Position numbers and translations under genes: made by a program. From contig ADNK01001091.1 in NCBI GenBank assembly GCA_000320545.1, positions 14,322-78,321 on the forward strand: a stretch of 64,000 nucleotides of DNA, written 5' to 3'. This stretch comes from Bigelowiella natans CCMP2755. Taxonomy: Eukaryota; Protista; Cercozoa. Every line of letters starts with the position of its first letter. Within the stretch, counting starts at the first letter, position 1. Shown here one piece after another: positions 1-64,000 of this stretch. The notes under the pieces were generated by a model. The model was not told the DNA's origin, did not search any database, and saw only the letters and a list, made by a program, of their open reading frames with translations.

Positions 1-52
1 TGCTCGTACATCATCATCATCACCACCACCACCACCATAGATCGATCATTAC

Positions 53-1201
53 CATTCTGGTTTGTCAAACAGGTCAATCAAATACTGCTCAAACTTTATG
101 TCCTATATAATCCATGATAGATATACGTGATGAATGTGTTGTAAAGTTAGCACACAGCTCCCAACTTGTTACCGTGTAAAATTTGATCTTGTGTTTTACC
201 ATATTTGCACGTCACCAACCCATACAATGTAATAGAGACGAATAGTCTTTCTTGTAACTAATAACTTCTTGTGACTATCATGAATATGCCCCCAACACAA
301 AAAAAGAAAGATGCATGCTATTGTTGCGTGCGGCAACCCCAAGCAGGAACTCTTCTTCGCACTATAGTTCCGAGTAGTTACACAACGGTTGGAACTCTTA
401 CAAACAGTTGAACGATACATCGACATATAGTCCCCAATTTAACTACGAAATGATTTGCATCATCTTCTATAATATATGATCCACCTTTTCAAGGAGTGCT
501 AGCCATACCCTTTCACAGAAGGGACACCATGCATTTGTGTCGCGGTAAAGGATCACCGGCTGGTTTTTGCTCGCCCTGAAAACATATATTTGTTTGTTAA
601 GTGGAAGACACAGTAGAATAAATCTACTGCAGTAAAGTCTACGATGGGCAATACAGAGTGTATAAACGATGATATTGAATCAATAGCGACATCAAATAAA
701 ACATATTGGGGAAAAAATATATCGAAACATTCAACCGCGAAGGGCTAGAGGCTATGCTTTCTTCCACAACTCTTCCCGCAACTGTGGTGGGCGCAACTGG
801 ATACTGCCTCACGGTGAAATCACGCAGGATCTCTTTTACATTGGCCATTTCTCCCAGATCCTCCCAGCTTGGTGTGCCTATGTAGGAGAATACGAGTTTT
901 GGTTTGTTTAGAATCCGGCATGACGTGGGAATTTACCTGAAGATTTGGGCTGTCTAATATGCCTCATATAACGCCGTGAATTTTGCAAAGAAGATAACCT
1001 CCTTCTGTATCCTAGCCCTTTCGACGCCTCCTGATAAACTGAAGGAGTCGATAATCGGTTTCCTACTGCCGAACCAATCGGATGGGTTTCGAACGACCCT
1101 ATCGTTCGCAACTGCAATGTAAATACAGTCGCGACGGCAAGAGTGCCCAAGAAGAATAGCCTGACATGACTGTTTGAACTTGTCGTGGATGTAGAACCCA
1201 T
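53..1201 (-). CDS. Glutathione S-transferase (Cys-type, CPFC active site), probably plastid-targeted; 3' part lies beyond the window start
   Basis: Spliced exons give MGSTSTTSSNSHVRLFFLGTLAVATVFTLQLR (hydrophobic leader) ... GTPSWEDLGEM ... VILYRDTNAWCPFCERVWLALLEK (exon 485-575) and DIKFEQYLIDLFDKPEW (exon 53-102). This matches the LYRD..AWCP.C..VWL.LEEK GST_N motif of cyanobacterial/algal GSTs. Confidence 0.8.
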
Positions 1202-2825
1202 TTCTCTTGTTGGATGGCGAAGACCGGACAAGTAATCTGTGCTCTTTCGGTTTTCACCTTGCAATTATGTATAGAGTATTTGAGAACTCAAGGAGTAACA
1301 ATGGACAACCCTCCGAGATGAATTAACTAGTATTAGCGTGTAGTCACACGGGATGCTAGATGAAAGATTCATGTACTTATGAGAATCACAACCACGTTCC
1401 CCTCCACTGGCAGCCAGAGCTTCCACAAGACTCGTATGTGGCGAGGTTGGTAGGAACAGTGCACTTCGGCACTTCTATTTTAGGAAATTTCAAGGAAATT
1501 TCAACTATCGTCTCTCCCACCTGCATGATCTAAGGCAAAAATACCAATAATTGTCCTATTGTTTAATGACGTCACTGACCGGTAGTGGCTCTTCCCTTTT
1601 TAAGGCAGAAAAGCCAAAAGGAGCCCGTATTGATCTACTCGTAGAATTCCAAAAACGCTTCCCTCGCAAGGCGATAAAAATATCCGTGTCCGTGTCATCC
1701 GGACCGGCTGTGGCGGGACAATTTTACATGCCGTAGCAAATTCCCTTTCTTATGTTTGGCTTGTTTTGCTGTTTTTACCTGATGTGAAGGAAAATGTTCT
1801 TTTTCTGGGCATGAAATCAGAAGAAATATTTTGTACATTTGTGATGACAATTTCCATGGATTTTAAATTTATGCAAGCTTACCAAATGTTGCAATGTCGC
1901 ACCTAAATTTTACACTGACATTTGATAGGCAACAGATTCTCGAATCATTTGCAGAGACTTAGAAAGTAATATATATTCGTTTTTGTTTGAGGAGCGAATT
2001 TCTACTCCTTTTCGCATCTCTCTTCTATGTCTCTTGGAAGCTATCATCCATCAATGTCAAGTAAAACATTGTACATTTAATCTCTTTTGTGCAGAAAGTA
2101 AAGAAAAAAACCACATGAAAGCGATAATGTGAAGATGCCAGACGATTCTCGCTCATGACAAAGAACTCATGAAAACAATGATTTTGTTCGAAACACATTT
2201 GATTTAGACAATGATGCCTGACGAAATATGGATTACATGAAAAATTACGCTTCCGGAATCAACCTTTGGAACGTCTCTCTCAGCTTTATTTCTTCTCTCT
2301 TGCCAGTCTCTTTCTTGTTTACTTCCTCCGGAATCCAGAAATATGAGGGAAGACAAGAGAAAATGCCCTCAATTTCAGCAATCAGGTTCACCACATTTGC
2401 CCGTCGCTAGTCAGTTCAATATTTTGACAAATCAAAATCTATTTTCTTATAAATAGCTGACATTTTGTGTCTTTGATATTAATTTAGAGTTTACATTTCA
2501 TTTTTTGGCCTAATCACATTGCCATTTTATGCTGAGCTATAACCTGTCCCTTCGCGTCTGCTCAGAGCGCCTTCCTTTAAAAAACAAAGTGTCCTTTGTA
2601 TTGTCATTTTTTTAACTGGAGCTGATGTCGTATTTGTAATTTGAAACCGTTTTGGATACATTTTCTCTTCTCTGTGGACACGTCTCAGCTGAATTCGGCT
2701 GAAGCCTCTGGAAGCCACAGATACGCGGCCGGCCTTCACCACACAACACACAATCCATTGTTGTGACCACCCGAAATTACCAAGTGTATCCAGCCACACC
2801 CACACGTTCTTTAACAACTCACACG

Positions 2826-4067
2826 ATGTCTGGCACAACTGCAACGGAGCGAGGATTAGATGCCCTTTCTGGCTCAGTTGCCTCCTGGTTGGTTAACGAA
2901 AGCCAGGGACCGTCAACTGTCTTGACTTCGGGGTCGATGATTTTTCTCATCTTCTCAGTGCTCTCTGCTGCTATGTACTGGGCCTTCGAGAGGAAAATAC
3001 AAAACTTCCTTAAGCACCTGCAGATCTACCAAGTTTTACGAGCCCAGTTTCTGCGTCCTTACGTCGTAAAGGACAGCGTGATATGGCCAAGATACACGAA
3101 CCAGCTGGGGAATAACCTTTTTCAGTATGCATATGCAAGGCTCAGAGCGAAGTATCTTGGTCTGAGATTTGCAGCTGGACAACTCAATCAAGATGTTTTC
3201 CATGCCGACGTAGCCAAGTTGACCGGAAAGGGAGATAAAAGCGGGGAGAATTCAAACCCATTCTCGAAAGCAAGCCCATTCGAGTTCCTTGAATCCCAGG
3301 CAGATTACAGCGGAGCAAACTACGCCAACTTTTCACAAAAACTTATGTCTCAGTATCCTGAGATGTCACGTGTCCCATCAAACCCAGATCTGAGGAATGA
3401 GGCCGACCGCCAGGAAAAATTCTTGAAGTCCACTCCGAACGCCTTTGCACAGCACATGAAATTCTACGAGAAAGATTGTGATCTGATCCGTGCATGGATG
3501 TGCCCAAGTGTTGAAAGTCACTCTAAGTCAATTGCTCGTGCTAATGCTCTGGGCGTTGGCAGAGACGATACAATTGTATTCCATCTTCGCTTTGCTGGTG
3601 CAGTCGAGGGAATCTTTGCTGACCCTACCTACCACGAGCTGCCTTTCTCATACTACACTGACGTCCTGCGCCGCCACGGGAAATGTGCACGAGCTATTCT
3701 TGTCCATGATCCCAAGAGCAAAGGCAGTGCCCAAGCTGTCGCTCGGCTGCTCAAAAGCGAATCCCCATCGCTTGAAATCACTCAACAGTGCGCTTCACGA
3801 TGCGATGACTTCGTCGTAATGTACATGGCCAAGAATCTTGCTCTCTCTGTCTCAACTTTTGCATGGTGGGCAGGATTCCTAGGTCGGAAACACAAGCAGA
3901 CCATCTTTTATCCTCGACACAAGGCTGTATCATGGTATAACCCAAGACGGCTCAAGACTTGGTACAATCAATTAATGCCATCCAACGATGCTGCATATCT
4001 CCCAGTTTTCTATACTACTGCGAAGGAGGCCGTCGAATGCAAAGCGAACATGTCGTCGTCAATCTAA
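2826..4067 (+). CDS. Alpha-1,2-fucosyltransferase-like glycosyltransferase (GT11 family), intronless, membrane-anchored
   Basis: NQLGNNLFQYAYAR (GT11 motif I, G.LGNQ.FQYA), IVFHLRF (HxR) and DDFVVMYMAKNLALSVSTFAWWAGFL (STFSWW motif). One N-terminal hydrophobic segment, MIFLIFSVLSAAMYWAF. First ATG at 2826. Confidence 0.8.
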   Translation: MSGTTATERGLDALSGSVASWLVNESQGPSTVLTSGSMIFLIFSVLSAAMYWAFERKIQNFLKHLQIYQVLRAQFLRPYVVKDSVIWPRYTNQLGNNLFQYAYARLRAKYLGLRFAAGQLNQDVFHADVAKLTGKGDKSGENSNPFSKASPFEFLESQADYSGANYANFSQKLMSQYPEMSRVPSNPDLRNEADRQEKFLKSTPNAFAQHMKFYEKDCDLIRAWMCPSVESHSKSIARANALGVGRDDTIVFHLRFAGAVEGIFADPTYHELPFSYYTDVLRRHGKCARAILVHDPKSKGSAQAVARLLKSESPSLEITQQCASRCDDFVVMYMAKNLALSVSTFAWWAGFLGRKHKQTIFYPRHKAVSWYNPRRLKTWYNQLMPSNDAAYLPVFYTTAKEAVECKANMSSSI

Positions 4068-4098
4068 ATCGACTTCTTTGTGTGACGATACGTTCGGA

Positions 4099-4463
4099 GA
4101 AGTCCGGGTCTCCATGACTCCTAAGAGAGTCATGGATTCCATGGCGGAAGGAAAGTAAGAAGTCCGGGAACATTTCAATGGTCCATGGCACATTTGTAAC
4201 AATTGTTACAAACCGAATTTAGTATCATTACCAATGCTCGAGTCGAGCTAGACGAAAAGCACAATAATTACACCATATCTTCAACAAAGAATTTTTAACA
4301 CCCAGGGAACTTTTTTGTAACTTATTTTAAGCGTAGGTGGTCTACTCCTTTACGTCCTTTAAGTTCCACTGATAAACTAATTGAGTTATCGATTGAAGTC
4401 CGGGAAACGAATTACGTTTTCATGGCATCGATTGAAATCCGGGAATGTGTCAACATTCCATGG
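4099..4463. repeat. Four-copy structured motif GAARTCCG-[hairpin]-ATGG (candidate ncRNA or cis-element)
   Basis: Units at 4099-4144, 4159-4188, 4395-4425 and 4434-4463. Flanks are conserved; interiors differ in sequence but each is self-complementary. Confidence 0.7.
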
Positions 4464-4933
4464 TACTGTTACATAGAGATAATAAGCAACAACATAGTGT
4501 CTGCATCCTAGATAAAAAAATATCATACTAACATCCGAGGGAGGAAGATATCATCAACCCGTAAATCTTAATATAAGCCTAGATCTAGATCGCTTCAAAT
4601 CACACAGGAAAAAAATATTGAAATGTTACAATGTGGTGATAAATTATTTGCGAGGAAAGATCGTCAATTTTCTTGCACCTGAAGGTTGTGTACATTTTAT
4701 TCATTTCTCGAAGACTGACTATGCCGGAAGTTAAGAAAGGGCATTTCATGTTCAATTTCGAAGCTAGGCTCTTCATCTCTTTTTGATTATAATAATGCAC
4801 ATCAAGTTTACTAAAAGATGTTTAATGGCACATCGAATCAAAGAACTGTATCCATGTGGTTACATCCTAATGCATGCGCGGCGTCATGCTACATGCTACA
4901 CTTGCACACATACCATCACGATACCATGCGCAC

Positions 4934-5035
4934 AGCCTTTAAAGGCTATATAGCGTACGCACGAGCCACATATGTCTCACGGAACATGTGTGCCTTTGAC
5001 CAGGTACGCTCTATATAGCCTTTAAAGGCTATATA
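4934..5035. repeat. ~100 bp foldback/MITE-like element with palindromic terminal inverted repeats
   Basis: agcctttaaaggctatatagcgtac (4934-4958) is the reverse complement of gtacgct(ct)atatagcctttaaaggct (5004-5030). Perfect 24-bp palindrome tatatagcctttaaaggctatata at 5012-5035. Confidence 0.6.
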
Positions 5036-5464
5036 TACATGGAGATCAAAGCTAATAATGCTGCTGAACCGTTGCTGCGCTGCAACAATGACTAAGAAAC
5101 GAGTGTGTAACCAAGCTAGCAGTTGTACGCTTGACATATGTAGCAGATACAAACAAAAATGTGTATGCTATTCCTTTTTGCTTGCGTATAGCATGTACTA
5201 TAGCGTTCACTGTGCTCCTCGGAATTCATGTCTGTAAAGCTAGATTGTGTAATTTAATAATAATAGCTGAAGCAGAGTTTATCTACGATTGCACGTTCCT
5301 TCACCATAACTTTTCGGCAGTAACTATAACCAAACATATATATCTAGCATAAATGTGTATATGTTACGTATTGATGTGCCTGCTGCGTAGATGGATCATC
5401 TATCACTAGATCATCTCGTTCACTACTGCTAGACTGGTATGTCGGAAAGAGTGGGAACGGTTGA

Positions 5465-7108
5465 CTATTTGCCCCCCCGCTCCATCATCAAACGCGCAGT
5501 ATAATTCATTCCTGTGCTCCCTATTGTAATGACCGCAAAAGAAGACGAGATGGAAAAAATTAAGTGATGCGTGTTGCCAATTATAGTCGATCAAATACCT
5601 ATCTTTTTTTTGTACGCATCGGCTGCTGCCTTTTTCCGTTGCATTTCTAACCACTTGCCTTCCAACCGTCGGGATCCTTGCTTCTTAGCTTTGGATCGCT
5701 TGAACTCATTTTCCAAGACATTCTAAAGTGTGAGGAAGGTTAGAATCTGATATTGATTTCTGAGAGTTGGTACACTGATACCGTTGCTTCTCTCAGTGCG
5801 CAAATCCATTTTTCGCATTCTTCAACACTTTCAGCATCCATCTCCATCAAAATCTAAATAAATCATTTTCCCGCCCACATTTAATTAATAAAGTCCCACC
5901 ATTGAATGACAGGTTTCTCAAATGAGTTTTAACAGACCTCTCCCTGTGTACTTCTAAGCCTCACAGTCTTACTGCCGTTTCCTGGCGTAACTGCGGACAA
6001 TCTAACGAACCGGACAAAATCATACACACACTACACATACATGGAATCGAAAAAAATGGAGTCGAAAGGGGGAAGATTACGTATCTAACTGGAGAACCCC
6101 TTCTCTCAAAGGCGAGCCCTTTTTCTAAGAGAATTAATGTAACTTTTTCAGTCATTTGCAGGGAAAATGATCCTAGTCTTCTCTACTCCTCTCTTCGACC
6201 TTTGCCAGGGTTTGCCATTCCAATGAGACTTATACATAACAGAAAAAGAACATTGCTCAAAAAGAAGCATAACATTCCCACCACACGAGCATCAGAATAC
6301 GACCTAAATCTGAACTGATCTGGACCCACACCATCTATGATATCGCAATCACATACACGTTTAGATTTCAGCTTAAGGGAAGATAGATGAAATGAGGTTT
6401 TGCTATACATCACAGCTTTTCCGCTCTGCCTTAGAAAACATCGAAGACATGCCAGAGAGGAAGCCTCCGGTTGTTTCACAGCTGAGACGAAGGGATTTCA
6501 ACGACAAATTCTGCAGGAATTACTGTCTATATATTAGACCAAACCTTCGGTGACAGCTAAGCAGCTCGAATGATCTGACATTTCAAGGTTGTTTGAATGA
6601 GTTTGCAAGCTAAAGAAACGAAGAGGAGGTCGATATCTACGACAGCAAGAGGGTCAGATTGAGGCATCTCCAAATAAATTTCAATTCATATTTATACGTT
6701 TCGTTTCTAACATGCAACATTTCCAAAGTAAACGGCCCGCATCTTCTATTGTAGCTTGCAACAGCGCGGTTTGAAACTTCTCACCCTCCCATTTGCAGAG
6801 CTGGAAGAAGATGTTGCTCGAAGCGCCGCCTTCGAACTTCCTCTAATGATTGGCGTAGTTTTTGGACAACAAATCAGAGCAGCCTTTTCAGGCATCATGC
6901 GAAAATGCTAGAAATAGACCTCTCTATTTTTATTGCTTCAGAACCACACGCAAAAAAGCAAGGGAATAATGTTACCCTTCGAAGATCCGGAAATTATGTC
7001 AGAGATTTTCTGACAGCAAGAGTCCGGCGGTAGCGAGTAGGAAGACGAGAGCGGCAGCTGCTCCTCACCTTCTTCTGCTACATCTCGGCCAGACCCAAGC
7101 TCGGCCAT
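5465..7108 (-). CDS. Multi-exon hypothetical protein with PH-domain-like C-terminal helix and basic coiled tail
   Basis: Exons with GT-AG borders encode MAELGSGRDVAEEGEEQ..., ILMEMDAESVEECEKWICALREAT (PH-domain W..AL helix), NVLENEFKRSKAKK...AADAYKKKI and GSTGMNYTARLMMERGGK*. Middle exons are uncertain. Confidence 0.5.
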
Positions 7109-7991
7109 TTCCTGGATTTCTTGCACTAGTACGAGTCCTGGTTGCTCATTCTGCGTCCCTCGATGTTGTTTTGGCGAGCTCTGTTCTGCTAGCTTGCTCG
7201 GTGCACATCTGATAGCAATTTAGACAATATTCATTCGATATTAATCCCATATTTTATGTAAGTAAGCACTCACTAATACGAGAGAAGAAGAAGCGAAAAG
7301 AATCATTCAAAACTAAAGGGTAGCGAAAATATGGTCTAAACTTCCTATAAAAACTGAAAGCAATACATATTGTTGTGGTAATCGTTGTCAATCACATTCT
7401 TGTTCGTTACAGTCAGTCGTGCTTGCATGTCGTAATCCGTCCAACGCTACGATTAGCTACGGAGCAGGGAAATTATAAGGAGAATAGCGGAGAAAAGGCG
7501 TAAAAGGGTAAAAACGCCCTGCATTCTTGATGACATCAGCGCTACTATGGTGATCATTTCTCGTTTGCCCCCGGAGACGCAAGGAAAGGCCTTCAGGTTC
7601 TTCCCCTCGCCCCCTTTTTGATTTGCCACTAGAAATGCATTCATGAGAAAGTAGAAGTTACATCTTATCGCTAGCTGTGCTTGCGTCTGTAAGTTGCTCG
7701 AGATCATGGGTGCCAAAATGAACTGCTGCTGCACAATGTTCCAGACGGCTGCTGCTTTATGTGGAAAAAAAAAATTGTCTTCGTTGCACATAACAATCAC
7801 ATGTTTCTACTGCAGATCATATTTTGAATCATTGAAATGTTAGTAAAACATGGCACGCACACACAAACACACACACACACACACACACACATTCATTTTT
7901 ACGGTCCCTTCAGAAAATAAGAGGACGACGAAGAAGAAAGCAGAAGAACGGACTCTTACGAGAGCAGCCGATAGACACCTTCGATCTTCCA

Positions 7992-10847
7992 ATGTCGTTA
8001 AAATTTAACGGACGTGCCTCCTCAAAATTGGGGCTATCATGGAAGATCGTGCCCTGTTTGGCATATAGCACCTGCTCCATTTGTATGGTAGGCTGATCAT
8101 TCCTTCCGTCGTATGGAAATGCCGCACAAGATGTATAGAGGAGGAGGAGGACTTCATGTTGTCCAGTAGTGTATACGGATGCCCATCCCGATTTTGTTCA
8201 ATGATGCATGTCATGTTTCTATTCTTGGTCTCTCTCTTGAATTCCTTTTGTTGTCGGAAATAAACGGCAGTTTCACCGCTTCTTACACCACTTACCGTTC
8301 TGTATTCAGATGCTGCTGAACAAGACCCTAGCAAACAAAGGAGACAAGCTACCCCTTTCCTGTGTCATGCTCGTGCAGGTACCTTAGAGTTTATGGGAGG
8401 GCATGGGGTATAGGGTGAAGGGCGAAGAAAGCGGCACCCGTCATTAAAAATATAAGAATGGCAAGCAATGATGATTTATCCGCATTTCCCGATTGAGTAA
8501 AATCATGAGGAAATTATATACTTTTAGAATTTCACCTCTTCTGAGCTTTGCTAGATTCCCTGTTGGGAAAGTCAATACCAAAAGTTTAATTCAGTTCCTC
8601 AGCACACCGATATGTAGCGTATCGAAGTGTGGGGGTCCAGAATTCACCGCCGCATAATGATATATGTGCGCTTTCCGTGCAGTCTCGCTGTCAGCACTCT
8701 CTTCTCTTTCTCTGGTGCCTTTGTCTAACCATCTATGATTCAACTACTACTACTACTATTATTATTATTTCTACTACTACACCACCCAGAACCTTGTCAC
8801 TCTTATGCTGATCTACATCTTCGACGCCATTTTGTCGGACAAAACCAAGAATTCGTGGAAAATGAAGATCCCCGCTTTCAGAGTCAGGGTATCTTGCATT
8901 TTATGCATAGGAATATAGCTCTGCCCTCTCCTCTTCGTTTCTCCCTTACTCTCCCGTCCCTCTTCACTAGCTTTCTCTACTCTATCGATAATCTCCATTC
9001 TTTTTTAACACAGACGTGCATATTGTGGCTTCCCGTGAATATATTCTTCCTCACGATGCTATACAGCGGTTTCATAACTTTGAATAAGGTCTGCTCCCAT
9101 GATTGGACTGATGTGATGATGATGACGATGATGATGATGATGCTTTTTGATTATTTGATTATTTATCATTGCTGCCTGCTGCTGAAACAGCAGCATTAAA
9201 ACTGTTACAACGACGAACCTACCTACTACGAACATGCCAACCTGTATGATCACAAATCTTCAACAAAATTTCGTTGCAGCAACCATTCCCTTTCCTCCAC
9301 CAATCCCCCCCCCCCCCCCTTCTCTCTCTGCGTGTGTGTGTGTGTGTGGTCGCCACTTGCCCATCATCATCTACCTTATACAATCAGGTGTCTGTGTCAC
9401 TGGTGTCGGTGTGCAAGAACGTAACAAACGTTTTCACGACGATGGGCGATCGTCTTCTCTTCGGAGAACCTGTGTCCCTTCGAGTCATCTTTGCGCTTAT
9501 GCTGATGATACTGGCGGCGTACATAGGTAAACAATGCCGTGAGCTCCTCCTCATGTCCTAGAGCATAGTCGTTGATGTGCTTGCGACGGATATTTAACGA
9601 TACTACCCATAAATTTATTCGTAATATTTGTATCTGGGTAGGGACAGGTTGTAGGAGCAGTCAGCAGTAGTAGTAGTAGTAGTAGTAGCAGCACTCCATT
9701 GAGTATTATGAGTATCAGTGGCTCTCCCCTCCTCCCTTCACACGATCGATAAACTAACTCTGTGTCTTGCGCCTTAATTCTGTTCCAGGTGCCGCCGACG
9801 AGCTCTACATAAATAATGATGAATTCAACGTTGTGGTAAGTGAGAGAGAGAGAGAGAAGGGGAAGGAGGCGGGGAGTAGGGGGGTGGGACTAAAATAATC
9901 ACCCCTCTTCTTTTCATATTTGGTGTAACATGGTCTCATTTTTTGCCTTTGGTGTCTTTGGATACTCGTGTTGTTGTTGTTATTGTTTTTACCGACGACG
10001 ATGATTTAAACCTTCAGGCGGCCATTGCGATGTCAGTTAACTGTCTTAGCACGAGCGCGTATGGTCTCCAGATTAAGATGTCCCAGAAAAAAACTAAGCT
10101 GTCCCCTTACGGGTCCATTAATATCATCATCATACATGCGAATCATTTACGACTGCTTTGTACATGCATGGAACTCTTCTTACTTGATCGAGAGATGTGA
10201 TGACGACGACGACGACGACGATGATGATGATGATGATGATGATGACCATGGGACACAAGCAGCAACTACTACAACAACTACTACAGTAATAACTACTTCG
10301 AAAGCCAAGTGTGATCATGATCTGTCTGTGATGATCCACAGTTGGGAGTGCATGATCTCTGCCCTCATCCTATCTCTCTCTCTTCTCTCTGCTTTATTAT
10401 CCTTCAGATGCACATTTTACAACGCCCTTGCTGCCACGCCAATATGTTTCTTCTGGACGCTAAGGTAGTAGTAACAATAATAAGTATGATGATAATGTCA
10501 GTTGTCTCACAATCATAATCATCACTATCATCGTCGTCGTCGTCGTCGTCATCATCATCATCATCATCCTGTTTCCCCCTACTACCTACCACGAATAGCA
10601 CTGGCGAGCTGCAGCAATTTATTAGCCACCCGGGACTCACGGAACCACGATTCCTATGTAAGAGAGAGAGGCGGAAGGGGGGAATGCTTAGTGGGAATGG
10701 GGGACCGGGAAGGAAATGGGAATCGGGAAGAAATTGCCTATATTTTTGGTCCCCTCGCTTGGTAGGGGTGTTCCTCTTCTTGTCGATGTGCTGCACCGCT
10801 TTTGCTACCCTTGCTATATCATCGTCGTTTTTGTCATCGTCTTTATG

Positions 10848-10881
<34 letters not shown>

Positions 10882-11162
10882 TTACTCATCATCAGTCTCC
10901 TTGATCATGTCGTCGCTGATCGGGTTTGGTATCGGTTTCTCCGTCTTCTGGTGCATATCAGCAACGTCCCCCACCACATATGCTATGGTAATACTAGGGG
11001 TGGAGGGGGAGGGGGGGGAAGAAGCTTGAATATCATATGCGGTGTACTACATCTATCATCAACAGTAGACATCGTGCAGTCATTATAGTCTCTCTCATTA
11101 ATAAATATCGCTCATCATCATCGTCGCCATCATCGTTATGATCTTATCGTTGTCATCGACAT

Positions 11163-11206
<44 letters not shown>

Positions 11207-11282
11207 GGTCGGGGCGGCGAATAAGATCCCTCTCTCGCTGATGGGAATCGTGTTGTTTAGGTAGAAGAAAGTGTTGATGAGC

Positions 11283-11315
<33 letters not shown>

Positions 11316-11824
11316 AATGATGATGTTAGTGGTGGCAGTGTTACGATTACTATTACAGTATTGACTTGCCGAGGCTTTCCTCTTACTTATCAACGTACAC
11401 GCTCTCCTGATGCTGTTGTAAGTAAATGATCCAACTCATCTCCTCCTTGTAGCGAACCGATTACCGTTCCACGTGTACTTTTCATTTCTGTTGGACTTCT
11501 TGCCGGCATCGTTTATGCACACGCAAAGGTAGTGATAGTTTCATTGATTTGTGGCGTAGTTCTCCAAGAATGGTGAAGATGCCGATGATGATGATAAAGA
11601 TGATGATAACATTTAAAAGAAGAAGAAGAAGAAGAAGAACCTGGAAGTCGACAACACGAGATCAATTTAGATGAAAATAGCAGCAATTATCATTATGATT
11701 TGGGTAGATAATATTGCATGCTCGCTTATGATTAAACTCCTGCATCGCGAATGTGGAACACTGGCGTCGTGCGTATCATTCCTGGGCGATTCCTTTATAT
11801 CTCTTAACATTTACGTGATTGTGT

Positions 11825-11864
<40 letters not shown>

Positions 11865-12036
11865 GGCATTGCTCAAAGAACAATCAGCAAAGAAGAATGA
11901 TGACAATAATAAAGGGACCACAAAGAAACCCGTATCTGACGTGGTCGTGGAGAAAGTGGGAATGGGTAAACTCAATGGGGGCGGCACCAATGGCTGTGAT
12001 GGTCTCATCTCGAACGATAAGCAACAGCTGTCGTGA
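7992..12036 (+). CDS. Golgi GDP-mannose/GDP-sugar transporter (Vrg4/GONST family), ~12 exons; may start further upstream
   Basis: Spliced: CLAYSTCSICM|MLLNK...VQ|NLVTL...|WLPVNIFFLTMLYSG|VSVSLVSVCKNVTNVFTTMGD|...VNCLSTSAY|TFYNAL|FWCISATSPTTYAM|VGAANKIPLS|...GIVYAHAK. Collinear with Vrg4/GONST1 motifs (FYNN, GxLNK). Confidence 0.88.
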
Positions 12037-12897
12037 TGACGAGATGTTTATCCAGAAGGAACAATAGCGCTCTGTACACACAAGTGTTTAGCCATAACAT
12101 GCAACGACAAAGCAGCGGCGACTTAAAAGTCAAGAGACGATTAACCAATACGAGAGTATGTAGTTCCTCTCGCTTAGGAGTCCTCCCCCTAGTTGCCATT
12201 TGTAGCTTTTTATTTATTTATTGGTATGTCGCTAGTCTCCTTCGGAGAGGGAGGGGACCCAAAGTATCAGCTGTCTTAAGCAAACTAGCAAGCAAATAAC
12301 CGACAAAATACGCTGCATATTGTTACTGGAAGGTAGCGAGGGTAAAAGTTATTATTAATATATCGATATGTCTCGATAAAGAACTTGTGTTGGAATAGCG
12401 AAAGGCATCATAGCTAGATAGACGGGCAGCCATTCGTATCTGCCTGGCTCGCTAGTTCGTCACACATGCACATGTCTGCTTGTGCTGCATGTGCTCGATG
12501 TAAGCGCCATTTGTCATGAGACGCCTACTAGCTAGCTAGAGCTGATATTGGCGACGCAAACCTTTAAAGTTTCGTGTGACATGCGTGCATCGATCGCATA
12601 TACATAATCGCAAATAACAATACGTGTATAAACGGCATATAAATGCATTATAGCATGAGCAAATAACCGAGATGCATGTCGCATGGGTCAATGCAAATCA
12701 CATGCTACGCGAGCACTACGCTACGTACGCCAACGCAGCATGTGCGATGCATGCAGGTATCGTACATCCAATTCGGTTGAACAATCTAATAAAGAATATA
12801 ATGATAAATGTAGATGCTCGTGAGGAGCAATTGTACACTACAATTCAAAATATAGAGACCTAGTCGACGACACATGACCTATACTCTGCTGCACGAA

Positions 12898-14517
12898 TTA
12901 AATAGCGTCGACACCGCCATTGCCATCAAACCATTGCTTTAAGTTCACGTGCAGGTAAACGTTGCAGGCTGCGGGTGTCCATGTTTCTGCATGGCCATCT
13001 TCCCAAGCCATATACGCTTCTACTTGAGACGGGTCGTACACCAAAGACATAACGTGGGTTGAATCCTGAAAGTTAGATCTATCGCAACTCCCATAATCCG
13101 GGCCTTTGATCCCGAGGAGAGACGTAATATTCACAGCTCCCTCTGCAGTCAATTTCATGCCTCCAGTCGTTGCTTCTGAGAGTCTATCATGTAGCAAGAA
13201 GTATCGCATGACTGTATCATTCCACAAAGGTTCCCCGTACTTCATCACTAACGGGTGAAGCGCATGATTGCTTCGGTATACTGCGTCGTGCATAGGCTCA
13301 CCAATCCTCACCGATTTCCCACCATTGTTTGGCCATGAGCACTTGCGACCATCTGTGATTGTGCCATTGACGCATGAAAAAGTAGCCTTTCTTTCAATAT
13401 CAGAATCACCCACAAATTCGCCATTAAATCCCGCCATGGTTTCCAACGCGACAGCAGCTGGGCCATGGGGCGCATCTTTTGCACTCCCGACTAAAAAGTT
13501 GAAAGCTGCCGAGTTTGGTCGAGATGCCCACATTTTACGTGCTTCTTGCAAAGTTGTGGCTTGACCCAGAAGTTCTCGCAGTCTAAGAGGCCACGGAATT
13601 CCATCAAATGAAACATTTCCGTTGTCAAGATTGGCTTCCGATACTGTAATCCCGGCCTCAGACATTCCACCAAGAGCGCCAAAATATCCGGCAAACCCCA
13701 TTGTTGCATACGCATGTTGTCCAGACAATCTGTAGACTGTGAGAATCTTATGCTTCGATATTCCGGTATCTGAGGTAATGTCAAGATTTCTCGAGCTCAA
13801 CAATCTCCCATGCTCGGTCACACTTCCCCAAGCTGCAAAGAAATCACAGTGTCCTGTGGATCTTTGAGTCGGTTGCGGAACAAGAAGAAGACTTTGAAGC
13901 GCAGAACGAATCTCTGGAATTCGTGAGCTGCATGTTGATGTATTGGATGGTGGTCCATGTCGTTTGATTTCATTCTGAACAAGAATCTCGATATTCTGAG
14001 TATCAGACGGAAGATTAGAAACGGTCAAAACACGTGCAACTTTTCTTCCCAAATCTTTGATCCCAGCTTTGACGCCACCTCTTTTGATTCCCTCCAATTC
14101 AAGTAGGAAAGACTTTGGAGTCCATTCTCTCAATGAACAATCCCAAAGCCAATCAATCACAGGAATCATTGATGAGTTTAGTTTCTGGGCGACCCAAATA
14201 TCATGTAGTTGCGAAGCTGAACTTCCGAGAATTTCACCATAAGCCTCGCCTACATCCTCAGGCGAACCAGATAAATCAAATAAATTTATATCTCCAAGAG
14301 AATATGAATCATCCCCGCTCAGCGAGATCGAGTATAACTTGCCCGCGCCATTCGAAGAGGTGTTCAAAAGGGTGAATCCGGATGCCTTCGATATTCGGGG
14401 CTTATACTTCAAGCGGTATGAAGGGTGCGGTAATCCATTTCCCCCCCCTAATTCCTTCTGAAACTTTGAAGAGGTACAAAGCAGCAGAAGCGAGATAGCT
14501 ACCCGTCTCAACGCCAT
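12898..14517 (-). CDS. Secreted Ntn-hydrolase, peptidase C45/acid-ceramidase-like (AAT family), intronless
   Basis: Signal peptide MALRRVAISLLLLC. L.GS..D.G.AYG and EL.GI..G propeptide motifs. Autoproteolytic site GH|CDFFAAWG followed by RNLD, G.S.AGI and R.NH. Confidence 0.82.
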   Translation of the reverse strand: MALRRVAISLLLLCTSSKFQKELGGGNGLPHPSYRLKYKPRISKASGFTLLNTSSNGAGKLYSISLSGDDSYSLGDINLFDLSGSPEDVGEAYGEILGSSASQLHDIWVAQKLNSSMIPVIDWLWDCSLREWTPKSFLLELEGIKRGGVKAGIKDLGRKVARVLTVSNLPSDTQNIEILVQNEIKRHGPPSNTSTCSSRIPEIRSALQSLLLVPQPTQRSTGHCDFFAAWGSVTEHGRLLSSRNLDITSDTGISKHKILTVYRLSGQHAYATMGFAGYFGALGGMSEAGITVSEANLDNGNVSFDGIPWPLRLRELLGQATTLQEARKMWASRPNSAAFNFLVGSAKDAPHGPAAVALETMAGFNGEFVGDSDIERKATFSCVNGTITDGRKCSWPNNGGKSVRIGEPMHDAVYRSNHALHPLVMKYGEPLWNDTVMRYFLLHDRLSEATTGGMKLTAEGAVNITSLLGIKGPDYGSCDRSNFQDSTHVMSLVYDPSQVEAYMAWEDGHAETWTPAACNVYLHVNLKQWFDGNGGVDAI

Positions 14518-14736
14518 GATGGTCAAGAAGACTGAATGTGTGTATTATGAGCCATTTGCATATCTAAATCCACATCCATGCTTTGTCGCACTACATAAAT
14601 GTATGATAAACAACCCCACTTTATTGATAATTCCATCATAGCCATGCTTTTTCCATGCGCGACCTGAGGTCATTCGTCATGTTGCTGCATTCACCTGAAG
14701 TTTGAAGTCGCAGGGAATAATCCAAAGGATATTTAT

Positions 14737-15385
14737 ATGGGAAAATATCGGACAAGGCTTGTCGCAAGAGGATTTCGGTATTCGTCTTCTCACTCACACT
14801 CCCTACTTGAGGCATCGCTCCTTCCAGCCGTAAAAGACCCGGTGGTGATGGCAGGGATCGTCCAGAATCCCATTCCTAGTGAAACGTTGGATACCCTCAA
14901 ATGCGAGATGTATCGTCGCATAGGCCCGGTGCCGAAAATGCATGCAGAGTCGCTTCTGACAGATCTTATTAAAAGTACGTACATCTATCACAGGACGCCG
15001 ACCCCGAAGAAGTCACCACGGCTCTTAGAGCGCTCAATGGAAGGGTTGCTACTTATCATTTCTGGATTCACACAAAATCAGTATAGTATAGAAACATGTT
15101 CGCCTTGGGTTCGTAAATATGATCTTTAAGGGTTCCTTGCTTCTGCCTATCGTTGTTTCATGCTGCCAGGTTGGATGGGCCGTCAACTACTTCTGGAGAC
15201 ATGTAAGATGGGCAATGGGGTTGATGTATGGGGAATGCTTATCTATTGCATATTCTAATGTACTCATGTTTGCGATTAGGTGGCCGCTGACCTTCCCAGA
15301 AGCCGTAAATTACTTCGAAAACATCGATCGGAACATATTCTCAGTGGAGGGCAGGAGGATTCAAGTTCGGGAGCGGCCAGAGTAG
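14737..15385 (+). CDS. Small three-exon hypothetical protein, possibly organelle-targeted
   Basis: MGKYRTRLVARGFRYSSS... splices in frame to LDGPSTTSGDM|WPLTFPEAVNYFENIDRNIFSVEGRRIQVRERPE*. No recognisable family. Confidence 0.35.
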
Positions 15386-15432
15386 TACTCTGTTCGATTG
15401 TAATACCCTTGATAATATTTCTGATACATACG

Positions 15433-16374
15433 ATGGATGTTCTAAAGGATGGCAACACCAGGAATGATCGACAAACCTGTGATTTTGCCATTGATAAGCT
15501 GCCCGCAGGGGTGCTGCAAAGGCTTTTCACATTTTTCTCACCAATTTATCGCCTAGCTGTCTTCACCAAAGTGTCCGTGGTAAACAACTCTTCGCAACAC
15601 CTAGATGGGGAAATTGGAGCGAGGGGAGAGCAGATGGGGATGGGGGAAACGGCAAGTTTTCTACGGAGCTATTGATTTCGTCAATAATGTTGTTTTTTTT
15701 AAATCAGAGATGGCATAATATCGTTTGCAATGATGCTGCATGGCGAGAGGTGATTTTGTTCCACAATGTCTTGGAAAATCAAGGAAAGTATAATTTGCGT
15801 GTAATCAGTTATACGAGTCACATAATTGGAAATCGATAGAGCCGGAGCAGGCATCTAAGTACTGCATAAAGAGCAGTGAGGTATGATTGAGGGACGGGAG
15901 AAAAGCGATGTTGTATAAGTTCAGTTGAAATTTTCATTGAGAATAATACTTATCAGACACATTATAATTTTTATGCGAAACTAGATGCGGCTCCCGTATC
16001 CTACGACAGCTGGGGCTGGTGGTACAACTCATTTCTTTTCCTCAACACCTGCTGACCGAAAATCCGGCAGCAAAAGGCAACTCAGAGATAGATCTCGTCG
16101 TCGTCGCAGCAGTAGCATCAACAGTAGTCACAGGAAGAATGTGGGTATCTCCTCTAAAGTGAAGAACGATTCGGATGAGATAGTTGCTGGAAAAAAAGGA
16201 GTGAAACAAGAATTAGGGCAGCAAGTTCAGACAGCAGTCAAAAGGAAAAAGCTCCTTCCAAATAGGGGAAGTGAGGTATGGAAGCAAAGGTAGCAATGTT
16301 ACTTTATGTTCCTCGTGATCTTTGTCACACCTTGTGTCATCCATCACCACAATTATCATCATCGTCATGTACTC

Positions 16375-16416
<42 letters not shown>

Positions 16417-17055
16417 CCCTTCTATCTCCGTCTCTGTCTCTTGTGCCATCATGGTAAGCGGTATTATCAATGTAGGTTTAAGCGACGATATCTGTGGGAA
16501 GAGCGCCGCACCTGTCCAAGGAAAAATTGCGATGGTAACACCAAAAAAGAGAGGGAAATTCTGTCTCGCCCTCAGCTTATAATTGTGCTGCACATGCAGG
16601 ATTTTGCAAGTCATGGAGTGTATGCCCCGTTTTATATGGCTTTCCTTCCGTTAACCTCATTCCTGGTATTATTGTCAAACACCACTTCCTGACTTTCACT
16701 ATCAATGGATGGAACATCTGTTTTTCGAATCGCACAAGAAAATATCTCATCGATGCTACTGTATGTAAATCTGGTGAAATTCAAAACCGCGAAACATCCA
16801 GCGGAAACTGCGACAGTTGTTGTTCCAGCCATGGCTATTCGCACCAATAAACGGCGATGTGTTTTTAATAATACCATCTGTATTTCGAAGATATATGATT
16901 TCGACATTTCTTTCCCTCCTTTAGCCATACGGGAGGGTTTATTTCTCCTCGGCATGGACCATATTCCGATGGGGGAGTGGAAGCTACCTACGGTCGAAGA
17001 CTATTTGAAAACGATGCAATTACCTGATATTACAGTAAAATTCCTTGAATTTTAA
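15433..17055 (+). CDS. F-box protein with C-terminal Cys-rich PxLYGFP domain
   Basis: IDKLPAGVLQRLFTFFSPIYRLAVFTK...RWHNIVCNDAAWRE (F-box). Later exons: FKRRYLWEERRTCPRKNCD|GFCKSWSVCPVLYGFPSVNLIP|AIREGLFLLGMDH. Confidence 0.72.
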
Positions 17056-17956
17056 ACGGAAAAACTGATGCTCTTTGTCGATGGTTAGAAATAAGTTAGT
17101 ATTTCTTCATAGATGGAAATCGTGGTGCTTCTTCGTAATCACATGTTGAATGTATGTCTAAGATTACTCTGTATTTCGAGTTAAAGAATCAGAGAATACA
17201 TCATCAAAGGAATTGTGTCCTTCTTTATCCTCACGTTGGCTATTCTATAATTCTTCTGATTAGTGGATGTGTAAGAGCTGTCGAATCGCCTGGATTAGGT
17301 CTTTGTTCACTTCGACAGCATCAATTGCAACAACCATGGACATGTTGCTCAAAGCTCTCATATTCGTTTGATAGACTCGTAGCACTGAATCGTACTAACT
17401 TGCCCAAAAAAGGTATCCTTGGCGAACGACACAAGACTACTACGAGAATGATGCTAAAGATAATGATAGAGAAATAATACTACCAACGTAGTCGTGTCAA
17501 GTGAAAATGTTGTGAAGACAATGTGACGTCCGCCTGAAGAATTGAGGTGCTCATCCAACAATGTTATTGCGAACAGCAATTAATTGCCCAACATGGTGCT
17601 TGAGAAGTTTGTTTTTGAGACTCCAACATCACTTCAAATTATAGAAACATCGTGATACACTACATATGTCACATGCATAGCATACAGTATCTATAGTCAA
17701 AGCGACCAGATTCGACGCAATGCCTATTCAACAAAAGCTCTTGAGCTTGGAATGTGCCGCACTCACTCGTCACTCGTCATGTGTTGACGCTACAAGTGTT
17801 CGCGCAGCTAGATGCACTCGACAAGCAGCGCTGCTGTAGTTTTGTGGAGGTGTTATTTTCGGCACGCGCAATACCCGTGCCCGCGTGTGCGCGTACGTGT
17901 ACGTTGTGTATGCACATATCAATTGTTCTTTCATAGCTTTCGGACTATTTTTGAAT

Positions 17957-19195
17957 TCATCTGCTGTAGTGAAGATTGACATGAGAGATCTCAAACTTAT
18001 GTTGTCGCACAGGCTGGCCTTCTTTCGAAAGATAACCGCATCCCACTGAGATAATCCTTTGGTTAGATTCGACTTGGAAGGCACGTAGAGTTTTATCACG
18101 GCTTCCACTGTCGATACGTATCCTCATGAGACCACCTCTAGAGTCCATCGGGACCTTGTAGAAGCAATAATTAGAATTATGAATGTACTTGATTCAGCAT
18201 AAAAGCAGAAGAACTTGTAAGTAAGTATTTGGAATATACGCAATACCAGATATCCAACAGCTCCCTTTCCGCAGAGCTTGATTGTAGTTTTATTCTTGCG
18301 AAGCGTTAATTCCTGAAAACCAAAATGGTTCTTTGATCGACCTCCCCGGCGTTTTCGATCCACGTTCCAGGCGACCACGAGCAGCTTCTTCGCTATCCTT
18401 GACTAAACGGTGAAACAAGATAAACTTCTAATGTGGAAAATATTACGATGGCATCGTATTCTTCTGAAACATCCTATTATAATGGAGTCGAACAAGAATC
18501 GAGAGCACCCCCCGTTTGCATCCTCTCTAAAATGTGATGGTCCGGATGCATTTTTAGGTCGTCATGTACTTGAAAGCTTGTATATCACATGGATGATTCA
18601 ATGTGAAGGATGAGGAAGATATTAACCTTTTCTTCTGCTTTGGAAGGCCTGAGGGGGACAGTTATATATGACAAATGACGATCACTGTTTATGCATCCGA
18701 CGGAAAGATGAAATCGTTGGCTTTGGGAAGAGATGAGTACATGTTCGAGGAGTCCAAAACAAATGGCTTCAACAAAGGCATAAACGTGTCAGGACTACTG
18801 CCCAGATCATCAAAATCCAATGATGAAGGTGCTGAAGTCAGGGATTTTGAGCTGTCTTCCATGAACCCAAACGATGAGTCATTCGTGCAGTTTGTTGTAG
18901 AGGATATTCTCCGCATTTCAGAAACTTCAGTATCCGTCGGCTTTCGTTTCCACGCTGCACATATCTGCCCAGTATCTTCTATTTCGAAGATCAAGCAACG
19001 CATTCCTGTCCCTCCCCTTTTTTGGAACTCTGCCTTGAGGAGAGAAACCTCGATCGCATACTTGAGCTGTTGATGGTTACCACTGATTAATAGATTATCG
19101 TAGTTCAACAGCTCGAAACCACGCGTTTCATTCTCAACGCTTCGCTTGCTGGACTCGGCCATGCTTCCAAAGGAAAATGTGAAGCAGGCACTCAT
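17957..19195 (-). CDS. Multi-exon hypothetical protein
   Basis: Three long minus-strand open frames (18689-19195, ~18246-18403, 17957-18154) are flanked by GT/AG sites and can be joined. No motif recognised. Confidence 0.45.
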
Positions 19196-19832
19196 CTTCG
19201 TACGTCCCTGGATACACGAAGCGTGGGGATGACGAAAGCCGGTGTGTGTGCTTGAATTTTATGCTATTTCGGGTCTCGTTCCGAAATTGAGTATGAACAA
19301 ATCCAAGAGGATTTCTGCAAAACGACAAAGCTGAGTACCAGAATTACCAGAAAATGCGATACGCTTTTCTGCTCAGCATCTTCGCTTCAGAAATACTGAA
19401 GGAGCTCGCGGCAAAACTTTGGAGCGGTATTGTGTTCTCGCGACATGGGTTTTGACATAATTTTTTACAGAAACATAGAAGGTTTAGGAAATGCAACAGT
19501 TTTGTACAAGCTAAGTGCTGATCGAGTTCGTCTTACATGTATCACATTGTTCAAACGTCAACCTAAATCCAGAAATAATAGGATGAATCATTAATGCGAC
19601 AACTACTTTCGGTGATGGAGGAGCTCGAAGGATATTTATTAGCTGAGACAATCATTTTCTGCCTGTCGCAATATCAATATCCCAATCTCTGAACCGAATT
19701 TTAATTATGTACCCCAGAATCGTTCGGTCACGTCGACCCCAAACAACCAGTCATAACCCCATCCCCCCCCCAAAGTGGATAATAGTCGCACATCGCTCAA
19801 GGCGTTCTGGAAAATTCAGATAAGCTCAGAAT

Positions 19833-20156
19833 ATGGAGCAAAGACGTTATTCGGGCGTCCTTGCAACAGGGCTCGCTGCATCTTTGATGGTGCTTGCCCT
19901 GTATGGTAATGAAGCTCCAGGGGGAAAGTCGATGAAACTTCTCGCGTCCCCTATACAACGACATGGCATTTCACTGCCATCCACATATTTAGCACCAATA
20001 GTACGTCGTTCAAATTATCGCCAAGGCTCTGAGCCTACGGCCATGAACGCAAACAAAGGAGCTATTCGAAAAACTGGAATGGCCGTGCATAGTAACATCC
20101 CACCATCCTGCAGCGATGGGAAGGAACCCTGGGAGCAATCAACGATGGGATTCTCA

Positions 20157-20188
<32 letters not shown>

Positions 20189-21520
20189 GCAGCACATGGA
20201 TAAATCAACACCATGGTCTCCATCGGAACCTACTCCTCGACGAAAAGTTCTGCAAGGCTCGAGTGCTTTGGGGGCTGCTGTAGCAGGGTTATTGACGGCT
20301 TCTTCCCTTGACCTCAAGGGTCTCTCGATGAATGGACCCGAGGCTCAAGCTGCCACGATGGCAGTGGAGCAAGTCGATTCGGCGCCAAAAGCTGATAGTA
20401 GCGAGGTTGTCGACTGCCTCTTCCAGCAGTGCCGTTTGGAGGTATCCCCTACGTCGTCTTCCCATTTTATCTGATAATGTCGGTGAAACAAGGATGATGA
20501 TGATGGCTCTCATATTATTATGGTAATTATATCGTAGTTGTTCGCATGCCTCGCGAATACGGTCTGTGCTGCCAACTTGGTATGCCTCTCCCAGTGTACC
20601 GGAAAGCCAGATGAAAGCGCTTGTCAGGTAGCAGTTGCAGAGCATAGCACATCAATCATTAATCGATGTCACTACGATATATTTGCTCTCCATTGTCGTT
20701 ACTATCGTGTCGGTGCGTGGGTGACTAAATCCTGTATACATAATAGGTACGATGCGGAGACCTTTTCCAAACGAGCGCAATTGATAGGTGGTTGAGTTGA
20801 TGTAATTCCCAACCTCGACTCTTTCCTGCATGCAGTGTGAGAATGAATGACTACCACGTATGCCTATCGTCAACGCAATTATTTCCTTCAGATTCAACGA
20901 TTGCGCCATTAGCCGAGGCAAGTGTGTGAAGCAGAGGTTGGATGATGGCGGGTATGTATGTGCGATCCATTGCCTCTTCCACAACCCAACCACCACCACC
21001 ACCACCACCACCAAGACGACGATGATGTTGATAATGAGGCGAGGATAATCGTCTGACAGTGCTGCCCACATCTCTGCTACACAATACGAGAAAATATATG
21101 CAGTATATTCTGCATGTGCTCATGACGCCCGTCCCTCCTGCCCCACCCGTTATTCGTTTCTTCAACATTAGATATCCTGTCCCACCCCCCGAAGCTCTTG
21201 TCTCTGAGTTCGACGCATCAAAGGTAAGACGATGAACGTGGTCGGTGATGATGGCCAATGGTCACGACAGTCATGTCAATGATGAGAGTGAGCATGTACT
21301 ATGATGATGATGATGATGATGATGATAATGATGAGGATGTTAATGATAATGATTGCGAGATGGTGCGAAATGATAACAAGCTGTATTCTTCTTCTTCTTC
21401 TTACAGTTCACCGGCGATTGGTACATTACACTGGGAGAGAACGAGCTTTTTGATACGTTTGACTGCCAACTTCACACCTTTTCGTGGGATGAAAAGGTAC
21501 TCCTCCTCCTCCTCCTCCTG

Positions 21521-21551
<31 letters not shown>

Positions 21552-21667
21552 ATAGAACTGCTAGCAACTTTGCAAATACAACCCCAACCTTGAGTGTGAC
21601 GACACAACAACGCAAGAATGCCTTGATGGCTCCTATTGTGATCTGTCTGTTAACGATGATGAATGAA

Positions 21668-21704
<37 letters not shown>

Positions 21705-22038
21705 GTGTATGTGTGTGTGTGTGTGTACTGCTTAGAGCAAGATGCTGAGCGGTCAGATCCGCTGGCGTGTGAGTACACCCGATGGTGGATTTCTGCAGAG
21801 GTAAGAAGGAGCAGGGAGGAGGAGGAGGAGGAGGAGGAGGAGGAGGAGGAGGAGGGAAGAGGCAGCGATGATGTAGAGCAAGAGAGAAGAGAATAAATAG
21901 AGGAATAGGTGTTCGGTATGAACCAACCTTTTCCACCAACACTAAATGCTCTTACTACTACTACTACTACTGCTGCTACTAGTACTTTTAACTATTACTA
22001 CTATTTGGAATTATAAGTTTGTTCTCGATTAAACTAAA

Positions 22039-22079
<41 letters not shown>

Positions 22080-22833
22080 CTCACCACTCACTCTCTCACT
22101 CACCGATTCAGTGACTTTCTTCTAATAACTCTTTGTCGTGACTACACACGATAAACAGGTCTGCGATCCAAACCTTTAAGCAACAGGACGAACAGCCATC
22201 ACTGCTCATCAATGATGTGAGTAGTAGTTGTAGTGGGTGAGAGGAGGAGGAGGAGGAGGAAGAGATCCTGTTATCATTTATTGCAAGTTCTCCATCATTA
22301 TCTCAAGATATCGCAGCAGCACCTGCTACGTCTAAAACACTACCAACATATTATAAATATGCGTGCAGGGCAACGACTTCCTTAACTATAGCGACAACTG
22401 GTATGTAGCCTCTGCTCAGCTTGAAGGTGATGAGATTGGTTGATTCGTTGATCTTGAAGTCAGCAGTGTTTCCAGTAGCAGCCTCAGTAGAATATGTGTA
22501 TACATATCATGTATGCTGGAAATGATTCAACGACTCTCGAATACTCATTACCTTCATGCTGGCTTCTTCCCTGCCCCCCCCCTCTCCGATCTGACGTCTT
22601 TGTATTAGGGAAGGACACCGATCATGTATTTGTTTACTACCGTGGTTCAAATGATGCCTGGGATGGGTAATAGAAATTGAGTTATAGGCGGCGTAGTAGG
22701 GATTCGTCAACGACGATAACAGTGATACTGATGATGGCCAATGTTTTCTTCAGATATGGAGGGGCAGTTCTTTACACCAGGCAAGCAACAATGCCGAAGG
22801 TCGTGATGTCGCTCCGTCACAATATATCATGTT

Positions 22834-22914
<81 letters not shown>

Positions 22915-23993
22915 TCGGATGAAGTACCACGTGGTGCTAAACACGCGTATGAGTGCACTAGCACGCACACAAACATCTGCTGCTCTGCTTCTCACGCAGC
23001 AGGCAGAGTAGGCAACAAATGTGAATAAAACATGGATCTCCTCCACCATATAATGATGATAGGCCTTGGAACCGATCGTAAAGAAATCGTGCGCGAAACT
23101 TCCAAGTGAGCCGGCAGAGCGCGAGCTGGACACCTACCCTCCTCTATTGAAAAATTATATAATATGTACATACGTGTATATAAACACAACGCGTGTAAAA
23201 GTGTGCGCGTATGTTGTTGGTTTGAGAGTATGATCGCATGCAGCTACAGTACGAAAGCTAATCCACTCTCATCAAAATGGCTGCTTCCTGCCGCTCCCCA
23301 CTCCCCACCCCAAAATAGCACCCCCACGACTATTACCTTCCACTAACCCCTTCCCACGAATCATCATGGTGGTTGTTCGTCGTTGTCGTCTTACTTGTGT
23401 ATGTAGCCGTCAAATACGCAAATCTGCGACGCACCAACAACGAGTGCAAGGCGGCCGCCCCGCTCATCCAGCGCCTGGAGGCGACCACTGAGAAAGTTAT
23501 CGAAGAGGAATCGAAGGTTGATTGAGGGAAAGTTAGGGGGGGGGGGAGGGGGGGGAGAAGGGACGGGTGGTGTTCAGAGCGCGACTCAACGAAGCAAAGA
23601 AAACGGGTAGGAGAGGAATTCACAATTTTCTTCGAGAAAGTAGCCAGTACTGGCCCAATTGGGGGACACAACAACGACGGCAATACACTGTTCTCATAGC
23701 GGAGAACAGTGTCAAACTCATTCGTGTGCCATATCGACCACAACTTCAATATATTGAGGTGAATCGACTCCTCAGGCTACTTGTGTTCGTTTTAGGTGTT
23801 GGTGAATGCTATAGAGAAAGAAGAAAAGGTTATACCTACTACTCGTGGGTGCTATACGATATCGTCGTCGGTATCCTACTATCTGAACCGACTCCTGAGG
23901 CTACTTCGTCTTTCCTGTGCTCAGGTGTTGGTGAATGCCATTGAGAAAGAAGAAAAGGTTCTCGTCAAAGCTATCGAAAAGGAGGAGGAACAG

Positions 23994-24024
<31 letters not shown>

Positions 24025-24042
24025 CTATTGTTGTCGTTATTA

Positions 24043-24073
<31 letters not shown>

Positions 24074-24773
24074 CTGGTACTCTAAAATCTTGTATAATCT
24101 CGTTGTTTGTGTCTTTATTATAGTACCTTCTTGTTTCACTGGCATGCAGCATTCGTGTTCAAACGATTCGACTCAATAAATAGATTAAGAAATGAAGTAT
24201 GCCGGGCGGTGGCGGTTGTGCTGATGGCGGTGTTGTGCTGAAATCCTTCTTATTTATTCGCAAGACCGGATTAGGTGGAAAGAAGATTACGAGCTCATCT
24301 ATTTGTTTTATGTATTTTCCTTCAGATATTCTCCGGCATTGAAGAACGTGTGTTAGCTCTCGAAGGAGAGGTTTTGCCTATTCTTATTCAAATAGTTCTG
24401 TCGGTGTCGTCATCGTTGATTGCAGCTATCAAATCACATTTGTTGTCATCATAGTGACCACTTTCTCCATCAAAAGCGGTTTATTTCCCTTCTGTCGTCC
24501 TCTTTCCTCTTTGCTCACTCTTTCTTCTTCTTCTTTCTCTTCCTAATCAGTACTATAAGGACGAAGAGATATCAGCTAGGATGAAGAAAGAGGTTGTTAA
24601 CGATCTTGCCTTCTTCCTGAAGGGTGTCGGAAGAGACTTCTCTGAGGCTGAGAAGGGCGTTGAGGGGTAAATCAGTAAGGAGGAACACCAAACAATTCTT
24701 GCAGATACATTACATAGTGTAGCTTTCCTTGTAATCGTAGTTTTCTCTCTCTCTCTCTCTTCCTCTTTTATGT

Positions 24774-24811
<38 letters not shown>

Positions 24812-24991
24812 GAAGAGAGAAAGAGAAAAGCTTATGCATGAAATGAAGTGTAAGTACACTGACTCCCACTCTCTCCGGTGGCTCACTTGTAGATACGCAA
24901 AGAGACTAGGAAATGCTATTGTCCAGGGAGAGCAAAGGTGCCGGTCAATGAAAAATGAGCTGCGTTTTTTTCAATTTTTCTGTCTTTTCAG

Positions 24992-25061
<70 letters not shown>

Positions 25062-25238
25062 GTATTCCTTGACTCCTACATCCCTCCCCTCCTTTTCAGA
25101 CTGATTGCGAAGGAAAATAACAACATTTTTGCGAAGTTCATTAGAGCAATTACGCGCGAGGTGTGTTACCTGCCACTCGTTTAACATGTCGTCGACCATC
25201 TAGCAGCTTTAGTTGAAAGATTCTTTTTTCCATCAGTT

Positions 25239-25271
<33 letters not shown>

Positions 25272-25650
25272 GACACCACACTCACACATACACACAAAAA
25301 GAGGGAGGGGGGGGGGTAAATGGAGAGCAAGAAAGAGTGGAGAGTATCCTTGGAAGAAAGCAAGTGTTTATTAATTCTTTCCAACCGCTCACAATGGATA
25401 GGAGGAGAAAGTGTTGAAGGAGCTCGAAATGGACGTGAAAGACGTGGAACAGCTCCTAGCGAAGGCGTTCGGTTCAGGTCAGTGTAGCGCTAACCTATTC
25501 ACTACCGTACAGCTGCAGCTGTCTATTCTCCCAGTAACTCTACTTCCGTCATTTTTTGTCAACTCTCTCTTCTCTCCTGCAGGTGCTTCCTCTCAGTCGA
25601 GACGAACTTCGGGCGTTACAGGACTTGTGTCTGGCGCTGCGGCACAATAA
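19833..25650 (+). CDS. VDE: Violaxanthin de-epoxidase precursor (~20 exons)
   Basis: Cys-rich domain CLFQQCRLELFACLANTVCAANLVCLSQCTGKPDESACQVRCGDLF. Lipocalin domain FTGDWYITLGENELFDTFDCQLHTF, NDFLNYSDNWYV and [23 protein letters not shown]. Glu-rich tail ...EEKVLKELEMDVKDVEQLL. Confidence 0.95.
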
Positions 25651-26317
25651 TGCCCAAACCACAGCTAGACAGCAGTATGAACGGCATGAACTCCATGTAT
25701 CATCGTCTTCCAACACTGCCCGACTTCATGATGTGACCTGATGACAGCTCTGCTTAGTGCGGACATGTCTAGATGTACGTGTGCTTAGTTGCAGAGGTGA
25801 AACACACATCATCATGCAAGCTCTAGAGCTAGCAAGACCTAGAGGCGGCCATGCTACATGTACCCATTCGGCAAGCTAGCTAGCAAGTCGATAGTTCGTG
25901 CCGCAAGCGCGTAGCATGTTGCATGTGCAATCAAGATTGCTAGACAAACATGCCTGCAAATTAGTGCAATGTGTGCAGCTAGGCTAGTAGGCAGCAGTGC
26001 ATGCACACACATCTAGACATGCACATGCTCTAGTGCTAGCTAGCTAGCATGTGCTAGTGTGCAAGGTGCAGTCGCTGCACTAGGGCATCTAAGCTCATGC
26101 TACCCAGCTACATCTAGACTTGATCAGATGTACAGACGTTGACTGGAAAGCCAAAAGAATCATGCTTGGCAGCCAAAACTTTTGCCATTATCAACTGCAA
26201 ACATGCACGTCCATGTTGTGCATTGTCACAATGCTGCTCTGCACGTGCATGCTGAAACTTCATAGTACGTCACATTAGCCAACATCGAAATCGTTACAAA
26301 TTTTAGTTGTTGAACAC

Positions 26318-27570
26318 CTAGATTGGTCTCATTGCTTGTTGACTGTGTTTGACTGTATTTGTCATAGCCTTCTTCATGTGAGCCCAGGAAGGATTACTTG
26401 CATTACTCTTTCCATTTTGCTTTGTTCCTCCACATGCGTTCGGCTCGTTTACGCAGACAGAAATTGTAACGATGACTATTATTAGCACACTCATAATGAC
26501 TGCGAGACAAATACCCCATTTTAGATTGTTTTTCCAGAACTTCCACTTGAGATTATTCCCAACATTTTTGAAACCATTAGCATCGTTGCGAAGGTCCTCT
26601 GCATCCTCATCAAGCAGGGCTAAATTTTCTCCACGATCGAGAATACCCCTCATCATGTCCTTGCTTTTTTCTTTCAGCTAATGAGTTGATAGGAGTGTTT
26701 GTATTTGCGAAGCACAATCTATCCATAAACACAAATGCCATGTATCACCTCTGCAACCTGACGATGCACTTTGCTTAGTTTGGTGCTTCCAAATTCAGTT
26801 CCAAGGGCTTCAAGGAAGGACTCACATTTAGAATACAGAGTATCTGAACAATGAAACATTATCAGAAATGAGTGGCGAAGACTCTGAAATATCTGCATCA
26901 GTACTATGTTTTGCTTTCTGGACTTCTTCCTTGCTACAGGTGGAAGTAAACTCTGCGACGAATTTTTTTAAAAGAAGACTTTGGCTTTTTTCAAATCCAT
27001 TCTTTTTACCATCCAAGAAAGTCACCTTCAATCCACATAATTAAACTTTTGAAGCATCTCATTAACATTGTTGAAGCACAATAATTACCGCAAAAAATGC
27101 GCATGAATTTTCCTCCTCCGGTCGAAAAATGACATGAATCGTGTAATCGTCTTTATCGGATTTAAACGATTTTATCTGCATTAAGTAAATTTAGTCTTTG
27201 TGTGAGAAACTGAATGAACACAGTTGTAAGGCAAATGTATTCTGCCGACGCATTTGCTTGTACTTGTTTACTTATCTTTCACAGTCACATTTCACATTTC
27301 TCTACACTGAGGTCACACATGAATTCATTGGAGTATTTGCATCAACATTACGCTTCTGGCTCTATTCCCACGGTTGCTTGCATCTTTCATCATTTTCTCA
27401 GCGATCTTCTTGCATTTAGGTTCAATGTCCTTAATTTTCTTCTTCTCAGCCTTGCTCTGCCGCTTTTTAGGCCATCGGACAACCACCACCGACGGGCATA
27501 CCTCCCGCTTGGAGTCTACATCTGGTAAACGGAAGGCGGCAAGATAGAGAACGGTGCTGCCTTCCGCCAT
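26318..27570 (-). CDS. Longin R-SNARE, VAMP7-like
   Basis: N-terminal longin-like exons (MAEGSTVLYLAAFR...). SNARE motif KLSKVHRQVAE|LKEKSKDMMRGILDRGENLALLDEDAEDL with zero-layer Arg, followed by KFWKNNLKW and a TM helix. Confidence 0.85.
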
Positions 27571-29064
27571 TGGTCTGGTCTCTCTCTTTTGTTGGTGTTG
27601 GTGTTCTTTTTCCAGACACACATTGTGATGCAATCAACCAACGCTCAGAACAACAAAACCTCCTCAAATTGCTACTTGCGACAACAAACGCGGTCGTTCA
27701 CGTGCTGGTGGGAAGTTTGTGCTGCTGGGTACAAGCTCCGTTGCTTGGCATGTCACCATGCAGTTGCTGTTGCTGCACTACCGATGTTGTCATTTGCAGG
27801 GTGAACGTGGTTGTGCACGGAAATTGAACACCTCTTGTTGGAATCATGGGAATGTTGGAATGTCGAAATGAACACGAATCTTGACCCTTGAATCTGCACA
27901 CGTTGCACGCGTGTCAGGTTTCTTGTGTGTTGCGCGTAAGGTGTTCACAGGCCGAGGCGCTACGTGCACAAGTAGGCAGGGGGGGGGAAAGGCACGTTTG
28001 CTTCCTTTTGAAGAGTTGTGTTTATTTTTATTAAAGATTATATTTTTATTAAATCGTGCACTGCGTAATCATTCGCGAAGCTTTCGCGAATGCCGCCGCA
28101 CGTGGGGCAGCACACTTCCGGTGTGCTGCCATGAGTCCCGCCGGAACCCACGTGCCTATGCTGTATTAATATCTACGTTATCTATATTCTATATCCGCGA
28201 CAACCCCTTTGTTGTCGCACGTGACTTGTGCCCGCGTAGTGGTACGCGCTACACCTCCCCCAAGTCACGTTGCTCCTTCCTTCCTTCCTTATTCCCTTAG
28301 ACCTTCATCGCTTTCGGAACTTCACCAACCACCAGGTAATAGATTCCTCTCTAACCTTATCTCCTTTGTCGCTTACCCAGAACTCACCTTCGTCCTCCTG
28401 GGCGTGTCGCTCTAGCGCTGTTCGCGAGTCCACAACACAATCAATTTTTTTGCATGGACAGCCTGCACAAGCCACAGCAAAGAAAATGCAAATGATCATC
28501 AAGTTTCCACAATGAGGTGCAAAAACAAGCAAATGACCTTTGAATGCTGACACCAAAGCAGTGTGCGCATGCTTGCGAGGCCATCAGAGTTGAGAGGAAA
28601 CAAATCGGTGGAATGGGTCCGATTTTGAGCAATTGACTGGACGCGCGCGCACACGAATGCTGACAGTCTAGAGTAATGATTCATGCTGTCGCATTGACAA
28701 TGCTAGAATGCTGCTACAAGGAAAAGATGGGACTACTCGGTGAGATGTGTTGTCTAGCTTCGTGTAATTTGTGTTTGTACGCTTGTTTCTTGGTCTCCAT
28801 CGCACAGCTGAATGTAGTAGCCAGCATGTCAAGGCATCAAGATGTTCTGCTGGCTGAACATGATTTGTATTTTTTACAACGAACGTATCCAAATGGATCC
28901 ACAAACTTTATATTTGTTCCTAGTTGCTACATGAGCTCTTACACCGTGCCGTTACTGCGCAGGCACGATTTCAAAACTGGTGCATCGATCGTATCGTGCA
29001 TCGAGATACACCACACATATTGGCATAACGTAACACGTGGTCTGTAGTCCTTTCATATTGTAAA

Positions 29065-30193
29065 CTATCCAGCAATAGCTAGTCGCCCGTGAGCCTTCGA
29101 ATAGGCGGCATGCAACTCATCCGTTAATCTTGATGTAACCTGAGAGATGAGAGGGAGGGGAAAGAAGAGCAAAGGGGGTAGAGAGGAAATAAAGGGACAT
29201 GGAGGAGTTTTTAGATAGGACATTCAACAACGAATCGGGTGAAACTATTCGAGCTTTCCTGTTTGGTTAATGCACATTTATGTGTCAGAACTGGTGAGCA
29301 TATAATTTCAATTTAAACATGCTACTATCGCTGAAATATTTGTCGTCGCGATTCTAATACCTTTTTCCATATCTGGATAAGCTGTATGGTACCAAGCTTC
29401 CCGAGCCTCTTCTGGATCGTCTGCACTAGTGCCATACCGAAACCTATTATTACATATCTATATATTTATGTGATAGATGGTCCATTAGCAAAAGCAATAG
29501 GCTGTGCATCTGGATCATAGCATTAGACACCAGGACAGTGTATACGTGATTTTGTTTGAAAATGGATACCATCAAAATGTTCCTTGGTCAATTTGTAATG
29601 GCGATGGCTGTTTGCGAAAGACGATGTGAGCTTCTTCAAGTCATCCTGATAAATAGTAAATGGCCTGAAGTACCACGATTTACTGTTTAAATTGTATGGA
29701 CCTTTCCCTTTACCAATCGCGTGATAGCTGATTGGATCATTCTTGCCACAAGAATATGCTCTTGTGGAAATTTTTTCCTGTAAAAGGCAGACTGTAAGCT
29801 CAAGTGAAAGTTTAAGCAATCATAAGTCGGAGATAGGGAGGACATCATTGTTTACTGGATATCAGGGCAAAACTTGAAGTATGCGTTCATGAACTCTGAG
29901 TGGAAGGATTCTAGATTCAATGGCCCCGCTTTCAGTGACACAACCCCATTATCGTCCATAACTTTCAGCGAATTTATGCCAACTGCTTCCTTGCTTTCAT
30001 CCGACGCATCGCTTTCGCCTTTCTCGAACTGAGCAACTTTGTGAACTAGATCGCTGCACGCGATGCGCCACGAGAGTCGAATAAGCTCCTGCTGCGCCAC
30101 CTTCTAAGAAAATATTCCATGTTAAGAAGCTAACATTCGACCTGGAATCATAAACCCCACATTCATATCTCCCTTTGCATTTGAGTTCCCCAT
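29065..30193 (-). CDS. Single-domain 3/3 globin, probably N-myristoylated (6 exons, ~192 aa)
   Basis: Exons 30161-30193, 29856-30103, 29714-29777, 29570-29645, 29361-29443 and 29065-29139 join in frame. QQELIRLSW (helix A), EFMNAYFKFCPDIQKKF (B-C, Pro C2, Phe CD1), FANSHRHYKLTKEHFDGFGMAL (proximal His F8, helix G), IWKKVT (helix H). Confidence 0.82.
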
Positions 30194-30353
30194 TAGAAAT
30201 TCGTTCTACGCGGGTTCTGCGGTGGAGTCGATGCGTTTTCGCGCGGCTGACTCAAAGCTGTTGAGCGGATCCCAGCACGTCAAAACCTTCCGAGACTCTT
30301 CATGTGCATCACATGACTGTGTTTCTACACTTCGTTTTCGTTCCGGCTCACTC

Positions 30354-31965
30354 ATGAGCAACGGGCGGGATGAGCAAGCTCAAAAGCGTCTCTGCCTCAA
30401 CCTAAGCTCTTCATTCCTCGTGTGACCTCATCCGACTACCTTCCTCTGTCTCGGGACTTCATGTTAGTAGCTGTTAAATCCCGGATATATCACTTCGGAG
30501 ACCACTGCGGGATGTCTCCAGCGGATCTCCCCGTTGCATCCCAATGAAGAAAGATGCTTGCCCTTTCCACTCACACTTGGGCACATTTCCGGAACCAAAA
30601 CCCTTGCCACTACGAGTACTTCATTGAGAGAATTCAATCGGTTTGGCAAGTCGCCATTGTAAAATCGCATTCAAGCCGGGCAAAAAACCACCATGCTTGT
30701 GCTCGGGAAGGCCTGCTGCAAAGAAAGCTCCGAGGAGAGGATGAACGTGGGCAAATGATGGAGGACGTCCAGGTGGGTTGGACTGATCGGACGCATGATG
30801 CTTTAATTTATATTCCCATTGATGATGAGTCACAAACTACAAACCTACAGGCTCTGAGCGAAATCTTCACGGACATCGATCCGAACTACATCTTTGAAGA
30901 ACTCCAGTCGCTGCCCCCCACGCCCGACCGCTGCGTCATTGTTGCCGAAAAGATAGCAAACAATAAGAATGCACCTAAAAGAAAGTTCTTGGGTACGTTA
31001 AATGGCCATTGATGTGCTCTTGTAGACCATAAATTCCTTTAAAAAAGGTGAATTGGATCGCTCTTCTTGCGTCTCTGGACAGGAAAAGAAGTTTATGGAT
31101 GAAATAGACGTTGAGGAGGCTGCACGAGGGAGGGGAATGTTTGCAAATGGCTTTCCTGACCCTGGAACTGCGTCCGAATCGGTGGAGTACAAGGAACTGT
31201 GCTGGCTTTACCTGAAGAACGAATTCACTATGATTTCAGCTAATCACATACGGAGCATTCTCTCCCTAGCAAATGGAAGGTAAAACCCTGCTCTGTTGCT
31301 CATACGTGTGTATCATAGCATTGAATAATGAAGATGTTTTGTATCACAGGTATTTCCTTGCTAGATCCATGCTAGCAGAAGACGTTAGCGGAGGTATTCG
31401 ACGATAAATTCCACTATCCTGATCCCACTGAGATGCTGTCCTGACATTTTACAGGTGAAGCCATTGTTTTTGCTGGAGCAAAAAGACGAAGGAAGAAAGG
31501 AAAGCGAGAAGCTGGGGCAAAATTTTTGCGGAAGGTTCACAACAACACGAAAATTCGCCTATCCTAGTCGTCTTGAACAACATCTATTTGCTCTGCAGCC
31601 GAGGAAACACGAGGAGGTCCCTGAAAGAATCAAGTGCGACGCATTTCATCGAGAGTACGCATACTCGCATAAGGTTTAGCTTTAATGAACAATGTGATCC
31701 CATAACAATGTGATCCCATGGCGTACCTGATTAATCTTTTCATTTGTCCAATGCTACTCCACTTCAGGAGGCAATGATTCGAGCAAGGAAGAACGTATAT
31801 TACAGACAGAGTTTGACTGGAACTATTCTTATTATGCAATTACTCTTGCTACCTTAGGAGATCATAAATGATCATGAGAACCGTCTAGCGATCTGCCGTG
31901 CAGAGGGACTACTCCTCACCTGCGAATGCTGCTTTGAAGATGTACACCGACCATATCGGAAGAGG

Positions 31966-32014
<49 letters not shown>

Positions 32015-32238
32015 GAGGGGTGGTGGGGGGGGGGGAGAGAAAGGAAGGAGCACAATTGGTTGGTTAATTTCTTTGAGGAAATTGTGTGTAAGAATACGCG
32101 TCAAAATGGCACTGCTTAATACTAAATTTATCAGGAAGTATTGCCGGAGGACATGGTCGAGTGCAATAAAGGCCATCCTTTTTGCAAAGTAATATTTACC
32201 CAATTCGTGGGGTATATTACCAACGCCAAACAAGATGC

Positions 32239-32275
<37 letters not shown>

Positions 32276-32531
32276 TTTAAAGGAATGTGTCCGACGAACA
32301 GCGAATGAGGTCATTGGACTCGGGAAATTTAGGGTAAACAATAGTCAACGAGCACACGCACACACACACACACGCACACACTAGGGACGGGGTGTGTCTT
32401 TCTTACCTCGTTCTCTTTCTTCCTACTCGCGTATGTATTCTGCAGGTAGGGTGTTTACATATGGCGGGATGCAGTGAAGGTGACGTGAACCCACCCTTTA
32501 GCTCGAAGATTATACCAGAAGTTTTGAGCAC

Positions 32532-32565
<34 letters not shown>

Positions 32566-34020
32566 TGCTGCTCCTGCCTAATGTATGATATACCCTGTCT
32601 CATTATTGTTTCTTTCTCGCACACAGAATTTCCCCTGTTCGCCCTCAAGGAGTCGTTGCCAAAGTCCATATTCGATGGGTATGAACGGAGGGTGCAGGTA
32701 ACTAAAGTGTGATGGCGACGGGACTCTGATATGCATCTCTCCCCTACTATTTAATAACTGGGCGACTCTTACGTGTTTTCTTTCGGGAAAGGAACGAGAT
32801 ATCGAGACAGCCGGGCTGAGCGGCCTAGAAAGGTCCAAAACGATAGAGAGAGAAAAGCGCAATCCTGACAAAATTGTTAGGTTCTAACCCTGGTATGAAT
32901 ATGTGATAAAAACGTGTTCGTGTAGATGCCCCTTCTGCTCGTATGCAGTAATAATGGAGTCGAAAGCAGACTCGGTCTTCCGCTGCAAGTCTCCAGCGTG
33001 CGGGTTGCTATTGTTGCATTGTTGATATAAAAACTATGATGGTGGTGATTATGAGAGTGATGATAACGTGTTAAGGATTTTAGCGAAGTTTTGTCAACAC
33101 AATCGCGAGAGCTGAGAATATCAGTCAATCCATGGCCGTTTGATAGAAAGGAGTCTTGTCGCTGGTGCAAGGAGCCTTCTCATATCCCGCTACGATGTGA
33201 TGAAGTAGAGAAAAAATCCGAGAAGGATATGAGGTGCTTCATCGAAGAAAAGGTTAATTAGTAATCTCGCTCCCACTCCCCCCTTCCTATCGTGATACAT
33301 GGATATGTGCGTGCGTGCTTGCTTGCATATGTGTTGTAATGCGGACAGTATTGTAACAAACATTAACGGGCTTCTCACCCAGATAAGCCACGCCGCATAT
33401 GCATGACTATCACTCGAAAGGAAATCGCTTGCACAACTAGTACTTACTACATACAACCCCTAGATGACACAAGCCCTCGTGCGAAATTGCTGGAAGTGTA
33501 AGCGCAACTTCTTCAAGGTCGAGGGCTGCAACCATATGACTTGCTCTTGCGGCGCAGAGATGTGCTATCTTTGTGGCAAACGTCTCGCAAAGGTATGGCT
33601 GCGGCGAAGTTTTTATGACGTTTGACATGTTCAATTTTATCGAAAGAAGAAAAGACAATGGGAAGCTCGAAGGAGAATGCTGAATCTATTTCTTCTAGGG
33701 AAAATATATGGAACACTTTGGTGAAGATAAACCCTGTAAGCTCACAACCAATACGAAGGTAGGTCTATAGTGACATTTCAATTCTACAACTGATAAGGAG
33801 AATGCCCATAATATGGTTGGCTTTTTTGCTGCTGACCATACAGGCCTTCAATCGTAAAAGGGTACAGGAAGCAGGTAAGGCAGCCCTCTCCAAATACCGA
33901 GAGGATCACCCAGAAGTTCATAATTTGGAGTTGAAGTACAACCCAATGGGAAATGGCAAGGGGAAGAAGAAGAAGATCCGCCAAGCAAAATCAAAACGAA
34001 AGCGAAAGCGGAGGCGATAG
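30354..34020 (+). CDS. RBR-type E3 ubiquitin ligase, RNF216/TRIAD3-like; start uncertain
   Basis: RING1 CECCFED...CNKGHPFCKECV...CLHMAGC. IBR CPFCSY...SCRWCKEPSHIPLRC. RING2 CWKCKRNFFKVEGCNHMTCSCGAEMCYLC with the catalytic Cys. Confidence 0.9.
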
Positions 34021-34765
34021 TAAGACACAATAAGGATGTAGAGAAATGATTCAGGTAAGAGGCAACACACGCAAGCAATGATGTACAATACAACCAAGCC
34101 AACAAAGTTGTCGATGCTTTTAAAAAAGAAATTGCGTAAACTTTCATCCTCAGCAACAGTGAACAAAGGATTCAAGCCGCAGGGCGCCCCAAGCCATGCA
34201 TGCATGCTAGCATGGTTAGATTAGCTAGTAACACAAGCACGCTCAAAGCGCGCTAGCACATGTTGCTTTTTTATTTTTGTGCCTTCTAGCCGGTGCTCAG
34301 CCACGTAGGACGAAATTATGTAAGTAGATAGCTTATCCAGATAGCCCTCCTGCATTTACGGCGTCATACCATGTTGACATGCAGCTCTAGAGTTGTCACT
34401 ATGTGAGGGGCAATGACAAGGATCCGAGCATTACTAGATTGGTGAATTCTGATGGACTCCACACAAGCCAAACGCACTATGACAACTATGCGACGATATA
34501 TATACTAGTATGCATGACAACTGTCATGCTTGATGCAGTGATTGCGTTTTTGTCGGTAGCACACATGTAGCTAATAGGCATGCGCAGTGAGATATCACTG
34601 TGAGATGTCATTGAGAGTAGTACATTGAGACTCGTAGCTCATCACACAAGCGACACCGTTACGCACAGGATATTCAATAATGAGGCACCGCTAGATTGAG
34701 CAAGGGGTTATGGAAATATGCAGCCGCGAATCGGCAATCTGCTGCAGCAGCTTCTGTCTTTTTTA

Positions 34766-35932
34766 CTAAGAACCCGGAGTCCTCGTTATAGCTGGTATCA
34801 CGCCCTTTGCCCTGAGTGCATTGAAGGCATTTTCGATGCGCAATCGATCCCCCAGGGAAACACCTACCTCCTTGAAGTTGTTGTGTGAGCATGAAGTGAT
34901 GATATCCGCATATAGCCTCTCTTTCTCCAGAATCGGCCAAATACGCTGCCATGCCGCGTTTCCCAACTCCCCAGCCAGCGACTTCATCAGACCCTGTGCG
35001 TGTTTGCGGATGTTACTATGCGTGCGCGTGTGGACACATAAGTGTACACGGGAAAACCTTTAAGATCTAAATCGTTGATATCCCGTAGATCATGAAAGCA
35101 TGAAAAGTAGTAGGGTAATTGTTGCGACACCGACTAAATTTCGAAATATATATAATTTATTCATACGCTAGTAATTGGGGAAGAGTGCAAACAAAGCAAT
35201 TATGTCATGTCTACCCTACTTTTAGTAGCCGCGAGTGCAGCGGTGATAGGGTCGCATTATCCCCCCCTCTTCCTTTCCTCCTCCTCCTCTCACCAACCCA
35301 CCTCTGTGAGTTCTTTCGAATATGCAGTTGTTGTCGTGTTGCTGTCTCCTGAGCTCCTCTCCGCTTTGACAGTTGATGATGACGAGGAGTACCGGCAATC
35401 TCGCTGCAACGAAGGCATGACCATCGTCTCCAGACTCCCCTGCGTGCTGTCCTGCATCTCCTCCTCTTCCACCTCTCCCCCCTCCTTCCTGCCCGTTGTT
35501 TTGTTCTTTCCCCTCTTCCTCCTCCTCAGATTCTTCTTGCTGTGACTCTTCTTCCTCTTCTGCTTTCTCCTAGTTATTATCTCCTCCTCCTCCTCGTCCT
35601 CAGTCTCATCGGCTGGAATCTCGTTTAGGGGCTTTCCAAGAAGCTTAGCCATGCGATTGTAAGCTCTGAAAGGAAGGAGGAGAGGGGGGGGGGGGGGGGC
35701 AATCAGCGACAGGGGAGCATTTACAAGAATTTAAGATTTCACGGCCCATAATCCGACATCGTGAAGCGTGCTTTTAGGGAGGGCATCGCCCACAATGTTC
35801 ATGTTGCTGATTGCCGCTCACATATTTGAAACGCCGTAGAAAAGCCTTTATGAAGGAAAGCGCAGTGTTCTCCCGTTTCGCAGCGCGCTGCATGGATGAT
35901 CGTCGTTGGATTATTGGCGTGTAAGCAGACAG

Positions 35933-35965
<33 letters not shown>

Positions 35966-36272
35966 TACGATGGCATCAAAAGCACGAGCGATGCCATTAT
36001 TTTAAGAGTGGCATGGCGCTCAATGGGAAAGGCAGGCAGCAGCATCCTATCATCATCATCATCATCATCATTTAAGACGAGCAAACAATCCTTCCTTTCT
36101 CCTTCTCCTACCCCCCCCAGCCCCCCCGGCACATACTTTACGGCTTCTTTCTTCGTGCAGTAGGTTCCAATTGCGACTTGCATATTACGAGCATTGATCA
36201 GTGCCTGGTATCGCCCGTTGCTCCGAAGTTTAATGCCAATGAGGCGGGAGGTGGTGGACGCAGAGGAGGAAG

Positions 36273-36306
<34 letters not shown>

Positions 36307-36676
36307 CGACGACGATCTAGTAATATTCCTCCTACTCACCCGCCTTTTGCCCTGTGCTACTCGGTGATTTTCCTTTTTCCCCGCAGTGGCAGGGGGCGGA
36401 GGCTGGCGACGAAGTCTTTTCTTGCTGCTGCTGCTACTGCTGGATTGGTTGTCACTTGCAGTATCATTGCAACGTCCTCTTTTCTTCCCAGTCCCCTGTC
36501 GCTGCCGTCGTCGTCGTTGTTGTTGTTGTTTACGATTATTGTGGGATTCAGGTGGCAGGGTCAAAGGCCTTGACTTGCCACTGAGCAGAGCGAACACCAG
36601 TATAGCGGAATCAACCTGCGGTGGCTTGCCGAAGTTCTCATACGAAAGCTGGTAATATAGCAGGAGAAAGAGAAAG

Positions 36677-36718
<42 letters not shown>

Positions 36719-36770
36719 TGTTTTCTTTTGCTCCTCTATGTCCTCTTCTTCTTCCGTCTCACCACCATGA

Positions 36771-36807
<37 letters not shown>

Positions 36808-36839
36808 CCATTGTCACCATGTCGTTGTACATCGTGATG

Positions 36840-36877
<38 letters not shown>

Positions 36878-38328
36878 CTCAGAGATAGCTGGACAGTCGT
36901 TCATTGTACGAAGGTACAGACCGCCGCACGATCAGAATCAGGTAAAGTCGGGTTATTTCGTCATCGGGAAGAAACGAAAACGAGCGTAAATGCAAAGGTC
37001 ACCAGCAATTATCTGTCATGCACTAATATTCATCCACTAACTTGCTGAACATCTAACATATCGCTTCCTTCCAATGCAATATTCCCTGCCAGGAAATGCC
37101 CGTCCCCTCCCTACCACAATACCCTTTCGAATTCTTTGTTGGCTTCGTCGTGGGTGAAGTAGGTCACTCTCAGGCCTTTGCTATCGAAGTTGTTCGCTAT
37201 CCCTGTATACCTGATGTAGCAGTGGTAGATGAGAGTAGTAGCAGAAGGAGGAGGGGGGGGGGAGGAGCAATGCTGCAGCAATAAACGAATAAATATACAT
37301 CATAGTAGCAATGGATAAATGGTGTTAGATAGCATGGTGAAACAATCGATAAAAAATCTTGTTAGTCCTCCCCTATTCCTGCACACCATGTTTTGTCTCC
37401 AGACCAGTACACAGCTATTCTGGTGCCCGGAAGAAGGTTACTTTTCACGCAACACTACGTTAAGGTGAGAGAAGGGGAGGAGGAGGGGGGGGGGGGGGGG
37501 GGTTGTTTAAGGAAGCATTTCTATTAAGTTTCGGAAGAAGACAAATTTTACATCAATCCACTTCGGCTCCTTCTTCTGGATATTGTCGAAGCGTTTCAAA
37601 ATCCGGTCATTTAAGTTCACCTGATTCAGGTGTATTATTATTATCCATATTATTACTATTTTATTATTATTATTATCATTATGAATTCAGTCGGCATGAT
37701 CTTTCAACCGTGTGGTATCAATGTCATCAACTCAATGAAGAAGCCAGGGACTATTATCCACACACACCTTCTGAAATCGCTTATCCGGCCATGAGAGCCA
37801 CCTGTGTTCGCCATTCTCATAGACAAAGACAGCAGAGCGTGACGCTGCTGTATGTAGCAACACCCGTTCGTTACTGCCCGGCGTGGAACTAGATTGTCAT
37901 AAGGAATTCTACTATTTCACTCACCCCTCTTCCCTTTAACACGTTTCTCTGCAATGAGAAGCACGTACTTCGACCTAGATTTTCCCTCCTCGCGGACCTG
38001 CACAGCAAGTTACATACTTCCTCATCATCTATCAAGCACATGGTGAAGAGACCATTCCCATCAATATGCAAGGGCTGGTGTAACCCATATCTTCCCACTG
38101 AATCCAAACGCGCGCACAAACCCCTCGCTACAGCAACTACACATCAATCGTAGCACATAGCTGATGAATCACATCGTGCGTCATCATTTCACAAATAAAT
38201 ACACGAATTCGTACGTACTACGCCTGTATACTAGTAGCGCTGTGCAGATATCATTTGTGAGCACTGGGCTCCTCTGCAAGACAAACTACGAGTACAATTA
38301 CCTTGTAGAGCTGGTGTGACGCTGTCAT
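34766..38328 (-). CDS. Tandem Tudor-like / AP2-ERF / SAM domain protein (9 exons), probable transcription or chromatin regulator
   Basis: In-frame splicing gives ARVWIQWEDM...VFVYENGEHRWL and PGTRIAVYWSGDKTWYTGIA...LRVTY (Tudor-like), SRLIGIKLRSNGRYQALI...IGTYCTKKEAVKAYNRMAKLLG (AP2) and WQRIWPILEKERLYADII...FKEVGVSLGDRLRI (SAM). Confidence 0.75.
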
Positions 38329-38764
38329 GGCGGAGAGATGATGCTTGTGATAAAAAGTGTACGCGTACTCTCAAATTAGAAGTCAATAATACGATGTCGT
38401 AATAACAAAAAACAGGCCATTTTTTCGAATTGTGCACGACGGGGTTTTGAGACTCGTGTGGATAATGGCTCATCAAGATATTATTTTTTGTGGTTGGCGA
38501 AGAACAACACAGACAACATGTTTTTGGATGGTCGATCTAGGACAAAAATTGGAGCAGATGTGTGCCGTAGATCTATGTTCAGGATATAGAAAAGTGGAAG
38601 GCTGCAGCTTTCGTAATCATTTATTCGTTCGCGGCTAGATCTGAGGGTGAGGGGAATATACCTACGATTTTAGTACTAAAAATGATAATAATAAATATCA
38701 TAATATTCTTCCTTGCCAGATATTTTCGGAAATAAACGAACCCCCCCCCTCAGCTCCGAGGAAC

Positions 38765-39994
38765 ATGATGCACAAGCGGTTGGCTGCTGCGACTACACGA
38801 ATTCTCTATCATCCGCCTCGACGGTTCCTTACGTTACCAAGTTGTACGAATGCTCCCGCTACTGAGCAGGAGACGGAGACAGCCGCCACCCCTTCATGGA
38901 TTGTTCCGATTCCGAGGAAGGTGAAGATTGTGGAGGTCGGGCCCCGCGATGGCTTGCAGAACGAGAAGCAGAAAGTGCCTGCCCATGCCAAGATTCAGTT
39001 TATCGATAAGCTATCTCACACGGGTCTCCAGGTCGTTGAGGCAACGAGCTTCGTAAGTCCACGCTGGGTACCGCAGATGGCTGATGCCTCTGAGGTTCTC
39101 AACGGCATTGAACGTGTCAAGGGCGTGTCGTATCCCGTCCTTTGCCCAAACATGAGAGGGTTAGAAAATGCTTTGAAGCATGACGTTGAAGAGGTCGCCG
39201 TCTTCTCTGCAGCATCGGAATCCTTCACGAAACGGAATATCAATGCCACGATCAAGGAGAGTCTTGATATGTTTGAGCCGGTTATCAAATGTGCAACCAA
39301 AGAGGGTCTACGTGTTCGCGGGTATGTATCGTGTGTTCTTGGCTGTCCATATGAGGGTACCATAAAACCAGCTGCGGTTACGGAGGTGAGTGAGGCTCTG
39401 TATGAGATGGGATGCTACGAAATCTCCCTCGGCGACACAATCGGTGTTGGTAATCCAGGATCTGCAGTAGCCATGATAAGAGCGGTCAAGGAGAAGATAC
39501 CCGTCGATGCTCTAGCGGCACATTTCCATGACACATATGGTCAAGCACTCGTGAACCTTTTAGCGGCCCTGCAGGAGGGAATCAGTATCATCGACAGTGC
39601 TGTAGGGGGGCTGGGCGGATGCCCTTACGCCAAAGGTGCCACTGGGAATGTCGCCACCGAAGATGTGTGCTACATGTTGGCGGGTTTGGGCGTCGAGACG
39701 AGCGTCGACATGCAGCGTCTGATGGATGCTAGCGCTTTCATTTCGAAGTGTCTGGGAAAACCCAGCCATTCACGTGTTGCAAACAGCATCTGGAGACGCA
39801 GTGCCGCAGTACGGGTGTCGTTTCACTATAAAGAGGTCCTGGCAACGGCTTTGGCTGACGGGGCTGTCACAGGTGCAGAGCGAGCGCTGATCGATCAGTA
39901 CCGACTGCGCCACAATATCACAAATGAAGAGCATACAATGGCCCTCCGCGCACTGGGATGGACGGTTGGACAGTACAAACGCGGTCACAAGTGA
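38765..39994 (+). CDS. HMGCL: Hydroxymethylglutaryl-CoA lyase, mitochondrial precursor, with extra C-terminal domain; intronless
   Basis: VEVGPRDGLQNE, SFVSPRWVPQMAD, EISLGDTIG, HFHDTYGQA and GLGGCPYAKGATGNVATED. Arg-rich N-terminal presequence. Confidence 0.96.
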   Translation: MMHKRLAAATTRILYHPPRRFLTLPSCTNAPATEQETETAATPSWIVPIPRKVKIVEVGPRDGLQNEKQKVPAHAKIQFIDKLSHTGLQVVEATSFVSPRWVPQMADASEVLNGIERVKGVSYPVLCPNMRGLENALKHDVEEVAVFSAASESFTKRNINATIKESLDMFEPVIKCATKEGLRVRGYVSCVLGCPYEGTIKPAAVTEVSEALYEMGCYEISLGDTIGVGNPGSAVAMIRAVKEKIPVDALAAHFHDTYGQALVNLLAALQEGISIIDSAVGGLGGCPYAKGATGNVATEDVCYMLAGLGVETSVDMQRLMDASAFISKCLGKPSHSRVANSIWRRSAAVRVSFHYKEVLATALADGAVTGAERALIDQYRLRHNITNEEHTMALRALGWTVGQYKRGHK

Positions 39995-41105
39995 CGACTA
40001 TCGCAAATCTAGAAATTTAGATGCAACGGAGCATCGTCGAGTAACTAAATGATATTAATTAAGCGAATAGGTGAACGCATAAGAATGAAAATAATGTGAA
40101 TGGAGAACGTCGCGCTAAGAATCGAAATCAACCAGAAATGTGCACTGCCGCAGACAAACATACACGCACGTGTGCAGCACGCCGGGCGCGCGCTCACTAG
40201 CTCAGGGAGTTGCTTGATGATTGAAAATCGAGTCATTTGCACATGCAAGGGGAAAATAATCATGTGAAAGTGATTCGATGGCCGTTGTCATCATCATTCT
40301 GCACAAATGTTTATGTAACAGTGCTGCAGCACACAACTTGTTCATTGGTGAAGCGTGTTCCCTCTGCTCCCCATTTCTTCCACGCTCTAGCTAGCGCTCA
40401 TCAAGTACGTGCACAGAAGTGTGCGAACAATCATGAAGAACCAACAATAACTAGATAAATGGTGTGCCCACTCAGATTGGTTGATTGATGGATGAAGGAA
40501 CAAATAAACTAATGAACGAATGAATGAAACATTGAAATGTTGGTCATAATTTGACGCTCAACACGATGCACAGATGACACGCACGTTGCACTGCTGACGT
40601 GAAGGCATGCCTCAAGCTGGAGAAACAAATTGAGATGCGAGGTCTTAAAGAACTGGCCGAAAGCAGGAGAATGAACCATTCGGCCGCAAGTGAAGATGAA
40701 GAAAAAGTGGGAAAGGCACACTCGAAGGCGATGAATGAACGAGATTCCATTGGAGCCGTTGAAAGGATCATTAAAATGAAAGAATGAATGAATGAAGCGT
40801 TCCAATGCTTGATTCGAAAGGATCATCACCGTACTAACTCATCCACGTCCTCCCTCAACAAGAGCAACCAAAGAAAATGCGAGGGTTGGTTTCACATTGG
40901 ACACGCTGACTCTCACGAAGAGAAAACCGGATGACGAGCCGGTGGGTGCACTCGCACGACCGTTTTCGGATAATTTATCACTGAGATAGGTTATGTGATG
41001 TGATGTGCAATTTTTGCATCGCGACAAGGCCCTGAGTATGTCGCAGTAGGTAAGTCGGAATAGTAGTTGTCGCCAAGAATCAAAACCCATTTCTCGGCTC
41101 GGTGC

Positions 41106-41395
41106 ATGGGTCTCCGTACCCGCCACGGAGCGGCCTGGCTGCGACGACAACTCCCACGTTGCCCCCCCCCCCCCCCAGCTCTCAGAAGAGCGACTCACAT
41201 TCGTTCGCTGAATACCGTCGCTTACGTCTCTGATGCCGACTCAATGGAGCTCCTCACGCATTTTGCGCAATCTATGCGTCGCGTTCTCACCGGTCAACAA
41301 CAACACACAAAGAAGAGTTAAGGAGAGGGAGGGAGATAAAAGAAACACGGAGAAGAGGGGATGAGAGCTGCGGGGTGGGATGATGATGACGACGG

Positions 41396-41428
<33 letters not shown>

Positions 41429-42814
41429 GGAGGAGGAGGAGGAGGAGGAGGAGGAGAGAGGAGTCCTGCACGAGTTGTTATCATCGAATATCATATGATT
41501 ATATTCCTGTCTAGAGGGAGATATCCAGTGCCGCCATGTAAATGATTAATATTAGTTCGGGGGGATGATCTCGAAGGAGCCTGTGGAGATCTGAGAGATA
41601 TGCGACTAGAGTAGGCTTCTAATAGTTGTTCCGCCATTTTTTTACCCTCCCCCCAAGCACAAATGGATAATGATTTAGAAGCAATACTTATGTGATGATC
41701 GTGCTACGATCCTTATACATATCATGAATATTTTCAAGGGTTCCCAGAGTACCGAAGATGCGGGCGTCATGGTATCCCTATATCACAACAGAATGGCGCG
41801 TTGTGAGCTGCATACGACGAGAAGAAAACACGATGATTTTTGTCCTTGCATACCACCAATATCCCCGTCACTCACAGGAAATAGCTTATCTGCGCGTTTT
41901 AGATGCAATGAAGCGATTTGCCGTGATTATTCAGGGCCACGCCTTTTCTTGCTCTTGCAATACAAATGGAAATTCTTCAGGCTATTGAGCGGTAAGTCCA
42001 AGTATAACATCCAGATAATAATCGCACGTTCTTTGGGACAGAAACAGTGTAAGTGAGCGAAAATGAGCAAATAGACGATAAATGAAACATCCATTCAAGG
42101 AGACTCATGATTGTTCCTTACCCCTGATGAGAGATATGAAGAAATATTTGTTGTGTGAAGGCGAAATAAATCTTCGTGTTGATTTTCTTCGGTGATTGGG
42201 TATGTGCTGCACAGGGGAGATGTCAATCGAGCCGCTAGATACGGTACAAAGCAACGTTTCTAAGGGAGGATACTATCGAAATCGCCACGTTTGTTAGTCT
42301 ACAATAAGCAGCAACTGTGAAGCTATTGCTCCTGCCTGACATTCAAAACTATTTTACAGGACGAATTCTAACGCGCAAGAGTGCAGAGGCAGGTACCCAG
42401 ACACGACAAGCATTGTTCTACCATCTTCCTCACCTAATCCAAATAATATTCAAAATGACATCTGCCATCATCACCAACTTCAGGACTGGTAGATTACCCG
42501 ACCGCGATGGACATTGAGCAGCTGGCGCAAAGAGTTATACCCCAAGCTGCATGGGAGGGAGCAATTAACAACAGCACGAACCATGATCATCAAGGCCATG
42601 GCCAACAGCAGCAGCGTGCTTCTCCTCCTTCTCCCTCTCCTCCTCCTCCTCTGTGCCTTTATGATGATGATGTAATGTTGGGTCGTGTGCAGCGTAATAT
42701 CAAACTAGCTGCAGCGCAATTGAGCGAAAACGGATATGCTGTAGTAGACGCATTGCTTGGACCTCCTTGGGTACATGGAATTCACTGACGTCCACACACA
42801 CGCACACACACTCG

Positions 42815-42885
<71 letters not shown>

Positions 42886-43065
42886 TATAAATATGTACTG
42901 TATATGTGTGTATCCTGTGTTGGTACAAATTATGTTAGGCTGCTGTTTTACCCAAAGCTTTCGAGCAAATGGCACATGACATGGAGAACCACTTCACTTC
43001 GTAATATACCTCTTTGGTGTTGTTGCTGTTGCATTCATTCATCAAGTAAACACTACGGTGGAACG

Positions 43066-43097
<32 letters not shown>

Positions 43098-43779
43098 TAT
43101 ATATATAATATGTGTGTGTGTGAGAGAGAGAGAGAGAAAGAGAGAGCATACAATAAACTTTCTACAACTCGGTCTAAGTACTTTCACACCTCTTGCCACT
43201 CTCCCCCCCTTCCTCCTCCCCTCTACTCGCCACCACCAATGCTCTACCTACAACCTCCAGTGGGGAGTTGGAGTTAACTGGACAAAGTCACAAGAAGACC
43301 CGTGGTGACAAGTAAGGATTCTTCCACGTTATATGCTCTTAAGTACATATATCGTATGTCCCGAAGAGAGAGAGTGTCAGAGATTCTCTCTACCCCCCTC
43401 CTCGAAATCTCTAGTTTACACGATGATGATTATACCTTTCACCCTCTATTTGTCCTTCCTCCCTCTCCTTGTTTTATGGCAATGATTGCTATCAGAATCC
43501 TATGGCTAGATGGCCTCGATGCAAAACACCCTCTCCCATCACAGCTCACACAGCTGCTGCAGAAGACAGTTGGCGCTGTGTTGTCCTCGGAACTAAATCA
43601 GCGTGGAGAGCAGGTGTGTGCAGTGTGCAGCATGGTGATATTGCCTCCTATCTCGTAGTAGCGATGGTAGTGGGGGTTGGAGTAGCAGTAGAAGTAGTTG
43701 TTGTAATTGTTGTTGTTGTTGTTGTTGTTGTTGTTTCATGTTGGGAGAACGCGGGCATCATGGTCGCATTCCACATTAG

Positions 43780-43846
<67 letters not shown>

Positions 43847-44039
43847 CGTGCACCTATGTTATCACTATTCATCGCATCAGTAAAGATAGCACTGACTGAG
43901 CGTGTTTGCTTAGCCACCACTTGCCGACACCTCCGGTTATGATTTCTCAAAAACAAGCGGAGGGGGGAGGGGGAGGAGGATAAGTAGAGGATATTGCACC
44001 ATCCATCGTCGAGATCTACCTGCAAAACCGCATCTTCAT

Positions 44040-44102
<63 letters not shown>

Positions 44103-44171
44103 GAAGACAGGGGGAGGGGAACTTAATCTAATAACATGTATTTGTGGATGGGGGCTGATGTAGTTACGTCT

Positions 44172-44209
<38 letters not shown>

Positions 44210-44376
44210 GTTTTCCTTTTGTTCGTCAAATTTCCCTATTTTGATTCCATTCCTCTCACTATTTCTCTTTCTCTTTCTATCATGCCACGAATACGTCTTT
44301 TTTCTTCTATTAGGCGTAATTGCGGACTCAATGTTTGCGATGTATTCTCCTACTATCTATTCACACACACACACAT

Positions 44377-44436
<60 letters not shown>

Positions 44437-44470
44437 TTATATGTTTATATATTATCGCATTGTGTATATA

Positions 44471-44509
<39 letters not shown>

Positions 44510-44982
44510 CTCTTTCTCCTTTTCCATTCACTCCTCATCATCACCAAATGAAATTACACATGCGCTACTTGTTCAAAAAGAGAGAGAGAGCCGTCTTGCC
44601 TCCCCTCGATGATCGAAGCCTCTGCTCGCGACAGGTATTCCCCGTGCGAGGGGGGATTCGTTCGCCATTTAGACAACGCGGGGCAGGATGATTTGCGCCG
44701 TGTTTCCGCCGTCTACTACCTGTCAGATTGCTCGCATGGGCAGGTAGGAAAGGGGGGGGGGAGATTGGAGAGAAAGAAGACGGGGGATAAGGAGAAGGAA
44801 GAGGAGGAGGTGGAGGAGGAGGTGGAGGAGGGTGAAGGGGGGGGGGACTACTGACCACAGTTGCCTCCAAGTGCCTAAGAGGAGGAAATAGACGGAATAA
44901 TACCAACAAATTAAAGAAACTTTGAATTAGCCCCGCACCTATCCCTCAGCATATATACATATATAAATATATACATATATCA

Positions 44983-45018
<36 letters not shown>

Positions 45019-45453
45019 GTGTGTGCGTGTGGGGGGGGGGTGCACCAGGGCGGCGAGCTGGTGCTTTACCCAGAGTCATCAGAGTGGGATGAAGAAGATA
45101 CAAACGACGAAGAAGGAGCAGCTGGCGTATACTGCGGAAAGACAAAGAATGGCATATCGGTGGTACCGAGAATCGATCGCCTTGTTCTTTTCTGGAGCAA
45201 TAAGGTGCTATGTGCTTGCGTGTGTATACGTGATAGACCATTTAGTCGTAATGTATACTTATATGACATACACACGCGCACACACACGCACGCACGTAGT
45301 TAGGTTATCCTTGTGCTCCCTTGATGTCAGGTGCCGCACGAGGTCATTGCGCTGACTGAAGATGCGCCTGAGAGCAGAATGGCTCTTAGCTACTGGTGTT
45401 AATACTATCAATAATAACGACAGTTCTACGATTGATGATGTTCCATATTATAA

Positions 45454-45487
<34 letters not shown>

Positions 45488-45647
45488 GTACCCCCGCGCA
45501 CTCCTTTAAACATTCAGGTACCGTAGTCGGCTAAGTAGTAGTATGATGGACGAGGCGCTGTCACCGCTCAGGTCTAATATTTCAATGGTTATGACCGCAC
45601 TATAGCATCATCAGCGTCGCTATTGCCATCTCTCTTTCTCACACACA

Positions 45648-45688
<41 letters not shown>

Positions 45689-45779
45689 TCCCCCCCTTTC
45701 TCCCCCCCTCAAAATAATCACCAACCTCTTCTGATACGGTTTCATCGCCAGGGACTACGTGGAGGGGCACATCGAGTAG
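41106..45779 (+). CDS. 2OG-Fe(II) prolyl 4-hydroxylase, EGLN/PHD-like; 5' end uncertain
   Basis: Exons encode LSENGYAVVDALLG, TRGDK|ILWL, MFAM|YSPCEGGFVRHLDN (HxD), RRVSAVYYL, GGELVLY, VVPRIDRLVLFWS and VPHEV...RMALSYW (distal His, 2OG-binding Arg). Confidence 0.85.
42793..45483. repeat. Dense compound microsatellites (CA, TA, GA, GTT) inside introns; representative of many similar tracts in the window
   Basis: For example (CA)n(TA)n at 42819-42881, (CA)n(GA)n at 43781-43843 and (CA)n(TA)n at 44362-44435. Confidence 0.95.
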
Positions 45780-46054
45780 CATTTTGTGTTTGGGATCCAT
45801 ATTGAGTCACACATGTCGATGCTAACAGAGTTACTGCGGTTATGCTTCACACACGCTGCGAAAATGCAAAACGACGAGTAGCAGGTGGCATCCGCCCTCA
45901 GCTTGTGAAAACAATAGCTCTCATAATTTGCGCGAGTGCTATTCGCGGGTGCTACTGCTGGGCAGCTCTATAGCGTTGCAGCACAAACCACTGATTCACT
46001 GCGCGCTAGAGGCTTCACCACTAAACTCAATGAATGCACATGCCGACGGAAAGA

Positions 46055-46088
<34 letters not shown>

Positions 46089-46481
46089 GGCGCGTGCGTG
46101 TAGACACGCATTGGTAAGCAAGTTCTTTTATGCCTTCGTGCTAGCACAAGATGTAAAAGGCTGCGTATACACATGCGCGCCATGCTATCTAGCGAGTGCA
46201 TGTACATTCAGCAAAGCGGTGTCACAAGTGTAGCGCTGCACTTTGTAATAATGTGTTTTAGGATTCCGGCTTGTATGTATTCGATGAAACTACATATATT
46301 TAGTCATGATTCAAGCACCCTTGCTGTTCCTCTATGTACTACACGTTTATACAGACTGATATAAATTTAGTAATGACAGTGAATTCTACTTGACGTACAG
46401 AAATACACACTAGACTAATACATAGACTTATTTGTAGACGTATCAAAACTTTGATACCAACGTTTTTGCATTGAAGATTTT

Positions 46482-48419
46482 CTAATCAAGTTCCTCGGTA
46501 TCATCATTGCCAGCAGAGTGATTGGGCGGGGCTCCTCCAGCCGTAGCACCAGCATCGCCACCACCGTACAACTTCGACATGATTGGATTAATTATTGCCT
46601 CCAGCTCCTTCTGCTTGTCCTGGAACTCATCAACCTCTGCATTTTGATTCTTCTCAATCCACTCAATAGTCTCGTCAACAGATTTCTGTGCACGTTCCTT
46701 GTCAGCAGTGGCAATCTTTCCCTCGAGTTTCTTGTCATTCAGCGTATTGCGCACATTGTAGCTGTAGCTCTCCAGCTTGTTTTTTGCCTCCACACGGGCA
46801 GCAGCAGCGTCGTCATGGGCCTTCATCTCCTGAGCTTTCTTGACCATGTTGTCTATCTCCTCAGGGCTCAAGCGTCCACTATCGTTTGTAATCGTGATGC
46901 TCTGCGATTTTTGCGTCTTCTTGTCTCGTGCGGTAACGTTTAAGATGCCGTTGGTATCTACATTAAACGTGACCTCGATTTGAGGGACACCTCTGGGAGC
47001 TGGTGGAATGCCTTCGAGGTTGAATTGGCCAAGGAGGTGATTATCCTTCGTCATCCTTCGCTCTCCTTCATACACTTGGATTGTCACTGCAGGTTGGTTG
47101 TCTTGGAACGTGGAGAAGACCTGTGATTTCTTGGCTGGTACTGTCGTGTTACGCGGGACCAGTGGGGTCATTATTCCTCCTGCTGTTTCAATTCCAAGAG
47201 AAAGAGGAGCAACATCGATGAGTACGATGTTGGAAGCATCTCCTTTTGTCTGGCCACTCAACACTGCTGCTTGCACAGCGGCACCGTATGCAACCGCCTC
47301 GTCTGGATTGATGTTTTTGCAGAGCTGCTTTCCATTGAAGTAATCGCTTAAGAGATTCTGAATCTTTGGAATACGTGTTGACCCACCAACCAAGACCACC
47401 TCGTCAATGCTGCTCTTGCTCATCTTGGAATCCTTGAGAACTTTGTCTACAGGCTTCAATGTTCCTCTGAAGTAGTCGTCACAGATGTCCTCGAATCTTG
47501 CTCGGGTGATCGACGCAGAGAAGTCAACTCCTTCGTGGAGTGAGTCGATTTCAATCTGGGCTCGGGTGCTGCTAGAAAGTGTCCGTTTTGCTCTCTCGCA
47601 AGCCGTACGGAGACGTCGAATTGCCTTGTCGTTTCCTTGGAGATCTAGACCTCTGTTTTTCCGCTTGAATTCCTTGGCGAAGTGCTCCATAAGAGCCTGA
47701 TCGAAGTCCTCACCGCCAAGATGCGTATCCCCAGCCGTCGCTTTCACCTCGAAGACCCCTTCGTCGATGGTCAAGAGGGACACATCAAAAGTTCCACCTC
47801 CAAGATCGAAGATTAGAACATTGCGCTCCCGTTTGTCGCCCTTCTGCATCTTGTTGAGACCATATGCGATTGCAGCGGCCGTAGGTTCGTTAATAATGCG
47901 CTTTACGTTTAGGCCCGCAATCGCTCCGGCATCCTTAGTTGCCTGTCTCTGGGAGTCGTTGAAATACGCTGGCACTGTGATGACGGCGTCGGTGACCTTA
48001 TGGCCAAGGTAGGATTCAGCTGTTTCCTTCATCTTGGTTAACACCATGCTGGAGATTTCTTCTGGCGCGAAAAGCTTGTCCTCTCCCATGTGACTAGCTT
48101 TTATCATCGGCTTTCCCCCCTGCCCTTTAGTCACCTGGAAAGGCCACATCCTTTTGTCATGCTCCACCGACTTCTCGTCAAATCGCCGCCCGATCAGCCG
48201 CTTAGCACCGAAGATGGTATTCTTCGGATTTCTGGAAGCTTGATTCTTTGCGGCCTCACCCACAAGTCTTTCTTGATCTGTAAACGCGACGTAGGATGGT
48301 GTGGTCCGGTTGCCCTGATCGTTTGCGAGGATCTCGACGGTGTTGTTTCGCCAGACACCTACGCAGCTGTAGGTCGTCCCAAGGTCAATTCCAACTGCTG
48401 GAGCTTTAGTTCCGGCCAT
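46482..48419 (-). CDS. HSP70: Cytosolic heat shock protein 70, intronless
   Basis: [34 protein letters not shown] and [12 protein letters not shown]. No signal peptide. C-terminal EELD, a variant of EEVD. Confidence 0.98.
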
Positions 48420-48640
48420 GTTGATTGTGTTGTTTGTTACTAACTTTTAATGTAGCTGGTTGTAGCAGATTTGTTGTGCGATTGGCACTTATTCGTTTGA
48501 GTTGTGTGTGCACGAGTCTGGGGTGGCATGAGCATATTTCATTTCCTGCATTTATCCCCGAGGTAGAGTCTCTTGGACATCAATGTAGAGTTAACGACAT
48601 AATCATTCTGTTGTCGCATCTGAAAATGCTAAGGCCTTTC

Positions 48641-48775
48641 TCTTCTTCGAAAGACTTCCGAGAAGTTTCCCAAATTCCAGACATCTTCGAGACTACTTCC
48701 ACATGCATTCGCGACCAAAATCGGGATATCATCGATACCATCTCACACGTGCGACAACGAAATTCTGGAAATGTT
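48641..48775. promoter_or_regulatory. Heat-shock-element-like cluster upstream of HSP70
   Basis: Alternating nGAAn/nTTCn units (agaagtttcc at 48661-48670; attctggaaa near 48762) plus near-matches (ttccagac, ttcgagac), 220-350 bp upstream of the HSP70 ATG. Confidence 0.5.
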
Positions 48776-49105
48776 TGCAAATTGCCAGTAGGTTGTAGTC
48801 GTTCAGAACCCAAGTTCGAGGGTGCTTCGGGAGGGTTCCCGAATGTGGGATTGTCGCAAGTTGCATTCGTCCTCTATTTATTGTCATTCTTTGTACCAAA
48901 GACTTCTATACCGAGTACCACTTTAAAGCAGTGCAATTTCTCAATATTTTGAGAAATAGAGCTGTCGTTGGGATGGAATCGTGCCAAGCCACAAAAATGG
49001 CGGCCTGATCGTTTCAAGTTCCGATTGGTTACCCCTGGTTGCGAGGCTTAGTATTCGAGCAGGAAGGTCTCGCGCGAATATTCGGCGCGAAATATTTTTC
49101 AAAAT

Positions 49106-50026
49106 ATGGAAGTTTACAAACACCCTTCGTATACGAGGTACCATGCGAGCAGGTGCTCTGTTGCAGCCTTTTGGAGTCTTATTTGCTACCTGGCGGTACT
49201 TGCTGCGCCATTCTTCCTTGCCTACGCCAGCTACGGATTCTGGAAGAAGGAGGGCACATACTATGAGCAACCCATCATAGAATACCAGCATAAAATAGCG
49301 ATGATCGTAGAGTGTTCGTCCGGGGCTTTGGTGTTCAGCTCTATTCCTGAGTTCAACTTGATGGCAGGATTCTCAAACGTAAGGATCCCCCAAGTGCAGT
49401 CGTTTTTGGACGATCCTAACCTCGATGGCAGGCCTGACTACTTCAACCTCACCATCACCGTTCCCTTGCAGGGAACAGAAGAAGTATATGGAGTGTCGGT
49501 TCTCGCGTTCTTCGATGTAGAGTTGAAAGATCGAGTCAAGCTTGAGATGTCCGGCTTAAGCTATGTTTCACAAACTTCGTCTCTTCCCGGCTCGCGTTTT
49601 TCGATGTTCGGAGACCTCAAATTTACGCAACTTTATCCGTTATCGTTGAGAGGGAGTAGGACAGATTACAATGCTGATCTGCTCTCCGCATCCTCCATTC
49701 TCTCTGTAGAAGACACGCACTTCACTAATATTCTGGCTAAGAGTGCCTCAAGGAATGAGACTATTAGAATAGAAAATGAATTAAGCTACTGGAGACCAGG
49801 AAGAGAGAATCAATTTACTTTCGACATGAGATTACGTATACCCAAGTCGGAGATAAGATATATCCCAGGGCCCAGCGAAGTCCTTAAGTTTTCTTGGATG
49901 CAATATCTGGCTGTGGGCGTCATTGTGTATTTCGTGGTCGATTGGATACTTTACTTCACTCACTCCCATGCTTTAGTGACTTCATTCCGGACTGTGGATC
50001 ATAAAGCAAAAGAACATACCTTCTAA
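49106..50026 (+). CDS. TMEM231: Ciliary transition-zone transmembrane protein 231, intronless
   Basis: N-terminal TM followed by SYGFWKKEGTYYEQP, DPNLDGRPD, GDLKFTQ, RNET, YIPGPSEVLKFSWMQYL and a second TM, all characteristic of TMEM231. Confidence 0.92.
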   Translation: MEVYKHPSYTRYHASRCSVAAFWSLICYLAVLAAPFFLAYASYGFWKKEGTYYEQPIIEYQHKIAMIVECSSGALVFSSIPEFNLMAGFSNVRIPQVQSFLDDPNLDGRPDYFNLTITVPLQGTEEVYGVSVLAFFDVELKDRVKLEMSGLSYVSQTSSLPGSRFSMFGDLKFTQLYPLSLRGSRTDYNADLLSASSILSVEDTHFTNILAKSASRNETIRIENELSYWRPGRENQFTFDMRLRIPKSEIRYIPGPSEVLKFSWMQYLAVGVIVYFVVDWILYFTHSHALVTSFRTVDHKAKEHTF

Positions 50027-50571
50027 AGGCTGCGCATCCACATTCGACGATACGATCAAGTCAACGAGTTTTAGAAGTATGTGACGGATGTTAAATGTGT
50101 CAACTACGGCGATCGAAGCCGGGACCGTTTTAGAAGTATACTTACATAATAATCTATATTGCACGGGCACATGTGTACTGTCAGCATATGCGCAGTTACA
50201 TATATGTCCATGTATTGCATTGCACCTGCATGGGCCGCAGCCTGTTACCCACCATCGAGACTAAAGGAGCACATTGTTACGCGCGCGTGAAATGCAAAAT
50301 CATTCGCATCCATGTGGCCGTGCCCAATTATATATAAGCATAGCCATGATCGATGATATTGTTTCATGCTACGTATATACGACAAATCATACGCCACCAC
50401 GTACATGAGCGATGCATGTGTACGTGTGCAATGATCAATTGAATTATATAGATCTGCATGACATGGAAAGATGATGATGATGATGATGATCAAGAACATT
50501 TTATGCGTGTAGTGTGCGCACGCGTTCCTCTCTTCCTCTATACCTCCTCAAACATAACCCTTCGCTTTGCC

Positions 50572-50618
<47 letters not shown>

Positions 50619-50696
50619 TATATAAAAGCAATAATATGCTCATCATTTTAATACGAATCGAATACTCGCCGCTCGAACATTCATCTTCAATTGTGG

Positions 50697-50777
50697 TGCA
50701 TAATTATAATATTCGGACTAACCCCTCCCCATCAAGGATGATAGACTTTCCGGGTGCTAGGCTTCATTTGAATTGCA
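50697..50777 (-). promoter_or_regulatory. SECIS element (type II) in the 3' UTR of the selenoprotein gene
   Basis: Minus strand reads AUGAA GCCUAGCACCC GG AAA G UCUAUCA UCCU UGAUGGG GA GGGGUUAGUC CGAA. This gives an AUGA/GA quartet, helix II, unpaired AAA and an apical mini-stem. Helix I is UGCAAUU/AAUUAUGCA. Confidence 0.75.
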
Positions 50778-50901
50778 GATGACTGGTTTCGTAGAGCATT
50801 TCAATACGGCAGAGAGTATCGTACAGGATATTGATGATTCATGAAGAACACATCCTATATTTAACTTTTCCGCCTTTAATCTTTTGACGAAGATCTCTGC
50901 A

Positions 50902-51573
50902 CTATGATTTAGACTTTTTACCCTCTCGTTCGGACTTAGTAGATCCTAATCTGCGAGAGGAGGACTTTCTTTGAGAAGGAGACTTTGATGTTCTTCTGGA
51001 GGGAGACTTTGATTTTCTTCGAGAGGGCGACTTGGACTTTCCTCTCGAAACTGTTTTAGGTTTCTGACTTCCTTTGGCCCGCATCTTCTTCATCATCGCC
51101 TCTCGCAACTTTGATTGCTTCTCAGCTAAAGACAATTTCTTTGGCTTCCACTTCGTGGCCTTTTCTACCAAGAGGTTGCGGGTCATACCTTTTTTCTTTT
51201 TTGCTCCCTTTTTATGAATCGCATCGTAAACTTTAACGTATGGGCAGGCCTCGCCAGGATAAAATGGAAACCCGTCGGTCGCCTTGGAGTGCACTAGCTC
51301 CTCGCCGACAATGATTTCGAACTGCCCCACTGTTCCAATCGCGTACGTGAATGAAATGTCCTTCGCCTCAAAGAACTCGTGGCAAAGGCTGTGAAGATCT
51401 GCGACCATAGGCCACGTGATACCTCAGCGGTCCTCCACCACAATGTGTACTTTTGCTTTGGCTTTCATCCGCTTCTTGAAGTATAGTATGTACGTCATTG
51501 AGTTCTCTGACGGCGGGGAGCCGCTGGGGAGCGTATTGCACTTGTCCGACTTACCTTCACCTTTATCCCCCAT
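50902..51573 (-). CDS. SelW/SelT/SelH (Rdx family) selenoprotein with Sec encoded by TGA at 51424-51426 and a basic C-terminal extension
   Basis: The frame is open from ATG 51573 through one TGA. It reads KVHIVVEDR-U-GITWPMVADL...GTVGQFEIIVGEELVHSKATDGFP, matching Rdx V.V.YCxxUG...G.FEV.V.G.LIHSK...GF. A SECIS lies ~135 nt downstream of the stop. Confidence 0.82.
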
Positions 51574-52707
51574 GCTTCTGTCTTCCTAGTTTCTCTTGAC
51601 GTTTCAGTGAATTCGACGACATGGAAACAAAGGCCAATTTAATCGCTGCGACAAGAAAATCTCAGAATTACCTAGCTAATTGCGTCACATGAGCTGGCAT
51701 CATTCATTCGCTCACGGGACGGATGAGCACGTCTGTTGATCCGCGCGGTGTGCAACTTGGCTCAACGTGCATTGCGCTTTTCAGCACGATGAGCGCTTAA
51801 GTTGAATGTGGGGAAATGCTCGTCGCTGCATTCAATTGTCCTTCACTGGGGCTTCGCGCCCTGCCAAGGTCGTCCTGTCCGCCCAAGTGTCATGGCGTGC
51901 GGGTGTGAAACAAAACCTCCTTCAACTTTTCCATGACTTGGTGGTCTTGTTGATTGAGGAGGACACGAACGAGTCAGCGTGTCTCGTGCGGCTTCCAACT
52001 GCTCCAATGGAAACGCTTCTTTCTTTCTTTCTTTCGAATCAATTCGAATGCAGCATTGGAACCACTGAACCACTTCACTCACTCTGTGCATCGTGCAGCC
52101 ATCTTGAACGCACACACAGCGCTCACTTTGTGCAGTTTCCATCATCGCTTCATTTCCTTTTCCACACTTGCTAACCACATCGAGCACTGCCCAGACTGTC
52201 ACCATCATGCAGCCATTTCCGCGATTTCACGGTTTCCACATGCTCGTTCCATTCCCCGTCAGATTTTCCTGCTTGTCATCACTGCTCAAATGCTGTCCCT
52301 GCTGCACGATGAACAGATCGTTTGTCGCGGTCGTCGACACATTGCCATGCGAAATGCCTATCGCGTGCATGTGGTCACATGTGCTTTGCAAATTGACACA
52401 CAACAGCAGATTGACGCATTGAGTTGAGGAGTACACACAGCATATAAGCACACGCGTTCATGCCCCGCCACATTACATGTGTAAATAACTGCAATCTTTG
52501 TGTCTATGCTTCGCCGAGACAAATGCGATCTATCACTTGATACATGCTATGCAATGTCAGATATATGAGAACGAGCCTAGCTACTAACTAGTGCATGAGG
52601 CTAAGCGCTAGCTAGTAGCATGTTCTTTGATGTTTAATCAGCATCGATCTTGGCGTCGAATGCTTGCTATCATCCAGGTGCTAAAGTCGGTTGTTCTATT
52701 GACTACC

Positions 52708-55393
52708 TTATACAGCAAGCAAGAAGCTTCTTAACTCTTCCACTTTGTCGAATATATGATCGAATGTTGCAGCTGCAGACAGCGTCTCCCTCGTATTTTC
52801 TCCCCAGGTGACACCTGCGATGTAATACACAGAAAGAAGCAACGGACGAGGCGGGTGATTTGTGATACGATGCACATTGTTCAAGCTTCGCCAAATTTAG
52901 GTACTGCTGAAATTTGACGAAAGCGTTGGGGACCAATCAAGCACCTCTTGTCGCACGAATACGAGTGAGGACTTAGGTGTTTTCCTTATACAAATTCGTG
53001 GGTGCGGACCGAAAATGTGTGTAGTGTATATTGTCATGCATATTAGTCGCACGACCCCACGATAACTTTCATATTTTCATTTTGTGACTTGTTTCGAGTG
53101 CGTTGAGTTCAAACCTATTGCGACCATTCCAGCTGCTTTTGCAGCCTGGCCATCTGACACTGAGTCTCCAATGTAAACAGTTCTTTTTTCCTAATATCAC
53201 CATTGGTAGAATGTTAATTACTCCCCCTTCTTATCCTCCTACCCCCAGCTGACCGCAGCATCTTTAATTCCATAATGCTCTCGTAGGATCTCCTCTAGTC
53301 CCAGCGGGGAGGGTTTAGCTCGCCTGTAATGAAGAGAGTTGACAGTGGAAGAGAGTTGGCGATGACGACAGCGACGAAGGTGAGATGAAGAAGAACAATA
53401 AGCGATCATGCAGCCAAATAGTTGGAATGTGAACGCCTTGCATTTCTATCCGCATAGACAACCAACAGAGAGATGTTGGCAGAGAGTGCTATGTTGCAGA
53501 AATATCGCTTTTGTGGTCATTGTCTTCGTTGTTGGTGTTGTTGGCACTCACTTGACGTCGTCAGCGCCAAGCCCAACCAGGAATGAAGCTGCGATGCTGT
53601 GGGCCTGACATGATCGTTTTGATTGATGGTGAAGAGCTTGTGGAGACCGTCGGTTGTTGCTACTACTGCTGATCTCTGAACTGAAAATCTCTGCAGGAGT
53701 TTTTATGCAACTTCTTTCTCTCTCTCTCTCTTTCTTTTTCTAACCTGGTTGACTCGCCTCACGTACTTTCCTGAAGCGTTCGACAAGACAGCCATACCTG
53801 TCATAGCAAAGGGGGAGCAAGGGGACACAAGGAAGGATGTCGATATCTACAATGATGATGATGATGATGACGACGACGACGACAACCACGATAATAATAT
53901 GCTGCTGAAGCTGAAAATAAAGCTGTTTTATGCAATTCTGATAGTATAGAAATGTTATGCAAAGGAAGAATATAAACCATCATTATGCATAAATAGGTCC
54001 CGAGCGGCAGCAGCATTTGTACCGATTCCAGCGGCCCTTATCTCCGTAAGGAGCTCCTTTATCTAAGTGGGAGTGGGCAAGGTGCAAGACAGTTTGCAAT
54101 ATCTACCGTTAGTTCTGTTTGAAGTGCAAATGTTTCATGTGTGTCCAAACCCCTGGGAAGGTTGGCACGTTCTCCGCCGTTACGAGTCGTATTATGCTCG
54201 AGTCGAATGCAGCTCCTAATTTTTGAATGTCGATGAGAATGTTAGCTTTTCGGAGCGCACAAACAATGCGCCTTCCTCGGTAGGGTATCTGTATTTCTAT
54301 CCTTCCTCCTTTCCCTCCTTCTCTCCGTTGTCATTCTGAACGCCTGACACCAGCTTCGCGCCGCTTCCCGCGCTATTTATGATAAGCTACCCATTTTCTC
54401 GGCCAAATCGTCGTCATCGATCCCTGCATGCCAGGCAAGCCGAACTAAAGACATTGTGAATGAGGAGAGGGATTAGAGAATGGGGAGTGCGAGGAAGAGA
54501 TCCGGATGCTAGATGTATTAGGGAACGTTTCAGTGCCGCTTACAGAATACCAGGCGTGGTGTACTTCGTGCCCTGACCGTACTCATGCTTCGTGATAGAA
54601 TTGTACCCAAATTCCTGTAATAAAATAAGTTATCGATCGTTGCAAGGGACGTCATTTAGAGGCTTCTTTACCCGTCCGACCTATCTCTTTCCGTCTCCCC
54701 CCCCGCCCCCCCCTTCTCTCTGTAGGAAAAACTACTGGCCATGATCAGCTTTTATCAAAACCTCTAAGACAGTATTTGTTGCTTCGTGGGCCAGATTGGT
54801 CGAGGAAACCAACGTTCCGTCCATGTCAAATATTATCGCGTCGAACAGCTCTGAGCGATCAACACACATTCATCACACTATTCGATTCATTTCCTAAGAC
54901 CATAAGAAATATACAGAAATATGCATACTTATAGATATAGAAAAGATATTAAATCTGTTACAAAGCACATTGTCTATAAAATATGAGGCTAAATTCCTAG
55001 GGTACCGCCATTGTCCTTGTCAACTTTCTCGAGCTTTGAACTCCCAGCGCTCACAACCTGAGAACCTCTCTTGGCCTCTGCACATGCTACTGAGACGCTC
55101 AACTTTTGTGGGGAATGATGTTGCGCTATTTTTGTCCGTAGACCATTCTTTCTCGAAAGCAGCCCTGTCCCCCTCGCATTTCCCTTGATCTGGCCGGATG
55201 AGCTCAACCCTCCTCTTCGAGAGAGGTAGGACATACTACGGGCAACCGCAATGCATACCGCAAGCGAAGCTGTCAACATCATTCAAAAAGGCGAACAATC
55301 TCATCTAACGATTGATCGTTTGTTTTATAAAAGTATGCCCAGACCAGCGATGGTGATGAGAAGGTTCCCCGTCTGTGTCGACGTCGACGCCAT
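52708..55393 (-). CDS. HAD-IA phosphatase (phosphoglycolate phosphatase-like), probably plastid-targeted
   Basis: Leader MASTSTQTGNLLITIA|ASLAVCIAVARS followed by an S/R-rich transit region. Motif I AIIFDMDGTLVSS; LGADDV..AKPSP; YIGDSVSDGQAAKAAGM; GVTWG...FDHIFDKVEEL. Confidence 0.88.
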
Positions 55394-55988
55394 GCTGCCT
55401 GCTGTCCTGTGGTGCTCAAAATAGACTTTTTTTAGTTCGAAATTAATCCGGCATAGATCCATGTTAGACCATTGATAACGACGTCGGGATCCTGCGGAGT
55501 CTGCAACAGAATATTCTAGAGCCAGGTGGCATAATTTGATCGATACAACTACCAAATTTCCCTCAAAAAAACGCATTTGGCCGGATGTAGGCCAAATAGA
55601 AAGAAACCGAATGTGTTTCTGTAGAGCGACAAGGAAATATGTCGATTCTAGTAAACTAGCCATTCTCTAGCCATTTTTATACTGTAGCAGCGGTCCGATC
55701 CCCTTGTCATCACATTCACACTGGCCTAAAAATCAGCCCCTGCCTCCCTTCAACGACCTCTAGCATCAAAAAGTGAGGTCTCTTAGGAAATTGAAAGACT
55801 TGTCTTTTCGCTAATCAAAAAAGCTGGGTAATAAGGGGTATGATGACGGGGATGGTCAAACCGATTAGATTTATCTTCCTTGCCATTCATATCTTCGGAG
55901 AATGCACCACCCTCTAAGAATGGTTGGTGTCTCGAGCGCAGTGAGCTGAGACTCTGTGGTTTGTTTATTCGATAGTACGGGCTATTTC

Positions 55989-56802
55989 ATGCAAAAGGAA
56001 TCATCTGATCGGAAGGAGAAGCCAAAGATTGCCCTCCCTTCCGGAGACGCTTACGCCGTTCTAGTAGTTGGAGGCACATCGAGCGAGGTGCACAGCTACC
56101 CCGCCCCTACCTAGCCACACACATACCAGGAAGACATACTATTGCACTTGCATTTGCCATCGAGAGGATAGCATCGTGGTCGCAAAATAAATGACAATGG
56201 TGACCAAAAGAACATTGCATTGGAATTAGGTGTTTCCAACCCCAAAGCGGCCATGGAGAGACCTCGGTCAGCAAGCTTCCTTCCTTGTCAACATGGGAAG
56301 AGTTTATCAAGCTTTAGCTAAGTGTATGAGCGAGGTAATTACACGCACAAACGCACGAACATGAAAGGAGAAGGGGATCGTTCCTCTCTTAAGTGCTGAT
56401 TGATGCCAACAAAACAAAATCACGGTCTACACTTGCCAAAGACCCGCCATTACACATCGTTGGTTGCGTACATGGTGTGTGTTACATGGAGACAGGATCA
56501 CATCATATGCATCGCGCTCCTGCAAGAAACACTCTCGTGGCTGGAGGAGTGTGTGAAAGTTGGTCACCCCCCCTGCCCCGAAGACAAGACGGAGGAATGC
56601 CGTGAGTGGATGACGATTTAAAAATGTGGGGAGGGGGGATGGAATAGCAGAGATCAGGGAAAATTTTTGATTTGGATCATTTCTAAGGATATGTCCGACG
56701 TGCTCTTTCTTTTCTCCCCACCCCCTTAGGGAAGTACTACCGAATCGGGACAAAGGAGCGCCTGGAGTGGAAGCGCCAACAGTATAAGGGTAGATGTTTG
56801 CT

Positions 56803-56838
<36 letters not shown>

Positions 56839-57660
56839 CTTAGAGTGGCAGCAGCAGTATATTAATGTTTAGAAAACCCAAAACGCACGTACCAGTAGCG
56901 AATGGCGAAGTCATTGCTGTGATTTGCATTCTGTGGTGGAAACGTAGGAGGAGAGGGGGAGTGAGTGAGTGGTGTGAAATTGGTGATTCTCACCCTCCTC
57001 AATCCCACCCATCCCTCCATTCTATTCTACCTACAGACATGCTGTCGAACGTGAAAGAGGCGTGTAAGCCTATTCTGCAAAGGAATGGTGGATGCGCACA
57101 TTATGACGGCAAGCAGGTAGAAGTAGTAGGAGTAGTAGTAGTAGTAGTAGTAGGGGTAGGAGTAGTAATAGTAGAAGAAGAAAAGGGACTACAATGACAA
57201 CAACAACAACAATAAAATTGTGGTACCTGTAGCGTGGGTGCCCATGATGGTACCAACGGCGACGTCAACAATGACATAAGGAGTGGTTATTAGGTCACGC
57301 CCGAGACTATCATCAACGTGATGACGGGAGTAGCTCCGGAAGGAGCTTCCTCCCCAAAAACATTAGAAGAAAGCGGATCCAAGCAGGCACCTCCCGTTGT
57401 TCCGCAAAAGGGTGTGAAAAGCGTATTTCTATGGACAAACACCCACGGTGGGCATCATGCGGTGTCCGTGGGTGTGGAGGAGCGGAAAAAGGAGGGGGAG
57501 GGGCAAGGAGAGATGAAACCGAAGGCAATCGACCCAGGAGAGCTCATCTGCGACGTGTGCGGCAAAGCTCATCTCCCGGACACTCAGTTGAAGAGGGAGA
57601 TGTCTCACGACCACTCCTCGCTGAAGACAAGAGAGTGGTGAGTGTTGCGGGGTTATATGC

Positions 57661-57700
<40 letters not shown>

Positions 57701-58612
57701 GATATACTTTGTACCTGTAGAGCAATCCCCCATTCCTCCTGCAGGAAAGACAATCACTTACGCAGCCAATACAAAAACATAATAAGGTTTATGCTTATGC
57801 CGTATCGCACGCCAAACACGGCGCTCTACGACTGCATATCGACTGCGGGGCACGTGATGGACTACAAGGCACCCAATCACCTATCCTCTCCGCTGCAGCG
57901 CTTCTACTGGCAGCATATCTTCTCCGTCATGCACAAGTCGCAGAAGATGGAGCCTGGCCGTGCCATTATCTGCCTCTACCAGTTCTGCACCGCTGGCGGC
58001 CATCTCAAGTGGATGGAAAATTCTGCGATGGAGACATTTCACAGGACGCAATGTTGGCCGGTAGTGTCAAGCTTCCAGAGTGTCTATTGTCATTTTTGGG
58101 GGGGGGGGGGAGAGTCACGGATTTCCTGGATTAGGCGCACAAACATACATATAGCGTATTGAACAAAGTATTGAACAAATGGTCGCCCAATTCTGCAATT
58201 CTTTATTTTCGCGCTTTTAAATAAAAAATAGGTGTTCATGATGGCCACGGCCCGCGAGCAACAATACTCTCTCGGCTTCTCCTTCACTAACATCTTCCTC
58301 GACCGTCTGGTAAATGAGCTAAAAGAAGACGACAACAACGACAGCAGCAGCAGCAGCAGCAGAAAAACAAGCACGACTCTAAAGCAGCTCTATACCATGT
58401 CGGTTGAGGAGTACTGGAAGACGCACAAAGTGGAGGCTACGCACAACAAGCGCGCAGCATCCCCCAGCTTCAAATATGGCGAGATTGAGTTCGTTTGCGG
58501 GAAGGAAAGCGGTGTCCTCGACATTTCCGTGGAGAGGTTATTCCTCAATAAAAAGAAACCACCACCACAACAGGAAGATAGTGAGCCTAAGAAGGCCACA
58601 GCAACGACGTAA
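55989..58612 (+). CDS. Divergent clan CD cysteine protease, peptidase C13 (legumain/GPI8)-like
   Basis: YAVLVVGG, RVYQAL...DHIICI, HYDGKQ|VTPETIINVMTG, SVFLWTNTHGG (catalytic His), IICLYQFCTAGG (catalytic Cys) and VFMMATA are collinear with legumain WAVLVAGS / DYTGEDVTP / VFIYFTDHG / FYIEACESG / VYATTA. Confidence 0.72.
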
Positions 58613-59259
58613 CGCCGACTACAATAAAAAGTATGATGACAACTACGGCCGTGACGAGATATACGATATACATGCTGCCGCCCCACCACGTACCGCTGCT
58701 CAACATCAGCCAAATTTTGTTTGTATTTAATTTCTCGCTCTTTTCTGTCACCATTGAGAGAATGAATGTGTTTAGATGCTGCATATACTAGTCAGTGAAA
58801 TGCATAGTATGTACAAATCTTATCATGCAATTAAGCATTTATTGTGCCATCTGGAGAAATATTCTTTGTTGCACATCAAATATCGCGCGCTGATTTTCAA
58901 AGCTTGTCGTCGTGTGTATGTAGCAATATACAATGTCTGTACAGGAATCCAATATGATATAAATATTGATCATCCAAGACTAGCGCACCTAGATATAGCT
59001 CTAGAGCTAGCTAGCTAGGCACATCTAGACATGCATGGCATGCATGCAAGCACGTTGCTCATGTCATGCACACCGACATCCTCCTTGCACATCCATGAGG
59101 GATCGTTCGCAGTCATTTGACGTCTAATTGCACAATGCAAAAGAACCTACCGAGGCATGCATGTGGCTTTGCAGCATTGGCTACTAATTTTGCCTTTATC
59201 TGACATTTGCGAAAAATGGCACTCCGTGAAATCTCTTTGCTTGCGGAAGGCCTCTTTAT

Positions 59260-60493
59260 TCATCCATCTTCGCCAGTAGAAGCACCGTCACTAACCTCAA
59301 TGTGCATTGCCCTGTGGACCGGCGCATAACTTCGTCTATGCACTGGGCTTGGACCACTAACCTTTAGCTTCTCCAGGTGCTGTCAGTATTGTCATCGCAC
59401 TCACTCAGTCACTGCCTCACTTCATGAAAGACATGCACGTATTTGTGAGCGTGAAAACTTGAAATTAAGACCAGTCAATTGAATGACAAAGTACGTAAAA
59501 TAACGGAAATTTTCTTCCTTCTACCATCGCTTCATTCCTCTTATTGTTAGGAAATGATTCTCTATTTTGTGAGGAAGTGTCTCGGGCGGGAGGGACTTTA
59601 TACCATCAGATTTGATGATTCAAAATTGAAATAATTTATTTACGAACACGATCGGAAGACAAACGATCGAATCGTTGTTTTGGGGAAAATAGAATGTGAA
59701 TTTTCACGTGGATTTCACTCTCGAAGAGTTTCTCAAGAACAATTCGTGTTTGCGCGTCGTCGATCACCTTCTTGGTCGGGTATCCTTTGTGTGCCCTAAA
59801 CCCGTACCTGCAAGTATCGCCCATCATCAATCACCACAGAAACTCTACATCTTAATGTGTGCGTGGAATAATATGTAATTTGATATTGCACCGTTTCCCA
59901 ATGTGGATGGGTGTTTTCTACTGGTAAAGGATTGCAGTTGTCTGAAATGACAGCACTAAGACCGACATATGTTCCTATTCGCACTTATAGATGCTACTCT
60001 CGCGGTACGTTATCAGTTACGTGGGATATTGTCGGTCAAGCTCCAACATTATGCGGTCTCTCACCACCTGAGGGCATATCAATGATGGGCGGCAGCAATA
60101 ATAAGAAATACCACATTATTTAAGTCCCACTCATGTTTGGCGAGATGTTGTTTCTGTGCATGTAAATGTACGTGCGAAGGGGCAAAGTGTCCATCTGCCA
60201 CCAAAAAACAACTACATAGGATAGATCATTTTGCCAAGGATATCATACAAGTTTGCGGGAAGAGAAGGGACATGTAAAGAAAAGAAGGGAAGGAGGGATA
60301 GTAGAAGAGAGGGGAAGTGAAACCATGGCAACTATAGAAGGGAAGGAGGGATAGTAAAAGAGAGGGGAAGTAAAACCTTGGCAACTATAGACGCTGCAGC
60401 TATCGCAATGCACGTTGAGTCACCTAAGAGAGAGTAGTGAAAAAGGAGCACGAAATATTTTCCTTACAAGCCCATATATTCATGAAAAATGTA

Positions 60494-60536
<43 letters not shown>

Positions 60537-60616
60537 ATGTGAAATAATACAATATAGTTAATAGCGAAAGAGAACAGAAAAAAAACCGCTCACTCTCATG
60601 CTCTCTGTAGCAAAAG

Positions 60617-60664
<48 letters not shown>

Positions 60665-61058
60665 AGGATGTCCTTCCAATTCCCTGTTGCTACGGCTACA
60701 TCGTCTGTGCACGTATCTGCAGCATCCTACTCTTCGATAACGATGATGGCGATGACGATGATGATGATGATGATGATGATGATGATAACAATCACAATAC
60801 TACACTGACCTTTAACGATGGGTTCTGACTGAAAAGGCACGTTGTCTGAGGAAGGCCCATCGCTGGCCTCCCCACTGCTTCGGGTCTCCTTGGCTTTTGC
60901 AATCATCTTCGCCGTCGCCGTCTTGCTTGTGGTCCATACTTCGGGTACCATATTTCCATCCACCAGAACATAATCGGGAGTGCAGTCCAGTCTTGATACT
61001 GCTTGATCCATGGCCTCAAAGGTAGCCTTACTCGAAGAAGAAAAACCCGATGTAGCAA

Positions 61059-61109
<51 letters not shown>

Positions 61110-62000
61110 GCACATTAAACACTCAGTACTCCCCCGTTATCTCCTACTTGGTGTTGCTGTTATAGAGTATCACCATGCGCCATTATTATTGCTGCTGCTG
61201 CTTCTATCGCTAGTACCACGGTACCTACCTGAAGAATATTAATCTCGTCGATTCGGTCGTGAGGAATGACCGCCCAGGAGCACACTATCTATTCATTGTT
61301 GTGTTGTTGTGATGGTTATGTGCTGTTGATCAACTTCGGATAAACGAAGGAAAGAGGAGAGACCACCACGGTTAGATCTTTTTATCACGAATTCACCCGT
61401 TCTATTGATAAGGAAACAGCAACCTGCGGATGACTTGTAAGCTCCTCGAAAATCTCCTCGCGCTTCTTCTCACTCAACTTCTTGCTGACCACGTTTTATA
61501 CAAACGATTTTTCATCAGATAAGGGGCATGCAGCTTACCGTGTAATAATATGCAACCACAATCATCGCTACCATCCATCGCAGCAGCAGACAAATGAAGG
61601 ACAGTATCAACCAGACAGCTGACCTGTCTTTGAGAATGATGCCTTTCTCTTTCTCCAAATTGACGTGTAGTGGGATGTGACAAGCTGCAGCAACTACAGG
61701 CCCTGCAATAGGTCCACGACCTGCCTACATTTTTAGTACCAGTAGCAGCAGCAGCAGCAATGTAGCAGCAACAAGGATAAGTCTAGCTTGTCGTCATTAT
61801 CATTCGTTTATAAGTAAGTTGGCACCTCGTCGACACCGATGATACAAGTAAACCCTCTTTGAGAAACCTCGATTTCTGCGAGTAGTGTGTTGTCAAAATT
61901 TGGGGAAGTCCGTTACGAGGGAGATGCCAAGAGGGATGGGATAGGAAGTATAAGGAAGGAAGAAGAAGAAGAAGAAGAAGAAACACACTTCCACTCTGCG

Positions 62001-62036
<36 letters not shown>

Positions 62037-62059
62037 CGCAAGCGTTTGCGCGTGCGTGC

Positions 62060-62120
<61 letters not shown>

Positions 62121-62510
62121 CACGCGCGCAAACATTTGATTTTACATATTACAGTTATCAGCACACATGTCCGTGGAGCATAACTTTGAAATAGGTATCT
62201 ATTTACCCTTTTCTCTCCCAGGCTTTGCTGATGCCGCAGATTTACCCTGTCCCCCCTTCAACTTGCTCGCATATGTGGCTAATTGAGTATTAAAGATTCT
62301 TGACCCTCGCCCCCCCTCCTTAAAGCTACTCTTTGTACATTGGAGGGGGGAAGTAGATATCCGGAGGCGCTTGCAGCACCTGAGGCTAAGGGGACCCTGC
62401 CGGGATTGCGTCGAGATCGCGAGACGTTGGAATATGTTAGCGTGTGTTATGAATGAGCGCATGAGGGTGGTTGCGATGACGAAGCTGCTCGCCAAGCCTC
62501 TCTTCCACAT
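59260..62510 (-). CDS. Ribonuclease HII, bacterial (RnhB)-type, with organellar targeting leader
   Basis: IIGVDE|AGRGPIAGPVVAAA, LKDS|KKLSEKKRE, IDEINILQ|AT, VLVDGN, IVKG|DSTCIAIAAASIVAK|VVRDR, YGFRAHKGYPT and GPSPVHRRSYAPV. Confidence 0.92.
60283..60391. repeat. 53-bp tandem duplication spanning an RNase HII exon end and 5' splice site
   Basis: agaagggaaggagggatagtaRaagagaggggaagtRaaaccWtggcaactat occurs twice in tandem (60283-60335 and 60336-60388). Confidence 0.85.
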
Positions 62511-62531
62511 GTGTCTGGACCTCTGTTGTGC

Positions 62532-62577
<46 letters not shown>

Positions 62578-62864
62578 GGCTTTGGTCTCTCTTTCCAATT
62601 GAATGCTAGGGAAGAGAAACTTCTCGCCCATGCGCTGCTGTGTTTGTGCTTGCTCTCCTCCTCCTCGTATGTATTCTAATGTCTGCCCCGTTCCCAGTTC
62701 CATTCGCTTGTTGCTTGTGTTGTTCCGAAGGGAGGGCAAACAAAACAAAACGCTTGGAATTTTTCCACATTCGAAGTAAATTTTGATGTCGTAATACCAG
62801 AATACCAACATTTTCGCTCCGAGGAAGAAGTCGCGGGAGCAGCGTTTGGCCGATGATATCACTT

Positions 62865-62900
62865 ATCTCGGAAATCTCGGAAGTCTCGGAAATATCGGAA
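62865..62900. repeat. Four 9-bp tandem copies (RTMTCGGAA) in a divergent promoter
   Basis: atctcggaa atctcggaa gtctcggaa atatcggaa. Confidence 0.7.
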
Positions 62901-63041
62901 ATAGAAAAAAATGAAAGGGATTTATTCCATGCGACAACATTTTCCCTGAACCGCTTAGCTCAAACTAGGCGTCGTACGGTTTCGGTGCTCCGACGCGCCA
63001 GATTTCACGCACGCACGCACGAACACAAGCACGCACGTCTC

Positions 63042-63884
63042 ATGGCTTTTGAGCTCGGCCGCACCCTCTTGTACCACAACGACCCCGCATCCCTACCTTT
63101 GGGAATGTTGGGGTGAGAGAAATCGATTTAAATGGCATGTCTCCTCGAATGAAGCCGGGGTGGCGGTGTGGGGTGGTGGCAACTAACACATGCCCTCGTG
63201 TTGATTTTAGGTTGGACGCTGTGATTTCCGCGACATTTTTGCTGACATTCATCCATGCTGCGAAAAATGGGATCTCTAGAGTAGCATTGTTCTTGGCGCT
63301 CTTTGTCGTAGCACTTATTGTTGAGGAATCGTCCATCAATAATGGTACATAGATATTCAAACTTAACACCAACTAGGCAGCTTTCATTCTTTGGTCTCCT
63401 CTGAGCTGTTTCATGGTTAGGTTATGTCACAACCCACTGCCATGATGAAGCCACGGTGATGATCACAAAGGTACGTTTCGGCATTAGATCATTAAGATCA
63501 TCGCTATTCTGTCATTGATTCTACCGACGGATTTTATCCTTCCTAACAATTCCTCCTGCTATATGTGCCCCCCTGCCGCACTGGTAATCTCTCCGCTGGT
63601 TGCTCCTACCGTTGCGTCTGTCCAGTGTTCCTCTCTAAACTCGGTCATGTTCTACGTTCCCTGGCTGTACACGTCGATGATGTCCGCGAAACGATTGGGG
63701 TTGCCATGGTGGGCGTATCCAAGTGCAGCTGGACTTCTGCAGATGCTGTATGGCCTTCCCTACGAGATCCAGGGGCCTGCATTCGGCTGGTGGAAGTATA
63801 CAGACCAAGATATTGCCAACGGGGCTCTTACCGAGAGAGTTTTCGGGGTTTATCTATTCATTAGTTGATTTATTTTGTAAGCGG

Positions 63885-63924
<40 letters not shown>

Positions 63925-63941
63925 GTGTAGTCTGTATTTAT

Positions 63942-63999
<58 letters not shown>

Positions 64000-64000
64000 A
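63042..64000 (+). CDS. Multi-pass membrane protein, weakly CruF/DUF422-like; 3' partial
   Basis: Exons MAFELGRTLLYHNDPASLP|...VALFLALFVVALIVEE|...HCHDEATVMITK|CSSLNSVMFYVPWLY...YEIQGPAFGWWKY...ERVFG. The GWW.....R.FG motif is reminiscent of that family. Confidence 0.55.

What the first reader, a model, noticed from the sequence alone, without database searches (positions are those of the whole stretch)
50902..51573. Hidden selenoprotein: Rdx (SelW/T/H) fold with a non-canonical ExxU active site
Seen: the ORF track truncates this gene at 51408, but the frame continues upstream through a single TGA (51424-51426) to ATG 51573, giving KVHIVVEDR-U-GITW...GQFEIIVGEELVHSK..DGFP. Established: Rdx selenoproteins carry CxxU at exactly this position after the first beta strand, followed by G.FEV...LIHSK. 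Here Glu occupies the place of the resolving Cys (E-D-R-U). Inference: a Sec enzyme that cannot form the usual intramolecular selenenylsulfide and so has different redox chemistry. Standard gene callers would mis-annotate it. A 48-nt in-frame GTAAGT...CAG intron near the start is possible and does not change the frame.
Basis: partly seen in the sequence, partly recalled or inferred. Interest (0 to 1): 0.9.

Follow-up and report, generated by a model that had tools for sequence, protein, structure and literature searches.

The report
SelW-like algal selenoprotein lacking partner cysteine
A marine alga has an expressed gene that very probably reads an internal 'stop' as selenocysteine, making a SelW-like redox protein in which glutamate replaces the cysteine that normally pairs with the selenium, so it likely recycles its active site differently; no copy was found in any other species and nothing has been tested at the bench.

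Summary
The genome is Bigelowiella natans. In detail: an intronless 223-codon frame (51573-50902, minus) has one in-frame TGA (51426-51424) in K-V-H-I-V-V-E-D-R-stop-G. Four transcript contigs keep the TGA unspliced; the JGI model that splices it out is not seen. The TGA most likely occupies the Sec column of the genome's own canonical SelW (KVHVVYCGG-U-GY). A form-2 SECIS-like hairpin lies in the 3' UTR (core 50767-50712): best of 428 kb scanned with my descriptor, 0/5000 shuffles, but missed by Rfam and by a weak home-made model. A transcribed paralogue without the SECIS has about five frameshifts and two stops, while this copy has none (Rdx-core dN/dS 0.30), and already carries the Glu. So a real ExxU selenoprotein is likely (about 0.8). 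It fails the family's CxxU criterion: a SelW-derived variant, with a 100-residue Lys/Ser/Arg tail. 'Different chemistry' is inferred only: Cys64 or Cys110 could resolve the Sec, and cysteine-free AxxU sites occur in this genome's glutathione peroxidases. The scan's first stage had also noted the SECIS on this window.

The parts
50902..51573 (-). Intronless coding frame, 223 codons with one in-frame TGA (about 25 kDa, pI about 10.2)
51574..51596 (-). Short 5' UTR; four transcript contigs begin at 51583-51596, so ATG 51573 is their first AUG
51454..51573 (-). 40-residue N-terminal extension (Cys12; basic stretch at residues 33-41), absent from canonical SelW L002
51205..51453 (-). SelW-like Rdx domain, residues 41-123: strand 1, ExxU, helix, three strands with GxFEI and VHSK, GFP, three-residue insertion carrying Cys110, last helix
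51433..51435 (-). Glu47 codon at the position of the first Cys of CxxU; also Glu in the broken paralogue
51424..51426 (-). In-frame TGA (codon 50), inferred selenocysteine
50905..51204 (-). Basic low-complexity tail, about 100 residues (27% Lys, 19% Ser, 11% Arg)
50962..51041 (-). 24-nt tandem repeat, 3.3 copies, encoding KSPS-containing units
50697..50778 (-). Form-2 SECIS candidate: AUGAA core at 50767, helix II, unpaired AAA at 50749-50747, apical mini-stem, CGAA at 50715-50712; helix I weak
   Evidence: not found by Rfam or model R1
50583..50901 (-). 3' UTR covered by transcript contigs, ending in a GT microsatellite (50573-50615)

Best explanation
A lineage-specific, intronless duplicate of SelW in Bigelowiella natans. 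SHOWN: the mRNA carries the UGA unspliced, a SECIS-like hairpin 657 nt downstream, and an otherwise intact frame that has been kept while a sister copy decayed. INFERRED (about 0.8): the SECIS directs Sec insertion at codon 50, giving a 223-residue protein with an ExxU site at the start of helix 1 of an Rdx fold. INFERRED (weaker): Sec50 acts as a lone nucleophile that attacks an oxidised partner thiol or peroxide, as Sec13 of SelW does with 14-3-3 (PMC8508763); with no Cys at -3, the mixed selenenylsulfide is released by glutathione or by a distal cysteine (Cys110 in the inserted loop or Cys64), as in GPx and 1-Cys/monothiol enzymes (own knowledge); Glu47 would tune or orient the selenolate. 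The basic Ser/Lys/Arg tail probably sends the protein to the nucleus or nucleolus and binds nucleic acid, making it a functional analogue of SELENOH (inferred from composition only).
For: TGA retained in four collinear transcript contigs whose 5' ends cluster 10-23 nt before the ATG. Best ungapped placement of canonical SelW exon 1 puts the TGA on the Sec column with that column neutralised (score 16, next 7; shuffle p 0.054); Sec-to-GxFE spacing 33 versus 34 in L002 and about 32 in bacterial Rdx. SECIS descriptor hit is the strongest of 22 in 428 kb of strand-bases and the only one at or below -12 kcal/mol; 0 of 5000 UTR shuffles reach it; the same descriptor finds similar hairpins behind the canonical SelW, a second Sec-Rdx and three GPx genes and none in the Cys-form Rdx locus or next to the paralogue. 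A strain variant turns a U.G pair of the apical stem into U-A. tRNA-Sec present; 23 selenoproteins reported for the species (PMC7539508). Paralogue: about five frameshifting indel events and two premature stops versus none here; dN/dS 0.30 in the Rdx core (Fisher p 0.003), 0.49 overall; a neutral copy would stay open with its TGA in 2% to 0.1% of simulations at 0.1-0.2 substitutions per site. Model of the post-TGA piece matches mouse SelW 2NPB (TM 0.54).
Against: No orthologue in any other species. Rfam SECIS and model R1 miss the hairpin, its folding energy is not better than shuffles (z -0.6; also true of most control SECIS), helix I is weak, the core-to-AA spacing is 13 rather than 11-12, and the descriptor was set after I had seen the candidate. 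Exon 1 of two more distant paralogues places best two residues off or elsewhere, and a bacterial profile does not extend over strand 1. The dead paralogue also keeps its TGA, so TGA retention since that duplication is not evidence for Sec chemistry. dN/dS before the TGA is not significantly below 1 (p 0.5). Structure models are low confidence (pLDDT 57) and lack strand 1. No catalytic evidence at all.
Confidence: 0.55

Rival explanations
1. Read-through is real but the Sec is not catalytic. The protein has become a basic nucleic-acid or chromatin binder, the redox motif decayed (Cys to Glu), and UGA plus SECIS persist as a vestige or as a switch that makes the full-length protein only when selenium is available.
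For: Loss of the otherwise invariant Cys, fast divergence (about 30% identity to the nearest canonical SelW exon), a tail longer than the domain, more replacement than silent changes in strand 1 between the two copies (5.5 versus 0.5). SECIS retention is needed for any full-length product whatever the Sec does.
Against: Stop-G was kept while most neighbouring residues changed since the split from canonical SelW; any sense codon would give full-length protein more cheaply. Constraint is strongest in the Rdx core, weaker in the tail (0.30 versus 0.54).
Confidence: 0.22
2. The TGA is read as stop. The gene is a transcribed, recently relaxed copy, or the product starts at Met56 and the upstream frame is leader.
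For: No orthologues found; its sister copy is a transcribed pseudogene, so transcription proves little; Rfam finds no SECIS; one strain contig has an extra A that shifts the tail; public ORF calls start at Met56.
Against: No disablement in 223 codons against about seven in the sister copy; strong SECIS descriptor hit in the 3' UTR that the dead copy lacks; a Met56 product would lack the central strand of the fold; three in-frame AUGs precede Met56. The extra A lies in an A-run in one of four contigs, in a contig that is also chimeric.
Confidence: 0.16
3. The functional mRNA is spliced as in the JGI model (intron 51554-51399), removing strand 1 and the TGA, to give a 171-residue selenium-free protein.
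For: Good GT-AG signals, frame preserved; the model exists in public annotation. Assembled contigs can hide a minor isoform.
Against: All four transcript contigs run straight through both possible introns; the product would lack the first strand and the active-site loop; the SECIS would be unexplained.
Confidence: 0.05

Closest known systems
SELENOW / SelW (Rdx family, Pfam PF10262); in this genome L002 and L053
   Same: Strand-1 pattern KVH-V, stop-G, GxFEI and VHSK motifs, last helix ending in a GAKKK-like run; closest solved fold 2NPB; form-2 SECIS
   Different: ExxU instead of CxxU; no introns; 40-residue N-terminal extension; small insertion with Cys110; 100-residue basic tail
SELENOH
   Same: Rdx fold joined to basic, nucleus-type sequence; SELENOH is nucleolar and has an AT-hook and RKRK signal (PMC13437758)
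   Different: SELENOH keeps CxxU and has its basic part at the N-terminus; the domain here is SelW-like; localisation here is untested
SELENOV
   Same: A fast-evolving, lineage-limited SelW duplicate that gained a long extension (PMC3316567)
   Different: SELENOV keeps CxxU and the SelW introns; its extension is N-terminal; independent origin
Known SelW motif variants (UxxU in amphioxus and Ostreococcus; CxxR in pufferfish SelW2c)
   Same: Departures from CxxU inside the family (PMC7539508, PMC3316567)
   Different: Those keep a chalcogen at -3 or lose the Sec; here Sec is kept and the -3 residue is acidic. No paper listed contains the string ExxU
Glutathione peroxidases (AxxU) and peroxiredoxin-type TxxU selenoenzymes
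   Same: Thioredoxin-fold Sec with no Cys three residues before it, recycled by an outside or distal thiol (own knowledge for the chemistry)
   Different: Different families; none of their catalytic partner residues was looked for or is expected here

Membership tests
Rdx (SelW/T/H/V) family | CxxU or CxxC motif after strand 1 | tested here: not met
   E-D-R-TGA; paralogues have CGGU, CASU, CTGC; 23 of 23 bacterial Rdx have CxxC. Filed therefore as an Rdx-derived variant, not a canonical member
Rdx (SelW/T/H/V) family | Pfam PF10262 score above 22.6 bits | tested here: inconclusive
   20.2 bits, E 7e-4, for the post-TGA piece alone; the read-through protein could not be submitted
Rdx (SelW/T/H/V) family | tGxFEI(V) stretch followed by VHSK and GFP | tested here: met
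Rdx (SelW/T/H/V) family | beta-alpha-beta-beta-beta-alpha fold | tested here: inconclusive
   post-TGA piece models as helix, three strands, helix (pLDDT 57); 2NPB TM 0.54, Foldseek E 0.3; second model used an Rdx alignment, so partly circular
Eukaryotic selenoprotein gene | In-frame UGA present in the mature mRNA | tested here: met
   four transcript contigs; raw reads not seen
Eukaryotic selenoprotein gene | SECIS in the 3' UTR (RUGAN, helix II, unpaired AA, NGAN) more than about 110 nt from the UGA | tested here: met
   descriptor hit best in 428 kb, 657 nt from the UGA; caveat: Rfam and model R1 miss it, but also miss or barely score most control SECIS
Eukaryotic selenoprotein gene | UGA aligns with Sec or Cys of homologues | tested here: met
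   closest paralogue L002 and spacing to GxFE; register from more distant paralogues is ambiguous
Eukaryotic selenoprotein gene | Sec machinery in the genome | tested here: met
   tRNA-Sec 68.5 bits; several other TGA-bearing selenoprotein genes. Protein factors (eEFSec, SBP2) not searched
Eukaryotic selenoprotein gene | UGA and SECIS conserved in orthologues of other species | tested here: inconclusive
   no orthologue retrieved
Eukaryotic selenoprotein gene | Selenium incorporated into the protein | not testable with these tools
   needs 75Se, mass spectrometry or ribosome profiling
Ribosomal uL18/L5 C-terminal domain (PF14204), for the tail | Significant homology to the uL18 C-terminus | tested here: not met
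   15.7 bits against a cut-off of 23; E 0.26 genome-wide; 22% of shuffles of the organism's own uL18 tail score as well

The most novel reading that the evidence does not exclude
A natural Rdx selenoenzyme in which a carboxylate replaces the resolving cysteine, working as a monoselenol reductase in the nucleus or nucleolus through a protamine/H1-like tail, and made only when selenium allows UGA read-through.
Probability: 0.35. Interest if true: 0.7.

Novelty: new variant of a known kind. Interest (0 to 1): 0.5.

Why it matters
The biochemical role of SelW-type proteins, and which residue of CxxU does what, is still unsettled. A natural, apparently selected version that keeps Sec but has lost the Cys is a ready-made test of whether the vicinal Se-S bond is needed, next to two canonical SelW genes in the same cell. 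It also shows that selenoprotein searches that demand CxxU or strong Cys homologues can miss diverged members. The weight is limited by its presence in one species and the absence of any experiment.

Tried and rejected
The read-through protein and spliced models were not submitted to search or folding tools; pieces and single exons were searched apart and the joined step was left out (local scripts used X at the stop). Orthologue searches found only B. natans: word-index searches, full HMMER scan (its other hit is a 4371-residue chance match), two metagenome scans. Rfam scan of the region: only repeat-driven noise. Single-sequence fold of the post-TGA piece gave no meaningful match. Bacterial Rdx profile did not cover strand 1. 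A loose ExxU pattern in the genome gave 777 matches, uninformative. uL18 origin of the tail rejected. Assembly error and the 48-nt or 156-nt introns rejected as the main form. The defining Rdx paper (PMID 17503775) is not held; the per-gene list of the 23 reported B. natans selenoproteins was not in the supplement text, so I cannot say whether this gene is among them.

Full report
Observation. On the minus strand an ATG at 51573 opens a frame that runs to TAG at 50904-50902 with a single internal TGA at 51426-51424, codon 50, in the context K-V-H-I-V-V-E-D-R-stop-G-I-T-W. The mechanical ORF list starts at Met56. The part after the TGA matches Pfam Rdx positions 27-63 (E 7e-4, 20.2 bits, cut-off 22.6), and the language-model search returns eukaryotic Rdx clusters as its top three leads. 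Exact look-up places the proteins in Bigelowiella natans, and the contig count equals that of the assembly listed in PMC7539508.

Transcripts. Four assembled contigs from JGI/MMETSP samples carry the gene. All are collinear with the genome from 51583-51596 to 50583-50657, with no intron and with the TGA. Their clustered 5' ends make ATG 51573 the first AUG. Three contigs differ from the genome by Pro55His, one silent change, one change in the 3' hairpin and a 6-nt deletion just after it.

Is the TGA at the Sec position? The genome has several ordinary Rdx genes: L002 (KVHVVYCGG-stop-GY), L003 (RFCAS-stop-GY), L053 (GG-stop-GYF, first exon not seen) and the Cys form L001. Sliding L002 exon 1 along the protein with the Sec column neutralised gives its best placement with the TGA exactly on that column (16 versus 7; shuffle p 0.054). 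The distance from that column to the Gly of GxFE is 33, against 34 in L002 and about 32 in bacterial Rdx. Exon 1 of L001 and L003 prefers other placements, and a bacterial profile covers only the GxFE-to-GFP part, so the register rests on the closest paralogue plus spacing. [quoted passage not shown]

SECIS. 135 nt after the stop, inside the transcript contigs, lies AUGAA (50767), an 8-10 pair helix, an unpaired AAA, an apical mini-stem and CGAA (50715-50712), the layout of a form-2 SECIS, 657 nt from the UGA and so within the range reported in PMC3316567. A descriptor-plus-folding scan finds it as the strongest of 22 hits in 428 kb of strand-bases and the only one at or below -12 kcal/mol; 0 of 5000 dinucleotide shuffles of the UTR reach its score and 5 reach -12. 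The same scan finds like hairpins behind L002, L003 and three GPx genes, and none in the Cys-form L001 locus or next to the paralogue. The strain change at 50730 converts a U.G pair to U-A. Against it: Rfam does not report it (Rfam SECIS_1 finds one sub-threshold hit in the whole genome), my five-sequence model misses it but scores held-out candidates at noise level, its energy is not better than shuffles, helix I is weak, and the descriptor limits were chosen after I had seen it. tRNA-Sec is present and 23 selenoprotein genes are reported for the species.

Selection. A second copy on another contig (L013) is 74% identical at DNA level from the 5' end to 50780, stopping 13 nt before the SECIS core. 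It is transcribed but has about five frameshifting indel events, two of them before or at the motif, and two premature stops; the window copy has none. dN/dS between them is 0.30 in the Rdx core (Fisher p 0.003), 0.54 in the tail (p 0.07), 0.61 in the N-terminal extension (not significant) and 0.49 overall, as expected if one branch is neutral and the other constrained. Simulated neutral copies stay open with the TGA in 2% to 0.1% of runs at 0.1-0.2 substitutions per site, before counting indels. The dead copy has the Glu codon too, so ExxU is older than a duplication with about 0.33 synonymous differences per site. It also still has the TGA, so TGA retention over that interval says nothing about Sec chemistry; the better argument is that stop-G survived the much deeper split from canonical SelW, to which the domain is only about 30% identical.

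Other species. None was found. Three word-index searches, a full HMMER scan and two metagenome scans returned only B. natans sequences. These searches depend on ORF calls, length limits and exact words, so absence is not shown.

Anatomy and mechanism. Residues 1-40 are an extension, 41-123 the SelW-like domain, 124-223 a tail of 27% Lys, 19% Ser and 11% Arg with three KSPS repeats. Models of the post-TGA piece give helix, three strands, helix at pLDDT 57; with an Rdx alignment the best credible match is mouse SelW (TM 0.54), which is partly circular. The resemblance of the tail's start to the uL18 C-terminus is not significant. In human SelW the CxxU forms an S-Se bond and the protein can be glutathionylated (PMC5364654), and Sec13 is the residue that binds 14-3-3 (PMC8508763). 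Here the vicinal bond is impossible. The simplest working model is a lone selenolate recycled by glutathione or by Cys64 or Cys110, both kept in the paralogue, as in GPx, whose four genes checked here have Ala at -3. Their distance to residue 50 could not be measured. A nuclear or nucleolar location, as for SELENOH (PMC13437758), is inferred from composition alone. The main rival is that read-through is real but the Sec is vestigial or serves as a selenium switch (0.22); a silent or Met56-initiated gene is less likely (0.16), the spliced form least (0.05).

Membership and novelty. It works like, and descends from, SelW, but fails the CxxU criterion, so I file it as an Rdx-derived variant rather than a canonical member. 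Reported departures are UxxU and CxxR; none of the papers listed contains ExxU. I could not check whether this locus is among the 23 genes of PMC7539508. Verdict: real feature, about 0.8 likely a true selenoprotein, new variant of a known kind, interest 0.5. The scan's first stage had separately noted the SECIS and the tail on this same stretch; these notes are not independent evidence.

Noticed in passing
L013 / L033 (G000:C2352 about 49800-50540, minus); transcripts L009-L011, L014: Transcribed pseudogene copy of this gene, with two 8-nt tandem duplications, further indels and two stops, lacking the SECIS; carried in public annotation as a 209-residue model (P0013).
   Followed up: yes
L002:1371-1755 (minus), SECIS near L002:1212-1269: Canonical SelW gene (YCGG-stop-GY) with two short introns and a clear form-2 SECIS.
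   Followed up: partly
L003 / L032 (G000:C2112, minus), SECIS near L003:793-851: Second Sec-type Rdx gene (FCAS-stop-GY) with a SECIS candidate.
   Followed up: partly
L053:139-545 (G000:C3503, minus, at contig end): Third Sec-type Rdx gene with an exon starting GG-stop-GYF and repeat-rich introns; not found by the Pfam search of the genome.
   Followed up: partly
L001:1495-2020 (minus): Cys-form Rdx (EFCTGCR) that resembles bacterial SelT/W/H-family proteins more than the other paralogues do.
   Followed up: partly
window 51435-51444 (minus): The codons for Ile-Val-Val-Glu share a 10-nt match, one frame over, with the Tyr-Cys-Gly-Gly codons of canonical L002; the Cys may have been lost by compensating frameshifts. 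Post hoc, could be chance.
   Followed up: partly
L015:1507-1561 (G000:C970): Strong SECIS candidate (only Rfam SECIS_1 hit in the genome); its gene was not identified.
   Followed up: no
L018, L019, L023, L024, L025: Four GPx genes with AxxU and one SelF/M-type gene with in-frame TGA; six of seven Sec genes checked share TGA followed by GG.
   Followed up: partly
window 46482-48419 (minus) and 49106-50026 (plus): Neighbours are an intronless Hsp70 and an intronless TMEM231, the latter convergent with this gene; an intron-poor patch in an intron-rich genome.
   Followed up: no
L008:1000-2128: Transcript contig is chimeric: joined through the GT repeat to an unrelated 307-codon gene not in the window; it also has an extra A at window 51202 that shortens the public ORF call to 95 residues.
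   Followed up: partly
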